A DNA stretch of 64,000 nucleotides. It comes from an uncultured Spirochaetota bacterium. GTDB lineage: Bacteria; Spirochaetota; Spirochaetia; SZUA-6; Fen-1364. A program made the position numbers and the translations under genes. The stretch covers positions 96,001 to 160,000 of the forward strand of contig CAVUXE010000052.1 in assembly GCA_963745235.1 (NCBI GenBank), read 5' to 3'. The notes below the pieces were generated by a model. The model had not been told where the DNA came from, ran no database searches, and saw only the letters and a program-made list of their open reading frames with translations. Positions 1 through 64,000 of this stretch are shown here, one piece after another. Numbering within the stretch: position 1 is the first letter of the stretch; each line of letters opens with the position of its first letter.

Positions 1-975
1 TGCCTGCAGCGGCGTCACCGGCTGGTCCACCACCGTGGTTGCGGTAGGCGCGGTGTCAGCGATCCTGGCGGCCATCATGGCCGTTGCATCGACAGACCTG
101 AAGCGGGTCCTCGCCTACTCCACCGTGAGCCAGCTCGGATTCATGGTCTTCTCCATCGGCTCTGGCGGTCTTTTCCAGAGCCAGTTTCACCTCCTCAGCC
201 ACTCCCTGTTCAAGGCCCTGCTTTTCCTCGGCGCGGGCGCGGTCATCCATGCCGTGGGAACGCGTGACATGCGCGCCATGGGCGGTCTCTCCAGAAAGAT
301 GCCGCTCACGTGCACCGTGTTCATCATGGGCGCGCTGGCCCTTGCCGGTGTCCTGCCGGTCAACGGCTTCTGGAGCAAGGAACTGATACTGGAGGCCGGC
401 AAGCTGCACGCGCCTTCGGCGGCGTCTATCGTCATGATGGTCACGGTCGGGCTGACGGCGCTCTACAGCGCCCGCTGCGTATGGATGGTTTTCTTCGCCC
501 GTGCCGCGGCCGAGCCCCATGCCCACGAGGCCGGCCCGGAATGCAGGTTGCGCTCATCCCGCTTGCGGCGGGAACTCTGGTGAGCTGGCTCCTCGCGGGG
601 CCGTTCCAGTCCCTGCTTGCCCGCACCCTCCCCCTGCATTTCGGCGGCGCACCCGTGATCCGCGGCACGCGGGAGATTGCGCAGGAGGTCCTCAACTCAC
701 CGGGAACGTTGGTTGCAATGGGCGTGGTCGCGGTCGGTGTCCTTGCCTGGGTGCTCTGGCGGACACTCATCCGCACGGCGGACAGGCTCGAGCCCGCGCG
801 AAAAGCGGCTGAAGCTGGTCTGGGGTTCGAAGCTTTGAACAGGGGCATCACGCGCGCCGTTCAATGGTCGGGGGAGAAACTTCGCGTGACGCAATCCGGC
901 GTCCTCAACTGGAACGTGGCTGGAATCGTCATGGCCGTCGTGGCCGTCCTGGCCATCCTGGCAGCAGGAGGGTGA
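1..975 (+). CDS. NuoL/MrpA-like proton-translocating membrane subunit of the hydrogenase complex (5' truncated by window; frameshift near 540)
   Basis: DLKRVLAYSTVSQLG, HLLSHSLFKALLFLGAGAVIH and GFWSKE motifs; C-terminus continues in frame 310..975 (Q-SG-LNWN). Confidence 0.85.
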
Positions 976-976
976 C

Positions 977-2569
977 ATGAGCTGGCCTCCTTTCGTCTGG
1001 CTCATGCTGCTCCCCATCGTCTCTTCTCCTTTCGTCTACATCGTTGGACGGCTCCTCCAGAGATCACTGGAGGGTCTTGAAGCGCACGGAGGCATCCCCG
1101 CGACTCGGCTCGGCGTCCATCCGGGAAGGAAGTGGAGGTCGAACCCGGTCCGATGGGTCAGCCTCGCAATCCTGCTCTGCACGCTGGTCCCGCTCGTTCT
1201 TGCCGGACGCGAATTGGCGCAGGGAAAAGTGGCGCAATTCTCGTACGGGATCATTGCGCTCAGATTCGACGGGATCAGCTTCCTGCTCGCGGCGGCCGTG
1301 CTTTCCCTTGGGGTCCTGGTTTCCCTCTTCTCCGGGCCGTACATCGGCCACGAAGGAGGGCAGGAGAAATATCACGCCCTGCTCAACACCATGATCGGTG
1401 CGATGATAGGCCTCGGGTGCGCTTCGGACCTGTTCAACCTGTGGGTCTGGTTCGAGACCGCGGCCGTGGCTTCCTACATGCTCGTTTCCTATCACGCGCA
1501 GCAGCCGTCAAGCCTCGAGGCTGGAGTGAAATACCTCGTCCAGAACTCGGTGGGCTCCATGCTCGTCCTCATCGGAATCGGGCTGGTGTTCGCCGAAGCG
1601 GGCACACTGGACCTGCCCGCGCTGAAGGCCCTGGCGGGCGGGGCCGCGCCGGGGCCCGGACGGCTTCCGCTGCTGGCGGCCGGCGCGCTTTTTTCAGTCG
1701 GCTTTGGAGTGAAGATCGCTATCGTTCCCATGCATACGTGGCTCCCGGATGCGCACTCCCAGGCGCCAAGTGGAATCAGCGCCGTCCTTTCGGGGGTGGT
1801 CATTGAAACCGGGCTCGTGGCGCTCCTGCGGGCGCTTTCCGTGGTGTCAGGCGCGTCGGTGAGCTGGGGACCGCTCCTCCTGGCCTTCGGGTGCGTGAAC
1901 ATGCTGGTCGGGAACCTGCTTGCCCTCAGGCAGACCCAGGTGAAACGCCTCCTTGCCTTTTCCAGCCTCAGCCATATGGGCTACATGCTCCTTGGGCTCG
2001 GAACCGCAATCACCTTCCGACAGCTCGGCGGCGCGCAGGGAGGGTTTTTTCATCTTCTCACTCACGCCATGATGAAAGGGCTCGCGTTCCTTTCAGCGGG
2101 GGCGTTCCTGTACGTGTTTCGCATCTCCCGTGGCCAGCAGGGTCCCCTGATGGCGGAGGACCTGGCAGGGGCGGCGCGAAAATACCCGTTGCCCGCCCTC
2201 GCATTCAGCGTAGCGCTTCTTGGATTAGGCGGGCTTCCACCGTTTGCGGGCTTCATGTCGAAGTGGCAGATCTTCGCGGCAGGATTCAGCACGGGAAACG
2301 CTCTTATGGCAGCCCTTGTCGTCTTCGCTTTGCTCAACAGCCTGCTTTCCCTCGCCTACTATGCGCCGCTGGTGAACGTCATGTACCGAAGAGAGCCTTC
2401 AACCGCGGTAAGGGCCGGGACGCGCGTCCCGCCGGCAATGGCAGTTACCATGATCATCCTCATCCTGTCGGTGCTGGCTTTCGGTGTCTGGCCCGCCCTG
2501 GCCGCAGGAGTGACGGCGCCCGCGGGGCAGACCGTGCTTGACCTTTTTGCAGGAACGGGAGGCATGTGA
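977..2569 (+). CDS. MrpD/NuoN/MbhH-like antiporter-type membrane subunit
   Basis: DLFNLWVWFE, EAGVKYL, KIAIVPMHTWLPDAHSQAP, KRLLAFSS and GLPPFAGFMSKW motifs. Confidence 0.9.
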   Translation: MSWPPFVWLMLLPIVSSPFVYIVGRLLQRSLEGLEAHGGIPATRLGVHPGRKWRSNPVRWVSLAILLCTLVPLVLAGRELAQGKVAQFSYGIIALRFDGISFLLAAAVLSLGVLVSLFSGPYIGHEGGQEKYHALLNTMIGAMIGLGCASDLFNLWVWFETAAVASYMLVSYHAQQPSSLEAGVKYLVQNSVGSMLVLIGIGLVFAEAGTLDLPALKALAGGAAPGPGRLPLLAAGALFSVGFGVKIAIVPMHTWLPDAHSQAPSGISAVLSGVVIETGLVALLRALSVVSGASVSWGPLLLAFGCVNMLVGNLLALRQTQVKRLLAFSSLSHMGYMLLGLGTAITFRQLGGAQGGFFHLLTHAMMKGLAFLSAGAFLYVFRISRGQQGPLMAEDLAGAARKYPLPALAFSVALLGLGGLPPFAGFMSKWQIFAAGFSTGNALMAALVVFALLNSLLSLAYYAPLVNVMYRREPSTAVRAGTRVPPAMAVTMIILILSVLAFGVWPALAAGVTAPAGQTVLDLFAGTGGM

Positions 2570-2570
2570 C

Positions 2571-2883
2571 ATGGTGCATCCATTCTCACCGCCGGTGGCC
2601 TTCGCCGTGTACCTGGCGCTCGCCGCAATTCTGCTTGCGATTGCCGGCGCCGCCGCGGCAAGGGGCAAGGCGAGTGACCTGAAGACCGCCGTGTATGGGA
2701 GCGGTGAGGCGGCCCGGTCCAGCGCCGCTTCCCCCGGCTACCGGCCGTTTTTCATGACGGCGTTCTTTTTCGCGATGCTCCACCTTGGCGTGGTCATTGT
2801 CGGCAGTGGAGGTCTCACTATAATGACAGGCGCCTACATTGCCGGGTCTGATTCTTTCTTTGGTTGCCCTGGCCCTGGGCTGA
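2571..2883 (+). CDS. NuoA/MbhI-like small membrane subunit (frameshift near 3' end)
   Basis: Three hydrophobic segments; loop K..YGSGE; Y..FF..AFFFA.LH; operon position. Confidence 0.65.
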
Positions 2884-2899
2884 AGGGAAAGGAGGACCC

Positions 2900-3400
2900 G
2901 TGCCCGCGCAGATTCCGCGATCTCTCAGGGGTATTGTGGACCGCATAGCGCTCTGGTCCCGGATCAATTCCCCGTGGCTCGTGCATTTCAACAGCGGGTC
3001 GTGTAATGGATGCGACATCGAGATACTTGCCACCCTTGCGCCGCGGTATGACCTGGAAAGGCTCGGGGTCAAGCTCTGGGGGTCGCCCCGGCACGCTGAC
3101 GTCCTGGTCTGCACCGGGCCGGTGACCCGCCAGTCCCGGGACAGGCTCTTTCGGACCTATGAACAGATGCCGGCCCCCAAGTTCGTCGTTGCGGTGGGGT
3201 CCTGCGGGATCACGGGCGGAGCCTTCCACGGTTGCTACAATATCGTCGGCGACATCGGAGACATCATTCCCGTGGACGTCTACATCCCGGGCTGCCCTCC
3301 GCGGCCAGAGGCGATCATAGACGGCGTTGTGCAGCTCCTGACAAAGCTGAGGGCAAGCGCGGTCGTGCAATCTCCCCTGCGAATGGAGGCCAAAGCATGA
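2900..3400 (+). CDS. Group 4 [NiFe]-hydrogenase small subunit (NuoB/MbhJ/EchC-like)
   Basis: GSCNGCDIE, SPRHADVL, VGSC and VDVYIPGCPPRPE motifs; GGAGG RBS before GTG. Confidence 0.92.
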   Translation: MPAQIPRSLRGIVDRIALWSRINSPWLVHFNSGSCNGCDIEILATLAPRYDLERLGVKLWGSPRHADVLVCTGPVTRQSRDRLFRTYEQMPAPKFVVAVGSCGITGGAFHGCYNIVGDIGDIIPVDVYIPGCPPRPEAIIDGVVQLLTKLRASAVVQSPLRMEAKA

Positions 3401-5062
3401 GCACGGGCAGCGAGATGGAAGCGGTTCCTCAGCTTGTGACACGGCTGGGCAGGGCACAGCCGGGCAGGTGACAACAGGCTCAGCGTGGAGCTGGCCGTTG
3501 AGCATCTCCCGGCTGCTGTCGAAGCGCTGACCAAGGCGAGATGGGGCTACCTTTCCGCCATCACCGGCCTGGATCGCACGCCGGGGGAGACGGAAGGAGC
3601 GGACAGCGGCGAATCGGCGCCCCCCCGACGAGCTCAGTTCGAGGCGCTGTATCACTTCTGCCGGGGCGCAACCGTGCTCACCCTGAGAGTGAAGGCATCA
3701 GGAGAAAACCCGACACTGCCCAGCATCACGGCTGTCGCTCCCGGAGCCATCCTCCAGGAGCGTGAGCTCGCCGAGGTATTCGGCATGCATATCACGAACC
3801 TCCCGGCGCGCGGAAGGCTTCTGCTGTCAGAGGACTGGCCCGAGAACCTCTTCCCGATGCGCAAGAAGAACACGCCGGAGGCCATCCGCGCGAGGATCTC
3901 CGAGCCTCCCCCGGCGCCTCTGCCGGCTTCCTCGCCCGAGCGGCCGGGCAGGTTCGTGGTGCCTATCGGCCCGCAGCATCCCGCGCTCAAGGAGCCCGCG
4001 CACTTCGAGCTCGAAGTCGATGGGGAGATCGTCAAGGACGTGTCGCTGCGGCTCGGCTACGTGCACAGGGGAATAGAGAAAGCCGCTGAGAGCAGGTCGT
4101 GGATCCACAACCTCTACCTCATGGAACGGATCTGCGGCATCTGTTCGCATATCCACGCCACCGCATACGCCCTTGGCGTCGAGCAGTTGGCGGGCATCAC
4201 CGCGCCCCCGCGGGCGCAGGCCATCAGGGTCCTGTTTGCCGAGATGGAACGGATCCACAGTCACCTCCTCTGGCTGGGGGTGGCCGCCCATCAGGCGGGG
4301 TTCGACACGCTGTTCATGTTCACCTGGCGGGACCGTGAGACCATCATGAACCTGCTGGACGAGGTGAGCGGCAACCGCGTGAACTATTCGGTGAACGTGC
4401 TGGGAGGGGTCAAGTACGACATCGATGATCCGCGGGCGGATGCCATCCGCCGCGGCGTGGACAGCCTGGAACGGCGGATCCACCATTACCTGGATATCGT
4501 CACAGCGGATGAAAGCTTCCTGAGAAGAACACGGGGAGTCGGGGTTTTCCCGACGGAGAAGGCTGATGTCCTGGGAGTCGTCGGCCCCACTGCACGGGCG
4601 TCAGGGATCCTGCGGGATGTGCGCGTGGACGCGCCCTACAGCGCCTACAGGGATTTCCCCGTGACCCCGGTTACGGATCAGGGATGCGACCTCGCCGCGA
4701 GGTTTGTCGTTCGGATCAAGGAGCTTTTCGAATGCTGCCGTCTGATCAGAGCCATTCTGGGCTCCTTCCCACCGGGAGAGCTTCGCGTGGACGTCCCCCG
4801 ACGCATCCCGGAGGGCGAGGTGATCAGCCGGGTGGAGGCGCCGCGGGGGGAGCTCTTTTACTACCTGAGGAGCGCGGGCGGACCAATGCCTGACCGGGTG
4901 AAAGTGCGCACTCCGAGCCTCGCAAACTGGGCCTACGTCCTGAGCGTTGCCGTCGGCCTCAAGCTGGCAGACATCCCCATGGTGGTGGTCGGCATCGACC
5001 CGTGCTTCTCCTGCAACGACAGGATGTTCAGCGTCCACCAGGTCGGGAGGAATGCCGAGTGA
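3397..5062 (+). CDS. Group 4 [NiFe]-hydrogenase large subunit fused to N-terminal NuoC-like domain (frameshift near 5' end)
   Basis: NuoC-like YLSAITG...ERE..E.FG...DWP..FP.RK; GPQHP; GYVHRGIEK; Ni-binding L1 RICGICS and L2 DPCFSCNDR. Confidence 0.92.
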
Positions 5063-5991
5063 AAAGCCTGCTGGCCGTCATGGCGTATCTTATTTTCCCC
5101 GGGGGCCTTTTCGTGGTCGTAGGAAGCCTGGCCTATGAATACGTGGATCGCAAGCTCATCGCGAGGTTCCAGAATCGAGTAGGCCCCCGCTGGTTTCAGC
5201 CGCTGGCGGACTTCGTGAAGCTGCTCGTGAAAGAGGAAATAATACCGCAGGGCGTGAACCCGGGCCTGTTCGTCTGGCTGCCGGTTGTGGCGCTCGCCGC
5301 CGCGCTTGCCACGGCGTTGTACGTCCCCATGGCTGGCCTGAACCCGACCTGGAGCTTCCGGGGGGACGTTGTCGCAACAGTCTACCTTCTCATGATGATG
5401 ACGCTGTGCATCGGGCTGGCGGGGGCAAACACGTCGGACAGGTTCTCCGTCATTGGAGCCGTCCGCGCGCTGACGCAGCTTTTCTCCTACGAAGCCCCAT
5501 TCCTCCTGGCACTCCTCGGACCCGCGGTGGTGGCGGGAAGCTGGAGGATCGCGGATATCAACGCGTTCGCCCAGGAAAGGCTCTGGATGATCGTCACGCA
5601 GCCCCTGGGCTTCCTGGTGGCTCTCATCGGGCTCATGGGAAAGCTCGAGCTGTCGCCGTTTGACGCTCCGGAGGCTGAGACAGAGATCGTCTCCGGTGCC
5701 CTCACCGAATACAGCGGTCGAGGTCTCGCATTTTTCCGCCTGGGCAGGGACATCGAGCTTTTCGTCGGTCTCACCCTGATCTCCGCCTTCTACCTGGGCG
5801 GTCTGGCCAATCCGCTCCAGTTCCTGGTGAAGACCCTCGCGCTCCTGTTTGTGACCGCGGGGCTGCAGTCCCTCTTCGCGCGGCTGCGAATCGACCAGAC
5901 CGTCGGCCTCTGGTGGCGGATCGGTGCCCTGCTGGCCCTCACCCAGCTGCTGATCCTGATCGGGCTGAAGACACTGGGGGTGGCCATATGA
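5059..5991 (+). CDS. NuoH/MbhM-like membrane subunit
   Basis: RKLIARFQNRVGP..QPLADFVKLLVKE; PFDAPEAETEIVSGALTEYSG. Confidence 0.92.
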   Translation: MKSLLAVMAYLIFPGGLFVVVGSLAYEYVDRKLIARFQNRVGPRWFQPLADFVKLLVKEEIIPQGVNPGLFVWLPVVALAAALATALYVPMAGLNPTWSFRGDVVATVYLLMMMTLCIGLAGANTSDRFSVIGAVRALTQLFSYEAPFLLALLGPAVVAGSWRIADINAFAQERLWMIVTQPLGFLVALIGLMGKLELSPFDAPEAETEIVSGALTEYSGRGLAFFRLGRDIELFVGLTLISAFYLGGLANPLQFLVKTLALLFVTAGLQSLFARLRIDQTVGLWWRIGALLALTQLLILIGLKTLGVAI

Positions 5992-6374
5992 TGAGGATAG
6001 GCTCCATGCTGAGTGACATCATGCGCTCGCTCGTGCGCAGGCCGTTCACCGAGCGGTATCCCTTCGTCGTGAAACCCGCCCCCGAGCGCACGCGCGGCCG
6101 CCTGGAATGGGATGCGGAGAAATGCACCGGCTGCATGCTGTGCGTGAAGGATTGCCCCGCGGACGCCATCCAGGTCACCGTGGTGGACAGGGCCGCGAAG
6201 AAGTTGATCTTCCGATACCGCACTGACCGGTGCGTCTATTGCGGCCAGTGCGTTGTGAGCTGCAAGCCGGGCGCCCTCTCCATGTCACCGGAGCACTGGC
6301 ATCTTTCCTCGACAACGAAAGAGTCATTTTCAGTGGTCTACCAGAACCACCAGGGAAGCTCAGAGAAGGGGTGA
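5988..6374 (+). CDS. 2x[4Fe-4S] subunit (NuoI/MbhN-like)
   Basis: CTGCMLCVKDCP and CVYCGQCVVSCK motifs; T.RYPF. Confidence 0.9.
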   Translation: MMRIGSMLSDIMRSLVRRPFTERYPFVVKPAPERTRGRLEWDAEKCTGCMLCVKDCPADAIQVTVVDRAAKKLIFRYRTDRCVYCGQCVVSCKPGALSMSPEHWHLSSTTKESFSVVYQNHQGSSEKG

Positions 6375-6860
6375 CAGCTTTTGCGCCCATTTTCGGATGG
6401 CTTCCCAGTCCCGAATGTCCGATGCAGGCATCTTCTTGAGCGCTGGGATCATGGACCAGGGAAAACCAAGCCGGGACGGGTCGAACCTGCCGCCGAAAAC
6501 CTCCTTTGTAATCGGGCTGAACCAGGGGTATTTCTGGAGCTCCTTGTCAAGTTGCGCGCGTACGTCGTTCCATTCCTTCTCCACGTCATGGAAAGGTCCG
6601 AGGGCGAAAACGGCCGCCGGCATGTTTGCCAGAGTGCCCTTGTGCCGGGACAGAAAGCTCACTGCATCCTTGTGCCAACGGAACATGAAAAACGGCGCTC
6701 CGAGCACCACCGACCGGTACCCTTCGAGGGACTTCACCTCCTCGAGCCGCTTCACGGCGACTTCCCGCGGGCCCGCTCGGAGTGTCTCGCTTATTGCATC
6801 TGCAATCTCCTTCGTGGAACCACTGCGCGTGGCGTAACCAACAAGAATGGCATCTGGCAT
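6360..6860 (-). CDS. Flavodoxin-domain protein (HemG/Flavodoxin_5-like)
   Basis: YATRSGSTKEIA FMN loop; DIRDWEAIRKWA C-terminus. Confidence 0.85.
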   Translation of the reverse strand: MPDAILVGYATRSGSTKEIADAISETLRAGPREVAVKRLEEVKSLEGYRSVVLGAPFFMFRWHKDAVSFLSRHKGTLANMPAAVFALGPFHDVEKEWNDVRAQLDKELQKYPWFSPITKEVFGGRFDPSRLGFPWSMIPALKKMPASDIRDWEAIRKWAQKLSPLL

Positions 6861-6937
6861 GGGGATCTCCTTCTCAGACTATTCAACACCGGTATGAGAG
6901 CGGCGCTGGCACCAGACAAATTCACCTTGCAAAGCAC

Positions 6938-7069
6938 TGGCGGGCGAAAGTCGTTCACGGTTCTCCGCCCAGGGCCTTGAAGATGTCCTTCCGGGCCCTG
7001 GCTCGATTCATGTTGGACGCGGCGGAAGGGGGGCTCTACAAGAAGGAGGTCGTCGGGCTGGGCGCGTAG
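6938..7069 (+). pseudogene. Probable C-terminal remnant of an NAD(P)H-binding oxidoreductase
   Basis: MSFRALARFMLDAAEGGLYKKEVVGLG resembles the last helix/strand of atypical SDR/flavin reductases; no N-terminal part present. Confidence 0.4.
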
Positions 7070-7087
7070 AAACAAAGGGGGGATACT

Positions 7088-7459
7088 TTACACCGCCTTT
7101 TCTTCATTCTCCTTTACCCGAAACTCAACGATCTTCCTTATCAATTCGATCGGCAAATCCATGGCATGGGGAAACTGAATTGTTCCATGCCCGCTTTGCT
7201 TGAACTCCTTCAGCTCGTGTTTGAATCGGCTGAAGACCGTCATGCTTGCCGGGTAGAAGCCGATGTGATCCTTGAATGCGCCAAAGTAAACCAACCTGCC
7301 TTTGTAGAAAAAAGCGGGCATATCGTAGCTGATCTTCCCCTCGGCCTTGGGCGCTGCTTCCCGAATGACATGGCAAATCGAGTGCAGCCTTTCTCGGACT
7401 TCATCCTGGCGTACCTGGATGTATTCATCGATCGATGCAAGCGTTGCCTTGTGCTTCAT
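7088..7459 (-). CDS. DUF1801/YdhG-family protein
   Basis: SIDEYI...IREAAP...ISY.MPAF...LVYFGAFKDHIGFYP...GTIQFP motifs. Confidence 0.88.
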   Translation of the reverse strand: MKHKATLASIDEYIQVRQDEVRERLHSICHVIREAAPKAEGKISYDMPAFFYKGRLVYFGAFKDHIGFYPASMTVFSRFKHELKEFKQSGHGTIQFPHAMDLPIELIRKIVEFRVKENEEKAV

Positions 7460-7621
7460 TTGCGGTGGCCACCTGTCATAGTTCGAAAGATACAAACGCG
7501 CCCGCAGACCAGCAAGCCAGCGCAGCAATCGGGGGGGTCCGTCCGCTTTCGTTCGCGGGCTCCCTCACGAACAACTCCGTGTGGGGCCGCAGAATCTGCC
7601 TTTCCTTGATGCCTTATTTGA

Positions 7622-7668
7622 AGTCGGGCTGGCCGGATTTGAACCGGCGGCCTTTCGGTCCCGAACCG
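7622..7668 (-). repeat. att site: 47-bp copy of the 3' part of tRNA-Pro
   Basis: 46/47 identical to 13781-13827. Confidence 0.95.
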
Positions 7669-7791
7669 CAAAAAGCTCCAAAAAGCGCCTTTTTGACCAG
7701 GAAAAGCCCAACTTTCTTCAATAGTAATGCATGAGCAAGTGAGCGCATCTGCGCGCGAAATGGCAAAATCAGGTCAAACAAATCAAATCGC

Positions 7792-7989
7792 CTACCACGC
7801 TTTGAGTGCGTGCCCTATGATGTATACTCCTTCGCCGGCCGCCGCCACGCTCACCGTCACGATGCCCACCTTGAGCACCGTGATCTCCGTGGCCAGGGCG
7901 TCCGCCTGGATCTTGGCGTCTCCCAGTGGAGCGGCCTGCATCCGATCGTCGTAGAGATGGTTGGTCGCGAGGTTGATGTTCGTCTCCAC
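7792..7989 (-). CDS. Short hypothetical protein or fragment with hydrophobic C-terminus
   Basis: 65-aa ORF with host-like codon usage at the island edge; no family recognised. Confidence 0.3.
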   Translation of the reverse strand: METNINLATNHLYDDRMQAAPLGDAKIQADALATEITVLKVGIVTVSVAAAGEGVYIIGHALKAW

Positions 7990-8018
7990 CTGTTGGAGCT
8001 CCGCAGGGGAGTCAATTT

Positions 8019-8603
8019 GTGGATGGGCCGCTTGTTGGAAGGGATGCGACGGTTATTGGGACATACACACGTCAGCTGGGAAAGGACGAGTCCGGCGATA
8101 GACTCTCTTCTCAAAGCTTCTATGTCTGCAAGGTCGATCTTCAAGACGTCTCGATCGGCTTTAGTTGGTTCCCGCGGTTGATCGGGAACTCGATAAACAA
8201 TCAAGGTATTGTCTTCGCTCCGATCAATGATCGTTCGATAGCCGACGCAAGGGAAAAGGCCAAAGAGGAAGCTGTGGAACAAATGAAGCGTGCTGAATCA
8301 GATAGGCAACAACAAAGCATCGTCCAAGCCCCCGTAGGCCTCAAGTCGAACTTGGCCCTACGACTTCTTATAACGATGATTCAACGCGGTACATTGCCAG
8401 GGACAGCTCTAAATACCACCGGCACGACTATGGCCTCTGTCACAATCTGGGTCAACTTCTACGACCAAAGCGGAGCGCAGGTAAGCTCCGATCTTGCCAT
8501 GATTGCGAATCTCGCGCCAGGCCAGACATGGAAGTGGAAGATAGCCTATTACGATGACAGCGTGAGATCTTACAAGATAGTGAAAGTCGATGTCGATTAT
8601 TGA
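8019..8603 (+). CDS. FxLYD-domain protein (possibly partial; apparent compensating frameshifts around 8340-8400)
   Basis: GTALNTTG...V.I.VNFYDQSGAQV...IANLAPGQTWKWK pattern. Confidence 0.7.
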   Translation: MDGPLVGRDATVIGTYTRQLGKDESGDRLSSQSFYVCKVDLQDVSIGFSWFPRLIGNSINNQGIVFAPINDRSIADAREKAKEEAVEQMKRAESDRQQQSIVQAPVGLKSNLALRLLITMIQRGTLPGTALNTTGTTMASVTIWVNFYDQSGAQVSSDLAMIANLAPGQTWKWKIAYYDDSVRSYKIVKVDVDY

Positions 8604-8608
8604 AGCGT

Positions 8609-8740
8609 TGCGGGGACGGCAATATCGCCACGGCGGCGGCGCTGCATGAACCGTGGGGACTTGCGTTCGACCTTTCTGGCAATCTTCTCATAGCGGATCG
8701 CATCAATAATCGCATAAGAAAGGTCGCCCTTGGCCAGTGA
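8609..8740 (+). pseudogene. Orphan NHL-repeat fragment
   Basis: Translates to GDGNIATAAALHEPWGLAFDLSGNLLIADRINNRIRKV-stop with no start codon. Confidence 0.8.
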
Positions 8741-8773
8741 ACCTCTGGCCGATGCGACAGAGGAATCGCGCTG

Positions 8774-8836
8774 ATGGCTGAGAATCTGCTCTACTACGGC
8801 GACAACCTCAGATGGAAATCCGGATTCGTCCCTTGA
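8774..8836 (+). pseudogene. N-terminal stub of a DNA methyltransferase
   Basis: MAENLLYYGDNL matches the typical start of N4/N6 DNA methylases, then diverges to a stop after 20 aa. Confidence 0.6.
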
Positions 8837-8851
8837 AGTCGGAGGTGAGAA

Positions 8852-9367
8852 ATGCGTTTCAAAGAGATATTGGCACGCCTTACGGGACTGAGTTCGCCGG
8901 TATTTGGTGTGTCATGGAACCCTCCTGAACCACACATCGCTGTCGCCAGGCGAGTCGTTACTTTTCTCGAGGATCGGCGCGTTCTTTATAGCCCTTTTGA
9001 AATGGAACTGCCGAATCACTGCATCGAATCGGTACTTGAGATTCGCGGGTATCTGACGAAGGAACTACAACCTCTCGAAGCTATCACCGAAATCGCCAAT
9101 TCACTCCGTGCCATGCGATCTGCCTGTCGCAAGTTCATGGACGCAGTAGGTCCTCGGTCAGATGTTGCCCGTTTTCGCGGAAACAATGGCCCAGCGACTT
9201 GGGTTTTCAACAGTGCACTCGGAGAGCTCCGGGGCGTCTTCGGCATTCATGTCGCCAGGCTCGCTGCAGCCCATGGCCTGGACGTGGAAGACGATCTGGC
9301 CGCCATTCTGCCCGGCAAAGACGATGACGATGAACGCACGATAGAAGACGAGTACGCCCTTCGCTGA
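8852..9367 (+). CDS. DUF6650-like protein
   Basis: RLTG.S.P.FG.SW, FLEDRRVLY, C..SV.EIR, LRAMR.ACRKF and LGELRG.FG motifs; GGAGG RBS. Confidence 0.7.
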   Translation: MRFKEILARLTGLSSPVFGVSWNPPEPHIAVARRVVTFLEDRRVLYSPFEMELPNHCIESVLEIRGYLTKELQPLEAITEIANSLRAMRSACRKFMDAVGPRSDVARFRGNNGPATWVFNSALGELRGVFGIHVARLAAAHGLDVEDDLAAILPGKDDDDERTIEDEYALR

Positions 9368-9597
9368 CTCGGTAGGGAGCTAAGCAGAGCTTGCAAAGAT
9401 CAGCATGCCTCGAATTCGGTCGCCAGGACATCGAGCTCCATTTCCGCGATTAGTGCTGGACGACAGGCTCTCGGCGGGATCCGGCCGACGCAGCGCTCTT
9501 ATCAAGAAAAAAAGTTCTTGAAAAGCCCAATTTCTTTATGGTAGCTGGAACAATCACAGTTCATCCATTTCAAGAACTTCCAGGAGAGATAATCTTT

Positions 9598-11891
9598 CTA
9601 TTCCCAGAGCGTCGAAATTTCTTCTTGGATATTTCTTGCCAGACCCTTTATCTGACTCTTCTTTTTTTCCATGGCTCTGTGGATCGCAATGATCCGCTTT
9701 TGTGCCTGTCGATTAGGCAGTGGAACCTTGATTGTGAGAAAGATATCATCTGGAATGCTTCTTCTCCGATCAACGGCTCCTTGCATGAGTTGTTTGTATA
9801 CCTCACGCATTTTTAGCGATCGCAATAGCAACTCCAAAAAGGTCATATTAGTCTTTGAACGCCTCAGTTTCCAAATCTTGTATGCCGGACTAACAGCGGC
9901 TGCATCATACTTCGTTTGAAATCCCAATACTCCTTCATCAATTGGAAAGCCAACGACGAGTTCATTACGATAGGCTTTCTTGTAATGTGCGATATCGCTA
10001 CTTGCAATTCTTTTTCTAAATTTATCTCCCTGGTCGATCAGTCCATCGTTCATTGTTATCGACATAATTGGCAAGTCTAAATTTCCTACGCGGTCTTTCC
10101 CGGAAATCTCCAATAAATCGCCAAAAGTCAATTCAGTCGTTCCAGGGGCAAACGATTCATTCATTCGTATATAAGGCCCAGCGGTCAGAACATACTGATT
10201 GTTGGCGACCTCTCCAATTTCAATTTTCGAAACACCTATCTTCGTAGCATAGTCTTGAGGTTGAATATCGAGTTCTTTTTCTGACAATACTAGTTCCAGA
10301 TCGTTTATTCCCTCGACCTTCCTACGCTTTCTGTCCAAAGTGTATCCGTCGTTTTGAACGTTGAAGAACCAATAATGATCTTTGGTTTTTGAAATCCTTA
10401 CATCCGTGAGATAGAGAATGCTAGCCTTAGTCCGATTATAAGGCTCAAAAGCCCCCCTTGGCAACGAGATGACGCTCTTTAGCGTCGAATTCTCAAGCAA
10501 TAATCTTCTAACGCTGCCGAAGCTTCTGTCGTTCTTGTTCGACAAAAAACCGTCAGGCGCGATTATTGCCATGCGGCCACCGCGCTTCAAGGACCGGAAA
10601 CAATGCTGTGGACAAACGAGGTCGCCGTTCCTACTGGGAACAGAATATTTCTCTCCGTAGCGCGTCTTTTGAGCAAATGGATAGTTTGTTATAACAAGGT
10701 CGAACTTGTCGTCAACGGGATTCGCCAGACTGTCTAGTCTCTCTATGTTATTATGGCCGTCCCCAGCAAGGATCATGTTCATTTTTGCGATGCTTGCTGT
10801 CCGTGTCAATTCACGACCATAAAGAGTAGATTCTCTTAAGCGCTTTTGATTTACTTCTGTATGGGCCATATTGGCCATAATATGTTTGAAAGCTACAATC
10901 AGCATTCCTCCCGTGCCACAGAATGGATCGTAGATCGTTTCTCCGATTTGTGGATTGACGAGTTTGACCAGCGTCTTGACAATATGTCGTGGCGTAAATA
11001 TCTCGCCCAAATCTGATGGATTGCTTGCGCTGTAAGACCGTATGAAGTACTCGAATGCGTCTCCCTTGACGTCAGCGTTGATATCCGTCAGCTGCAAGTC
11101 ATCAAGTAATCTGATAATCTCTCTCAAGTTATCTGGGTGCCGGATTTTTAGGCCCCTAAACAGACTTTCGTCTTTATACTCGCTTGAAAACCACTTCAGC
11201 ACCGTATCGCCAACGTAACTAAGTAATTCTGTCCCCTTCTTCTCCTTAAAGTAGTTCCAGCGGTAGACATGATCGATGCTCGATGGTTACCGGTAGCCTC
11301 CTTGCCATCCTCGACTTCGCTGAGAACTTTCAAGAACAAGATGTTGGAGAACTCGGTGAATCTTTCGAGACCTTGCTGCAATCCCTCTTCTCGTAGCAAA
11401 TCGTTAACGCGCTCAAAAACGGAAATCAGTTCGCTCCTCGACTTTATTACCCTCTTATTGAGTGTATTGACTTCGTTTGAAGACAGAAACCGGAGTGCCA
11501 GCGCCTCACGTATGAGCTCATCTACTTCTTCGCCGTTCAACACCAGCGGTCTATCAAACTTCACATGCATCGTTTTCGTAAAGACACCATCCGTCGCAAA
11601 GACGATGGGTGCCTCTAAGGCTTTGGCGTATTCGATTCCTTGACCGAGAGCTTCTTGTATATTTCGTCCCGGCCTTTTCGCCTCAATTACTGCAATAGGG
11701 TCGTTCCCCATACTAGGATATAGGACATAGTCAGGTCTCTTGCCATGCAAGTTTCGTCTTTGCGCTTCCGTTTTCACACGCTGTTGATAGACGTTTCGGT
11801 CCCGCGCCCTCGGATTCGAACTCCATCCCAGATTCCTAAGCTGAGTATCTATCAGGACTTCAGTGTCACGCTCAATTGACAAAGTACTCAT
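9598..11891 (-). CDS. Single-chain restriction-modification enzyme: PD-(D/E)xK nuclease + N6-adenine MTase + one TRD (frameshift near 11288)
   Basis: PDYVL...IEAK; GEIFTPRHIV; YDPFCGTGG; motif IV NYPF; HsdS-like VSPAY...I.VPLP...Q.RI; one added base joins the two ORFs. Confidence 0.85.
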
Positions 11892-12049
11892 TGATCATAG
11901 CCTTTTTTGTCGCTGAAACGTGTTCTGACAATTAATATCATTCATGCTTACTATCGGCCTATCTGCAAAGCCAGTTGAACCTTCTCAAGAGTGCACGGGG
12001 TGATATGGCCTTATAATGGTCTTCTGCTCCCCTTCCGGACAGTGTCTCT

Positions 12050-12103
12050 TGAGATTGCCCTATTGATCTCGTCCCTGTTGGACGTGAGCTGGCACATACG
12101 ATC
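12050..12103 (-). pseudogene. Integrase C-terminal tail copy D
   Basis: DRMCQLTSNRDEINRAIS vs integrase DRMRQLTPWKKKLNEAIQ (9/18 identical). Confidence 0.7.
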
Positions 12104-12494
12104 ATAGCAGCCCTTCTATGGCCTCTCTCGCTGCCTCGAGTTCCGCTACCCTCTCCGCGATCGAAGGATGATCGTAGATGTCCGTCGTCTCCTCCGATGG
12201 ATGGCCGAGCAGCTTGGGCAATAAGCCCGGTTTCGGCATGTTCCTACGAAAGACGGTGGTAAAAGTGTGACGAAAGGAGTGCGCAACCAGGTTGCGGTCG
12301 CCTACGACAATCGGAGGCGGCAGCTGCTTCTCCTTGGCTTCACGTGCGAGTCGCTCTATGGCTCGAGAAAATGCACTCGGTCCCTGTAGCTCGATCTCTT
12401 CAGCCGATCGCCTTGTTGATCTCTTCCCTATAGGGAGCGAGTTGACGCATCCGCTCCAGGAGGACCGGGACATATGGCGCTCGGAAACGCTCAC
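12102..12494 (-). pseudogene. Second tyrosine-recombinase catalytic C-terminal fragment (copy C; homology about 12102-12390)
   Basis: HSFRHTF...LLGH...TT.IYDHP motifs; lacks the first catalytic Arg and the N-terminal domains. Confidence 0.8.
12400..12491 (-). pseudogene. Integrase C-terminal tail copy B
   Basis: Alternative frame PVLLERMRQLAPYREEINKAIG-stop vs integrase PVLIDRMRQLTPWKKKLNEAIQ-stop (12/22 identical, same stop position). Confidence 0.85.
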
Positions 12495-13675
12495 TGGATC
12501 GCCTCGTTGAGTTTCTTTTTCCAGGGTGTGAGCTGGCGCATGCGGTCGATCAACACTGGCTGATCATAGTGCTCCGGCATCGCGGGATCGATATGTCCCA
12601 TAATGGCCATGAGGACTTCTTGTGGGAGAATCGGGCGGAAGACCGAGTCGAAGGTGTAGCGTCCCGAGTACGGTATGATCTTCCGCCCCGCTGCGGGGAT
12701 CTTCGCGCGATCGACGGCCACATGTAGACGGGAATGGAGCAGCTCCGGCCGGATCGGCGCGCCGTTGTAAATGAAAAGGAAATCCCGCGGCTTCTGCGCT
12801 GATAGCCAAGCCTCGAGGACTTTCATCGCCCAATCGATCAGGAATGTCCCTCGATAGCGTTTGTCACGCTCCCCGCCCATCTTGAGGTAAGGCAGAACCT
12901 TCCCTTCGGAGCTCATCGACCTGGTCACCAGCAGGACGGAAAGCTTCTTGAGAAGCTGCTCAGGGGCTACCGCACGGGCCTCCTGGGGACGAAGCCCTCC
13001 GAAAAACAGCACGGAGGCGCATGCAGCCAGGGCAAGGCCTGCGTCCTTGGGCTCCCGCCGTGCCTTTTCACGGGGATCGCCCCAGAGCTCGCGCAGAGAG
13101 GCCTTGTCGCGCGGGAAGAGCTGCTTCAGCTCCTGGATCGTCAGCGTTGAGGGTTTCGCGGACTGCTTTGAGGGAAGCTCAATGTCAGGGACGACGTGGA
13201 TGATCTGCCGGCGCTTTGCTTCTTTGAGTATCCGAATCAACGTCGCAGTCACATTGCGGCGTCCACGATTGCTCATGTCCAGGCCGTAGATCCAGTCGTC
13301 AATGCCCTCCGAAGTCAGATCTGCCAGGGCTTCTTCGCCCAGGCCTGGGATAATGTGCAAACGGACATTGAGCTCGTGCTCCTGCAGCGTATGCGGGGCG
13401 AGCGACCGATTGCCGCGTCTCCGCGCCTGGCGCTGTGCCCAGGGTCCCCCGGGAGTGAAGAGGTGCTTCGCGAGTTCCTTCACCTTCGCGCTGGATCCCC
13501 GAACCTTCTGCCCGCGGAGATCCTCGATCAGACGCTCGACCTCCGCGCGCGATTGGAAGGGATCCCCGGTCTCTGGATGAACGATGATGCGACGGCGCTT
13601 GCCGTTTTCAGTCGCGTTGAGAGCCCAGCGGCGGACACCATTGACCAGAGGCCGGAAGGGCCTGTATCTGCGCAT
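12491..13675 (-). CDS. Tyrosine-type integrase/recombinase
   Basis: Core-binding domain (HIIPGLG...L.DLT...IDDW); GGLRPQE; YSGRYTF; MGH; HYD; adjacent to att/tRNA. Confidence 0.9.
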   Translation of the reverse strand: MRRYRPFRPLVNGVRRWALNATENGKRRRIIVHPETGDPFQSRAEVERLIEDLRGQKVRGSSAKVKELAKHLFTPGGPWAQRQARRRGNRSLAPHTLQEHELNVRLHIIPGLGEEALADLTSEGIDDWIYGLDMSNRGRRNVTATLIRILKEAKRRQIIHVVPDIELPSKQSAKPSTLTIQELKQLFPRDKASLRELWGDPREKARREPKDAGLALAACASVLFFGGLRPQEARAVAPEQLLKKLSVLLVTRSMSSEGKVLPYLKMGGERDKRYRGTFLIDWAMKVLEAWLSAQKPRDFLFIYNGAPIRPELLHSRLHVAVDRAKIPAAGRKIIPYSGRYTFDSVFRPILPQEVLMAIMGHIDPAMPEHYDQPVLIDRMRQLTPWKKKLNEAIQ

Positions 13676-13737
13676 TTCTTTAAGCAGATTGTAGGATCCT
13701 GGCAAATGGAAGTCAATCGAAAAATGTCTTGTGGAAT

Positions 13738-13779
13738 AAAAAATCCCCAATCCTGTAATTGCTTACAGGGCTGGGGATT
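13738..13779 (-). terminator. Hairpin/intrinsic terminator downstream of tRNA-Pro, inside the island
   Basis: AATCCCCA-TCCTGTAA/TTACAGGG-TGGGGATT stem followed by a T-run on the minus strand. Confidence 0.7.
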
Positions 13780-13782
13780 GAG

Positions 13783-13855
13783 TCGGGCTGGCCGGGTTTG
13801 AACCGGCGGCCTTTCGGTCCCGAACCGAACGCGCTACCAACTGCGCTACAGCCCG
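13783..13855 (-). tRNA. tRNA-Pro(CGG)
   Basis: Cloverleaf CGGGCTG...CAGCCCG-A; anticodon loop TTCGGGA; GGTTCAAAC T-loop; no encoded CCA. Confidence 0.97.
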
Positions 13856-13952
13856 AAGAGTGCGATTCTTGCTGCTGATGCCGCGACCCGCTGAAACCCT
13901 TGCGGGACGGAGCATCCCCGACGAAGCCCTGTATTTTCGATGAAAAAAAGAG

Positions 13953-14026
13953 CGGGAGCGACGGGACTTGAACCCGCGGCCTCCGGCTTGACAGGCCAGC
14001 GCGATAACCAGCTTCGCCACGCCCCC
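13953..14026 (-). tRNA. tRNA-Asp(GTC)
   Basis: GGGGGCG/CGCTCCC acceptor stem; anticodon loop CTGTCAA; GGTTCAAGTCC. Confidence 0.97.
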
Positions 14027-14035
14027 GTTGAGCTG

Positions 14036-14065
14036 AATGTACCAGCCATGCACGCGCAATGTCAA
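14036..14065 (-). promoter_or_regulatory. Sigma70-type promoter for tRNA-Asp/tRNA-Pro
   Basis: TTGACA-18nt-TACATT with TG extension. Confidence 0.65.
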
Positions 14066-14142
14066 GGCATGGACATGACGGTGCGGGCGGCCGCGGCCTC
14101 CGCATGGGGTATACCGGGGGGGCCCAGCGGCGGCGGGCCGCA

Positions 14143-14172
14143 TTGACAGCCGCGCATGCCGCGTGGTAACTT
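14143..14172 (+). promoter_or_regulatory. Sigma70-type promoter for the PPIase gene
   Basis: TTGACA-18nt-TAACTT with TG extension. Confidence 0.55.
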
Positions 14173-14209
14173 TTCCTGTCGACACTTAACCTCCATACAG
14201 GAAAAGGCA

Positions 14210-15763
14210 ATGCCATCACGAGACATCAGACGAGCACAAGGGAAAAAAGGAGAGACCGTCTCCGACGCGATAGAAAAGAGGCACGAGAGCCATCCCTTCA
14301 TCTACGGTTTCAGCATAGTCGTCCTTGTGGTCATCGTCGTCACATTCGTCCTGGCGGGCCCCGGCGGTCCAATGACCCGCGGCAGCTTCGGCAGCGGGCA
14401 GTCAATTGTATTCGGCTCCTATGAAGGGCACGATGTTGCCTACTACCCCGGCGGGTACTTCGCCCAGCAGCGGGACAGGCTTGCGGCGCAGGTCCGGCAG
14501 AGCTCCTCTCAGCAGAACACGGAGGCCATGGTCCAGGCGGTCTGGTACCAGGCATTCCAACAGACCGCAATGCATGTTGCCGTGCTGGCTCTTGGCGCGA
14601 AGGCTGGCCTTCATGTCTCGGATGACGCGGTGGACAAGGCGCTCATAAACTACCCGGGCTACCTTGATGACAACGGCAGGTTCAGCGAAGAGAGGTACCA
14701 GAAAGCCTCGGGCCAGGAAAAGGAGAGCACGCGGAAGCTCTATCGAGAGAACCTGCTGACCTCCCTGATAGCCACGGACATCCTCGCGGGGGTCAAGACC
14801 GGAACGAAGGAATCGAGCTTCATCGTCTCCATGGTCAAGCCTGAGCGGAGCTTCCAGTTCGCAAGCTTCTCTTTCTCCACCTTCCCGCAGGGGGAGGTTC
14901 GAAAATACGCTGAGGCCAACAAGTCCCGCTTCCGCAAGATCAAGGTGAGCAGGATCCTCGTGAAGAGCGGGGACGCGGAAGCGACGCAGATCAGGCGCAA
15001 AATCGTGGAGAAGACGAGCACCTTCCAGGAGCTGGCCAAGACCTACTCCAAGGACGCATACGCCGACAACGGCGGGGACATGGGTTGGCGCTACGCGTAC
15101 GACCTGCAGGCTGATTTCGAGAACAAGGACACGGTGAACCAGATCTTCAACCTCAGGACGGGTGACGTGAGTGACGTCCTGAAGGGGACGTACGGCTGGA
15201 TGGTCTATCGCTGCGACGCGGATCCGACGGACCCTGATCTGTCAAACCCCAGCGTTCTTGATGACGTCAAGGCGTACCTCACGAAGTACGAGAAAGGCAA
15301 AATCGAGGACTACTTCAACGGGCAGGCCGCGCAGCTGACACGGGGTGCCGCTGACATCGGTTTCGACAAGGCGGCCATGCAGGCCGGGCTGAAAGTGAAG
15401 CGCACGGACTACTTCCCCGTCAACCTGGAGAACGTCTTTTCCTTTGCGCCGCTGCAGGCGGTCCCCGAGACGGACACGCCCTCCAATGCTGTCAATAGCG
15501 AGGACTTCTTCTATCGGGCATTCTCCCTGGGCAAGGACCAGGCCTCGGCGCCTGTTGTCCTTGACGACCAGGTCATGGTTCTCAAGCTGCTCGGAGAACG
15601 CCAAATGCCCGACACGACCGTCAACCTGCTCGGGAACTGGATAGACTACATGGCAGGGCAGTCTGCCCAGGCGGACCTCACGGCCCAGTTGATGGCCCCG
15701 GGGAAGCTCACGGACAACTTCGAGGAAGTCTTCTCACAGTACGTCATGCCGCGGCGGCAATAG
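14210..15763 (+). CDS. Membrane-anchored parvulin-type PPIase/chaperone (PpiD/SurA-like)
   Basis: N-terminal TM, SurA_N-like region, rotamase motif F.ELAKTYSKD....GGDMGW. Confidence 0.85.
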   Translation: MPSRDIRRAQGKKGETVSDAIEKRHESHPFIYGFSIVVLVVIVVTFVLAGPGGPMTRGSFGSGQSIVFGSYEGHDVAYYPGGYFAQQRDRLAAQVRQSSSQQNTEAMVQAVWYQAFQQTAMHVAVLALGAKAGLHVSDDAVDKALINYPGYLDDNGRFSEERYQKASGQEKESTRKLYRENLLTSLIATDILAGVKTGTKESSFIVSMVKPERSFQFASFSFSTFPQGEVRKYAEANKSRFRKIKVSRILVKSGDAEATQIRRKIVEKTSTFQELAKTYSKDAYADNGGDMGWRYAYDLQADFENKDTVNQIFNLRTGDVSDVLKGTYGWMVYRCDADPTDPDLSNPSVLDDVKAYLTKYEKGKIEDYFNGQAAQLTRGAADIGFDKAAMQAGLKVKRTDYFPVNLENVFSFAPLQAVPETDTPSNAVNSEDFFYRAFSLGKDQASAPVVLDDQVMVLKLLGERQMPDTTVNLLGNWIDYMAGQSAQADLTAQLMAPGKLTDNFEEVFSQYVMPRRQ

Positions 15764-15770
15764 GCCGAGC

Positions 15771-17385
15771 ATGACGGAAGAGGAGCCCTCCCTTGTCCGC
15801 ACGGAAAACGGCTTTACGGCGGTCTGGAGGGGCCTGAATCTCTACCCCGCCTCTGATCCTGTTGAATACGCGCGCCGAAAGGCGCGCGTTTTTTCGTTCC
15901 CGCCTCGCACGCTCGTCTATGTGCCGTCCGTTGGCCTGGGATACGGCCTGGAGGACCTTCTCTCCCGTCTCCCGCCGACTTCGTCCGTTCTGTGCGTCGA
16001 AGCGCACCAGCCGCTCATGGCGCTCGCAATGGCGCGGGGCCTGCCTCGAGATGCCAGGCTGTTCATCCTTCGAGCGGACGACGAAAACGCGGTGACCCGC
16101 ACGGTGAGGGAAATCGGCGTGTCACGTTTTCGCAGGGTCGTTGAGGTCCCGCTGAGCGCGGGCTACCGGCTGGCTCCCGCGGTGTATGCCCGCATTCGTC
16201 GGGCGCTGGAAGGCCAGGTTCACGAGTACTGGAGGAACAGGCTCACGCTGATTGCGCTGGGCAGCCTCCAGGTGCGGAACGTGTTTGCAAACATCGCCCT
16301 GTTTCCCATGGCCGGAGATTTCGCGGCGCTTTCCACTTCCCTGCCGGTGATTGTTGCTGGTGCGGGACCTTCGCTGGAAGAAATGATCCCGACGCTGCAC
16401 GCCGTCAGGAAGGATTCTCTCCTGGTCGCGGTGGACACGGCGCTGCCACGGCTTGCCACGGAGTCCTTGTGGCCCGACCTGGTTGTTGCCCTCGAAGCGC
16501 AGGAGGCGAACCTTCGCGATTTCCTTCCTCCGCCACCGGCGGGAATGCTCCTGGCATGCGAGCTCTCCTCCCTCCCGTCGATTCCGCGTCTTTTTCGGGA
16601 CAGAGTGCGCTTCTTTTCCTCGGAGTTCGCGCCCCTGCAGCTTTTTGCCAGGATGGCGAGCGCGCGGCTTCTCCCCTGCCCTTTTCCAGCTCTCGGGTCG
16701 GTCGGCGTGGCGGCAGTAAACGCGGCTCTTCGTCTCACCAGCGGGGAAATCTTCCTCACGGGGCTGGATTTCAGCTATCCGCGCCTCCAGACCCATGCGC
16801 GGGGCACGCCGTACCATCTTTCAGCGCTGGCGGGGGCCTCCCGTCTGAGCGCTCCTGACGGCCCCTCTTTCCGCGCAATCTCCGCCAGGAGACGGAGGCT
16901 CGCCGAGGACAAGCACGGCAAGCGCGTTCTGACCGATTCCGTTCTGGAGTCCTACGGTGAAAGCCTGCGAAGAATTGTCGCTGGAGCCGGCGCCCGGGTG
17001 CTGGATGCAGGGTCCACGGGTCTTCCCCTGGGAGCCCCGCTCATCACCCCGAGTGAGCTGCAAGAGAGAGTGCGCGGCGCGGGAGGAAGAAGAGGCGCCC
17101 CTTGAACCAGGGTGTGCTCCTCTTTGCTCGCCGGAGTCAGTGCGCGCGTTCGTCCGGGCCGAGAGTGAGATCCTGCGCCACGGAGACGGTCTCCTTCGAG
17201 CTGCCATCAGCTCCGGGGCCGCCTCCGAGGAGTGCCTTTCGTTTCTCCGTGAAGCGGACTACACGTGGGTTCACTTCCCGGATGCGCCCGGGGATGGGAT
17301 GCCGGACCGAGGCTTTCTTGCCAGGGCACGGGCGGCGGCAGGCTACTACGCTGAGCGGCTTCGCAGGCTGGAATCACTCCTCTGA
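15771..17385 (+). CDS. DUF115/MptE-like (motility-associated factor, Maf glycosyltransferase-like) protein; frameshift near 17100
   Basis: IVAGAGPSL, AVDTA, PDLVV, GSV, GLDFSY...HA motifs; C-terminus in frame 16957..17385. Confidence 0.75.
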
Positions 17386-19176
17386 GGTCTTGAGCACGGC
17401 GAGAAACGCGGACTGGGGCAGCTCCACGTCGCCCACCATCTTCATGCGCTTCTTTCCTTCCTTCTGCTTTTCCAGCAGCTTCCGCTTGCGGGTGATGTCC
17501 CCGCCATAGCACTTCGCCGTCACGTCCTTGCGGAAGGCGTTGACCGTCTCCCGCGCAATGATCTGGCTCCCGATTGCGCCCTGGATCGCGATCTTGAACT
17601 GGTGCCGGGGGATCACGTCCCGCAGGCGCTCGCAGACGCGGCGCGCGGTCTGATAGGCGTTTCCCCGAAACACGAGCTGCGCCAGGGCGTCCACCACTTT
17701 CCCGTTCAACATGATGTCCAGCTTGACCAGCTGCGTTTCGCGGAACCCGAGGATCTGGTAATCAAACGATGCGTAGCCCCTGCTGATGGACTTCAGCCTG
17801 TCATAGAAGTCGAACACGACTTCCGCGAGAGGCATTTCGAACACCAGCTCGATTCGCTTCTCGTCCAGGTAGGTCATGCTCTTCTGCACGCCGCGCTTCT
17901 CCAGACAGAGCGTGATGATGTTGCCCAGATACTGCGACGGGGTGATCATGGAGGCCGCGATGAACGGCTCCTCCGCCCGCTGGATCTGGGAGGGGTCCGG
18001 GAAGTTTGCCGGATTGTCAACCAGGGTTTCCTTCCCGCCCTGGAGCGTGATCCTGTACTGGACCGACGGGGCCGTGAAGACGACCGACATCTCGAACTCA
18101 CGCTCCAGCCTTTCCTGGACGATCTCCAGGTGGAGGAGCCCGAGAAACCCGCAGCGAAACCCGTAGCCCAGGGCCACGGAGGAATCCTTCTCGTAGACGA
18201 GGGATGCATCGTTGAGCTTGAGCTTCGCCATGGCCTCCACGAGCTCTTCGTAGTCGTTGGCGTCAACCGGATAGATGGAGGAAAAGACGACCGGCTTGAC
18301 CTCCCGAAAGCCGGCAAGCGGCGCGGCGCACGGCCTGTCGTTGTCCGTGACCGTGTCTCCGACCCGGGTATCCGCAACGGTCTTGATTCCGGCTATGAGG
18401 TAGCCGACCTCCCCCGGGCCAAGGGAAGGGGAAGGCACCAGGCTCAGGCGGAACAGGCCCGTTTCCTCCACCTTGTAGGCGGACGCGTTCCACCAGAAGC
18501 GGATGTTCATGCCTGGCCGCAGCGTGCCTTCATAAACGCGGACGTGCACAATGACCCCGCGATACACGTCGTAGTGCGAATCGAAAATCAGGGCCTTGAG
18601 CGGCTCGCTCGGGCTTCCCGCCGGAGCCGGCACGCGCCGGACAATGGCCTCGCACAGCTCATCCACGCCCGTCCCGAGCTTCCCGGAGACCAGGAGTGCG
18701 CCCTCCGGATCCAGGCCGAGATCGTGCTTGATCTGCTTCTTCACGCCCTCGATGTCCGCGCTGGGGAGATCGATCTTGTTGATAACGGGGATGATCTCCA
18801 GGTTGTGCTCCAGCGCCATGTACATGTTCGCCAGGGTCTGCGCCTCCACGCCCTGGCTCGCGTCTATGAGGAGGACCGCGCCCTCGCAGGCGGAGATGGA
18901 GCGGGAAACCTCGTAGGAAAAATCCACGTGCCCCGGGGTGTCCACCAGGTTCAGGACGTAATCCATGCCGTCCCTTGCCGTGTAGGGAATGGCGACAGCC
19001 TGGCTCTTGATCGTGATGCCGCGCTCCCGTTCGATGTCCATGTTGTCGAGGATCTGGTCATGGAAATCCCTGTCGGACACCAGACGGGCGCGCTGGATGA
19101 ACCTGTCCGCCAGGGTGGATTTTCCATGATCTATGTGGGCGATGATGCAGAAGTTCCTGATTCTTTGATTTTCCAC
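17374..19176 (-). CDS. lepA: Elongation factor 4
   Basis: IRNFCIIAHIDHGKSTLADR; GFRCGFLGLLH; KCYGGDITRKRKLLEKQKEGKKRMK. Confidence 0.99.
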   Translation of the reverse strand: MENQRIRNFCIIAHIDHGKSTLADRFIQRARLVSDRDFHDQILDNMDIERERGITIKSQAVAIPYTARDGMDYVLNLVDTPGHVDFSYEVSRSISACEGAVLLIDASQGVEAQTLANMYMALEHNLEIIPVINKIDLPSADIEGVKKQIKHDLGLDPEGALLVSGKLGTGVDELCEAIVRRVPAPAGSPSEPLKALIFDSHYDVYRGVIVHVRVYEGTLRPGMNIRFWWNASAYKVEETGLFRLSLVPSPSLGPGEVGYLIAGIKTVADTRVGDTVTDNDRPCAAPLAGFREVKPVVFSSIYPVDANDYEELVEAMAKLKLNDASLVYEKDSSVALGYGFRCGFLGLLHLEIVQERLEREFEMSVVFTAPSVQYRITLQGGKETLVDNPANFPDPSQIQRAEEPFIAASMITPSQYLGNIITLCLEKRGVQKSMTYLDEKRIELVFEMPLAEVVFDFYDRLKSISRGYASFDYQILGFRETQLVKLDIMLNGKVVDALAQLVFRGNAYQTARRVCERLRDVIPRHQFKIAIQGAIGSQIIARETVNAFRKDVTAKCYGGDITRKRKLLEKQKEGKKRMKMVGDVELPQSAFLAVLKTSEE

Positions 19177-19216
19177 TGCTGGCGCAGTATAGACAAAGCA
19201 CCGTCTTGGTTCAATT

Positions 19217-19279
19217 GGAACGCGGGTCCGGAACGCGGGTCCAGGAACGGAAGTCCAGAACGGAGAGAACGGAGGTCCA
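19217..19279 (+). repeat. Imperfect 13-14 bp tandem repeats (GGAACGCGGGTCC consensus)
   Basis: Five units directly upstream of TTGACA at 19283. Confidence 0.75.
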
Positions 19280-19319
19280 GGCTTGACAGGGTGGGACCCC
19301 GCCCATAGGCTTGAACCCC

Positions 19320-20213
19320 GTGGGCACCAGCGCGAGTCCGGGAATAATGGTCGTCGACGATGAAGAGGCCTTGAGGTCTCTGCTCATTCGCCTGCTTGAG
19401 AAAGAGGGTTTCGAGTCCTTCCCGGCCAACGACGGGGAAGAAGCCATCAGGCTCTTTCGGGAGAGGTCCCCCCTCGTCGTCGTTTCTGACATCAGGATGC
19501 CGAGAATGGACGGGCTCACCATGCTCACGGAGATCCGCAAAATGGACCGCAGCGCGGCGGTCATCCTGATGACGGGCCAGGGAAACGAGGAGATCCTTCT
19601 CTCGGCCCTCCGTGGGGGTGCCACCAACTTCTTCAAGAAGCCGTTCAGCAGCAGGGAGCTGATCGATGAGATCCGCAGGATTGTCGGTTTCCGGCTCGAA
19701 GCCGCCAGGTCCAGCCTGTTCTCCCCCTATCTCACGGCAGAGACGAAGTCATTCGTGCTGCCCCCGCTCGTCTCCAGCTATTATCCCATCATCAACCAGG
19801 TGACGCTGCAGCTCCCCTGCCTGGTGCCGCCGGAGGAGATTCTGAACCTGAAGATCGGCATTGAGGAGATGATCACGAACGCCGTTGAGCACGGCAACCT
19901 GGGCATCAGCTTCGACGAAAAGTCGGCCGCAATCCGGGAGGGCCGGCTTGCAGAGCTCGTTGCGGAGCGCACCGCGCAGAGCGAGCGAGCCGGGCGCAGG
20001 GTCTTCATCACCTCACGGCTTCGCCCGGATGCCTTTGAGATCACAATCCGCGACGAGGGCACAGGATTCGACTGGAGGGGGTTGCCGGAGGTTGCCCCGG
20101 AGAACCTCCTGGCGTTCAGCGGCCGGGGGATATTCCTCACCAAGATCTATTTCGACGAGGTGGAGTACAACGAAACAGGCAACCAGGTCACGCTCCGCAA
20201 GAACGCCCGGTGA
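19320..20213 (+). CDS. Response regulator with C-terminal HATPase (anti-sigma-factor kinase-like) domain
   Basis: VVDDE, SDIRMP, MTG, KKP receiver motifs; EMITNAVEHGN, DEGTGFDW, GRGIF. Confidence 0.9.
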   Translation: MGTSASPGIMVVDDEEALRSLLIRLLEKEGFESFPANDGEEAIRLFRERSPLVVVSDIRMPRMDGLTMLTEIRKMDRSAAVILMTGQGNEEILLSALRGGATNFFKKPFSSRELIDEIRRIVGFRLEAARSSLFSPYLTAETKSFVLPPLVSSYYPIINQVTLQLPCLVPPEEILNLKIGIEEMITNAVEHGNLGISFDEKSAAIREGRLAELVAERTAQSERAGRRVFITSRLRPDAFEITIRDEGTGFDWRGLPEVAPENLLAFSGRGIFLTKIYFDEVEYNETGNQVTLRKNAR

Positions 20214-20237
20214 CCGCGATGGCCGGGCCGGATGGCC

Positions 20238-22022
20238 TCACACGAAGTTGTCGGTCTCGAGGTCCGTGGCAATCTGGACAGCACTCTCGATGAAGCCCGC
20301 CTTGCGTTTCTTGATGACGAGCAGGAGCGCTGCAAACCCCTTGTCGCTGTCCACCTTCCAGTCCTGGATGGACAGGGGGTCATTTTCCGAGAGCCCCGAC
20401 TGGTCTGCAACCGAGCCCCGCGTAACGCGCGTGACGATATAGTCGTTGCTCCAGAAGAACGATCCCACCTTCTGCAGCTTCATGCCAAACAGGGGATACA
20501 GGACGTTGTCACGGGTGTCCCGCTGGAGGGCCACCTCAATGGGCCGCTCGGGTCGGTTGGAGAGGCACAGGATGGCGTCCATGGTGCGCGTTCCGCGGCG
20601 CACGGTGATTTTCACGAGAGCCGGCACGGCATGGGAAAGCATGGCTTCCTGCACGTCCTGGATCTTCGTGTAGCTCGTTCCGTCCACTGACTCCAGGATG
20701 TCTCCCGAGAGGATTCCCGCCAGCGCGGCGGGCTCATCAGGAACGGTGTACACGACCTCCAGCCCCTGGTTCGTTTCAGCAAGAGCCATGCCGAGCCACG
20801 GGTGAGCAACCTCGCCTGGCTTGTAGAGGGCCGGGAGAATCTTCTCTATCCAATGGTAGGGGACGGCAAAGTTCAACCCCTGGAACTGCTCCAGCCCCGC
20901 GAACCCCACCCCAATGAGGTCCCCCTTGTCGTTCAACATGGGCCCGCCGCTGTTGCCGGGGTTCAGGGGGACGTCCACCTGCATGATATCTCCCATCTGG
21001 AGAAGGTGACGGCCCATTGCGGACACAATGCCCGAGGTAATTGTCTTCTCCAGCCCCGCGGGAGAGCCGATGGCGAATATCCGGTCTCCCGGCAATACCT
21101 GCTCTCCGCCGTAACCCCCGAAGGTGAAGGAGGAATTGATCTCAGTCTTGATGAGCGCGAGATCGAAAGTCGGGTCATACCCGATGACCTTGGCCGGTAT
21201 CCGCTCCCCCGCCGGGCTTTCGGACAGCCGGATGTACAGGCGCGAATAGCCCTTGTCCTTGGGATCCACCTCGCTCTTGATGACGTGGTGGTTGGTCAGA
21301 ATGTATCCTCTGCGGTCGATGAAGAACCCGCTGCCGATGATCTGATCGGGATAGCCGACGCCGTTCTGCACCTTGATTCCCCGGTCCACCAGGATGGTGA
21401 CGGTTCCGGTCAGCATCTGGGGGAAGGACGGCGCCGCATCCGCCTCCGCGACGGCCGCGGGCGGAATGGCAAAGCCCTTCTCTTTCATCTTCCCCAATAT
21501 GAACCGCTCCACGGCCCTGTTGCCCACGCGCCGGGCGGATTCAAGGGCGGCATTCAAGTCCGCTTCCGAAGGGTCAGGAAGGGAGATGGAGCGCTGCCGG
21601 CTCATGAGGGAAAGCACATCGTTTCCGTCCGCCTGCTCTGCCGAGGCGAGCTGGTCAAGGAGGGCTCTCTCCGTCCAATTCCCCGTCAAGGTGGTTTTCC
21701 CCAACGCTGTGGCCGAATCGAGGAGGCGCAACGCATCCTCGTACTTCTTGTCGTTGATGGCTTTCGTGAAGGAAGCGGACAGGGCGTCAAGGGCCTTGGA
21801 CTCCAGGGAATCCAGGTCAGCGGCTGACACCTCTCCCGGCTTCTCGCGCCGCAGCCAGGAGATTTCCTGCAGCGCCTGAAGGAAGGAGCCGGAGGAAATG
21901 CTGTCCTGCATTTCCTTGACCCGCACGGCGGGAAGTGGAGGAGCCGGAGGCGCAGGAGGCGTGGAGGCGCAGGAGACGAGGAGCAGCGCGGAAAGGGCAA
22001 CGATCAGAGAAAATGACTTCAC
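20238..22022 (-). CDS. Trypsin-like serine protease lipoprotein with PDZ domains
   Basis: Lipobox LLVSC; GSGF, TNHHV, DLAL, GNSGGP. Confidence 0.9.
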   Translation of the reverse strand: MKSFSLIVALSALLLVSCASTPPAPPAPPLPAVRVKEMQDSISSGSFLQALQEISWLRREKPGEVSAADLDSLESKALDALSASFTKAINDKKYEDALRLLDSATALGKTTLTGNWTERALLDQLASAEQADGNDVLSLMSRQRSISLPDPSEADLNAALESARRVGNRAVERFILGKMKEKGFAIPPAAVAEADAAPSFPQMLTGTVTILVDRGIKVQNGVGYPDQIIGSGFFIDRRGYILTNHHVIKSEVDPKDKGYSRLYIRLSESPAGERIPAKVIGYDPTFDLALIKTEINSSFTFGGYGGEQVLPGDRIFAIGSPAGLEKTITSGIVSAMGRHLLQMGDIMQVDVPLNPGNSGGPMLNDKGDLIGVGFAGLEQFQGLNFAVPYHWIEKILPALYKPGEVAHPWLGMALAETNQGLEVVYTVPDEPAALAGILSGDILESVDGTSYTKIQDVQEAMLSHAVPALVKITVRRGTRTMDAILCLSNRPERPIEVALQRDTRDNVLYPLFGMKLQKVGSFFWSNDYIVTRVTRGSVADQSGLSENDPLSIQDWKVDSDKGFAALLLVIKKRKAGFIESAVQIATDLETDNFV

Positions 22023-23938
22023 GGCAGCTCCTCCATGTATGTGACGCCCTCCTGGCGGAAGACGAGGTACCGGCTCCCGCTGATGGTGCGGTACCCTTCC
22101 GCGCTGCCGGCGTCAACCGGGACGCTTGCGGGGGCAGGCGGACCAATCCAGACCACTCCGCGGGCGGCGTCATGCGTCACCGCGACGGCGTGACCGCGGA
22201 TCGTGGCGCGAACCAGGTCTCCCTTCTTCCACACGTAGCTGACATCGAAGACGCCGTTTCTGCCCGTGGAGAAGTCCCTCACAACCGTGTCCGGCCCAGC
22301 GGGGTACTCCCGGGCGTCGTCAACTCCGTCCTCGTCGTAGTCCCAGGACTTCATCGGGCTCGGCAGGTACCTCTCACGATAATCTACTTTGCCGTCCCCG
22401 TTGGTGTCCACAGCAATCCCCGCAAGCCTGCCATCCCGCCACGTTTCGCTGACGGAGAATCTGCCTGATCCGTCCAGGTCGCGCTCTCCGCGAACCGGCT
22501 GGCCGTTCTCGTACCAGACAAGGTGGTCAAAAGCGCCGATCCCTGCCTGGGTCTTTTCTTCCATGAAGACTGGTTTGCCCCGCAGGAGATCGGTCCTCCG
22601 CGTGACTCCTCCCTCCGGATCGAGATCTTCGACGATATAGGAGGATCTGAGGATCTGGTCGACGGATGGGCTTCCCGGCTGTTCGAGTTGCGAGGGGAGC
22701 CAGTCCGGCGGGAACGGGGAGCGTCTGGCTCGCGAGAAAGGGGAACTTCATTTCGTAAGGAACAAGCAGGAAAGTGCGCGCCGTCTCGCCCCCGGGGGTG
22801 CTCAGTTTTGCAGAGTCGACGAACGGATAGGTGTTGTAGCTCAGGGTGAGAATCGTATCCGCGCCCGTGCGGACGGTCAAGGAGACCGGCATTCCCCCCT
22901 TGAACCCTGCGGTGTATTCCGGCAACCCATCTTTGTGCGTATCCCGCACCCATGAGACAAGGGATCCTCCGTCGAATACCCACCGCTCCTGATAGTAGCC
23001 GTCGCCTTGAGGATCCAGATCTCGGTTTCCGCTGAAGCGCGAAAGAGCGGACCTGAATGCGGCGGTCAGGCCTCTCCCTGCCCGGACAGCGGCCGCTACC
23101 CTCTCCACCAGGTCCTCCCGGGAGAGTCCCCCGTTGTCGATGAACTGCGACAGGTATTTCTGCGGGTTCCCAGCGTGCGGCCTCCAGGGCAAGGACAGCC
23201 GCAAGCGGATCCTTGCCTCCCCTTCCCGCATAGCGGTCCACCGCGGCCACCCTTGCGGCGGGGCCCGGCTCCAGCTCCGCCGCGCGCAGAAGGAGGGCAA
23301 GGCTCCCCGGATGCACATCGAGCTGGGTCGCGATGAGCTGACGAGCCGCGGACCTCCTCCCTTCACGCTCAAGCGCCCCCGCAGCAATGAGCGCGAACCG
23401 GTCTTCAAGCGGGAACCTGGCCTCTGCATCTGTAAGGAGGCGCCGCAACGCGCCGGTGTTGCCATCTCTTTCGTACACCATGGCAAGAAGCAGCGGCGCT
23501 TCCGGATCCGACGGGTCTTGCGCCGCAAGGGGCACCAGCAAATCCTGCGCCTCGGGGAGCCTGCCCATGCGAAGGAGAAGTCCAGCCAGGGCCTTCCGCG
23601 CGGCGGAGGGATCAGTCAGGGTCCACGATCCGCCGGCAATCGCCCGGCGCAAATCATCCATCGCTCCCAGCGTTCTGGCGCGGTCCGTCAGCTCCAGCTC
23701 GAGCGCGGAGGTAAAGCGCCTCCGAATAGTCAGGTGCAAGCTGGAGTGCCGCGGCAACGAGATCAGAGGCATCTGACTGTGCGCCTGCGGCGAGCGATGA
23801 GCGCGCCTGGACCAGGAAGGCATCCGCCTGCGCGCGCGCCGCATCGACGCCCACCGGTTGCGCAGCCGCGCGGGTCGGTCGACCGGAGGCGAGAATTGCG
23901 AAGAGCAGGAGGAAAGCGACGGCAGGGTTCTTCTTCAC
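22019..23938 (-). CDS. Exported TPR-like protein (several frameshifts)
   Basis: Signal peptide MKKNPAVAFLLLF; helical repeats, then DxDxDG repeats; pieces in ORFs 23654-23938, 22384-23844, 22527-23528 and 22019-22564. Confidence 0.6.
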
Positions 23939-23970
23939 TCTACCCTGAATATCGGCGCGGGCCGACCGTT

Positions 23971-25889
23971 CTATCGAGGGCCGACGGAAGCAGGGATCAC
24001 CGGCGTTGTGTCGACATCGTATTCCCGCTTCCTCGGGGGAAACCCAAGGAGGGTGCGGATCTCATCATCGTCCAGATTTTCCTTCACGAGGAGCGTGTCG
24101 CTGAGCAGCTTGAGCTTGTCCTTCTGCTCCGTGAGGATCCGAAGGGCGTCGGAAAGGGAGGCCTCGACGATCTTCTTGATCTCGTCATCGATGGCGCGAG
24201 CGGTCTCCTCAGAGTAGTCCTTGTGGCGCGCAATCTCCTTGCCGAGGAAGATGGGCTCCTCCTTCTGTCCATACGCGATGGGCCCCAGCACGTCGCTCAT
24301 CCCCCATTCGCAGACCATCCTCCGGGCAATCTCCGTAGCCTGCTCCAGGTCGTTCGCGGCTCCCGTGGTGGTCTCGTTATAGAAGATTTTTTCCGCGGCG
24401 TAGCCGCCCATCGCGATGGTGATGCGGTCCTCCAGCCATCCCTTGTTGCGCGAATACGTGTCGTTCTCCGGCAGAGAGAAGGCGACCCCAAGCGCCCGGC
24501 CGTGAGGGATGATGGTAATCTTGTGCAGAGGATCCGCGTTCTTCAGGAAATAGTGGAGCAGCCCGTGGCCTGCCTCGTGGCAAGCGACCATCTGCTTTTC
24601 CTTGGGGGGGATGACCTTGGACTTGCGGGCAACTCCCATGAGCGTCTTGTCCCGGGCCTCCTCGAAGTCATCCATGTCCACGGCGTCCTTGCCCTTGCGG
24701 CCGGCAAACAGGGCCGCCTCGTTCACGAGGTTGGCAAGATCCGCCCCGGAAGACCCGGGAGTTGCGCGCGCCAGCCGGGCAGAGCTCCACGTTTGCGGCA
24801 AGCGGAAGCTTGCGGGCGTGAAGCCTCAGGATCAGCTCCCGCTCTTTCACATCCGGCATGTCGACCACGACCTGCCTGTCGAAGCGGCCGGGCCGAAGGA
24901 GCGCAGGGTCAAGGACGTCCGGCCTGTTGGTGGCCGCCAGGATGATCACACCGTCCTTGGTGTCGAAGCCGTCCATCTCCACCAGCATCTGGTTGAGGGT
25001 CTGTTCCCGCTCATCATGACCGCCGCCGTAGCCGGCGCCTCGGGTGCGGCCCACGGCGTCCAGCTCGTCAATGAAAAGGATGCACGGCGCATGGCGCCTG
25101 CCCTGCTCGAAAAGGTCACGCACCCTGCTTGCGCCCACGCCGACGAACATTTCAACGAAGTCAGAACCGGACATGTGGAAGAAAGCAACGTTGGCTTCTC
25201 CCGCAATGGCCTTTGCGAGGAGGGTCTTCCCCGTGCCCGGGCATGCCGACCAGGAGGACTCCCTTCGGGATCTTCGCCCCGAGGCGGGAGAACTTCTGCG
25301 GGCTCTTGAGAAACTCCACCACTTCCTGCAGCTCGTACTTGGCTTCATCCTGCCCCGCGACGTCCGTGAAGGTGATCCGCTTCGACCCTTCCAGGTAGCG
25401 CTTGGCCCTGCTTTTGCCGAATGAGAACGCCTTGTTCCCATTCCCCTGCACCTGGCGGAACATGAACCATATGAAGAAGAAACCGATCACCCAGGGAAGG
25501 AACTGGATCAGGACCGCGAGCGGTGATACGGCCTTTGCCCCTCCGGAAACCTTCACGCCCTTGTCCTTGAGCGTCTTCATCAGGTCGTTGTCCGGGTAGG
25601 GAATGGTGGTCTTGAAGAAGTTCGTCTCACCTGACTTCGACTTGAAGGTCCCCTGGATCTCGTACTGGTCAATGATCTTCACCGAGTCTACCTGTCCCTC
25701 GTCGAGATAGGTCTGAAAGGCGGAATAGGACAGCTCCTGGGAGAGGGTCCTGTCGTTGTACACGAAGAAGAAGATGAAGAACGAGACCAGGATCAGCAGG
25801 GAAATAAGGGCGATGCGGTTGTTGAAGTTGAACCGCGGGATCCGAGGATCCGGTCCCTTGTCGTCTCTGTTGTCGTTATTGTTGCTCAC
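23971..25889 (-). CDS. ftsH: ATP-dependent zinc metalloprotease FtsH (two frameshifts, about 25240 and 24780)
   Basis: [12 protein letters not shown]; [11 protein letters not shown]; [11 protein letters not shown]; [10 protein letters not shown]; HEAGH. Confidence 0.95.
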
Positions 25890-27299
25890 GTCCCTCTTCC
25901 ATGTTCCCTGCTTGCTCGTACAACGATGCGATCCGCGTCCCCGCCGCCGGGAACCAGAGCGCCCCACCGCGTCCGGCTCGGGTATCCGAGCGCGCGCCCC
26001 AGGACAGCCACCACCCCCTTCCTGTCAGCCAGGATGGGGACTTGTTGCCTGTGTCCCACGGAAACCTTCCACCCGGCAAACAGCTCTTTCAGAGGTGTTG
26101 CACCGTGTTCAAGAAGAATTTCGTCTCCTCTTCTCCTTGACCTGAGGACGAGCGGCGGCTCGATATCCCGCGCCAGCAACGCGGTTTCTTCTGCCGCTGG
26201 ACTCCTTTTTCCACTGCACCGGGCAAACTTCACGCGCACACCGATTCCCGGTACGCTGAAGCTTCCGGTTTCGGAGACTTCTATAAAATAGCTCTTTTTG
26301 CCGGGCCTGACAATATGGCGTTCCCAGGAAAGGCTTCCGGAGCGCACAACAAGCTGAACACCGTGTCCTCGGACAACCGTCCCCGCCGTCGCGGGCAGGC
26401 TCCGCCCAAGGGCGGGCGCGATAAATCGCCACGGAAGCCTTCGCGGGGAAGACGGCGCTCTCAGCAAATCGTACATTCTCATGAGCTCGGCAGCCCGTAC
26501 CGCTGGGGCGGATGCAAAGAACGCCCCCCGGGGGATGGAAAACCCCTCGGGAGTGCTTGTCCAGCCCATTCGCTTGCCTTCCTCGCGCAGCAGTTGAGCT
26601 ACCAGGGGCGCCTTGCGTGAGAAGCCGAGGATGCCCGAGCGGGAGCCTGGAAACTCCTTTGCCAGCAGCGGCAGAAGAACATGGCGAACGCGGTTTCGAA
26701 GGATTGCGAGGTCCTGGTTTGTCTCGTCCTCCCGCCATCCCTGCTCGAGGGACCTCAGGTATTCGATGATCTCCATCCGCGTGCATCCAAGCAAGGGGCG
26801 TATGAGCCGTCCCCTCACCATCGCCATCCCGGCCAATCCGGCGACATCAGAACCCTGGAGGAATCGCATCAGAATGGTTTCAAGCAGGTCGTCCTGCGTG
26901 TGGCCGAGGGCAATCCAATCGAGGCCGAGCCGGGACGACGTGTCCAGCAGGAGCCTGTGACGCTCCTCTCTGGCAATCTCCTCGAGACTCCGTGACTCGT
27001 CCCTGGCCCTCTGCCTGCAGTGCCCGGAGGCAACCCGGGCAAATGGTCAGGGGAATTCGCAAAGACTCACAGAGCGACCCCGCGAAAGCGATGTCTGCTT
27101 CGACCTCGGAGGCAGCGCGTATGCCGTGATCCACGATGCATGCGTGCAGCGTCATGCCCCACTCAGCCTGTATCGATGCAAGAAACCGCAGCATGGCGGT
27201 CGAGTCCGGTCCGCCTGAAAGACCGATCACCAGGGAGGCTCCGCTTGAAACTCCACAGTCACGAAGAGCATCCCGCGCGCGTGCTTCCAAGAGCGTCAT
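25886..27299 (-). CDS. tilS: tRNA(Ile)-lysidine synthetase (frameshifted about 26880-27040)
   Basis: SGGPDS PP-loop, DHGIR, IRPLL, RNRVR, TilS_C region. Confidence 0.92.
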
Positions 27300-27883
27300 G
27301 ACTGGCTTGCTGGCTCTTTGCGGTTGTACGTGTTCATCACTTTTTCCGGCCCATGCTGGACCAGCGTCAGGACAGCGTCCACTGCCTTGCCTACCCCTTC
27401 GGCCATCAGGGCGGCCTCGTCCCTGCCCGGAGGCGTGAGGACGTGGCCAATGACTTTTCCCTTGTGCGACGGCCTTCCGATGCCAACCGTCAGGCGCATG
27501 AACTCCTCCGTGCCCAGAGCCTGGATGACAGATTCCAATCCCTTCTGGCCGCCGGAAGAGCCGCGAAGCCGGAACCTGCAGTTTCCGGGGGAGAGATCCA
27601 AGGTGTCGCAAACAACCACCAGCTCAGCCGGTGAGCTCCCCGTCTCCCTGAGCGCCTCACGGACGGCCTTTCCAGAGTTGTTCATGAAGGTCAACGGCTT
27701 GAGAAGGTAGAAGCTTCCGCCCCCCGCAGACGCCTTTGTGATGCTGTAGGAGCGGAAAAGCTTCTTCCTGAAGGAAACGCCAAGGCGTTCCGCCAGACTG
27801 TCCACGACCGAGAACCCGACGTTGTGGCGGGTATCCGCGTACCTCTCGCCGGGATTCCCCAGACCGACGACGACCAGGGGCAG
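27296..27883 (-). CDS. pth: Peptidyl-tRNA hydrolase (apparent CTG start)
   Basis: VVVGLGNPG.RY.DTRHNVGF; KPLTFMNNSG; RL.VGIGRP. Confidence 0.95.
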   Translation of the reverse strand: MPLVVVGLGNPGERYADTRHNVGFSVVDSLAERLGVSFRKKLFRSYSITKASAGGGSFYLLKPLTFMNNSGKAVREALRETGSSPAELVVVCDTLDLSPGNCRFRLRGSSGGQKGLESVIQALGTEEFMRLTVGIGRPSHKGKVIGHVLTPPGRDEAALMAEGVGKAVDAVLTLVQHGPEKVMNTYNRKEPASQS

Positions 27884-27886
27884 GGA

Positions 27887-28546
27887 CTACTCCTCTTTCT
27901 CCTCTGATTCCTCGGTGGCTTCGCCCTCTCCCTCCGCAGCGGCCTCTCCTTCCGCGGGGACTTCGCCTTCCACGGGTACGGGAGCGACTTCCTCTTCCGC
28001 CTTCCGATGGGCCACGAGGCAGACAACCTGGTCCGGGGCCAGAAGCACCCTGAGACCAGGCGGCAGCGTGAGGTCCCTGACGTGGAGCGCCCGATCGAGA
28101 GCAAGCTCCGAAATGTCCAGGATGATCTCTTCCGGCAGGTCCTTCGGGAGGCACTCCACGTCAAGCTCGCGCAGCTGCGTCTCGAGGATACCGCCTTCCT
28201 TCACGCCAACGGGGTTGCCCGTCAGGCGGATGGGGACCCTCGTCCGCAGAGCCTTGCCCTTCTCGAACTCGTAGAAGTCGACATGGAGGATCTGCCCGGT
28301 GAGGTTGTCCCTCTGGTAGTCCTTGACCAGCACTTCATGAACGCCTTCCGGCATGCGCAGCTCGACGATGGTGTTCTCCGTGATCCTCTTGAAAGCATTC
28401 CTGAACTCGCGGGCATCTACGGTGATGGCCGTGGGTGAGGTGTGCCCGTAGATGACCGCGGGGATCTTTCCATCACGCCGCAGCCGGCCGGCGGCCGACT
28501 TGCCGCCTCCCTGGCGTGACTCGACATTCAGTTTCTTCGCTTCCAT
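27887..28546 (-). CDS. rplY: 50S ribosomal protein L25 (Ctc/TL5 long form)
   Basis: RLRRDGKIPAVIYG; HVDFY; GVKEGG; acidic tail. Confidence 0.97.
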   Translation of the reverse strand: MEAKKLNVESRQGGGKSAAGRLRRDGKIPAVIYGHTSPTAITVDAREFRNAFKRITENTIVELRMPEGVHEVLVKDYQRDNLTGQILHVDFYEFEKGKALRTRVPIRLTGNPVGVKEGGILETQLRELDVECLPKDLPEEIILDISELALDRALHVRDLTLPPGLRVLLAPDQVVCLVAHRKAEEEVAPVPVEGEVPAEGEAAAEGEGEATEESEEKEE

Positions 28547-28665
28547 GCAAAGACTCCTTGGTAGCCTCGTCTCCCCGCCAGGGAAGCGAAGCAGATATGT
28601 GCCTGGGGCCGCCGCAACCCACCCGTGGCACCGGGTGAGCGGCGGCCGTACCGCCTGCACGATCG

Positions 28666-28738
28666 CTGGGACGGCAGGATTCGAACCTGCGAAATGCCGG
28701 AACCAAAATCCGGTGGCTTACCGCTTGCCGACGTCCCA
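28666..28738 (-). tRNA. tRNA-Gln(TTG)
   Basis: TGGGACG/CGTCCCA acceptor stem; anticodon loop TTTTGGT; GGTTCGAATCC. Confidence 0.96.
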
Positions 28739-28821
28739 AGGCGGCGCGGGTTTGAAGCATCTGGCTGCCTCCGCGCCCGGAACCCGGAGCCCTCCCGCGT
28801 GAGGGGCCGCTGCGGCCAGGC

Positions 28822-29175
28822 TCAGCCCGGCTCCGGCTCCCCGCTCTCGAGGGGCTCACCGTCATCCGAAGCGCCATCCGAGAGCGTCACATCCATATCC
28901 TGGCCCGAAATATGCTGTTCTCCGCCCCCTTTGTCAAACTCCTCCAGGATTTTCGCCTGGATTTTCCTGCGGAACTCGGAGTTGATGGGATGGGCAATGT
29001 CCTTGAACTCCCCATCCCGCGTCTTCCTGCTCGGCATCGCCACGAACCGACCGAACTGGCCCATGATGATCTTGAGGTTGTGCACGACGAAGCAGTTGTC
29101 GAAGGTGATCGTGACGTACGCCTTCAGCTTGTTGTCAGACTCTACCTTCTTGATGCGAATGTCCGTTATCTCCAT
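28822..29175 (-). CDS. spoVG: SpoVG nucleic-acid-binding regulator
   Basis: MEITDIRI...LKAYVTITFDNCFVVHNLKII...FVAMPSRK...DIAHPI. Confidence 0.97.
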   Translation of the reverse strand: MEITDIRIKKVESDNKLKAYVTITFDNCFVVHNLKIIMGQFGRFVAMPSRKTRDGEFKDIAHPINSEFRRKIQAKILEEFDKGGGEQHISGQDMDVTLSDGASDDGEPLESGEPEPG

Positions 29176-29345
29176 GGGTGGCCTCCCACTGGCGAATCCG
29201 CATCTGGCCATTCTAACAGACGGCGGGAAGGGAAGCAAGAGGCGCGGAAAAGGGTGAAAAGGGTGCGGAAAAGGGGCCCGAAGTGGCGCCGCGCCCGTGC
29301 CTTTTCCGTGATTCAACGATCCCACGTTTGAAAGGAAAAAACTAG

Positions 29346-29375
29346 TTGACAAGTCTCAAAATCTGGACGTAGATT
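29346..29375 (+). promoter_or_regulatory. Sigma70-type promoter for the acidic protein
   Basis: A-rich UP tract then TTGACA-18nt-TAGATT. Confidence 0.6.
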
Positions 29376-29417
29376 CAGCTGGGTTTCATACTTCACGGGC
29401 TCAGACGGGGTGTAAAC

Positions 29418-29819
29418 ATGCTGGAAAATATGAGAAACAATGACGGCGAGATCCCGGCCGGATTCCTCCCGTATTCCCTGGCAAAGGGCAAAGGAAAAGA
29501 AGAAGAAGAGCCCGCTTCCGGTGGAGATGAGGAGGAAGAAGATCTGGACGAGGACTTCGATGACTACGAGGATGATCTCGAAGAGGACTATGACGAGGAA
29601 GAAATAGAAGAAGAGGAAGACGAGGATTTCGAAGAGGACCTCGATGAGGACTTCGAGGAAGAAGAAGAGGAAGAAGAGGAGGAGGAAGAGGAAGAGGAGG
29701 AAGACGAAGAGGATTTTGACGAGGACGAGGAAGAAGAAGAATACGACGAGGAAGACTATCTCGACGAAGAAGAATACGACATTGACGAAGACCTCGACTA
29801 CGAGGACTTCGACCAGTAA
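29418..29819 (+). CDS. Extremely acidic low-complexity protein
   Basis: About three-quarters D/E over the last ~105 aa, encoded with mixed synonymous codons; own promoter. Confidence 0.75.
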   Translation: MLENMRNNDGEIPAGFLPYSLAKGKGKEEEEPASGGDEEEEDLDEDFDDYEDDLEEDYDEEEIEEEEDEDFEEDLDEDFEEEEEEEEEEEEEEEEDEEDFDEDEEEEEYDEEDYLDEEEYDIDEDLDYEDFDQ

Positions 29820-30166
29820 GGGATGCGCTCTGCCTTGAACCAGAGCCGTTCCAGGTCATAAAAGTCCCGCTGTTCCTTTTCCATCAAGTGCACAATGAAG
29901 TCCCCGCAATCCAGAAGAAGCCACCCGTTGACCGCCGACCGGCGGTGATGACCCCGCGGTTGGATTCCGCGGGAATTGAAGAACTCAGTCAGCTCCCGAA
30001 GGAGCCCGGCGAGGTGAGCCGAGCTGCGCGCCGTGGTGATGACGAAAAAGTCGGCAAACGTGGATGTGCCCGTGATGTCCAGCACCACGGTGTCCTCTCC
30101 CTTGTGATCCGTGATCAGCCGGGCCGCCTCGAGGACGGTATCCCTACTGTTTGACGAACCTGCCAT
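29798..30166 (-). CDS. rsfS: Ribosome silencing factor
   Basis: KGEDTVVLD; DFFVI; WLLLDCGDFIVHLM...R.FYDLERLW. Confidence 0.95.
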   Translation of the reverse strand: MAGSSNSRDTVLEAARLITDHKGEDTVVLDITGTSTFADFFVITTARSSAHLAGLLRELTEFFNSRGIQPRGHHRRSAVNGWLLLDCGDFIVHLMEKEQRDFYDLERLWFKAERIPYWSKSS

Positions 30167-31331
30167 CGAAGTCCCTTCCCAGGATCACCGTGACATCGAC
30201 CGCCTGGTCCATCTGAGGGTCCGGCTTGGAGTAGATCCTGGTGCACTTGATGATATCAGCCACCTTTTTTGCGTCATCCAGCTTGCCCTTGCGATCAAGA
30301 ACCACTGTATTCTGATACTGGTCGTTGTCGGCGTTGCTCGCGGGCATGACCTCCATGTCATAGCTTTGCAGCAGGTCCCGTGCGCGCGTGGCCAGCCCGG
30401 GAGTCTTTGTGCCGTTCAGGACCTCCACCGTTATGGAGAGTGAATCAGGGGCCACGAACTCGCTGGAGGCGTTCGCGGCAACAGCCTGTTTCACCGCTTG
30501 TTTCAGGAGCTCCCCCTCCTGGTGGGGGAAGAGAAGGTCACGGCCGTCCACGGCGCGGGTGGTGCCAAGGACCCGCTGCAGCACCATGCGCTCGGAATCG
30601 AAGCGGCCCATCTCCTGCACAAAAGAGGCGAGGGCGCGGAGGGAAAGGTTGGTTCGCACGATCGAGCGGAGGACCCGGAGGGAGGGACGCTGGAGGAGGA
30701 AGGCATTCTTTTCACCCAGCCCCTTCAACAGGGATTGGAGAAACTTCTGCCGCCTGCCGATCATGTCCGCGTCGGTCTCCAGCGGGTCCACATAGCTGAT
30801 GTATTCCCGGGCCTTCTCCCCGTCCAGGACCACGCTGCCGGAAGGCAGCAGCACCCGCTTCCCGTCACGCGTGAGGTCCACCGCGTTCGGGATGAACACA
30901 TCCACGCCGCCGATGAGGTCAACCAGCTTCCCGACGTCGTCGCCGCCGATGTCTATGACACAGGAAATCCCCACGCCCAGAAGGTTCTCGATCCTGGATT
31001 TCAGCTCCGCCGGGTTTGACCGTCGGTAGAGCGCATCCAGGCCGTCAACCTTGTTGAGCCGGGGGATGACGCCGCCAAGGTTTGCCGGCACGTAGAAGAG
31101 CGATCCCTTGCGGGTATCCGGCGTATAGAAGAACACCTCGAAAAACTGCGCCCTCTCACCATCTGAGAAGATGAACAGGGTGTTCAGGGGAAGCTTCTTC
31201 TTCAAGGCATCCGTGATCTGATCAACGCGAAGCTGAAGGTACGCGTACACGGCGGAGGCGGCGATGACAAGGACGATGAGGGCCAGGAGGATCACGCTGC
31301 GGTCCGGCTTGCGGCTTCTTCTCTCAAGCAT
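30144..31331 (-). CDS. LCP-family protein with LytR_C domain
   Basis: N-terminal TM; LVDLIGGV; LDGEKA; R.QKF; VEVLNGT..PGLA; DVTVILGRDF. Confidence 0.88.
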   Translation of the reverse strand: MLERRSRKPDRSVILLALIVLVIAASAVYAYLQLRVDQITDALKKKLPLNTLFIFSDGERAQFFEVFFYTPDTRKGSLFYVPANLGGVIPRLNKVDGLDALYRRSNPAELKSRIENLLGVGISCVIDIGGDDVGKLVDLIGGVDVFIPNAVDLTRDGKRVLLPSGSVVLDGEKAREYISYVDPLETDADMIGRRQKFLQSLLKGLGEKNAFLLQRPSLRVLRSIVRTNLSLRALASFVQEMGRFDSERMVLQRVLGTTRAVDGRDLLFPHQEGELLKQAVKQAVAANASSEFVAPDSLSITVEVLNGTKTPGLATRARDLLQSYDMEVMPASNADNDQYQNTVVLDRKGKLDDAKKVADIIKCTRIYSKPDPQMDQAVDVTVILGRDFDGRFVKQ

Positions 31332-31902
31332 TCCGAGTGAGCTCCTCGTGCAGGGCCTTCGCGGCGGGGGCTATCTCCCGCGACTGGGCGCGCACGTGAT
31401 GAATCTTCCTTTCCAGAACGGCGAGCACCATCTCGTCGAGGCTCAGCGCGAGAGTCCGCCGTCGGAACTCCGGGGACACGAACTCCCGCGTCGGCTCAAG
31501 GTAGTCTGCCGCAAAGACGATCTTGGAAAGGTTTCCCATCCCCGCGCGACCCGTGATGTGGTCCCGGATGGCATCCAGGGCAACGGGGTCGGAATAGCCG
31601 GTGTCCTTCTGAAGTATTGCCGCCCCGGCTCGACCGTGGAGGAGCAGGGGGTTCTCACGCTCCCAGGAGGCCAGGGGCAGACCATCGCCCTCGCACAAGA
31701 GCAGTATCTCGGAGGTCTCCAGCTCGCGTCCCAGGTCGTGACACATTCCCGCGATGTACCCCTTTTCTTCGTCCACGTGGAAGCGGTCGCAGAGCTCGCA
31801 GCTCAGCCGGGCAACCTCGCGGGAGTGGGAAAGCCGGGGCCGTGAGAGGCTGGCCTCCGCGAGCGCCGCGGCCCGGGAACGCCACACATTCCTTTCATCC
31901 AT
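31324..31902 (-). CDS. yqeK: HD-domain Ap4A hydrolase YqeK
   Basis: R.SHS..VA; HD; LLHG; AI.DH.TG; ADYLEP.R; follows nadD. Confidence 0.88.
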   Translation of the reverse strand: MDERNVWRSRAAALAEASLSRPRLSHSREVARLSCELCDRFHVDEEKGYIAGMCHDLGRELETSEILLLCEGDGLPLASWERENPLLLHGRAGAAILQKDTGYSDPVALDAIRDHITGRAGMGNLSKIVFAADYLEPTREFVSPEFRRRTLALSLDEMVLAVLERKIHHVRAQSREIAPAAKALHEELTRNA

Positions 31903-32464
31903 ACAGCTTGTTCGCCTTTATGTAGTCCAGCACTCCGTCGGGAAGAAGGAAGCGCACCGAGTGACCCTCGGAAATCCGGCGGCGGATCTCTGAGGAGGAT
32001 ATGGGGAGGATCGTGTTGGACACCACACGGTGAGGATACTCCAACGGCAAATCCCCGGCCATAGTTCTGCGCGCCACGAAAAGGTCCACCATCCGCGACA
32101 GCCTCTGGGCGTCCTTCCACGACGGGAAGCCTTCCACGAGGTCATCCCCGATCAGGAACCCCGGCTTCTCTTTCAGGCCCAGCCTGTCCACGAGCTCCTC
32201 CACGGTATCTATGGAGTATGAGGGTCCGCCTCGCTTGATCTCGCTCTCCACGACTCGAAACTCGGGATATCCCCTCACGGCCCGGCGGAGCATCTCCAGG
32301 CGGTGCACGGCGGGCAGGATTGGGGACGGGTCTTTGTGAACGGGCTGGTTCGCCGGGACGAAGATGGCCGCGTCATAGCCGAAAGCGCTCCTCACCTCTT
32401 CCGCGACAAAGAGATGTCCAAAGTGAACCGGGTTGAAGGTGCCGCCCAATATGACCGCTCTCAC
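31895..32464 (-). CDS. nadD: Nicotinate-nucleotide adenylyltransferase
   Basis: GGTFNPVHFGHL; SYSIDT; IGDD; ISSSEIR. Confidence 0.96.
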   Translation of the reverse strand: MRAVILGGTFNPVHFGHLFVAEEVRSAFGYDAAIFVPANQPVHKDPSPILPAVHRLEMLRRAVRGYPEFRVVESEIKRGGPSYSIDTVEELVDRLGLKEKPGFLIGDDLVEGFPSWKDAQRLSRMVDLFVARRTMAGDLPLEYPHRVVSNTILPISSSEIRRRISEGHSVRFLLPDGVLDYIKANKLYG

Positions 32465-33501
32465 GAGCGACCCCCCGGGCCCTCGGTTCGCGAAACTGCT
32501 CCCGCCTGCTGCCTGCCGGCCTCTCCGACCAGGCCGAGAATGGCTTTCTTCAGCTCCACGATCCCCGTGCGCGCGAAGGCAGAAACAGTCAGGATCCTGT
32601 CGCCGGGGAAGGCCTTCTGGAGGGCAGCAAGGCCGTCCGCGGCAGTTTCCATGTCTCCCTTTGTCCCGACGATCAAGCGGGGCCGGGATGCCAGCTCCTT
32701 CGAGTAGAGGGCGAGCTCCTTTTCAAGGGTTGCCACCGCGGACGGACAGTCAGTGCCGCCGAGGTCCACGAGGAAAAGCAGGGCAGCGCACCGCTCGATA
32801 TGTCTCAGGAATCGGAGGCCCAGCCCGCGCCCCTGCGACGCCCCGTCGATTATGCCGGGGATGTCGGCAAGGATGAGATCCCGTTCCGCGAGCCGAAGCA
32901 GCCCGAGGTTGGGAGTCTTGGTCGTAAAGGGGTAGTCCGCGATAAGCGGGTGCGCGTTTGTGAGCAGGGAAAGAAGGGTTGATTTTCCAGCGTTGGGCAG
33001 GCCCACGAATCCCACGTCTGCGATGAGGTGAAGCTCCACCCGTACCTCGCGGCTTTCACCTTCCACGCCCTTCTGCGCATAGCGCGGGGCCTGGTTGATC
33101 GAGGTCGCGTAGTGCGAGTTGCCTTTCCCCCCGCGGCCGCCGCGCAGGAAGATGAAGCGGTCCCCATCCCGCGTGAGGTCAGCGAGGAGCTCGTTGGACT
33201 CCTTGTCCCGAACGATTGTGCCGGGAGGAACGGCGATCTCGACATCCCGGCCGTCCTTGCCGAACATGCGCTGCCCGGCCCCGCGCTTGCCGTCTTCCGC
33301 CTTGAACACCCGCTTGAGCTTGAGGTGGGAAAGGGTTTTCAGGTTCGACCTGACCGCAAAGACGACGTTCCCTCCCCTTCCTCCGTCACCGCCGTCCGGT
33401 CCGCCCCGCGGAACGTACTTTTCACGGCGAAAGGAGACCGCCCCGTCGCCACCGCTGCCGGACGAGACGACAATTGTTGTCTCATCCACGAAGCCGTTCA
33501 C
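32461..33501 (-). CDS. obgE: GTPase Obg
   Basis: FRREKYVPRGGPDGGDGG; GLPNAGKST; YPFTT; DIPG. Confidence 0.98.
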   Translation of the reverse strand: MNGFVDETTIVVSSGSGGDGAVSFRREKYVPRGGPDGGDGGRGGNVVFAVRSNLKTLSHLKLKRVFKAEDGKRGAGQRMFGKDGRDVEIAVPPGTIVRDKESNELLADLTRDGDRFIFLRGGRGGKGNSHYATSINQAPRYAQKGVEGESREVRVELHLIADVGFVGLPNAGKSTLLSLLTNAHPLIADYPFTTKTPNLGLLRLAERDLILADIPGIIDGASQGRGLGLRFLRHIERCAALLFLVDLGGTDCPSAVATLEKELALYSKELASRPRLIVGTKGDMETAADGLAALQKAFPGDRILTVSAFARTGIVELKKAILGLVGEAGRQQAGAVSRTEGPGGRS

Positions 33502-33507
33502 AAGGGC

Positions 33508-33762
33508 TCAGCTCTGCGTGGGGTGGATGGCGACGAAGCTCCTTCCCTTTCTTGTGTGAAACACGACCTGGCCGTCCGAGAGAGCGAAGAGGGTGTCATC
33601 ACTCCCCCGCCCCACCAGGTCCCCGGGGTGGAACTTCGTACCCCTCTGGCGGACGATGATGGTGCCCGCCGTCACCTGCTGTCCGGCGTACCGCTTGATC
33701 CCCAGCCTCTTGGCCTGCGAATCTCGTCCGTTCTTTGCCGCTCCGCCCTTCTTGCGACCCAT
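33508..33762 (-). CDS. rpmA: 50S ribosomal protein L27 (no N-terminal extension)
   Basis: KKGG..KNGRDS.AKRLG; [13 protein letters not shown]. Confidence 0.98.
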
Positions 33763-33763
33763 T

Positions 33764-34096
33764 TCAATCCTCCGTCATTTCTACCCGAAGAGCGATCTGA
33801 TCCGGGAACTCTGTCTGCAGATCGCTCATTCCACGCACCAGGAAATCCGTCACACCCCGCAGCCACTCGCCCCTTCCCTCCCCGTCGTCTCTCAGGACCA
33901 TGGCCATGTCTCCCGGTGGGCCTTTCGACCCGCCGGCCACGACGCCCCGGGCCGTGCACACCCGGCCGGTTGTGCGAAGGAGCGCGGTTGCCGCGGCGCA
34001 CGCTATGTTCCTCCCCAGGTCCCCTCCGGTGTGCCCCTGCGCCTTGAATCCGCGAAGGAGCTGGTCCCTCGAAACCTGGAGCAGGATCCGCAACAC
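33764..34096 (-). CDS. Ribosomal-processing cysteine protease Prp-like
   Basis: GH...IACAA catalytic dyad; located between rplU and rpmA. Confidence 0.8.
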
Positions 34097-34101
34097 CGCC
34101 G

Positions 34102-34419
34102 CTACGTCAGGCCGTTGATGGCCTCTACCGTGATCAGGGAAAACTCCCGCCGGTGGCCGTAGCGCCGGCGATAGTTCTTCTTCTTCTTGTACTTGCCGAA
34201 CACCAGCTTGCGGTCACGCCCGTGATCCGTCACCACGGCGTGCACGCTGGCGCCGGCGAGGTACGGGCTGCCGATCCGCGCCTTGTCTCCGTCCGAGACC
34301 ATGAGCACCGAGGGGAAGTCGATCGCGCTTCCTTTTTCCTGGACAACGTGGTCTACCTTGAGAACGCTGCCCGGTTCCACCTTGTACTGCTTGCCGAGAA
34401 TGTCCACGAGAGCATACAT
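34102..34419 (-). CDS. rplU: 50S ribosomal protein L21
   Basis: MYALVDILGKQYKV; IGSPY; KYKKKKNYRRRYGHR. Confidence 0.97.
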   Translation of the reverse strand: MYALVDILGKQYKVEPGSVLKVDHVVQEKGSAIDFPSVLMVSDGDKARIGSPYLAGASVHAVVTDHGRDRKLVFGKYKKKKNYRRRYGHRREFSLITVEAINGLT

Positions 34420-34527
34420 GTTCGTCAACCTCTGATAGCGCGGCCGCCCCGCGCCGACATCACATCACGAGCTTCACCACGGACGCCCGCTCCCGGGCGC
34501 TACGGATTGCCGTGAGATTCAGCGGCT

Positions 34528-34557
34528 ACACTAACTGCTTTGGGTGCTGCTGGTCAA
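34528..34557 (-). promoter_or_regulatory. Promoter of the rplU-prp-rpmA-obg operon
   Basis: TTGACC-18nt-TAGTGT, about 110 nt upstream of rplU. Confidence 0.55.
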
Positions 34558-34612
34558 GTACTGCGTCGGGCGGATGTCGGGCGGGCTGCCTGCGTCGGGC
34601 AAGGGCGGGTTG

Positions 34613-35071
34613 TCAGTTCTCCTCGTCGGAGGCGGTCATGAGGAACTTGAGCTCCTCCGGGGACACCATGTGCTCTTCTTCGGGTGCGCCCTGCCCGCGG
34701 CCCGCAAGAAGCTCCCTGATCTCCGCGATGTCCTTCTCATGAGAGTCGCGAATGGCGCGCAGCCGTTCCGTCGAATCCGCCACGTGCTGCGCAAAGGGCA
34801 CACGCTTGCCCAGGAGCCCGTCGATTGCTTCGATGAAGGCCCTCTTCACCTTCTGGATCTCCCGCAGGTGCTCCTGGCGTTTGACGAACAGGGAGCTCGC
34901 GGCAAGGCTCTGGTACACTTTTGCAATCATCGCGTCAGCCCAGGCAATGTCTCCGAGGACCCTCTCGCGGAAGAACTCCGGATCTATCTCCAGCTTGAGG
35001 ATGTCTTGAAGGCAGCGCACCTGCAGGGCGAGGCTGAAGATATCGTCTTCGTAGTTGATCTTTCTGGTCAT
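34613..35071 (-). CDS. Hypothetical helical protein
   Basis: 152-aa ORF with host codon usage (KINYEDDIF...LEIDPEFF...VS.EEL.FL). Confidence 0.75.
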   Translation of the reverse strand: MTRKINYEDDIFSLALQVRCLQDILKLEIDPEFFRERVLGDIAWADAMIAKVYQSLAASSLFVKRQEHLREIQKVKRAFIEAIDGLLGKRVPFAQHVADSTERLRAIRDSHEKDIAEIRELLAGRGQGAPEEEHMVSPEELKFLMTASDEEN

Positions 35072-35117
35072 TGCTGTTGCTGTCTTATTGTGATGATCGG
35101 CGCGACCGTTCAGTCAC

Positions 35118-35145
35118 TTGACAGACTCCTCCCCCCGGCTATGGT
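35118..35145 (+). promoter_or_regulatory. Promoter of the rpsF operon
   Basis: TTGACA-16nt-TATGGT. Confidence 0.6.
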
Positions 35146-35187
35146 GCCTCGTGCATCGGCGCGGTATTCCCGCGCCCTGCTACAAGT

Positions 35188-35236
35188 ATATCCTCTTTGC
35201 TCGTCCTTGTGGCGAGCCGTCAGTCCAGAGGGAGGA
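35188..35236 (+). promoter_or_regulatory. S6:S18 ribosomal leader RNA
   Basis: TCCTCT pairs with the SD-containing AGAGGGA; inner GCTCG/CGAG hairpin followed by the CCG motif, directly 5' of rpsF. Confidence 0.7.
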
Positions 35237-35245
35237 ACGACAGGA

Positions 35246-35528
35246 ATGAAGGCTTACGAAGCAGTTGTGATCTTTTCGAGTGATGACGCCCAGTACCAGG
35301 CGGGGCGCGAGTTCCTGAAAAAGGAGTTCGAAGGCTCAGGGATCACCATCAAGAAAGAAGACGACATGGGGGACCGCCTGCTCGCCTACCCCGTGAGGAA
35401 GAACGACCGGGGCCATTACATCTGCTACCACATCGACAGCGCTGCCGGAGCCGCTCAAGACGCTTTCCAAGACCATGAAGCTGAGGCCGGAGATACTGAA
35501 ATACCTGTTTGTCCGCCAGGACAGCTAA
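35246..35528 (+). CDS. rpsF: 30S ribosomal protein S6 (frameshift near 35442)
   Basis: MKAYEAVVIF...MGDRLLAYPVRKNDRGHY; C-terminus ILKYLFVR in the next frame. Confidence 0.93.
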
Positions 35529-35546
35529 GCTCCCCGGGGAGACGGT

Positions 35547-35989
35547 ATGGCAGACATCAACCATGTAGTTCTCGTGGGCCGTCTGACCAGGAACGCGGAG
35601 CTCAAGTACACAAACAGCGGCGCCGCGGTCAGCAAGTTCAGCATCGCCATCAACCAGAGACGCAAGAAGGACGACCAGTGGGTGGATGAGTCCCACTTTT
35701 TCGACATCGTCCTCTGGGGAAAAACCGCGGAATCACTCAACCAGTACCTGGTCAAGGGAAAGCAGGTCGGAATCGAGGGCCAGCTTCGCCAGGACCGGTG
35801 GGAGCAGGAAGGCCAGTCCCGAAGCAGGGTGGAGATCTTTGCCACGAACGTCATGCTTCTTGGAGGCGGCGGGAGGGGCCAGGGGGCGGTCGCCAGGCCG
35901 GGCCGGCCCCTGAATCGAAGGGCGGAGGAGGGGGAGATTTCCCCGAAGCTCCTCCCCGCGAGAATTTTGAGGACGATATCCCATTCTAG
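35547..35989 (+). CDS. ssb: Single-stranded DNA-binding protein (frameshift in linker)
   Basis: INHVVLVGRLTRNAELKYT; KGKQVGIEGQL; FEDDIPF tail in the second frame. Confidence 0.95.
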
Positions 35990-36011
35990 ATGAGAGAGAG
36001 GACGGAAGCAT

Positions 36012-36431
36012 ATGTCGGATAACCAGGAAAATACTGCAAATCGGGCTCCGCGCCCCGCGGAGGGCGGTCCTGTCGGAGACAGGGGCGGGGATCGTCCGGA
36101 AGGCGGCCCGGGTCCCCGGCGGGAAGGCGGCTATCGCCCGGATTCGGACAGGGGCGGTCCGCGCGGTGACAGGGGGGATCGCGGCGAACGGGGCGGCTTC
36201 GCCGGCCGCGGACGGCACAAGACGTTCTTCAAGCGGAAGGTGTGCAAGTTCTGCATCAAGAAGGCCACCATCGACTGGAAGGACGCGGGAGGCCTGAAGC
36301 GCTTCACGTCGGAGCGCGGAAAGATCATGCCGCGCAGGATCACGGGGACATGCGCCAAGCACCAGAGAGAGCTTGCGCGCGCCATCAAGCGCGCCCGAAG
36401 CCTCGCCCTTCTTCCCTACGTGTCGAAATAG
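36012..36431 (+). CDS. rpsR: 30S ribosomal protein S18 with long RG-rich N-terminal extension
   Basis: KVCKFC; IDWKD; [25 protein letters not shown]. Confidence 0.96.
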
Positions 36432-36466
36432 GGGCCTGGGCAGAAACCTTTCCGGCCCAGAGTCGA

Positions 36467-37534
36467 ATGCTCCAGAGATCCGCGGGGGGACGTTTCCTCG
36501 AAGTATTCCTCTTCACGCTCTCGTCGCTCGTCCTGTACCACATCGGGATCGGCGTCGGGGTGTTCCTCATTCCCTTGCAGGTCGTGGCGTCGCGACGCGG
36601 TGAAAACACCCTGCTCGCCGCGTGCGGGCTTTTCCTGCTTGTTTTTCTTGCCCTGCGTTTTCTTCCGTTTCTCGGGGGGCAGCTGCAACCGGATGTTCTC
36701 ACGATTGTTGAGATCATTTTTGTTCTTTCCCTCCTTCTCGGTCTTCTTGCTTGTGAACCTCCCCTGCGCGCAGGGCAGCGAACCCTCTTCAGGCTCCTGG
36801 GGGTGACCGCAGTTGCGGGTCTGGCCGCCATTCCCCTGGCCGTCTGGTTGGCGAGGAACGCCCAGTTCCAGGCTGCAATGGGGACCGCTTTCACTGAAGT
36901 GTCGCGGATGCTCACCTCCCTGTTCACGGGCGAAGCGGAAACGACGGCAGACCCCGCGCTCGCCGCAATCCTGCTTCCCCGTCCGCCCTTCAAAAGATGT
37001 CGAGTGCATATCTTTCCCGGAGCCTCCTGGCATTCTATTTCGCCTGCTCTCATTTTCCTGGTGGGCGGGACAGACCTCAGCGTCGCGTGCGGCGTGGGCC
37101 AGCGCAGAGGCGGTTTCGATTTTGCGGATTTCCGCCTGGAGGGCTTCTGGCTGTGGCCCTTGATCGCCGCCTGGGCCCTCATCCTGCTGGATCTTTTCCT
37201 GCACGCGCAGGGCTTCGGGCGGGCTGCGTCCGGCACGTCGCAGGGGATGACGGCGGACAGCGGAAGCCCCTTCTGGATCTACTGCGCATGGAACGTGGGC
37301 CTTGTCGTACTGATTCTCTACGGGCTCCAGGGGCTCTCCATCCTGCGCTTTCTTTTCGAAAAGCATGGTCTCCCGCGCCTTCTCTGGCTGATCCTCCTGG
37401 TCGGGCTGATTGCGCTTGCCGCGTCGCCGAAGGCAGGATTACTGGTCATCGTGGCGCTTCCCGCGTTCGGCGTGTCGGAGAACTGGATACGATACCGCAT
37501 TGCGGCAGAAAGAGAGCCGAATGCATCAGAGTGA
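36467..37534 (+). CDS. DUF2232/YybS-family membrane protein
   Basis: Multi-TM; N..L....LYGLQGL; G..E.WI.YR; located between rpsR and rplI. Confidence 0.75.
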   Translation: MLQRSAGGRFLEVFLFTLSSLVLYHIGIGVGVFLIPLQVVASRRGENTLLAACGLFLLVFLALRFLPFLGGQLQPDVLTIVEIIFVLSLLLGLLACEPPLRAGQRTLFRLLGVTAVAGLAAIPLAVWLARNAQFQAAMGTAFTEVSRMLTSLFTGEAETTADPALAAILLPRPPFKRCRVHIFPGASWHSISPALIFLVGGTDLSVACGVGQRRGGFDFADFRLEGFWLWPLIAAWALILLDLFLHAQGFGRAASGTSQGMTADSGSPFWIYCAWNVGLVVLILYGLQGLSILRFLFEKHGLPRLLWLILLVGLIALAASPKAGLLVIVALPAFGVSENWIRYRIAAEREPNASE

Positions 37535-37591
37535 AAAAGACTCCGCGGCAACGGCCGCGGCAAGGCATTCAACTGAAAGGAGAAGACCGGC

Positions 37592-38194
37592 ATGAAGGTG
37601 ATTCTCAACCAGGACGTCATAGGACTCGGTGAAGAGGGCGACATCAAGGACGTGGCCAACGGCTACGCCCGCAATTTCCTCCTCCCGAAGAAGCTCGCCG
37701 TTCTCCACACGCGGCAGAACCTCGCCATGCTCGAGCACAGGCGGACGGCAATCGAAAACAGGAAAGAAGAGAAGAGGAAAGAGGCGCAGGGCCTTCGCGA
37801 GCGGCTCGAAGCCCAGGAGATCAAGTTCGCCGTGCCCGCCGGAGAGAACGGCAAGCTCTTCGGTTCCGTGAACAATACCCTTGTCGCCGTGGAGCTCGAG
37901 AAGAAAGGCTTCCAGATCGAGAAGAAGCGCATCGAGATCCCGGAGCACACCATCAGGGCCGTCGGGATATACAAGGTGAAGGTGAAGCTGTACGACAAGG
38001 AAGAGGCGGTGATCAAGCTGATCGTCGAAGGGGCCGCCCAACCGGGGGCCGCGCCGGCGGAGGCCAAGCCCCGGCAGAGAAGGACACGAGCGACCCCAGA
38101 GCCCGCCGCTGCGTCGGAGCAGGCTGGTCCGGCGGCGCCGCCGGCCGCGCCGCCGGCCGCCGAGCAGCCCTCTGAGAAGGCCGACACGAAGTAG
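37592..38194 (+). CDS. rplI: 50S ribosomal protein L9
   Basis: MKVILNQDV.GLG..GDI.DVANGYARNFLLP; GKLFGSV. Confidence 0.98.
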   Translation: MKVILNQDVIGLGEEGDIKDVANGYARNFLLPKKLAVLHTRQNLAMLEHRRTAIENRKEEKRKEAQGLRERLEAQEIKFAVPAGENGKLFGSVNNTLVAVELEKKGFQIEKKRIEIPEHTIRAVGIYKVKVKLYDKEEAVIKLIVEGAAQPGAAPAEAKPRQRRTRATPEPAAASEQAGPAAPPAAPPAAEQPSEKADTK

Positions 38195-38222
38195 AGGGGC
38201 CCGGCCCCAGGAGGCGGATGCC

Positions 38223-39551
38223 GTGAGCGGGGCAATGAATCCCGTCAACCTCAGGGATGCCGTTCCGTCCCACAACGAGGAGGCGGAGCTGGCGACCCTC
38301 GGCGCCGTGCTGATAGACTCCGAGGCGCTGTCCTCCGTCGTCCACCTGGTGCGCTCGGAGGACTTCTACAAGGGCGCGCACCAGCGAATCTATGAGGCCA
38401 TCCTCTCTCTGTTCGACAGAGGTCAGTCCATTGACCTCATTACCCTTGCGGAGGAGCTGCGCGCCCGCGGCACCCTGGAGCAGTGCGGAGGCGCGGCCTA
38501 CGTCTCTCGCCTCACCTCCTCCGTCCCGACAAGCGCAAACGTCGAGTACTACGCCCGCATCGTCCAGGCCGCCAGCATTCGCCGGACCCTTGCACGCGTC
38601 TCCCAGGAGATCATCGCCCAGGCCCATGACAATTCCGCGGAAATCAGCGTCATCCTGGAGGAAGCGGAGAGAAGGATCTTCGAGATCTCGGACCGCAACC
38701 AGACCGGGACCTACTATCCCGCCAAGGAGATCGTCAAACAGACCTTCGACGCCATCGAGAAGCACTACCACTCGAAGACCGAGTACACGGGGATCCCATC
38801 CGGGTTCAAGGATCTGGACCAGCTGACAATGGGCTTCCAGAACTCCGAGTTCATCGTCATCGGCGCCCGCCCCTCCGTCGGGAAAACCGCTTTTGCCCTC
38901 ACCATCGCCGCCAACATGGCCATCCGGCAGAAGATTCCCGTTGGCTTCTTTTCCCTTGAAATGTCCAGCATGGCAATCATGCAGCGCCTCCTCAGCATGG
39001 AGGCCCGGCTGGATTCGCAGCGGATGCGCACGGGGATGCTCAGCCCGGCGGATTTCAGCCGCATCACGGAGGCGTGCGGAAGGCTCTACGAGGCGCCGCT
39101 GTACATCAGCGATTCACCGGACCTGAAGCTCCTGGACCTGCGCGCGCAGGCGCGGAGAATGAAGAGCCACCAGGACGTGAAGATCATCTTCGTGGACTAC
39201 ATCACGCTGATCGGGTCCGAGAACAGGGAGCTGCCGCGGCATGAGCAGATTGCGGAGGTCTCGCGGTCCCTCAAGGCACTGGCCAGGGAGCTGAACCTCC
39301 CCGTCATTGCCCTTTCGCAGGTCCGCCGTGAGACGGAAGGGAAGAAGCCCAACCTTGCCGACCTGAGGGAGTCCGGCTCCATCGAGCAGGATGCGGATGT
39401 CGTCATCTTCCTTCACACGGAGGACCTGAAGGCGGAAGTTCGGGAGATTGCCGTCGCCAAGCAGAGAAACGGGCCCGTCGGTGACCTTGCCCTGGCGTTC
39501 CTGGCGAAGTACACTAAGTTCGAGGCGTTGGAGCGAGGATCCGGCCTGTAG
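38223..39551 (+). CDS. dnaB: Replicative DNA helicase
   Basis: GARPSVGKT; FSLEMS; DYI.L; DLRESGSIEQDAD; KQRNGP. Confidence 0.98.
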   Translation: MSGAMNPVNLRDAVPSHNEEAELATLGAVLIDSEALSSVVHLVRSEDFYKGAHQRIYEAILSLFDRGQSIDLITLAEELRARGTLEQCGGAAYVSRLTSSVPTSANVEYYARIVQAASIRRTLARVSQEIIAQAHDNSAEISVILEEAERRIFEISDRNQTGTYYPAKEIVKQTFDAIEKHYHSKTEYTGIPSGFKDLDQLTMGFQNSEFIVIGARPSVGKTAFALTIAANMAIRQKIPVGFFSLEMSSMAIMQRLLSMEARLDSQRMRTGMLSPADFSRITEACGRLYEAPLYISDSPDLKLLDLRAQARRMKSHQDVKIIFVDYITLIGSENRELPRHEQIAEVSRSLKALARELNLPVIALSQVRRETEGKKPNLADLRESGSIEQDADVVIFLHTEDLKAEVREIAVAKQRNGPVGDLALAFLAKYTKFEALERGSGL

Positions 39552-39561
39552 GTTGAATGCA

Positions 39562-39852
39562 ATGGCTTTGAAAGACACGTACGATTTCGACATGCTGGTG
39601 AACGAGGCGGAGGGCCTTGTCCTGACGGAGCTGGAAGCGCAGATGTCCCGCAGCAAGGGGCTGTGCACATGCCAGGACTGCGTGCTGGACATGGCGGCGT
39701 ACGCATTGAACAAGGTGAGGCCATCATACAGGGCATCCCTGATGGGCAGCGTGTACGCAAAGGGGGCGGCCCGGCCGGACTACCTGCGGGAGATCTCGGT
39801 GGCCGTCCGGGAAGCAGTGGAGAAAATACGGGCCAACCCGTCACACGACTAG
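39562..39852 (+). CDS. ComFB-family protein
   Basis: N..E; C.C..C..D..A.ALN...P.Y; P.H C-terminus. Confidence 0.85.
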   Translation: MALKDTYDFDMLVNEAEGLVLTELEAQMSRSKGLCTCQDCVLDMAAYALNKVRPSYRASLMGSVYAKGAARPDYLREISVAVREAVEKIRANPSHD

Positions 39853-39934
39853 CAAGCGCCTGTCGTTAGAGGGTGCGGCGAGCTGACAGCCAACGCCGCG
39901 CCCTGGCCCCAGGCACCTTGGCCCCCGGAGCCGG

Positions 39935-42070
39935 CTACCAGCTTTCGACGCGCAGCCGATAGTCTTCGTTCGCTTTGACGGGAGCTCCGTTCACAAAGAC
40001 CTTCACATGGGCGTCTCCCCCGGGGGAGGCCACGTAGCCGCCTCCCCGGACCGTCGCCGCCCATTCTCCGTCGGAGAACAGTGAAAGCTCGCCAACCCGT
40101 GATCCGGTGGATTGCTCCGTGATGACCAGCACCGAGTTCCTGTCCAGCGAGAGGATCAGGCCGGCGCAGGCGACCAGCGTCCGCCAGCTGGCATAATCGG
40201 ATGGCAGGGTGGTGGCTTTCTGGCCGTCCCACGAAACGATGCGCGCCCGGCCCAGCGAGGCATAGAGGACGTGGGTGGAAGGATCCAGGGCCAGGCCGGC
40301 ATCCAGGTTTTCCTCCGGGTCGGTTGCCAGGAGCGTCTCCCTCTCGAAGCCGCTGCCATCGTGGAGGACAAGGTTCGTGGCGCCGGAGGCATCCACGCCA
40401 AGGGAGTACAGGAGAGGACCTGTTGCCCCCGGTGCGGCCGGATCGAAAACCAGGTCCCACGTGAAAACATTCCTGTCCGACATTCCGACCGTTTCTCCCG
40501 TGCGCGTGTTGATCCGCACGAGCGACCCGCCCGCGGCCAGGGCAGTATTCCTGCCTCCAATGAGCTCGTTGGCCGCGGTGGCGACAACCGCTGAAAGAGC
40601 AGGGACGCGGGATTCGAACCGCGGAACGCCTGTTGTGAGGTCCACCAGTCGTATCATCCCGCCGTTTTCGATCCCGAGGAGGGAGCCGCCCTGAACTGAG
40701 AGGTCCGTCAGCGGGGCTCGAAATCCCGAAGGCAGCAGCCGAAACCTGAGAGAAGGCGGAGAGCCGCCCGGGCTGCCGCGCACAATTGCCGACTCGGGAA
40801 CGTCCAGCAGCGCGAATCGAGGAGGGCTGTCGTCCCGCGTCCACGCTAGCAAGGACGTATCCGATATGAACGAAAGCCCGACCGGGCTCTTCCACGGATT
40901 ATCGACGAGGACCGAATGGACGTAGCTCGGAGATGGGGACCCCGTGAAGACATCAGAGCTGAACACGCGGATCCAGTCCCTTGAGCCCTCGGCCAGCAAG
41001 CCGTGCCTCGCGTCGATCCCCGTGACGTCTGCCAGGACGTTGCGGTTGATCACGCGCAGCTCCCCCGTGGGGGAAGCCTCGCTGATGGCACCGCTCTTGC
41101 CGGCAAGGTACATGGCGTTTTCACCGTAGCAGAGGACCTGGAACGCTTCACCAGGATCGGATGCCGCAGGCTTCTGCGCCGTCAAGTCGGAGCCGACGCT
41201 CCACAGCGCCATGTTTCCGCCCGCCGTCGGAACTCCGGCAATCTGATCCCCGGCGGGAGAAATATCGAGACAGGCATCACCGCTCAGTGCCGCCCGGCCC
41301 CGAACCGCGCCGCTGACGGTATCCACAAGCACCGCCTCACGGCCCGTGCTTCCGACGATGTACCTCCGGTCCCGTGAGATGCGTATGTGGGAGAGATACG
41401 GTGTCGTGGGTAGCTCGAGGGTCAGCGCGCCGGACGCCACGTCCCAGTAGGAAATCCTGCCGGAGACCTGGTAGGTCATGATTGTCTTTTCCGAGCGGGA
41501 CATCTCTGCAAAAGCAACGATCCCGAAACCCTCAGGATGGAACTGCATGGGGGCGCCTGTTGAAGCATCCAGGATCTTCAAGCTCTGCCAGGAAGACTCC
41601 CCGTAGACGAGGTAGCTCCCCTGGCCGGAAAACCGCAGGAAAAGCGGGGCGTCCTTGAGAGGAAGCCTCAGAACCTGCTTCTGCTGTTCCCAGTCCCATA
41701 CGACAAGGGAAAATGAGCGAAGGCCGTCGCTCACCACCACCGCCACGCGGGGGCCGGCGGGATCCACGGCAATCATTTGCGCGGCCAGGCGCGTCACGCG
41801 CAGGCTGCGATACAGGACGCCCTCCGCCGCGATCCAGATCCTGACCGTGCCATCTTCCCCCGCGCTGACAAGGAGGTCCCTCTGCTCATCGTATTGGAGG
41901 TCAAGCACCGCGCCGAGGTGGCTCGTGTTGACGATGCTGTGCACATCAGAGGTCAGCGAGCCCTCTGTTGCCCCTTCGCCAGGCGCCGCGTCGGCGGCCT
42001 GCGCAATCACGGACTGGGCGGCAAAGAGAAACCCGAGGAGGAGCAGGCCTTTGGCGCGAAGCGATCTCAC
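39935..42070 (-). CDS. Exported WD40/beta-propeller protein
   Basis: Signal peptide; H.GAV..L...LLVSAGEDGTVRIW repeat. Confidence 0.8.
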   Translation of the reverse strand: MRSLRAKGLLLLGFLFAAQSVIAQAADAAPGEGATEGSLTSDVHSIVNTSHLGAVLDLQYDEQRDLLVSAGEDGTVRIWIAAEGVLYRSLRVTRLAAQMIAVDPAGPRVAVVVSDGLRSFSLVVWDWEQQKQVLRLPLKDAPLFLRFSGQGSYLVYGESSWQSLKILDASTGAPMQFHPEGFGIVAFAEMSRSEKTIMTYQVSGRISYWDVASGALTLELPTTPYLSHIRISRDRRYIVGSTGREAVLVDTVSGAVRGRAALSGDACLDISPAGDQIAGVPTAGGNMALWSVGSDLTAQKPAASDPGEAFQVLCYGENAMYLAGKSGAISEASPTGELRVINRNVLADVTGIDARHGLLAEGSRDWIRVFSSDVFTGSPSPSYVHSVLVDNPWKSPVGLSFISDTSLLAWTRDDSPPRFALLDVPESAIVRGSPGGSPPSLRFRLLPSGFRAPLTDLSVQGGSLLGIENGGMIRLVDLTTGVPRFESRVPALSAVVATAANELIGGRNTALAAGGSLVRINTRTGETVGMSDRNVFTWDLVFDPAAPGATGPLLYSLGVDASGATNLVLHDGSGFERETLLATDPEENLDAGLALDPSTHVLYASLGRARIVSWDGQKATTLPSDYASWRTLVACAGLILSLDRNSVLVITEQSTGSRVGELSLFSDGEWAATVRGGGYVASPGGDAHVKVFVNGAPVKANEDYRLRVESW

Positions 42071-42697
42071 TCGTCCACCCCGTCCAGCCTCAGCACGGAA
42101 ACCCAGGGAGGAGAGCAGAAATCCTGAAAAGGCTCCTCTTTGACCCGCGTCTCGACGTCCGCGGCAATCTTGCTGTAGATCTCCTCTCCCAGCCGGGCCA
42201 CCCCGATTTCCCCCTGCTTCAAGCCGATGACGTGGAACACGTGCCTCCCCTCTTCTTCCCCTTTGTACCGAAGAGTCACGTCGCGGTCCTGGTCTTCCCC
42301 CCCCGCGGCGCCGGTCAGAAGGTAGTACTTCATGATCTCTATCACGCGGTCATCCAGGCCCGCCGCCAGGATATGCAGTTTTTCCGCCAGCTCGGGAAAG
42401 CCCACCACGACCCTGTACGGGCTGCCCAGCTCGTAGTCCAGCTTGCCGCGCGCCAGCCCGATCCTGTCCTTCTCCGGGACCAGCATTATTTCCCCCCGGC
42501 CGCCCGCCAGAGAGAGGCGGAACGGAAACTCCGGCGTGAGCCGCTTGCCACAACGGGGGCACGTAACAGCCATGAAATCCCCGCTCGTGATGAGCTTTTC
42601 AACGTCCGGCTCGGTTTGCAGGTCCGCGGAATCCGGGACATCCGCGTCGAAAACATTGTCCGCAAAAGCACGCTATCCGCCGGGAAATGAAGTGCAT
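42067..42697 (-). CDS. CpXC-domain zinc-ribbon protein (frameshift near 42660)
   Basis: I.CFC...F...G.F...CPRCG; RVV.G..EL.EK......LDDR.IE..K. Confidence 0.75.
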
Positions 42698-42700
42698 TCC

Positions 42701-44098
42701 TCAGTGCCCCGCGAACGATAGTATGTCATTGAAGGAAACGATGACAATCAGCGCGAGCAGGATGGAGAAGCCGATGATCTGGACTCTCCAGAACAGGTTT
42801 GCCGGCACCGCGCGGCCCCTCACTACTTCTATGAGGAAAAGGATGATCTGGCCCCCGTCCATCGCTGGAATGGGAAGGAGGTTCATGATGAAGAGAACCA
42901 CGCTGAGGAAGGCGAGAAACTGAAAAAGGGCAAGCGCGCCGCCGATTACCGCGGCGCTTCCGATATAGTCAATTATCTTCAGCGGCCCCGCAACTGCTTT
43001 CCGCAGGTTGACGCCCTGGAAGAGAAGGCCGAATCCTTTCACGGTGAGGGAAAAAGTATCCCACGTCTGGGCGAGGCCGTGCTCAAGTGCCTGGGGCAGG
43101 CCGAGGCTGGGGGTGGCGTATTCCTTTTCAGCGAAGCTGATCCCCAGCATTTTCCCGGCAAAATCGAACCCAACGACGGAGTTTCTTTCAAACACCACAA
43201 GGGCGTTTCGCCGCTCACCCCCGCGCTCGAAATCCATCGTTATCTTTCCGGGGGCAGTCGAGAGGACGGGGATGAGATCCCAGACGTTCCTCACGGCGCT
43301 CCCGTTTGCCGACAGGATGAGGTCTCCCTTGCCGAGCCCCGCGATGGAAGCCCCTGATCCCGGAGTGACGGCAGCCACCACGGGGTCGATCCACGGAAGA
43401 ATGCCAATCTGTCCGGCGCCGGAGTCCTTGTCCAGCCTCGGCACGACGGGAACGTCGAAACTGCGCTCCGTCCCGTTCTCACCGCGCTCGATTCTGAAGA
43501 CCAGTCTCTTGCTCGGGGCAACCGACACTGCCTCGCGGATGTCCTGGAAGCTCTGGATTGGCTGCCCGCCGATTGCCAGGATTCGATCCCCGGTCTTCAA
43601 GCCGGCCGCGGTTGCCGGAGGCTGGTCGCCCGATAATTGCTGCGAGTAGTCTGTCGCAAGCGCGATTCGATTGTCGTAGGAAGGAAAGCTGTATCCGACC
43701 AGGGAGATTATCGAAAAAGTGATGACTGCAAAGATGAGGTTGAAGATCGGGCCTGCCGCCGAAATGACGATTCTCCGCCACGGTGCTGCCGCGTTGAACG
43801 AGCCCTCGCGCGGGGCTCCGTTCGGCGCAGCCTCCCGGGAGACCGACTGTGCCCCATCCCCTCCGGCTATTCCCGGGGTGATCTCTCCTCTCATCTTGCA
43901 GTACCCGCCAATGGGAAACCAGGAGACCTGGTAAACCGTCTCTCCCCTCTTGAAGCCGACGAGCCGCGGCCCCCAGCCAAGCGAGAAAGTTTCAACGACC
44001 ACGCCGTTTGCCTTGGCGGCGACGAAATGGCCCAACTCATGGACGAACACCATGATCCCGAGCCCGATGAGGCCCAGGAGGATTGAAATGATGGTCAT
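42701..44098 (-). CDS. rseP: RIP metalloprotease RseP
   Basis: HELGH; PIGGYC; AGPIFN; PDZ domains; NLLPIPAMDGG. Confidence 0.95.
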   Translation of the reverse strand: MTIISILLGLIGLGIMVFVHELGHFVAAKANGVVVETFSLGWGPRLVGFKRGETVYQVSWFPIGGYCKMRGEITPGIAGGDGAQSVSREAAPNGAPREGSFNAAAPWRRIVISAAGPIFNLIFAVITFSIISLVGYSFPSYDNRIALATDYSQQLSGDQPPATAAGLKTGDRILAIGGQPIQSFQDIREAVSVAPSKRLVFRIERGENGTERSFDVPVVPRLDKDSGAGQIGILPWIDPVVAAVTPGSGASIAGLGKGDLILSANGSAVRNVWDLIPVLSTAPGKITMDFERGGERRNALVVFERNSVVGFDFAGKMLGISFAEKEYATPSLGLPQALEHGLAQTWDTFSLTVKGFGLLFQGVNLRKAVAGPLKIIDYIGSAAVIGGALALFQFLAFLSVVLFIMNLLPIPAMDGGQIILFLIEVVRGRAVPANLFWRVQIIGFSILLALIVIVSFNDILSFAGH

Positions 44099-44159
44099 AC
44101 GCGAATGTTCCTTTTTGTTCCTCTACCAGTACTAATATGCGCTGATGGAGAGCTTCCGC

Positions 44160-45011
44160 CTACCGGCCGAAAAACCGCATCAACCCGTAGAAAAGGGGAG
44201 CGCTCAGGATCATGGAATCAACGGAGTCGAGCATCCCTCCTCTCCCCGGAATCACGACCCCCGAATCCTTCACGCTTGCGGACCTCTTCAGGCCGCTCTC
44301 CACCAGGTCACCCAATATCACCGCGGCGCCGATGAGCAGTGAAAACGTCACCCCTGCCAGAACGCCCCCGGGAAGGAGAGAGGGAACGGCAAGGCGGAAC
44401 ACCGCGTAGATGATGCCGGTGCCCGTGAACCCCGCCACGAATCCCACGACGCTCTTCTGCGGACTGATGGCGAGGTTGAGGCGCGAGGAGCTGCCCCAAA
44501 GGCTTCCCGCAAAATATGCCGCCATGTCGTTGCCGAAGACGAGGCCCAGGAAAAGAAGGATGGACAACGAGGGCCGGGGCAGGGCGGAAAAACGGACCAC
44601 CCAGGAGAGAAAGAACGCGGGGTACACCACGATGAATGCAGAGGAGGACACAAACGTGAGGAACTCCGCAAGCTTGCGCTGATCTTTCGCCAGGATTGCC
44701 CGGACAAGGATCACCCCGATGGCCGCCGCAAACCAGGCGCGGCCCCACCCTGAGGGGATCCACCCCGTCACCTCCAGCCACGCAGACAGCGGCAGGGTCC
44801 CTGCAAGCGCGGGCGCGAGGTACCTTGCCGTGGTGACGCCGCGGACATCGAAGAGTCTTCTGGTTTCCAGGGCGCCAATGACGCACGCGGCCACCGCCGC
44901 CATGTTGAAGAGCAGATGATGGTAATGAGGCACGGCGAAGATGAGCACCCCCAACACGGGGAATGCGACGACAATCAGGAGCAGGCGGGATGAGAAGGCC
45001 TTCCAGTTCAC
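44160..45011 (-). CDS. cdsA: Phosphatidate cytidylyltransferase
   Basis: D.AAYFAG; SPQKS.VG; GDLVESGLKR...KDSG..IPGRGGMLD. Confidence 0.93.
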   Translation of the reverse strand: MNWKAFSSRLLLIVVAFPVLGVLIFAVPHYHHLLFNMAAVAACVIGALETRRLFDVRGVTTARYLAPALAGTLPLSAWLEVTGWIPSGWGRAWFAAAIGVILVRAILAKDQRKLAEFLTFVSSSAFIVVYPAFFLSWVVRFSALPRPSLSILLFLGLVFGNDMAAYFAGSLWGSSSRLNLAISPQKSVVGFVAGFTGTGIIYAVFRLAVPSLLPGGVLAGVTFSLLIGAAVILGDLVESGLKRSASVKDSGVVIPGRGGMLDSVDSMILSAPLFYGLMRFFGR

Positions 45012-45748
45012 GGGGTACCGCCGAACCTTCTGGACCTGCGGCCGTAGTCTGCAAGAGCCTCCCGAAGGTCGCTCCCGTCCCAGTCCGGCCAGAGCTTGGG
45101 GCTGAAATACAGCTCCGCGTAGGCGGATTCCCAAAGAAGAAAATTGGAGAGGCGCTGCTCGTTGGCGCTGCGGATGATGAGGTCGGGGTCCGGGAGATCC
45201 GGTTGATCAAGGTACAGCCGGAACGTCTCCTCGCTGAGAGACCCCTGGTCTCCCCGGGCCACCATGCGTCGGAATGCCCTGATGATCTCATCCCTGCCGC
45301 CGTAGTTTATGGACAGATTCACCGTCAGGCCGTCGAAACCGGAGGTATCCCTGGTCACGTCCTCTATTTCCCTGGCCACGGCCCGGGGAAGCCGCTCCAG
45401 GTCTCCGCTATGAACGATGCGGATACGGTTGCGTCTGTAGAAATCGTATTCCTTCTTGAGGTACGATCCTATCAACCCCATCAGGTAGGAAACTTCTTCC
45501 TGCGCGCGAGCCCAGTTTTCCGTGGAGAACGTGTAGAGGCTGACGAAAGCGAGCCCCGCCTCCGCGGCGGCGGCTACCACGCGCTTGGCCGCTTTTACCC
45601 CTTCCAGGTGGCCTTCGGTCCGCGGCTTCCCGCGGGCCTCCGCCCACCTTCCGTTGCCGTCCATGATTATCCCCACGTGGCGGGGAAGGCGGGAATGGTC
45701 GGGAAGCGCTGCGGGTGCGGAGGAATCCCGTTCCGACGAGGCTCTCAC
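45008..45748 (-). CDS. uppS: Undecaprenyl diphosphate synthase
   Basis: HVGIIMDGNGRWA; FSTENW; NYGGR; RLSNFLLW. Confidence 0.97.
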   Translation of the reverse strand: MRASSERDSSAPAALPDHSRLPRHVGIIMDGNGRWAEARGKPRTEGHLEGVKAAKRVVAAAAEAGLAFVSLYTFSTENWARAQEEVSYLMGLIGSYLKKEYDFYRRNRIRIVHSGDLERLPRAVAREIEDVTRDTSGFDGLTVNLSINYGGRDEIIRAFRRMVARGDQGSLSEETFRLYLDQPDLPDPDLIIRSANEQRLSNFLLWESAYAELYFSPKLWPDWDGSDLREALADYGRRSRRFGGTP

Positions 45749-46305
45749 ACCTCCAGGATTTCCTTTTCCTTGGCTTCGAGGACCTTGTTGATCTCCTCGA
45801 TGTGCTTGTCTGTGAGCTTCTGGATCTCGTCGGTGGCCTTCTTTGCCTCATCCTCGCTCAGCTCGGAATCGGTCTTGGCCTTCTTGATCTCTTCATTGGC
45901 GTCGCGGCGCGCGTTGCGTATTGCAACGCGCGATTGCTCCGCCGTAGTCTTTGTAACCTTGACGAGCTCCTTGCGCCGGTCTTCCGTGAGCGGCGGGATG
46001 CTGATCCTGATCACTTTGCCGTCGTTGTTCGGATTGACGGAGAGCTCCGACTTCTGGATGGCCTTCTCTATCTCCGACAGGACGGACCGGTCCCAGGGCT
46101 GGATGATCACGAGGCGCGCCTCCGGGATGGAAATGGTGGCAACCTGGTTCAGCGGAACCTTGTTGCCGTAGTAGTCCACGCGGATCTTCTCGAAAAGCGC
46201 CTGGGAGGCCCTGCTCCCGCGGAGTGTCTTGAACTCCTCCTGGAGGGCCTGGATGCTTTTTTTCATCCGCTCTTCCGCCTGGCCCCTGATCTTGTCTCTC
46301 GTCAT
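45745..46305 (-). CDS. frr: Ribosome recycling factor
   Basis: VDYYG..VPLNQVA; PPLTEDRRKELVK; RNARRDAN. Confidence 0.98.
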   Translation of the reverse strand: MTRDKIRGQAEERMKKSIQALQEEFKTLRGSRASQALFEKIRVDYYGNKVPLNQVATISIPEARLVIIQPWDRSVLSEIEKAIQKSELSVNPNNDGKVIRISIPPLTEDRRKELVKVTKTTAEQSRVAIRNARRDANEEIKKAKTDSELSEDEAKKATDEIQKLTDKHIEEINKVLEAKEKEILEV

Positions 46306-46318
46306 ACGAGATCCTCCT

Positions 46319-47161
46319 TCAGGAATGATCTTCGCCCAGCTTCACGTAGCGGTAGTCCACGATGGTGATCTTGGCTCCGACTTCCTTCCCGAGGTCGTCG
46401 AGAACCCTGGCGACAGTCCTCTTGTCGTCCTTCACGAAAGGCTGCTCCAGGAAGCAGATCTCCGAGAGCAACTTGTTCATCTTTCCCTTGATGATTCCCT
46501 GCAGGACGTTCGCCGGCTTGTTCAGGTTCTCCGCCTGCTTGGCGAAGATCTCTTCCTGCTCCTTGAGGAAGGCAGGGCTCACCTTGTCCTTGGAGAGGAA
46601 CATCGGGGCAAAAGCGGCCGCATGGAGCGCGCAGTCGAAGAGAATCGACTTCACGCGCGGGTCGTCCTTTACCTTGGGGTCGCTGAAGGAGAAGCGGATC
46701 ATCACGCCGATCCTTCCGTCGTGGATGTATTCCACGATTGTCTCTCCCGGCCCGACAGGCATGGTAACGATGCGCCGCAGCTGCATGTTTTCCTTGATCT
46801 TGCCGACGGTCTCCTTGACCATGGTGTGCAGCTCGTCGGTGGCCGCGGTGATGTTCTTCTCAGCGACCTTCGAGACCACGGCGTGGCCCAGCTCATGGAA
46901 GAGGTTGTTGCGCGCTACGAAGTCCGTCTCGCACGTGAGCTCGACCAGGATTCCTTTATCCGGCAGGATCTTCGAGAAGATCATGCCGCTGTTCGTGACG
47001 CGTTCGCTCTTTTTGACCGCGGCGGCAAGCCCCTGCTCCTTGAGCAGGCGCTCAGCGGCGTCGAAGTCTCCGTTCGTCTTCACCAGCGCGTTCTTGGAGT
47101 CCAGCATTCCAGCCCCGGTCTTCTCCCGGAGCTTCTTGACGTCAGTTGCCTTGATTTCCAT
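46319..47161 (-). CDS. tsf: Elongation factor Ts
   Basis: VKKLREKTGAGMLD; ETDFVA. Confidence 0.98.
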   Translation of the reverse strand: MEIKATDVKKLREKTGAGMLDSKNALVKTNGDFDAAERLLKEQGLAAAVKKSERVTNSGMIFSKILPDKGILVELTCETDFVARNNLFHELGHAVVSKVAEKNITAATDELHTMVKETVGKIKENMQLRRIVTMPVGPGETIVEYIHDGRIGVMIRFSFSDPKVKDDPRVKSILFDCALHAAAFAPMFLSKDKVSPAFLKEQEEIFAKQAENLNKPANVLQGIIKGKMNKLLSEICFLEQPFVKDDKRTVARVLDDLGKEVGAKITIVDYRYVKLGEDHS

Positions 47162-47173
47162 GAATTCTATCTC

Positions 47174-48133
47174 TCACTCCTTGTACAGCTTGTCCTCATC
47201 GATTTCCGGCTCTTCAGGGGGCGCGTCGTCCTTCTTTGTCCCCTCATCGGGGTTGTAGTTGGAATAGTCCTTGTCCGTGAAGCCGGTTGCAGCCTCGTCC
47301 GCGGAGGCGCCCAGGACCGCGGCAACCGGAACCTTTTCCACCTCTTCCTGGTCATACTTGGACTGGGCGGCGAACTCTCCCTTGTCGATGGCTTCCGCGA
47401 ACTCTTCTTCGCCCTTCTCTTCCTGCAGTGTCTCGACGACCTCCAGGCCCACTTCGTTCTCCGCTTCGATCACCGCGTTTGCAATGATCTGCGCGAAGAG
47501 GTTGATTGCGCGAATGGCGTCATCATTGCCGGGAATTGGATACGTGATCCCCTCCGGGTTGCAGTTCGTGTCCACGACGGCAACGATGGGGACGTTGACC
47601 TTTCTGGCCTCCATGACGGCAATGGATTCCTTGCGGGTGTCGATGATGAACACGATCCCGGGCAGCTCTTTCATCTCCTTGATTCCACCAAGGTTCTTTT
47701 CAAGCTTGCCCCGCTCCTTCATGAGCCTGGCGATTTCCTTCTTCGTCAGGTTCTCGAAAGTGCCATCTATCTCCATCTTCTCGAGCTTCTTCAGCCTCAA
47801 AAGAGACTTCTTGATTGTCGCATAATTGGTGAGCATTCCCCCCAGCCACCGGTTGTTCACATAGAACATGTTGCACCGCTTGGCCTCACGCTCCACCGTC
47901 TGCTGCGCCTGTTTCTTCGTGCCGACGAAAAGGACCGACTTGCCGGCAAGGACGGTCTTTCTGACCGCCTCATAGGCGTCCTTGATTGCGACGATAGTCT
48001 TCTGGAGATCGATGATGTGGATCCCGTTTCGCTCCGCGAAGATGTACTTTTTCATCCGCGGATCCCATCTCTTTGTCTGGTGTCCGAAATGGACCCCTGA
48101 CTCGAGCAGGTTTTTCATGGTAACAACAGCCAA
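47174..48133 (-). CDS. rpsB: 30S ribosomal protein S2 with acidic tail
   Basis: [15 protein letters not shown]; RWLGGMLTN; PGNDDAIRA. Confidence 0.99.
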
Positions 48134-48200
48134 AATATTCCTCCTTACCCTCTTCCTGGCTTATACACCCTTTTCCAAACGGATGGGCGAGATGAAAGGG

Positions 48201-48782
48201 CTAAAAGTGGTACTCGTTCCTCATCAAGATGCCATAAAACGCCTCAAGTGGCAAGCCTACGACGTTGCTGTAGGACCCTTTGATCCATTCGACGAAGAAC
48301 GCGCCCCTCTCCTGGATCCGGTATGCGCCCGCCGCTCCCGACCATTCCCCGCATTCGACGTACCAGGCAAGCTCGGCGGGCGTCAGGGTCTTGAACTTCA
48401 CCTCGGTGGTGACCACCTCGAGATCTACTGGCTTTGCCTTGTCCACCAGAACGGCAACGCCCGAGTAGACCTTGTGCACCTTCCCCGAGAGGAGGCCGAG
48501 CATTGCGCGAGCTTCCTCGGGGCCGGCCGGCTTCCCCAGGATCTTCCCGTCAACCTCGACAATGGTGTCGACCCCGAGGACCCAACGCGGAGATTCTGCC
48601 TTGAACAGCTCCACCACTGCCTCGACCTTGCCCCGGGCCACCCGCGCAACCACCTCGGCTGAAGATGCCGGGGATGAGTAGTCTTCCGCGAGATCCGGGG
48701 GAATCACCTTGACCGGCATCTTTGCCTTCGCAAGCAGTTCCTTGCGTCGCGGCGAGCCCGAGGCGAGAATGATTGTTTCCAT
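48201..48782 (-). CDS. maf: Maf-family nucleoside triphosphate pyrophosphatase
   Basis: ILASGSPRR; DTIV...GKP; AGAY.IQ; GSYSNVVGLP. Confidence 0.93.
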   Translation of the reverse strand: METIILASGSPRRKELLAKAKMPVKVIPPDLAEDYSSPASSAEVVARVARGKVEAVVELFKAESPRWVLGVDTIVEVDGKILGKPAGPEEARAMLGLLSGKVHKVYSGVAVLVDKAKPVDLEVVTTEVKFKTLTPAELAWYVECGEWSGAAGAYRIQERGAFFVEWIKGSYSNVVGLPLEAFYGILMRNEYHF

Positions 48783-50332
48783 TATACGAGCCCCATAGCT
48801 TCCATGAGAAACCCCTTCATCTGCGAGTTTTCTTTCGGCATCACCGCACCCATGTCCTTCACGCCGCCTTGCCGCGGGCTCCAGAGCCCGAGAGTGGCCT
48901 GGATCCACGGTGTGGGTGAAAGCGGCGACAGATGGTGCCCGCCAGCGCGTTTGTTGTCCAGGGCCGGCTGCCCGCGGCGTGGGGGGCGGCCAGTGAAGTA
49001 CGTTTCGCCCCGGGGATAGAGAAAGACAAGAAATGAAGATTCCCTGTCTCCATCAAGCACGCCGATGTCTGCGCCGGCTGCATTTGCCTCATCCAGCGCC
49101 AGCTTCACCTTCTTGAGAAGGGTTGCCCTGTCAGAGGAGGCTCGAGCAACAACCTGGCCACAATCGCTGGGGTGATACCAGGCCGAGGACGAGCTGTAGT
49201 CGTAGCCCCCGGGGACCTTTCGCACGAGCCCGGCCCCGGCAAGGACTTCGTTGATGTGCAGCATCCTCGAATACGCCATTGCTCCATGGTCGGAGGAAAT
49301 GACCAGGAGTGCGCCGCTTTCCATCTCCGTCATGAGACGCCCCAGCAGATCGTCCACCATCCCCATGCATCCGTGAAAGAGATCGGATGTGCGATCGTCC
49401 TCACGGAGCAGGAGGTCGAAGTAGGCATGGTTGAAATCGTCCATCACGGGGAAATAGCCGATGACGAGCCTTGCCTTCCCTTTCCGTGCCTGCTCCACCA
49501 TCATGTCGGCCTTTGTTTCAAGGCTGACTTTGCTCGCCAGCAGCTCCGCGTCCACCGACACCCTGCGCGAGGGATCGCGGGAGGAGCTCAGGCGCCGCGC
49601 AACGTGAAAGGCGCTCATCTCAAGAAAGCCATCTCGGTGTGCAGGACTGACCTCGCTCCCGCGACAGACCGCGATGTTCACGGGATTGAGAAGAAGCGTC
49701 GTGGGCTCCAGGAGATGCGCGAAGACGCGTGTCCCCTTCGTGAGGTCGACGTATTCACCCTCCCCCGCCGCGAGTGTGGCTCTCACGGTGCCGCCCTTTG
49801 CAAGCCTGAGCGCGCGGCGCGAAGATCGCGCGAGCATCTTTAGACCGTGATAGGCAATTCTTTCCGTCCCGTGCGGAAGTCGGTACAGCGACGGTTTCCG
49901 CCAGAGCCTGTAGCCGTCGAAGCCGAAAATGAGGTGCTGTGCTCGGCCCTTCCATATCGGGTCACCGCGGAATGCCACATTCATCAGGGAGTATCCCGCC
50001 CCGCGCTCCTCCATCTCCTGCCAGATCGTCCGTAGAGTGCCGATGTCTGCATGAAACCCGCTCAGCGAGCCCTCCAGGCGATCCGGATCCGGCATGCGAT
50101 ATCCCCAGACGCCGTTCTGGGCAGGCTGCGTGCCGGTGAACAGGGCGAGCAGGGCCGGTGGAGTCTGGCAGACCGGACTTGCCGGACGCACGGAAGCGAA
50201 ACGCCCTTCCCGGTCGATCCGCGACAGGGCGGGATGCAGGTTCGACCGGAGAGCGCGCCTGATGTGCTCGAATCCCATGCCGTCAAGCACCACCCAGAGC
50301 ACCCGTGAAAAGCGTTCTGTTGACACCTGCAA
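48782..50332 (-). CDS. Alkaline phosphatase/phosphodiesterase superfamily protein
   Basis: VVLDG; QT.PA...LFTG..P..NG; D...H; SDHG. Confidence 0.8.
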   Translation of the reverse strand: MQVSTERFSRVLWVVLDGMGFEHIRRALRSNLHPALSRIDREGRFASVRPASPVCQTPPALLALFTGTQPAQNGVWGYRMPDPDRLEGSLSGFHADIGTLRTIWQEMEERGAGYSLMNVAFRGDPIWKGRAQHLIFGFDGYRLWRKPSLYRLPHGTERIAYHGLKMLARSSRRALRLAKGGTVRATLAAGEGEYVDLTKGTRVFAHLLEPTTLLLNPVNIAVCRGSEVSPAHRDGFLEMSAFHVARRLSSSRDPSRRVSVDAELLASKVSLETKADMMVEQARKGKARLVIGYFPVMDDFNHAYFDLLLREDDRTSDLFHGCMGMVDDLLGRLMTEMESGALLVISSDHGAMAYSRMLHINEVLAGAGLVRKVPGGYDYSSSSAWYHPSDCGQVVARASSDRATLLKKVKLALDEANAAGADIGVLDGDRESSFLVFLYPRGETYFTGRPPRRGQPALDNKRAGGHHLSPLSPTPWIQATLGLWSPRQGGVKDMGAVMPKENSQMKGFLMEAMGLV

Positions 50333-50387
50333 CCTTTCGAAGTATCGTTGGAGAGTCCGCACGGAGGATTGCAGAATCCGGGCGTTT

Positions 50388-50461
50388 GGGCAATTAGCTC
50401 AGTTGGATAGAGCGATGGCCTCCGGAGCCATAGGCCGCGCGTTCGAATCGCGCATTGCCCA
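50388..50461 (+). tRNA. tRNA-Arg(CCG)
   Basis: GGGCAAT/ATTGCCC acceptor stem; anticodon loop CTCCGGA; GTTCGAATC. Confidence 0.97.
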
Positions 50462-50696
50462 ATCAAAAGCAACTCTCTGTCGCACAATGAATCAGAAAAT
50501 CGTTGACTGCTTCGAACAAGGAGGCCTTCACCGTGCTGTTTTCCGCCGGCTTGGGCTTCACGGGCACTCATCGAAGAAGCGCTGGTTTGGCCTGCACTCT
50601 GGAACGATCAACTGGCGTCGCCCTCGGGGAAGTCAACCGAGGCTTTCGCAGGACTTCTGTTCATGAGATGGAGCGGGGGGCATAGCTCCCTTGAAC

Positions 50697-50726
50697 AAAA
50701 GGGGCGGACCCAGAGAGTCCGCCCCT
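50697..50726 (-). terminator. Intrinsic terminator
   Basis: GGGGCGGAC/GTCCGCCCC stem plus T-run on the minus strand, downstream of the 50759 gene. Confidence 0.8.
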
Positions 50727-50758
50727 ATCGATCCACTCCACACCGAGACAGGCGATTC

Positions 50759-51220
50759 TTAGTTGTTGGCCACTGACGCTGGCATGATGTCGAGTGTACC
50801 CTGGAAAGCAGTGCCGTTCGGGGATTGCTGGGACTTGATCTGCGTGTATTCCCCCTGCACCTGGTAGCCTTTCTCCCATCCTTCCGTAACCACCCCGCTG
50901 ATCACTGCCTTGAGGTCTGTTTGCTCTACATGAACGAGGGCGGTAAAGGCGTGCATCGAGCCGTTGAAGTGGTAAAGAGCCTCGATTACTGTCGTAGTGC
51001 CTGCGGTGTACTTGAGGATCTCTCCAGCATAGCTGCCGGCCCCGTCTTCACCTCCGACGACTCCAGCCATGTTTGGAGCCGTGGTTACCCACTTGGTGAA
51101 CGTATTGTGCTCTGCGAAGGCGACTGCGCTTGCTGTTGTCAGAATGACGGCCAGGACCGTAAGAACAAGAAAACGACGAACAGTCATCAATGAAATTTTG
51201 CCCCCGAGTGACTTTTGCAT
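50759..51220 (-). CDS. Secreted beta-rich hypothetical protein
   Basis: GGAGG RBS; signal peptide ending AFA; own terminator. Confidence 0.75.
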   Translation of the reverse strand: MQKSLGGKISLMTVRRFLVLTVLAVILTTASAVAFAEHNTFTKWVTTAPNMAGVVGGEDGAGSYAGEILKYTAGTTTVIEALYHFNGSMHAFTALVHVEQTDLKAVISGVVTEGWEKGYQVQGEYTQIKSQQSPNGTAFQGTLDIMPASVANN

Positions 51221-51358
51221 CTTGGTATTCCTCCTATCTGGAATTGCGAGAAAGGTTGAAGACAATTTTTTCCCTTCTACTTTGAAACTTTTTTCCCTCC
51301 TACTAAGGAGGCTATCTTAGCTGACCAAATAAGTCAACAATTATCTTATATAGATCTC

Positions 51359-51750
51359 TCACTGGCGAGCGACGAAAAAGACCACCGGGACGTAGCACAA
51401 TTGAGTCCAGCCGCTTCCGTTCTTCCAATATCCGCAAATGTTGATTCCAGAGCCTCCCACGTAGACGTCGCTTCCTGATACGGCGATTGAGGTCGTTCCC
51501 GTGATCAGGGTCTCACCAGGTAGCGTGATCCAACTCCCATTTTCACCCGCCACAAATGCGCCATTTTCGTCCGCCGTTGACACCATCTTTCCAGTAGCCT
51601 CCCGTGCTTCCGCAACCTGCATAGATATCGTTTCCGTATGCCGCAAGACAACTGACAGACGTCCCTCCCGCCGTGAGTGGAATCCAAAGTGTGTTCTTCC
51701 AATAGCCGGCGCGGATGCAAAAGCGAAAGACAAAGATGGAAGTGCCGCCC
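51359..51750 (-). pseudogene. Degenerate GYWKNG-repeat (beta-propeller-like) surface protein fragment
   Basis: GYWKN, GYWKDG, SIAVSGSDVYVGG and GYWKNG across two frames; abuts the IS. Confidence 0.65.
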
Positions 51751-51753
51751 TTA

Positions 51754-53043
51754 GGAAGCGTCAGAAAATAACTGGACGAAATTGCCTACGTGGTATATCA
51801 TGTGCATGTGGATGTCGAGCCTTTGAGGACCAAGTACAAAGCCTTGGCTCCGGTTCTCAGTGAACGCGCGCGGCGCATCTGGGCAGCCACCGAAGCCCGC
51901 CAGGCGGGCCGTGGAGGTATTACCCTCGTGGCACGCGCGACGGGGATCTCATACTCCACGGTTGTGCGAGGCCTCAAGGATCTGGAATCAGAAGAAGTTG
52001 CGCCGCCTGATCGAGTTCGCCGGGCAGGGGGAGGGCGCAAGAAGACACTTCAGAAGGATCCGACTCTGGTGAACGACCTGGAGAACTTGGTCGAGCCCGC
52101 TGTCTCTGGAGATCCACAGTCACCTCTGCGCTGGACATCCAGGAGTGTGAGGACCCTCTCGGAGGCACTTCGTGGCATGGGGCATGTCGCCAGCCACCAG
52201 TTGGTGGCAGAGTTGTTATGCTCCGCAGGCTACAGCCTGCAGAGCAATCGCAAGGGCCGCGAGGGACCCAACCATCCCGATCGGGACGGGCAGTTTCGCT
52301 ACATCAATCGGCGGGTTCGAGCTTTCCAAGCCGAGGAGCAGCCGGTGATCTCCGTAGACACGAAGAAGAAGGAGCTGGTGGGAGACTTCAAAAACGCTGG
52401 GAAACAGTGGAGGCCGAAGAAGAGCCCCCACGTTGTTCGGGTTCACGACTTCATCATTCCCGAGAAAGGAAAGGCGATCCCCTACGGAGTCTACGACCTG
52501 ACACGCAACGCGGGGTGGGTCAGTGTGGGCATCGACCACGACACCGCGAGTTTCGCAGTCCGCACCATCGGCCGCTGGTGGCGTAAGATGGGACGACCCG
52601 CATACCCGCACGCCAGATCTCTTCTCATCACTGCGGATGCTGGAGGAAGTAACGGCTCACGTGTTCGGCTGTGGAAGTGGGAATTGCAGCAACTGGCCAC
52701 TCGCACGGGGCTCTCGATCGCGGTCTGCCACTTTCCTCCGGGGACGAGCAAGTGGAACAAGATTGAACACCGGCTCTTCTCGTACATCAGCAGCAACTGG
52801 CGCGGGCAGCCTCTGACAAGCTTGGCCGTGATCGTCAGTCTGATCGCCTCAACAAGAACCGTAACGGGTCTACGTGTTCGTAGCGAGCTCGACACAGGTC
52901 CTTATCCGGACGGCCAGACTGTCTCCGACGAGCAGCTTCTTGAAGTGAATCTCACGCGACATCGTTTCCATGGTGACTGGAACTACACGATTCATCCAAG
53001 GAAGACAGTCAAGTAATTAGTTCAGTTATTGTTTGACACTTCC
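51754..53043 (+). mobile_element. ISAzo13-family insertion sequence
   Basis: Imperfect terminal IRs GGAAGCGTCAGAAATAACTG / CAGTTATTGTTTGACACTTCC; TTA target duplication on both sides. Confidence 0.9.
51790..53016 (+). CDS. ISAzo13-family (Rhodopirellula-type) DDE transposase
   Basis: GDP.SPLRWT; ISVDTKKKELVG.FKN.G; PYGVYD; ADAGGSN; PPGTSKWNKIEHRLFS; HGDWNYTI. Confidence 0.95.
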   Translation: MVYHVHVDVEPLRTKYKALAPVLSERARRIWAATEARQAGRGGITLVARATGISYSTVVRGLKDLESEEVAPPDRVRRAGGGRKKTLQKDPTLVNDLENLVEPAVSGDPQSPLRWTSRSVRTLSEALRGMGHVASHQLVAELLCSAGYSLQSNRKGREGPNHPDRDGQFRYINRRVRAFQAEEQPVISVDTKKKELVGDFKNAGKQWRPKKSPHVVRVHDFIIPEKGKAIPYGVYDLTRNAGWVSVGIDHDTASFAVRTIGRWWRKMGRPAYPHARSLLITADAGGSNGSRVRLWKWELQQLATRTGLSIAVCHFPPGTSKWNKIEHRLFSYISSNWRGQPLTSLAVIVSLIASTRTVTGLRVRSELDTGPYPDGQTVSDEQLLEVNLTRHRFHGDWNYTIHPRKTVK

Positions 53044-53173
53044 TTAGTTACACGGATATCAACGACAATCTGGCAGGCACCGGCGCCTTGAAGCAACTCG
53101 AAGAAGGGTCCCAATAACCATGGGAGCACGTTACGGGCGTTTGGCGGTCAGCCCGAACGTTTGTTCGAAGGCG

Positions 53174-53959
53174 CTACCTGTCGTTTTCCGGAACCTTCAG
53201 ATACGCAACGACCTCTGATGCCAGGCCCGCAAGAACCGCGAGGGCGTCCCCGACCTTCATCCCGTCCAGGAGGTGTTTGCCCTCGATGTCGTCGAAAACG
53301 ATCGCCTCGCTCCCGTTGAGGCATTTCACCCCGTCCCCGTGGACATCTTCCACGAGCTCCTCGCAGAAGCTCAAGACCTCGCGGAAGAATTTCGCGGCGT
53401 CCGTCTTGGCCTGGCGCGCGATTTTGTCGTAGCGCCTGCGCACTTCCACCTCGATCTCCTTGCTCACGGTCCCGTTCGAGAGCCGGGCGTTCTCCTTGCG
53501 AAAGTCATCTATCCTGCGTCCCAACTCGCTGAACTTCGTGTAGAAGCCGCTGCGCTCGATGGAGAACTTGTAGTCGAGCTTCAACCGCTTCTCGGTCAGG
53601 AACGGAAGAAACTCACTCCTGAAAAACCGCGCGTACAGCGCCAGATTGAATATCTCCGTCTGGACAGGACTCGACTCGGCGTCTCCGGCGCTCAGCCGTT
53701 CCAGGCGTTCCGCCGAGGGCCGGTGCTTCTCCCCGTCAAGGAGCCTTCGCAGGTGCTTGAACTCATCCAGCGCCTGGGACTGCTGCAGCGCCTCAACATC
53801 GATGAAGTTCATGTCAAGAATCATCTCCCGGGAGCTGCGCAGCTCCTTCAGCTGCTTTGAAACGCGCTCCCTCTGTTCGTCGTTTCGTGTCGTGTGGAAG
53901 ACGGTCTCGTACTGCCGAATCAGGCTGTTGAGCTTCTTCAGCTCTTCTTCTGGATCCAT
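53174..53959 (-). CDS. Hypothetical helical protein
   Basis: 261-aa ORF with host codon usage. Confidence 0.75.
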
Positions 53960-56259
53960 GAGGCAGATTCTAACACTGCCGATATCCCGGGGGAAAGTGG
54001 TTCCGCGCCCTGCCCATTTCCGGCGATCTTGAACTGCGCCGTCGTCTGCTGAAGCTCCAGCGCCATCTCGGACAGCTGACGGGTGGCGGCGGACATCTGC
54101 TCAGCAGAGGAGGCTGCTGCCTGAGTCAGCTCGTTCACGCTCTCCACCGCTTTTGCCACCTGCCGGGCATTCGAGCTCTGCTCCTCTGTTGCCGCCGAAA
54201 TGTTCTGACTCATTTCACTCACTTTCCTGAGAGCCGTGGCCAGTTCTTTGACGGCGTCAACCTGGCGGGAAATCGATGCGTTCAGCTCCGCCACCGTGTC
54301 CTTCACCCTGGTCGAAGCGGCGCGTATCTGCTCCATCGCAGCCTGCGATCCCCGGGCCATCTCGACACCCTTGGCGACGTTTCGCACGCTTTCCCTGATC
54401 AGGCTCTCGATCTCCTTCGTCGAGGTCGAGCTTCGGTCCGCAAGCTTGCTCACTTCGGCTGCCACCACGGCGAAGCCCCGCCCGTGCTCCCCCGCGCGCG
54501 CGGCCTCAATGGCAGCGTTCAGAGAGAGCAGATTTGTCTGGTCGGCGATGTCCGAAATCACGTTTACAATCCCGCCAATCTTCTCTGAGCTTTCGGCAAT
54601 GAGGCCAATGCCGTCCATCACCTGGTGCACCGCCGCCGCGCCCTGCCGCGAATCCTCCACCGACCTGTCAGCGAGTCCCGAGATCTCAGCCAGTTTTCCG
54701 GTGACCTCATCGATTCCCTTTTGCACCTGTTCCATGGACCGGGACCCCTGGACAACGGCCGACGCCTGGCTGTGGGCGTGCGTGCCCACCTGGTCGACGC
54801 TGGAGCTCAGCTCTTCCATGGAAGCCGCTGTCTCCTCCAGCGTCGATGCCTGCGACTGTGCCCCGTCCGACAACGCCTGCGAGCTGACGGACAACTGCCT
54901 GCTGGAGGCCGCTACCTGGCCGGAAGAGTCGAGCACCTGGCGAACCATTCCGCTGAGCCTGCTCGTCATGTGGTTGAATGCCTTCCCGAGCTCGCCCATC
55001 TCATCCCTGCTCTGCGCGGCAACCGCCTGGCTCAGGTCTCCTTCCGCCATCCGCTGGGCCGCTCGGACCATCGTGTTGATTGGCTGAGCGATGCTTCGGC
55101 CAAGGACCATCGCCATGAGGCTTGCCAGGAGAGCCACGACAAGCCCGGCGGCCAGGGCTATCCATACCAGCTGGGCCACAGCGCTGGTCGCGTTCCTGCC
55201 TTCTGCGCCTATCTCGTCCTTGTAAGCCCCCACCCCGATGACCCAATCCCACGGAGCGTAGTAGGTCACGGCAACGATCTTTAGTCGCGGAGCGGGGTCT
55301 TCAGGGTTCTTCCAGGGATAGGTGACGATAGTGGATGATCCATCATGGGTGGAGAGAGCCGCCCTCACGATGTCCTGGATTATGAGACGACCGCCCTGAT
55401 CCTTCTGGTCCCAGATGTTTTCCCCGTCCCGCCCACCGTCCTTGGAGACGATGTAGGTGCCACGCGCGGCTCCGGAGCCCTGAAGAACATATGCGTACCC
55501 GGTGTCCCCGACCCGGATTGCCTGGATTGTCTTGATGAGGGTCTTCAGGTTTTCCTGCTTCACGCCGACGAAAAGCATGCCTATCACGGAACCCTTGGCG
55601 TCGTGGATGGGTTCATATGCAGTGATGAACCAGGAATCCACCACAAAGGCCCTTCCTTCGAAGGTGTTTCCAGAAAGCACCGTAGATACGACCTGATTGG
55701 GCGATCCGTCCGGGTTGACGGCGGGAATGTAGGTCCCGATTGCCCTGGCGCCGTCCTTTCCAACCACCGACGTGGCAACGCGCAACATGTCACCGTGGTC
55801 GTTCATCCGCTGAAAGACAGTGCAGGCGGCATTCGTCAGCTTGACCGTGTCATCCACAACCGGCACGTACTCCGTCGTGTCCGCGACCTGTCCGAGCCAG
55901 CTCGCGCCCACCTGGAGACGGGGCAGGACCAGCTGCGTCAGCTCTCCCGTAAACTGGTTTTTGGCATTCCAGGATACGACCTGGCGCGAGAGGCTGACCG
56001 TTCCCGCCCGGTGAAGAATGTCGCGCGACGTGTTCAGATCTGCCTCGAGGTTTCTCCCAACCGCGTCGTTTTCCGTCCGGCACAGCGCATAGACTTCGCG
56101 GGAAAGAAGGACCAGCTCCTCGCTGATTTGAGAATCCAGTGTCTTGCCGAGCCGTGTCGAGAGGTTCTGTCTCTGCAGAACGATGAGCACAAGCACGATG
56201 ATGACGGAAATGAGCGGCAGGAGCGCACCCATGAGGGTAATCTTGGTGCGGATCTTCAT
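53938..56259 (-). CDS. Methyl-accepting chemotaxis protein with Cache3/Cache2 sensor and HAMP
   Basis: Two TMs; [16 protein letters not shown]; [30 protein letters not shown]. Confidence 0.96.
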
Positions 56260-56434
56260 TCGTTTTACTCCGTGCTGCAACAGAATGTACCACCAAAATG
56301 AACGTCGGGGAAGCACCGACAAACGCGGCGCAGACGGGAATCCCCTGCAACCATTGCCCTCCGGCGGCGTACAATGATGCAGCGGGTTTTGCACCGGGCG
56401 GACTGGCGCAACAACAAACGGAGGTCTTTGCTTT

Positions 56435-56743
56435 ATGATGCGATCTGTACTTGCACCATCGATAATCGTTGCTTTCGTTCTCACATCGACAGTAGCGCTG
56501 AGCGCCGCTCCCCGGTACCTGGCCAACGGTACCCCGCCTCAGCAGTGGGTTGGGCAATCAGAGGAACAGCTCATCACGCGGATGGGGACACCCGATATCA
56601 CCTTCCAGGATGGCGACGGCAGCCAGACCATCAGGTACGTGGCCCCGTGGAAGAGCACGCATGACGGAGAGATCCATATGGTTCAACAGTTCGACGTGGA
56701 TGCCAGTGGCCGGGTAATCTCGGCCTCTGTCTCCATGATGTAG
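56435..56743 (+). CDS. Small exported protein (SmpA/OmlA-like W.G.S..L...G.P pattern)
   Basis: GGAGG RBS; signal peptide; [17 protein letters not shown]. Confidence 0.65.
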
Positions 56744-56789
56744 GGAATCAAGCCCGCGCTCGTCAGATTCCGCCTGGGAGAAGAGACAC

Positions 56790-56821
56790 AACGAGCCCGC
56801 TGCACTTGCCGCGGGCTCGTT
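56790..56821. terminator. Hairpin between convergent genes
   Basis: Perfect 11-bp stem AACGAGCCCGC/GCGGGCTCGTT. Confidence 0.7.
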
Positions 56822-56843
56822 CCCTGTGTCGGCCGAGGTGTCC

Positions 56844-58352
56844 TCAGCCCGAAAGCCCAATGCTGACGTCGGTTCCCTCCCGCACAATGTGGAAAGTTGC
56901 CTGACCGCCATGGGCCTCGTTGAGCGCCTTGTAGTAGTCCATCATGTTTCTCACGGTCTTGCCGTTGATGCCGGTTATCACGTCGCCGGGACGGAACCCG
57001 GCAATCGAGGCAGGAGTGTCCTGCTCCGGCAGGTAGCCCACGACAACACCATGGAGCGAAGCGGGAATGTTCACCTGCTGACGGACCTGGTCGTCGATGT
57101 CAACCACGGTCATTCCCGGCCAGAGATTCTTGGCCTGCGCCACCTGGTCCTTGTCATCCCTCAGGCCGATCCTCACCGGTACGCTGAGCGCCTGTGCGTA
57201 GCGAATAACGGAGAAAGAGTATGTTGTGCCGGGTTCCAGCCGTCCGACCGCCTGCGTCAGCTCATCGCTGTTGTGAACCGGAGCGCCGTCCACTTTCGTG
57301 ATGTAGTCTCCCGGCAGAAGCCCTGCCCGCGCCGCGGGAGAATCCTTGTAGATGTTGAGAAGAAGGGCACCACTCACTCCTTCGACCTTGAGGTCCGATG
57401 CGAAGCCTGGATACGTTCCGTTGCCGTTGACGTCCGCGATTTGCCCCCCGAGCCAGCCGTATTCGACGTGGCCATGATTGATGAACTGGCTGATTGCAGG
57501 GGCCGCGTTGTTCACCGGGATCGCGAAGCCGAGCCCGACGTTGCCGCCGGAGGGCGCTGCGATCCAGGTGTTGATCCCCACCACCTGCCCCTTGATGTTC
57601 ACGAGGGCGCCGCCGGAGTTGCCCTGATTGATGGCCGCGTCCGTCTGGATGTAATCCGTGTAGGTCGCTACGTCGCCCGTGGGGCCATGCCTGCCGAGCG
57701 CGCTCACGATCCCCATGGTGACAGAGGATTCAAAGCCCAGCGGGTTTCCAACCGCCAGCACGATGTCTCCCACCTGGAGAGTGTTGGAATCTCCGAGCTC
57801 CGCCACCTGCACGGGATCCGTGCTCGTGAAGGAGACAAGAGCGATATCCTTCCGCGGGTCGGCGCCAACCACCTTGGCCTTGAAGACTTTCTGGTCATAC
57901 AGGCGCACGCTGATGTCGTTGGCATCTTTGACCACGTGGTTGTTGGTCAGGACGTAATAGCGGTCACCGGACCGTTGAACGATGATCCCCGACCCAAGGG
58001 CGGACTGCCGGAACGTCCTCTTGCCTCCGTTGCCCTGCTGGTCGAAGAACGGAAAGGGGAAATCGAAGGGAAGATTGAGCTGCGGAACCTGCTGGGTGAT
58101 CGTTTCCGTCACGTTGATCTCCACCACGGATGGCAGGATCTTCCGTGCCACTTCCCGGAAGGAGCTCTGCAGCGACTCCAGACCCCCCGAAATCTGCACG
58201 GGCGCCGGGTTTGCCGTCATGTCCTGCCCGGTGGTGATCGATGTCCCGCTGCGAACTTGCGTGAAGCCGGATATGGGCACGAAGAAGAAGAGCGCTCCGG
58301 CCGCAATCACCGCAGCGGCGATTACCGTCACGTAGGTTATCTTGATTTTCAT
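56844..58352 (-). CDS. degP: Do/DegQ/HtrA serine endoprotease with two PDZ domains
   Basis: LGSG; TNNHV; DIAL; IQTDAAINQGNSGG. Confidence 0.92.
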   Translation of the reverse strand: MKIKITYVTVIAAAVIAAGALFFFVPISGFTQVRSGTSITTGQDMTANPAPVQISGGLESLQSSFREVARKILPSVVEINVTETITQQVPQLNLPFDFPFPFFDQQGNGGKRTFRQSALGSGIIVQRSGDRYYVLTNNHVVKDANDISVRLYDQKVFKAKVVGADPRKDIALVSFTSTDPVQVAELGDSNTLQVGDIVLAVGNPLGFESSVTMGIVSALGRHGPTGDVATYTDYIQTDAAINQGNSGGALVNIKGQVVGINTWIAAPSGGNVGLGFAIPVNNAAPAISQFINHGHVEYGWLGGQIADVNGNGTYPGFASDLKVEGVSGALLLNIYKDSPAARAGLLPGDYITKVDGAPVHNSDELTQAVGRLEPGTTYSFSVIRYAQALSVPVRIGLRDDKDQVAQAKNLWPGMTVVDIDDQVRQQVNIPASLHGVVVGYLPEQDTPASIAGFRPGDVITGINGKTVRNMMDYYKALNEAHGGQATFHIVREGTDVSIGLSG

Positions 58353-58412
58353 GGTTCACTACCTCCATGAGGGAAGATAGGCCGGTGAGATTGAGGGCGC
58401 ATTACCGGCAGG

Positions 58413-58742
58413 TTAAATCTTCTTAAAGATCACCTCCGAGAGCCAGGCCAGGTACTCCGGGTTTCCCGCCGTGATCGGCAGGAACACGAGCTCCGGCACC
58501 TCGTACGGGTGCATGCTCGTGAGCAGCTCTCGGATGGAATCGATGCGCGATTTTTCCGTCTTCAGGAGGATCAGCTTCTCCGCCGCCCTCTCCACCTGGC
58601 CCTTCCACCAGTAGATGCTCGTCACTTCCCCGGTCACCTGCGCGCACGCCGCAAGCCGCCGCTCCACGATGGCCTTTGCTATGCCTTCTGCAGAATCTCC
58701 GGGAGCGGCGATTATCGCCATTCCCGGCTCATGCCCCGCCAT
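58413..58742 (-). CDS. cutA: Divalent-cation tolerance protein CutA
   Basis: RLAACAQ; SIYWWKG; HPYEVPE; YLAW. Confidence 0.93.
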   Translation of the reverse strand: MAGHEPGMAIIAAPGDSAEGIAKAIVERRLAACAQVTGEVTSIYWWKGQVERAAEKLILLKTEKSRIDSIRELLTSMHPYEVPELVFLPITAGNPEYLAWLSEVIFKKI

Positions 58743-60456
58743 TCTCTCCCTCCTGCTCCCGGTGTCCCTGCGACGCCAGACGGAAAACAGTTTCGGCCAC
58801 GCGATGGTCACGAGGCCGGTGGCTGATGATGATGACCGTGCGGCCGCGAAGCCTTCGATCAATGGAATCCAGGAGCTTCTCCGCGGTCAGGTCATCCAGG
58901 CCTTCCGTCGGCTCATCGAAGATGTATATGGGGGCATCCTTCAGGAAGGCCCTCGCCACCGCCAGGCGCTGGGCCTCCCCCGCGGAGATCTCCCGGCCTG
59001 TCTCACCGACAATCGCATCAAGCCCCTCCGGCAGCGACGCGACCAGGTCCAGGAGAATGGCGTCCCGCAGGGCTGTCCAGAGCTCTTTCTCGGAAGCCCC
59101 TTCCTTCGCGATCAGGAGGTTGTCCCGGATGGAGGCATGGAAGAGATGGGGGGCTTGCGGAACCACGGAAAACAGCCGTCTCGCCTGCTCGGCGCCGAGG
59201 GACCGCAGCTCCGCGTGACAGCCGTCACTCCCCGCAATCCGGATGCTCCCTCCCTCGTACTCCCAGAACCGAAGCAGCACGTTGACCAGGGTACTCTTCC
59301 CAGCGCCTGTCGGGCCGGCAATGCCGTGCCTGCTTCCCGCCGGCGCCTCCATGCACAGACCGTCCAGAATCCAGGGAAGCTCCCGCGAGTAGCGGAATTG
59401 CAGGCCTTGGATGACAAGGTCCAGCGGCGGAAGGGCACTGGTCTCAGCCCTCGCGGATGAAGGGTCTGGCGGCGGTGCCGCTTCGGCAATTGCGGGCCGT
59501 TCGTCGATGATCTCGAGCAGCCTGCGCGCGGCGGCCGCCATCTCGCCAAAGCGTTGAATGACCGCGGGGAGCGGCATCACCGCCTCGAAACTGGCAAGCA
59601 CCACCACGGTCAGCATCGCCATGTCCGGGCCAGGCACTTTTCCGGCGGCAGCGAGGGAAGCAAGGATGAAGGCCCCGACAGTAACCGCTCCCAGGCTGAC
59701 GGCCGTCATTCCCGCCTCCGACATCCCCTGGAGCGAATTGACCCTGCGCTGGCAAAGGTCCATCTTCCGTGAAGCCGCCTCTATTCGCGCGGCTTGAAAC
59801 GCGCCGGCCCCCAGGGCTTCCAGCTCGGCCATGCCCTGGACCTGCTCGACAACGCAGGCGCGCAGCTCTGCCGCCCATGCAACGCGCTCACGGCCCGGTC
59901 CGTCGGCCCGCTGACGAATGAGAAGCGGAAGAAGGACCCCCGCGCACGCAAGACCTGCCAGGTCGACATACGCGAGACGGGGATCAAAACGGGAGAGAAA
60001 GGGAGTCAGGCATCCGGCAGAGAGAACGGCAACACACGAGGGAACAACCCCCCTCACGTAGAAGTCATCAAGGGTATCGATATCCGCGCGGATGCGGCTG
60101 AAGAGGTCTCCGCTTCTTCGCAGCTGCAGCCCCGCCGGGGCAAGAGGCTCGATGCTTCGGAAGAACCAGACCCGGAGGGCCGCCAGGATGCGGAACGTCG
60201 TGTCGTGGTTCACAAGGCGCTCCGCATAGCGGCCCCCGGCCCGCGCGATGGCAAGCGCCCGCACGCCGGCGGAAGGGGTGGAGTAGTTCATGACCACCCC
60301 GAGTATGCCGGAGACCGCCATGGAGGCAATGAACCAGCTCGAGAGGGCAAGCAGCCCGATGTGCGCAAGCGTTGTGGCAAGGGAGAGAAGGATCCCAAGT
60401 ATCACCCAGCGCCACAAGGGCAGCGCCAGCCGGGCAATTCGCAGCAGGTCCTTCAT
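58729..60456 (-). CDS. cydC: Thiol reductant ABC exporter subunit CydC
   Basis: RYAERLVNHD.TFR.LA.LR; GPTGAGKST; SAGEAQR; DEPTEGLD. Confidence 0.93.
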   Translation of the reverse strand: MKDLLRIARLALPLWRWVILGILLSLATTLAHIGLLALSSWFIASMAVSGILGVVMNYSTPSAGVRALAIARAGGRYAERLVNHDTTFRILAALRVWFFRSIEPLAPAGLQLRRSGDLFSRIRADIDTLDDFYVRGVVPSCVAVLSAGCLTPFLSRFDPRLAYVDLAGLACAGVLLPLLIRQRADGPGRERVAWAAELRACVVEQVQGMAELEALGAGAFQAARIEAASRKMDLCQRRVNSLQGMSEAGMTAVSLGAVTVGAFILASLAAAGKVPGPDMAMLTVVVLASFEAVMPLPAVIQRFGEMAAAARRLLEIIDERPAIAEAAPPPDPSSARAETSALPPLDLVIQGLQFRYSRELPWILDGLCMEAPAGSRHGIAGPTGAGKSTLVNVLLRFWEYEGGSIRIAGSDGCHAELRSLGAEQARRLFSVVPQAPHLFHASIRDNLLIAKEGASEKELWTALRDAILLDLVASLPEGLDAIVGETGREISAGEAQRLAVARAFLKDAPIYIFDEPTEGLDDLTAEKLLDSIDRRLRGRTVIIISHRPRDHRVAETVFRLASQGHREQEGENGGA

Positions 60457-62119
60457 GCGCTCTCGCGCACCTTCCCCGCTTCCAGCACGAGCGTCCGTTC
60501 CATCCCCGAGGATCCGCGATGGGTCACCATGACCAGGGTCCTGCCCCGCGATAGAACCTCGATGCCGGCCCCCACCAGCGCGGCGTTGGACGGGTCCAGG
60601 TGAGCGGTGGGCTCGTCCAGCAGCACAAGGCTTGGACGACGGAGGAAAAGCCGCGCCAGCGCCACCCGCTGCGCCTGCCCGCGGGAAAGTCCCTGCCCCC
60701 CCTCGCCTACCAGCGTATCCAGGCCGGCCGGCAAACGTTCAAGGAACTCCGAGGCGCATGCCATGTCCGCGGCGCGCGAGATTTCCTTCTCGCGGGCATC
60801 AAGTCTTCCCAGCCTGATGTTCTCCCGGATTGTGCCATGGAAAAGCGTGGGCTTCTGGGGAAGCCATGCCACCGTGTGAAGCCATTCACGGCGTTCTCTG
60901 AGCGAAAGCGGGGAGCCGTCAATGAGCACATCGCCTCGAGACGGGTCGAGAAACCGAAGCAGGATGTTCAGGATGGTGGACTTCCCGATGCCGCTCGCTC
61001 CGGTCAAGGCCACGCGCCCGCCGGACGGGATGGTGAATGACACGTCCTCCAGGATTGTCCGAGTGTCGTAGCTGAACGAGACCGAATGGAAGGTGACCGA
61101 ACAGGCGCCGTCAGGCGCAGCAAGCCTTGCGGCCTGGTGCGACTCAGCGGACTTCCTCCCGGTGTCGCGGGCAAAGAGCGCCGTGATGCGCTCTGCCGCG
61201 CTCATCGCCTCCATGCGCATATGATAGTAGGTTCCGAGATTCCGAAGGACAAGGAAATACTCGGGGGCGGCCATGAGGATGAAATACGCGCGGGCAAACT
61301 CGCATTGTCCCCGCCATGAGCCGCAGGCCGGACAGGACCGCAACGATCGCGATGCTGACGGCTGACAGGAGCTCCAGCATGAAGGAGGAAAGGAAAGCGA
61401 TGCGCATCACGGACATGGTGGCAGTCCGGTATTCGTTGGAGGCCCGCTCGATCTCTTCGGCCTCGCGGCGCGCTGCCCCGAACATCTTGACCGTGGTCAG
61501 CCCCTGGAGGACGTCGAGGAACCTCCCGCTCATGCGCGCAAGGGTGGCCCACAGCCGCTGGTTCCTGAGGTGCGATTCCTCTCCAATGACGATCATGCTC
61601 ACCGGGAGGAACGCCGCGGTCAGGACCAGAACAAGGCCGGATATCCAGTCCAGCGGGAACACGATGGCAAGGACGGTGAAGGGCAGCAGGGTGGACAGGG
61701 CCCGCTGCGGCAGGTAGCGGGAGTAGTAGCCCTCAAGCGCCTCCACGGCGTCGACCACGAGCGTGACTACCTCGCCGGTCTTCATCCCCGCGAGCGCAAT
61801 CGGGCCCAGCGCGCGCAAGCGCTCTCCCGCATCGAAGCGGACCGCCTGCTTGACCCGGGAAGCGCACTCGAATGCGGCCCGCCGAGTCCCCCATGAAACC
61901 ATGAATCGCGCGGGCACGAGCGCAGCCAGGGCAGCGAACAGGCCGGGCAAGAGAGGCGACCCCGGCGGAGTGAAATATGACGTCGTCCGCGATGCGCACA
62001 AGGAGCGCGGTCTGGAGTATGAGGAGGATTCCTGAGAGCTCGCCCAGCGCAATTGTCAGGGCCAGCGGCCGACGGGAATGCCTGCCGTTCTGCCGCAGCC
62101 AGGCGGAAGTGCCTGTCAT
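60453..62119 (-). CDS. cydD: Thiol reductant ABC exporter subunit CydD (frameshifts near 61960 and 61300)
   Basis: YYSRYLPQ; TM.V.RIAFLSS..LEL; APEYF; GASGIGKST; LSRGQAQR. Confidence 0.9.
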
Positions 62120-62198
62120 CCCTGCCGAGTGTACGCGCAAAACTCCGCGATTGACAACCCGGGGGAGGATGTGCTAATTCGAGCAAAAAGGGGGAGCC

Positions 62199-63503
62199 GT
62201 GGTGGTCGAATCACTATCGCGCATCCAGTTCGCCAGCGTCGCCATCTTCCACTTCCTTTTCGTCCCTCTCACCCTCGGTCTCAGCACCCTCGTTGCAATC
62301 ATGGAAACGATGTACGCGAGGACGGGTGATGAGACATACCTGAAGATGACCCGGTACTGGAGCAGGCTGTTCCTGGTCAACTTCGCGGTCGGGGTGGTGA
62401 CGGGGATCACGCTGGAGTTCCAGTTCGGAATGAATTGGGCGGAGTACTCGAAGTTCGTGGGGGACATCTTCGGCGCGCCCCTGGCCATCGAGGCCACTGT
62501 CGCGTTCTTCCTGGAGTCGACCTTCATCGGAGTCTGGATGTTCAGCTGGAAGCGGGTTTCCCGCGGCGCGCACGCCGCCATCATGTGGCTCGTCGCCTTT
62601 GCCAGCACGCTGTCCGCGCTGTGGATCCTCCTGGCCAACGGGTGGATGCAGAAGCCTCGCGGCTACGTCATTTCCGGCGGACGCGCGCAGCTCTCCGACT
62701 TCGGGGCACTGATCTGGAACCCGTACGCGTGGATCAAGTTCTTCCACGTCATCATGGCCGCCTGGACGCTCGCCGCCTTTTTTGTCATGGGGATTTCCGC
62801 CATTCACATGCTGCGGGGCAGGAACAGCGAGATGGTGCGGAAGTCTTTCCGACTGGCGGCGCCCTTCGGGCTCATCGCCTCCGTGCTCATCATCGTCGCC
62901 GGAGACCTTTCGGGCGTCCAGGTGGCGAAGTTCCAGCCAACAAAGCTCGCGGCCATGGAAGCGCAATGGAAAACGCAGTCCAACGTTCCCTTTTACCTGA
63001 TGGCGCTCCCGGACGTGCGAGCGGACCGCAACAGCATCGAAGCCCTTCCCATTCCCGGCCTTTTGAGCTTCCTCGCCTACCATGATTCAACCGCGACGAT
63101 AAAGGGATTGGAGGACTTTCCGGCGCCGGAGCGTCCGCCGGTGCTGGTGACCTTCATCGCCTTTCGGACCATGGTGGCCCTGGGTTTCCTCTTCGCGCTG
63201 TGCGCCCTTCTTTCCGTCATCTTTGCATGGACAAAGACTTTTGAAACGCAACGATGGTTCCTCTGGGTCATGGCTGTCGCGCTGGTCCTGCCGTATCTGG
63301 CGAGCGAGCTGGGGTGGATCCTCGCGGAGATCGGCAGGCAGCCCTGGATCGTCTATGGGCTCCTGAAAACGGCGGACGCGTATTCCCGCTCCATCACCCC
63401 GGCGGACGTGCTGGGCTCCCTCATAGCCTTCCTGGTCATCTACGGGACCCTTGCGGCCGTGGATGCTTTCCTTCTCACCAGATACGCGCGGAAGGTGGAA
63501 TAA
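62199..63503 (+). CDS. cydA: Cytochrome bd ubiquinol oxidase subunit I
   Basis: SRIQFA...FHFLFVP; EFQFGMNW; QPTKLAAME; EIGRQPW. Confidence 0.97.
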   Translation: MVVESLSRIQFASVAIFHFLFVPLTLGLSTLVAIMETMYARTGDETYLKMTRYWSRLFLVNFAVGVVTGITLEFQFGMNWAEYSKFVGDIFGAPLAIEATVAFFLESTFIGVWMFSWKRVSRGAHAAIMWLVAFASTLSALWILLANGWMQKPRGYVISGGRAQLSDFGALIWNPYAWIKFFHVIMAAWTLAAFFVMGISAIHMLRGRNSEMVRKSFRLAAPFGLIASVLIIVAGDLSGVQVAKFQPTKLAAMEAQWKTQSNVPFYLMALPDVRADRNSIEALPIPGLLSFLAYHDSTATIKGLEDFPAPERPPVLVTFIAFRTMVALGFLFALCALLSVIFAWTKTFETQRWFLWVMAVALVLPYLASELGWILAEIGRQPWIVYGLLKTADAYSRSITPADVLGSLIAFLVIYGTLAAVDAFLLTRYARKVE

Positions 63504-63504
63504 T

Positions 63505-64000
63505 ATGGCTCTGCAGGTGCTGTGGTTTGTTCTGTGGGGAGTTCTGTGGGCGGTGTACTTCATGCTGGATGGATTCGATTTCGGGACCGGAATGCTTCGC
63601 AATTTCCTGGCCAGCGACGAGGCGGAAAAGGAGGTAGCCCTTGCAACCATCGGGCCGGTCTGGAACGGAAACGAGGTCTGGCTGATAACGGCCGGCGGAG
63701 CCACCTTTGCTGCGTTCCCGCTCACGTATGCCTCCCTGTTCAGCTTCCTGTACCTGCCCATGCTCCTGATCCTTTTCTCCCTGATCCTCAGGGGCGTCTC
63801 CGTCGAGTTTCGCGGGAAGATCGACACGCCGCGGTGGCGCGCCGTATGGGACTGGGTGCTGGCAGTCACAAGCTTCACAGCGCCGCTGGTCCTGGGGCTC
63901 GGGTTCGGCAACATCTTCAAGGGACTGCCCATTGCGCAGGACGGCTACCGGGGCAGCTTCGGAATGCTTTTCAACCCCTATGGGCTCCTGACAGCGGTCC
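63505..64000 (+). CDS. cydB: Cytochrome bd oxidase subunit II (3' truncated by window)
   Basis: YFMLDGFDFGTG; IGPVWNGNEVWLITAGGATFAAFP; LILRGVSVEFR. Confidence 0.96.
   Translation, partial: MALQVLWFVLWGVLWAVYFMLDGFDFGTGMLRNFLASDEAEKEVALATIGPVWNGNEVWLITAGGATFAAFPLTYASLFSFLYLPMLLILFSLILRGVSVEFRGKIDTPRWRAVWDWVLAVTSFTAPLVLGLGFGNIFKGLPIAQDGYRGSFGMLFNPYGLLTAV

Follow-up and report, generated by a model that had tools for sequence, protein, structure and literature searches.

Elements that enter the ends of genes, supplying a substitute end as they do so, leave displaced 3' fragments behind, among them tRNA 3' fragments and the displaced end of icd with phage e14. The SSV-type integrases of Crenarchaeota are split on integration, and their fragments are left at tRNA genes. 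Tandem accretion and decay are reportedly also seen in ICESt1-related elements, in work ascribed to Pavlovic and colleagues in 2004. The published account of the Dehalococcoides ssrA islands describes tandem accretion and decay at the tmRNA gene (PMC3146451).

We compared these systems with a locus in a 64-kb stretch of DNA (the window, in what follows) where four co-oriented integrase 3' ends are stacked on the minus strand, starting with the end of an intact integrase (A) and continuing through tail B, fragment C and tail D. The locus is like the ssrA-type arrays in that related site-specific elements probably arrived at one RNA gene again and again, the older modules losing function and being deleted. 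It differs from them in that each ssrA-type module is bounded by att copies, whereas here internal att copies are absent and only integrase 3' ends remain, within ~440 nt. The att repeat occurred in 2 copies in 64 kb and the similarity to att at the junctions gave p values of 0.07 to 0.9, which is not the structure of a tandem accretion array of the CIME/ICE type. The likeness to displaced icd/e14-type fragments lies in the co-oriented partial 3' ends found downstream of an intact gene, whose order may record history. However, displaced fragments of that type have the element between them and share an exact core, while the pieces found here are 63-73% identical, differ mostly at third codon positions and have near-zero spacing. 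With the SSV type the locus shares a pile of integrase fragments beside a tRNA gene, as expected after successive integrations. In the SSV type, however, att lies inside the integrase ORF and the fragments carry tRNA sequence; here att (13781-13827) lies outside the ORF, the tails have no tRNA-like sequence and integrase A is whole when integrated. The array thus differs from all three known systems, since its pieces are integrase tails themselves and neither att copies nor the bodies of elements separate them, and narrow word searches of the literature found no description of stacked integrase tails.

Two other types of variable locus were also compared. All tail copies lay on the minus strand in direct orientation, and of 61 inverted pairs the 25 longest included no inverted copy of the tail block, which does not agree with a shufflon or phase-variable cassette. 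No reverse-transcriptase domain, as expected for a diversity-generating retroelement, was found in the 7 island ORFs scanned. The template and variable repeats of such retroelements are far more alike than 63-73%.

The integration target is tRNA-Pro(CGG) (13782-13855, minus strand; ARAGORN, and Rfam tRNA at 70.4 bits), with tRNA-Asp (13952-14026, minus strand) just upstream of it. The att copies form a 47-nt direct repeat on the minus strand and are 98% identical. The left copy (13781-13827) begins at the anticodon stem of tRNA-Pro and takes in the rest of the gene to its 3' end, and the right copy (7622-7668) lies at the far end of the island; these were the 2 copies found in total in the window when up to 3 mismatches were tolerated. 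GC content dropped from roughly 0.62 to 0.41-0.55 within the island, values outside being about 0.60-0.66. The 47-nt tRNA-Pro repeat together with the GC trough indicated that tRNA-Pro is occupied by an island of 6.1 kb whose integrase lies at the tRNA-proximal end. A far-border repeat of the tRNA 3' end, an integrase adjacent to the tRNA and an atypical composition are the features of a tRNA-integrated genomic island.

The island cargo contains a single-chain restriction-modification gene (9598-11891, minus strand), recognised from Pfam, NCBIfam, PADLOC and the sequence, with an HSDR_N nuclease, an N6 methyltransferase and a specificity domain. A frameshift near 11283-11290 splits it into two ORFs, so the gene is either a pseudogene or carries a sequencing error. 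An FxLYD-domain ORF (NCBIfam; 8019-8603) and a DUF6650 ORF (Pfam; 8852-9367) were observed on the plus strand of the island, opposite to the integrase and the restriction-modification gene. The Rfam search returned the two tRNAs and one sub-threshold match in the cargo, with no RNA element at the tails.

Integrase A (12491-13675, minus strand) is an intact, divergent tyrosine recombinase of 394 aa that matched its family profile over the full length with 592.7 bits. The gene runs from an ATG at 13675 to a stop at 12491-12493, and its C-terminal end reads ...PEHYDQPVLIDRMRQLTPWKKKLNEAIQ before the stop. A promoter-like site (13716-13688, minus strand) precedes the gene and was the sole one on that strand; no terminator or promoter was found at the junctions between the pieces. 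Integrase A scored 16.4 bits against Pfam PF00589, under the cut-off of 27.1, and had no NCBIfam match; P0009, a protein of the same family, scored 21.7 bits against PF00589. Its assignment to the tyrosine recombinases came from homology to the 387-aa protein P0036, which passes PF00589 at 58.9 bits and is 25% identical to integrase A over 299 columns (E 2e-18), and from its conserved Arg, Lys, Arg, His and C-terminal Tyr.

In a 34-sequence family alignment there were 26 invariant columns, and integrase A conformed in all of them. The motif Y-S-G-R-Y replaces H-x-x-R-H in integrase A and is invariant across its family. R229, K265, R339, H361 and Y370 are likewise invariant in the alignment and would be the putative catalytic residues. 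Tyr occupies the position where H-x-x-R has its first His. Conservation in the alignment was highest in the segment after the catalytic Tyr. The family is rare: a search of the protein collection gave 34 proteins at E<=0.001, two of which (P0005 and P0029) are encoded on one contig of 849,842 nt. The tblastn search of plasmid and phage records with integrase A gave no match. The nearest relative was P0010 (78% identical, tails agreeing at 17/23 positions), and P0009 was 54% identical to integrase A overall.

Tail B (12400-12490, minus strand) holds the last 24-30 codons and the stop of a second family integrase, and was recognised from the tail profile and the DNA alignment. It reads ...APYVPVLLERMRQLAPYREEINKAIG in a single frame up to a stop at 12400-12402. 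The part at 12400-12471 is firm, and 12472-12490 is a possible continuation. An earlier note on this DNA had placed a 1-bp gap in tail B; the gap is unneeded if the segment is read as APY-VPVLL with one codon missing, and it is the extension to 12490 (A-F-P-E-R) that needs two 1-nt deletions. Tail D (12050-12103, minus strand) comes from a third integrase of the family, of which it retains the final 18 codons. Read from 12103 to 12050, it gives YDRMCQLTSNRDEINRAIS (elsewhere written DRMCQLTSNRDEINRAIS), it overlaps the stop of fragment C by 2 nt, and at the position of the family's stop (TGA in the family) it has TCA, so that its stop is lost. The top direct-repeat family of the region (family D1) consisted of three 51-nt blocks at 12053-12103, 12406-12456 and 12497-12547. 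At the DNA level the first block was 73% identical to the second and 63% identical to the third.

To compare the tails we scanned the 64-kb window in all six frames with ungapped BLOSUM62 scoring, taking 100 shuffled windows as controls. With tail A as the query, the best non-self matches were B (54) and D (40), followed by a next score of 37, and the shuffle maximum was 42. Tail B as the query found A (54) and D (47), with 28 next and a shuffle maximum of 38, and tail D found B (47) and A (40), with 31 next and a shuffle maximum of 37. The A-B and B-D scores were therefore above all 100 shuffles, while the A-D score of 40 was borderline, being above the shuffles with query D but not with query A. 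On the family-tail profile B scored 29.6 bits (E 9e-10), C 17.6 bits (E 5e-6) and D 2.1 bits (E 0.34). Tail D was assigned from its pairwise scores, its place in the 51-nt repeat family and its position, because its family-profile score was not significant.

The identity counts first reported for the tails (A/B 12/22, D/A 9/18 and D/B 10/18) were reproduced, and the minus-strand reading, the repeat family and the shuffle scan together confirmed that the four co-oriented, stacked integrase tails are real. The similarity of B and D held against shuffled controls for A-B and B-D; it did not hold clearly for A-D, nor for D on the profile. Tail B agreed with the tail of P0009 at 21/23 positions, and a local duplication of the integrase A tail was ruled out, B being far closer to P0009 than to A. 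Tail D was also closest to P0009, at 11/18. The differences fell in excess at third codon positions, with 14/25 for A-B (p=0.016), 10/17 for B-D (p=0.027) and 10/22 for A-D (p=0.16). This excess indicates that the tails diverged as working genes under coding constraint. The earlier view that the tails come from different once-functional integrases and not from a recent duplication was upheld by the third-position excess and by the likeness of B to P0009. The pieces, judged from their sequences, are the ends of four different integrase genes.

Fragment C (12102-12374, minus strand) holds the last 90 codons and the stop of a sister-family integrase, recognised with PF00589 and with the C-family profile. 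It reads ...HSFRHTF...LGH...IYDHPSIAERVAELEAAREAIEGLL up to a stop at 12102-12104, with the coding part at 12105-12374, and shows zero frameshifts over the 90 codons. HSFRH, GH and YDHP with the catalytic Tyr are retained. The fragment scored 27.6 bits against PF00589, just above the cut-off of 27.1, over profile positions 108-169 of 172. On the profile of its own family it scored 74.3 bits at positions 298-375 of 377, which is the last quarter of the gene only, and on the integrase A family profile it scored 27.6 bits. It is 52% identical to residues 300-385 of P0036 and had 109 matches at E<=0.001 in the representative library. Its full-length relatives are 387-403 aa long and end at the same point as C. 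The two families are distantly related, as seen in the 25% identity of P0036 to A, and integrase A scored 196.4 bits on the C-family profile. At N336 and M359 of alignment A3, two columns that hardly vary within its family, fragment C deviates.

A 130-aa ORF (12102-12494, minus strand) holds fragment C, and its GTG start overlaps the integrase A stop (GTGA). The first ~40 residues of this ORF are tail B out of frame. Automated annotation would probably label fragment C as a partial recombinase and pass over tails B and D.

The best matches of the older pieces were expected to be integrases of other elements. This was so for B (P0009) and C (the P0036 family), and D gave a weaker match, to P0009.

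The three older pieces are packed within about 440 nt, between the integrase stop and the region upstream of the cargo, and each starts 0-25 nt past the preceding stop codon. The A stop is followed by B at 12490 (at the latest 12471), the B stop by C at 12374, and the C stop overlaps D. A spacer of 25 nt (12375-12399, minus strand), defined from the sequence and the C-family profile, separates the B stop from the detectable start of C. All three old-gene breakpoints fall in the last quarter of the gene and differ in position: relative to the catalytic Tyr, B is broken at most ~5 codons upstream, C ~65 codons upstream and D 7 codons downstream. No intermediate att copies were found between the pieces in the window with up to 3 mismatches. 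A candidate att remnant in the B/C spacer, an 8-nt match (GGGACCGA) to the tRNA anticodon arm, was not significant (p about 0.07), and neither were the candidates at the other junctions (p 0.42-0.91). An inverted pair across the A/B junction (7733-7762 and 12471-12500; 30 nt, 73% complementary) was at chance level, like the other listed pairs.

A genome scan for the integrase A family returned 5 loci. In 4 of the 5, which are Spirochaetia or Spirochaetota MAGs, the family gene was the immediate neighbour of tRNA-Pro(CGG) or of the 3' half of this tRNA, and the fifth (L005) was a partial match, 30% identical and located elsewhere. The family was thereby shown to be specific to tRNA-Pro(CGG). 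Two relatives, L001 and L002, have an intact integrase followed by DNA that could be read; neither had an extra tail, and in each a single tail was present with ordinary cargo directly after the integrase. In L004 the integrase beside tRNA-Pro is decayed, with profile positions 19-265 remaining in a frameshifted form, and family integrases thus do decay in place at tRNA-Pro. A search for short ORFs with the family's C-terminal 100 residues gave 2 candidates, none of them scoring; the search needs shared 5-residue words and is blind to 20-30-aa scraps.

Two of these loci showed further content of their own. L002 holds a 4.1-kb sister island at tRNA-Pro(CGG) (494-4652) with different cargo (GFA-family, DUF1905 and TetR-family ORFs), which starts right after the integrase stop, and a second copy of the tRNA 3' end lies at 4631-4652. 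In L004 the frameshifted integrase without its last third (7962-8701) is followed by a YafQ-family toxin ORF (8803-9072; Pfam 86 bits).

On balance, the array probably consists of dead 3' ends that remained as the integrase module of a small island at tRNA-Pro(CGG) was replaced several times in succession. We infer the order of events and the joining mechanism as follows. The first occupant of tRNA-Pro would have been an island that carried integrase D as well as the restriction-modification cargo, and integrase C, of the sister family, then B and then A would have arrived later at the same site. Every arrival would have made the resident integrase redundant, and illegitimate (non-homologous) joining would have removed the 5' part of the resident gene along with any att copy and cargo in between. 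The resident 3' end alone would have been kept, abutting the retained DNA, so that age would increase from the newest gene, beside the tRNA, to the oldest scrap, beside the cargo. The lost stop of D and the departures of C at N336 and M359 are decay marks consistent with dead pieces, and the tail fragments are most likely without function. Among the three explanations offered in the earlier note, scars of serial invasion at tRNA-Pro were the best supported, with B and D from the same family as A and C from a sister family. From its second option, a hotspot at which each incoming element swaps the integrase, the chronological stack can be kept, since starts just past stop codons fit it; a shared crossover near the catalytic Tyr cannot, because the breakpoints differ.

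We favour the serial replacement reading with reserve, because features of the junctions, att, breakpoints and frameshifts are not explained by it. The single tails of L001 and L002 and the non-significant profile score of D also count against it. With no internal att copies, ordinary tandem accretion would need three clean-up deletions, and random deletions do not predict starts 0-25 nt past the preceding stops. The extension of B to 12490 with two 1-nt deletions, against none in C, runs against a simple age order. The spacing would be explained by an integrase-only module (att core, tRNA 3' half, promoter and integrase, with the stop codon as its end) that displaces the resident and takes over its cargo and far att, a narrower version of the second option of the earlier note. 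Every takeover would shift what is left of the former integrase one place downstream. All three junctions lie 0-25 nt past a stop and no foreign cargo lies between the pieces. The size is also suggestive, with 1337 nt from the att core to the A stop (13827 to 12491), 1343 nt for the P0010 contig and 12/33 other family proteins on contigs <3 kb, but short contigs are common in metagenomes and these lengths may be chance. Neither a circle of this kind nor a free module was observed, a minimal circle that integrated site-specifically should have left an att past the new stop where none is present, and L001 and L002 carry ordinary cargo straight after the integrase, so we consider this module unlikely. 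The wider proposal that the family spreads as bare att-plus-integrase modules of ~1.3 kb, with the stack as an ordered, leader-proximal record of takeovers by integrases competing for islands, seems to us similarly doubtful.

Phage e14, which inserts into icd, is the model for a nested insertion. Here an element with integrase C would have entered the tail block of a resident integrase, B and D would be the two copies of that target on its flanks, C would be the remnant of the element, and the A/B junction would be a separate event. B and D do flank C as direct repeats (73% over 51 nt), and the C stop abuts D, as might be seen if the integrase gene ended right at the attachment site of its own element. 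However, the longest exact B/D block is at most 8 nt, the B-D differences at third codon positions (10/17) point to two separately evolving coding genes, and the A/B junction is left unexplained; such an insertion is quite unlikely. An assembly artefact, arising from a mixture of strains with different islands at the same tRNA, has to be considered since the relatives all come from metagenome-assembled genomes and the window may do so too. Allele chimeras, however, would be expected to join at shared words and give a collinear hybrid gene, not an out-of-register tandem, and the pieces are only 63-73% identical in DNA, which makes an artefact very unlikely. The least probable reading by far is a working reservoir of alternative integrase C-termini, used through recombination, readthrough or frameshifting, which was the third option of the earlier note. 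Past its stop, the frame of A continues into GCG TTT CCG, the possible extension of B on its 5' side, and the 130-aa ORF holding C starts at a GTG overlapping the stop of A. Against these points, the copies are direct only, with no inverted copies and no flanking recombination sites, no RNA family was matched (Rfam), the D stop is lost, the layout was seen in 0/2 readable relatives, and recombination between direct repeats would delete and not switch. That option was therefore set aside.

The array is a real, unusual-looking scar and most likely a functionless product of island turnover of a known kind. As a single locus of non-functional scars, it offers a general lesson that is modest. The junctions that abut stop codons hint at a joining mechanism beyond ordinary accretion and decay. 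If the array does document successive integrase replacements, this island's cargo would have a history separate from that of its integrase module, and the locus would be a rare case in which turnover at a single integration hotspot can be seen directly.
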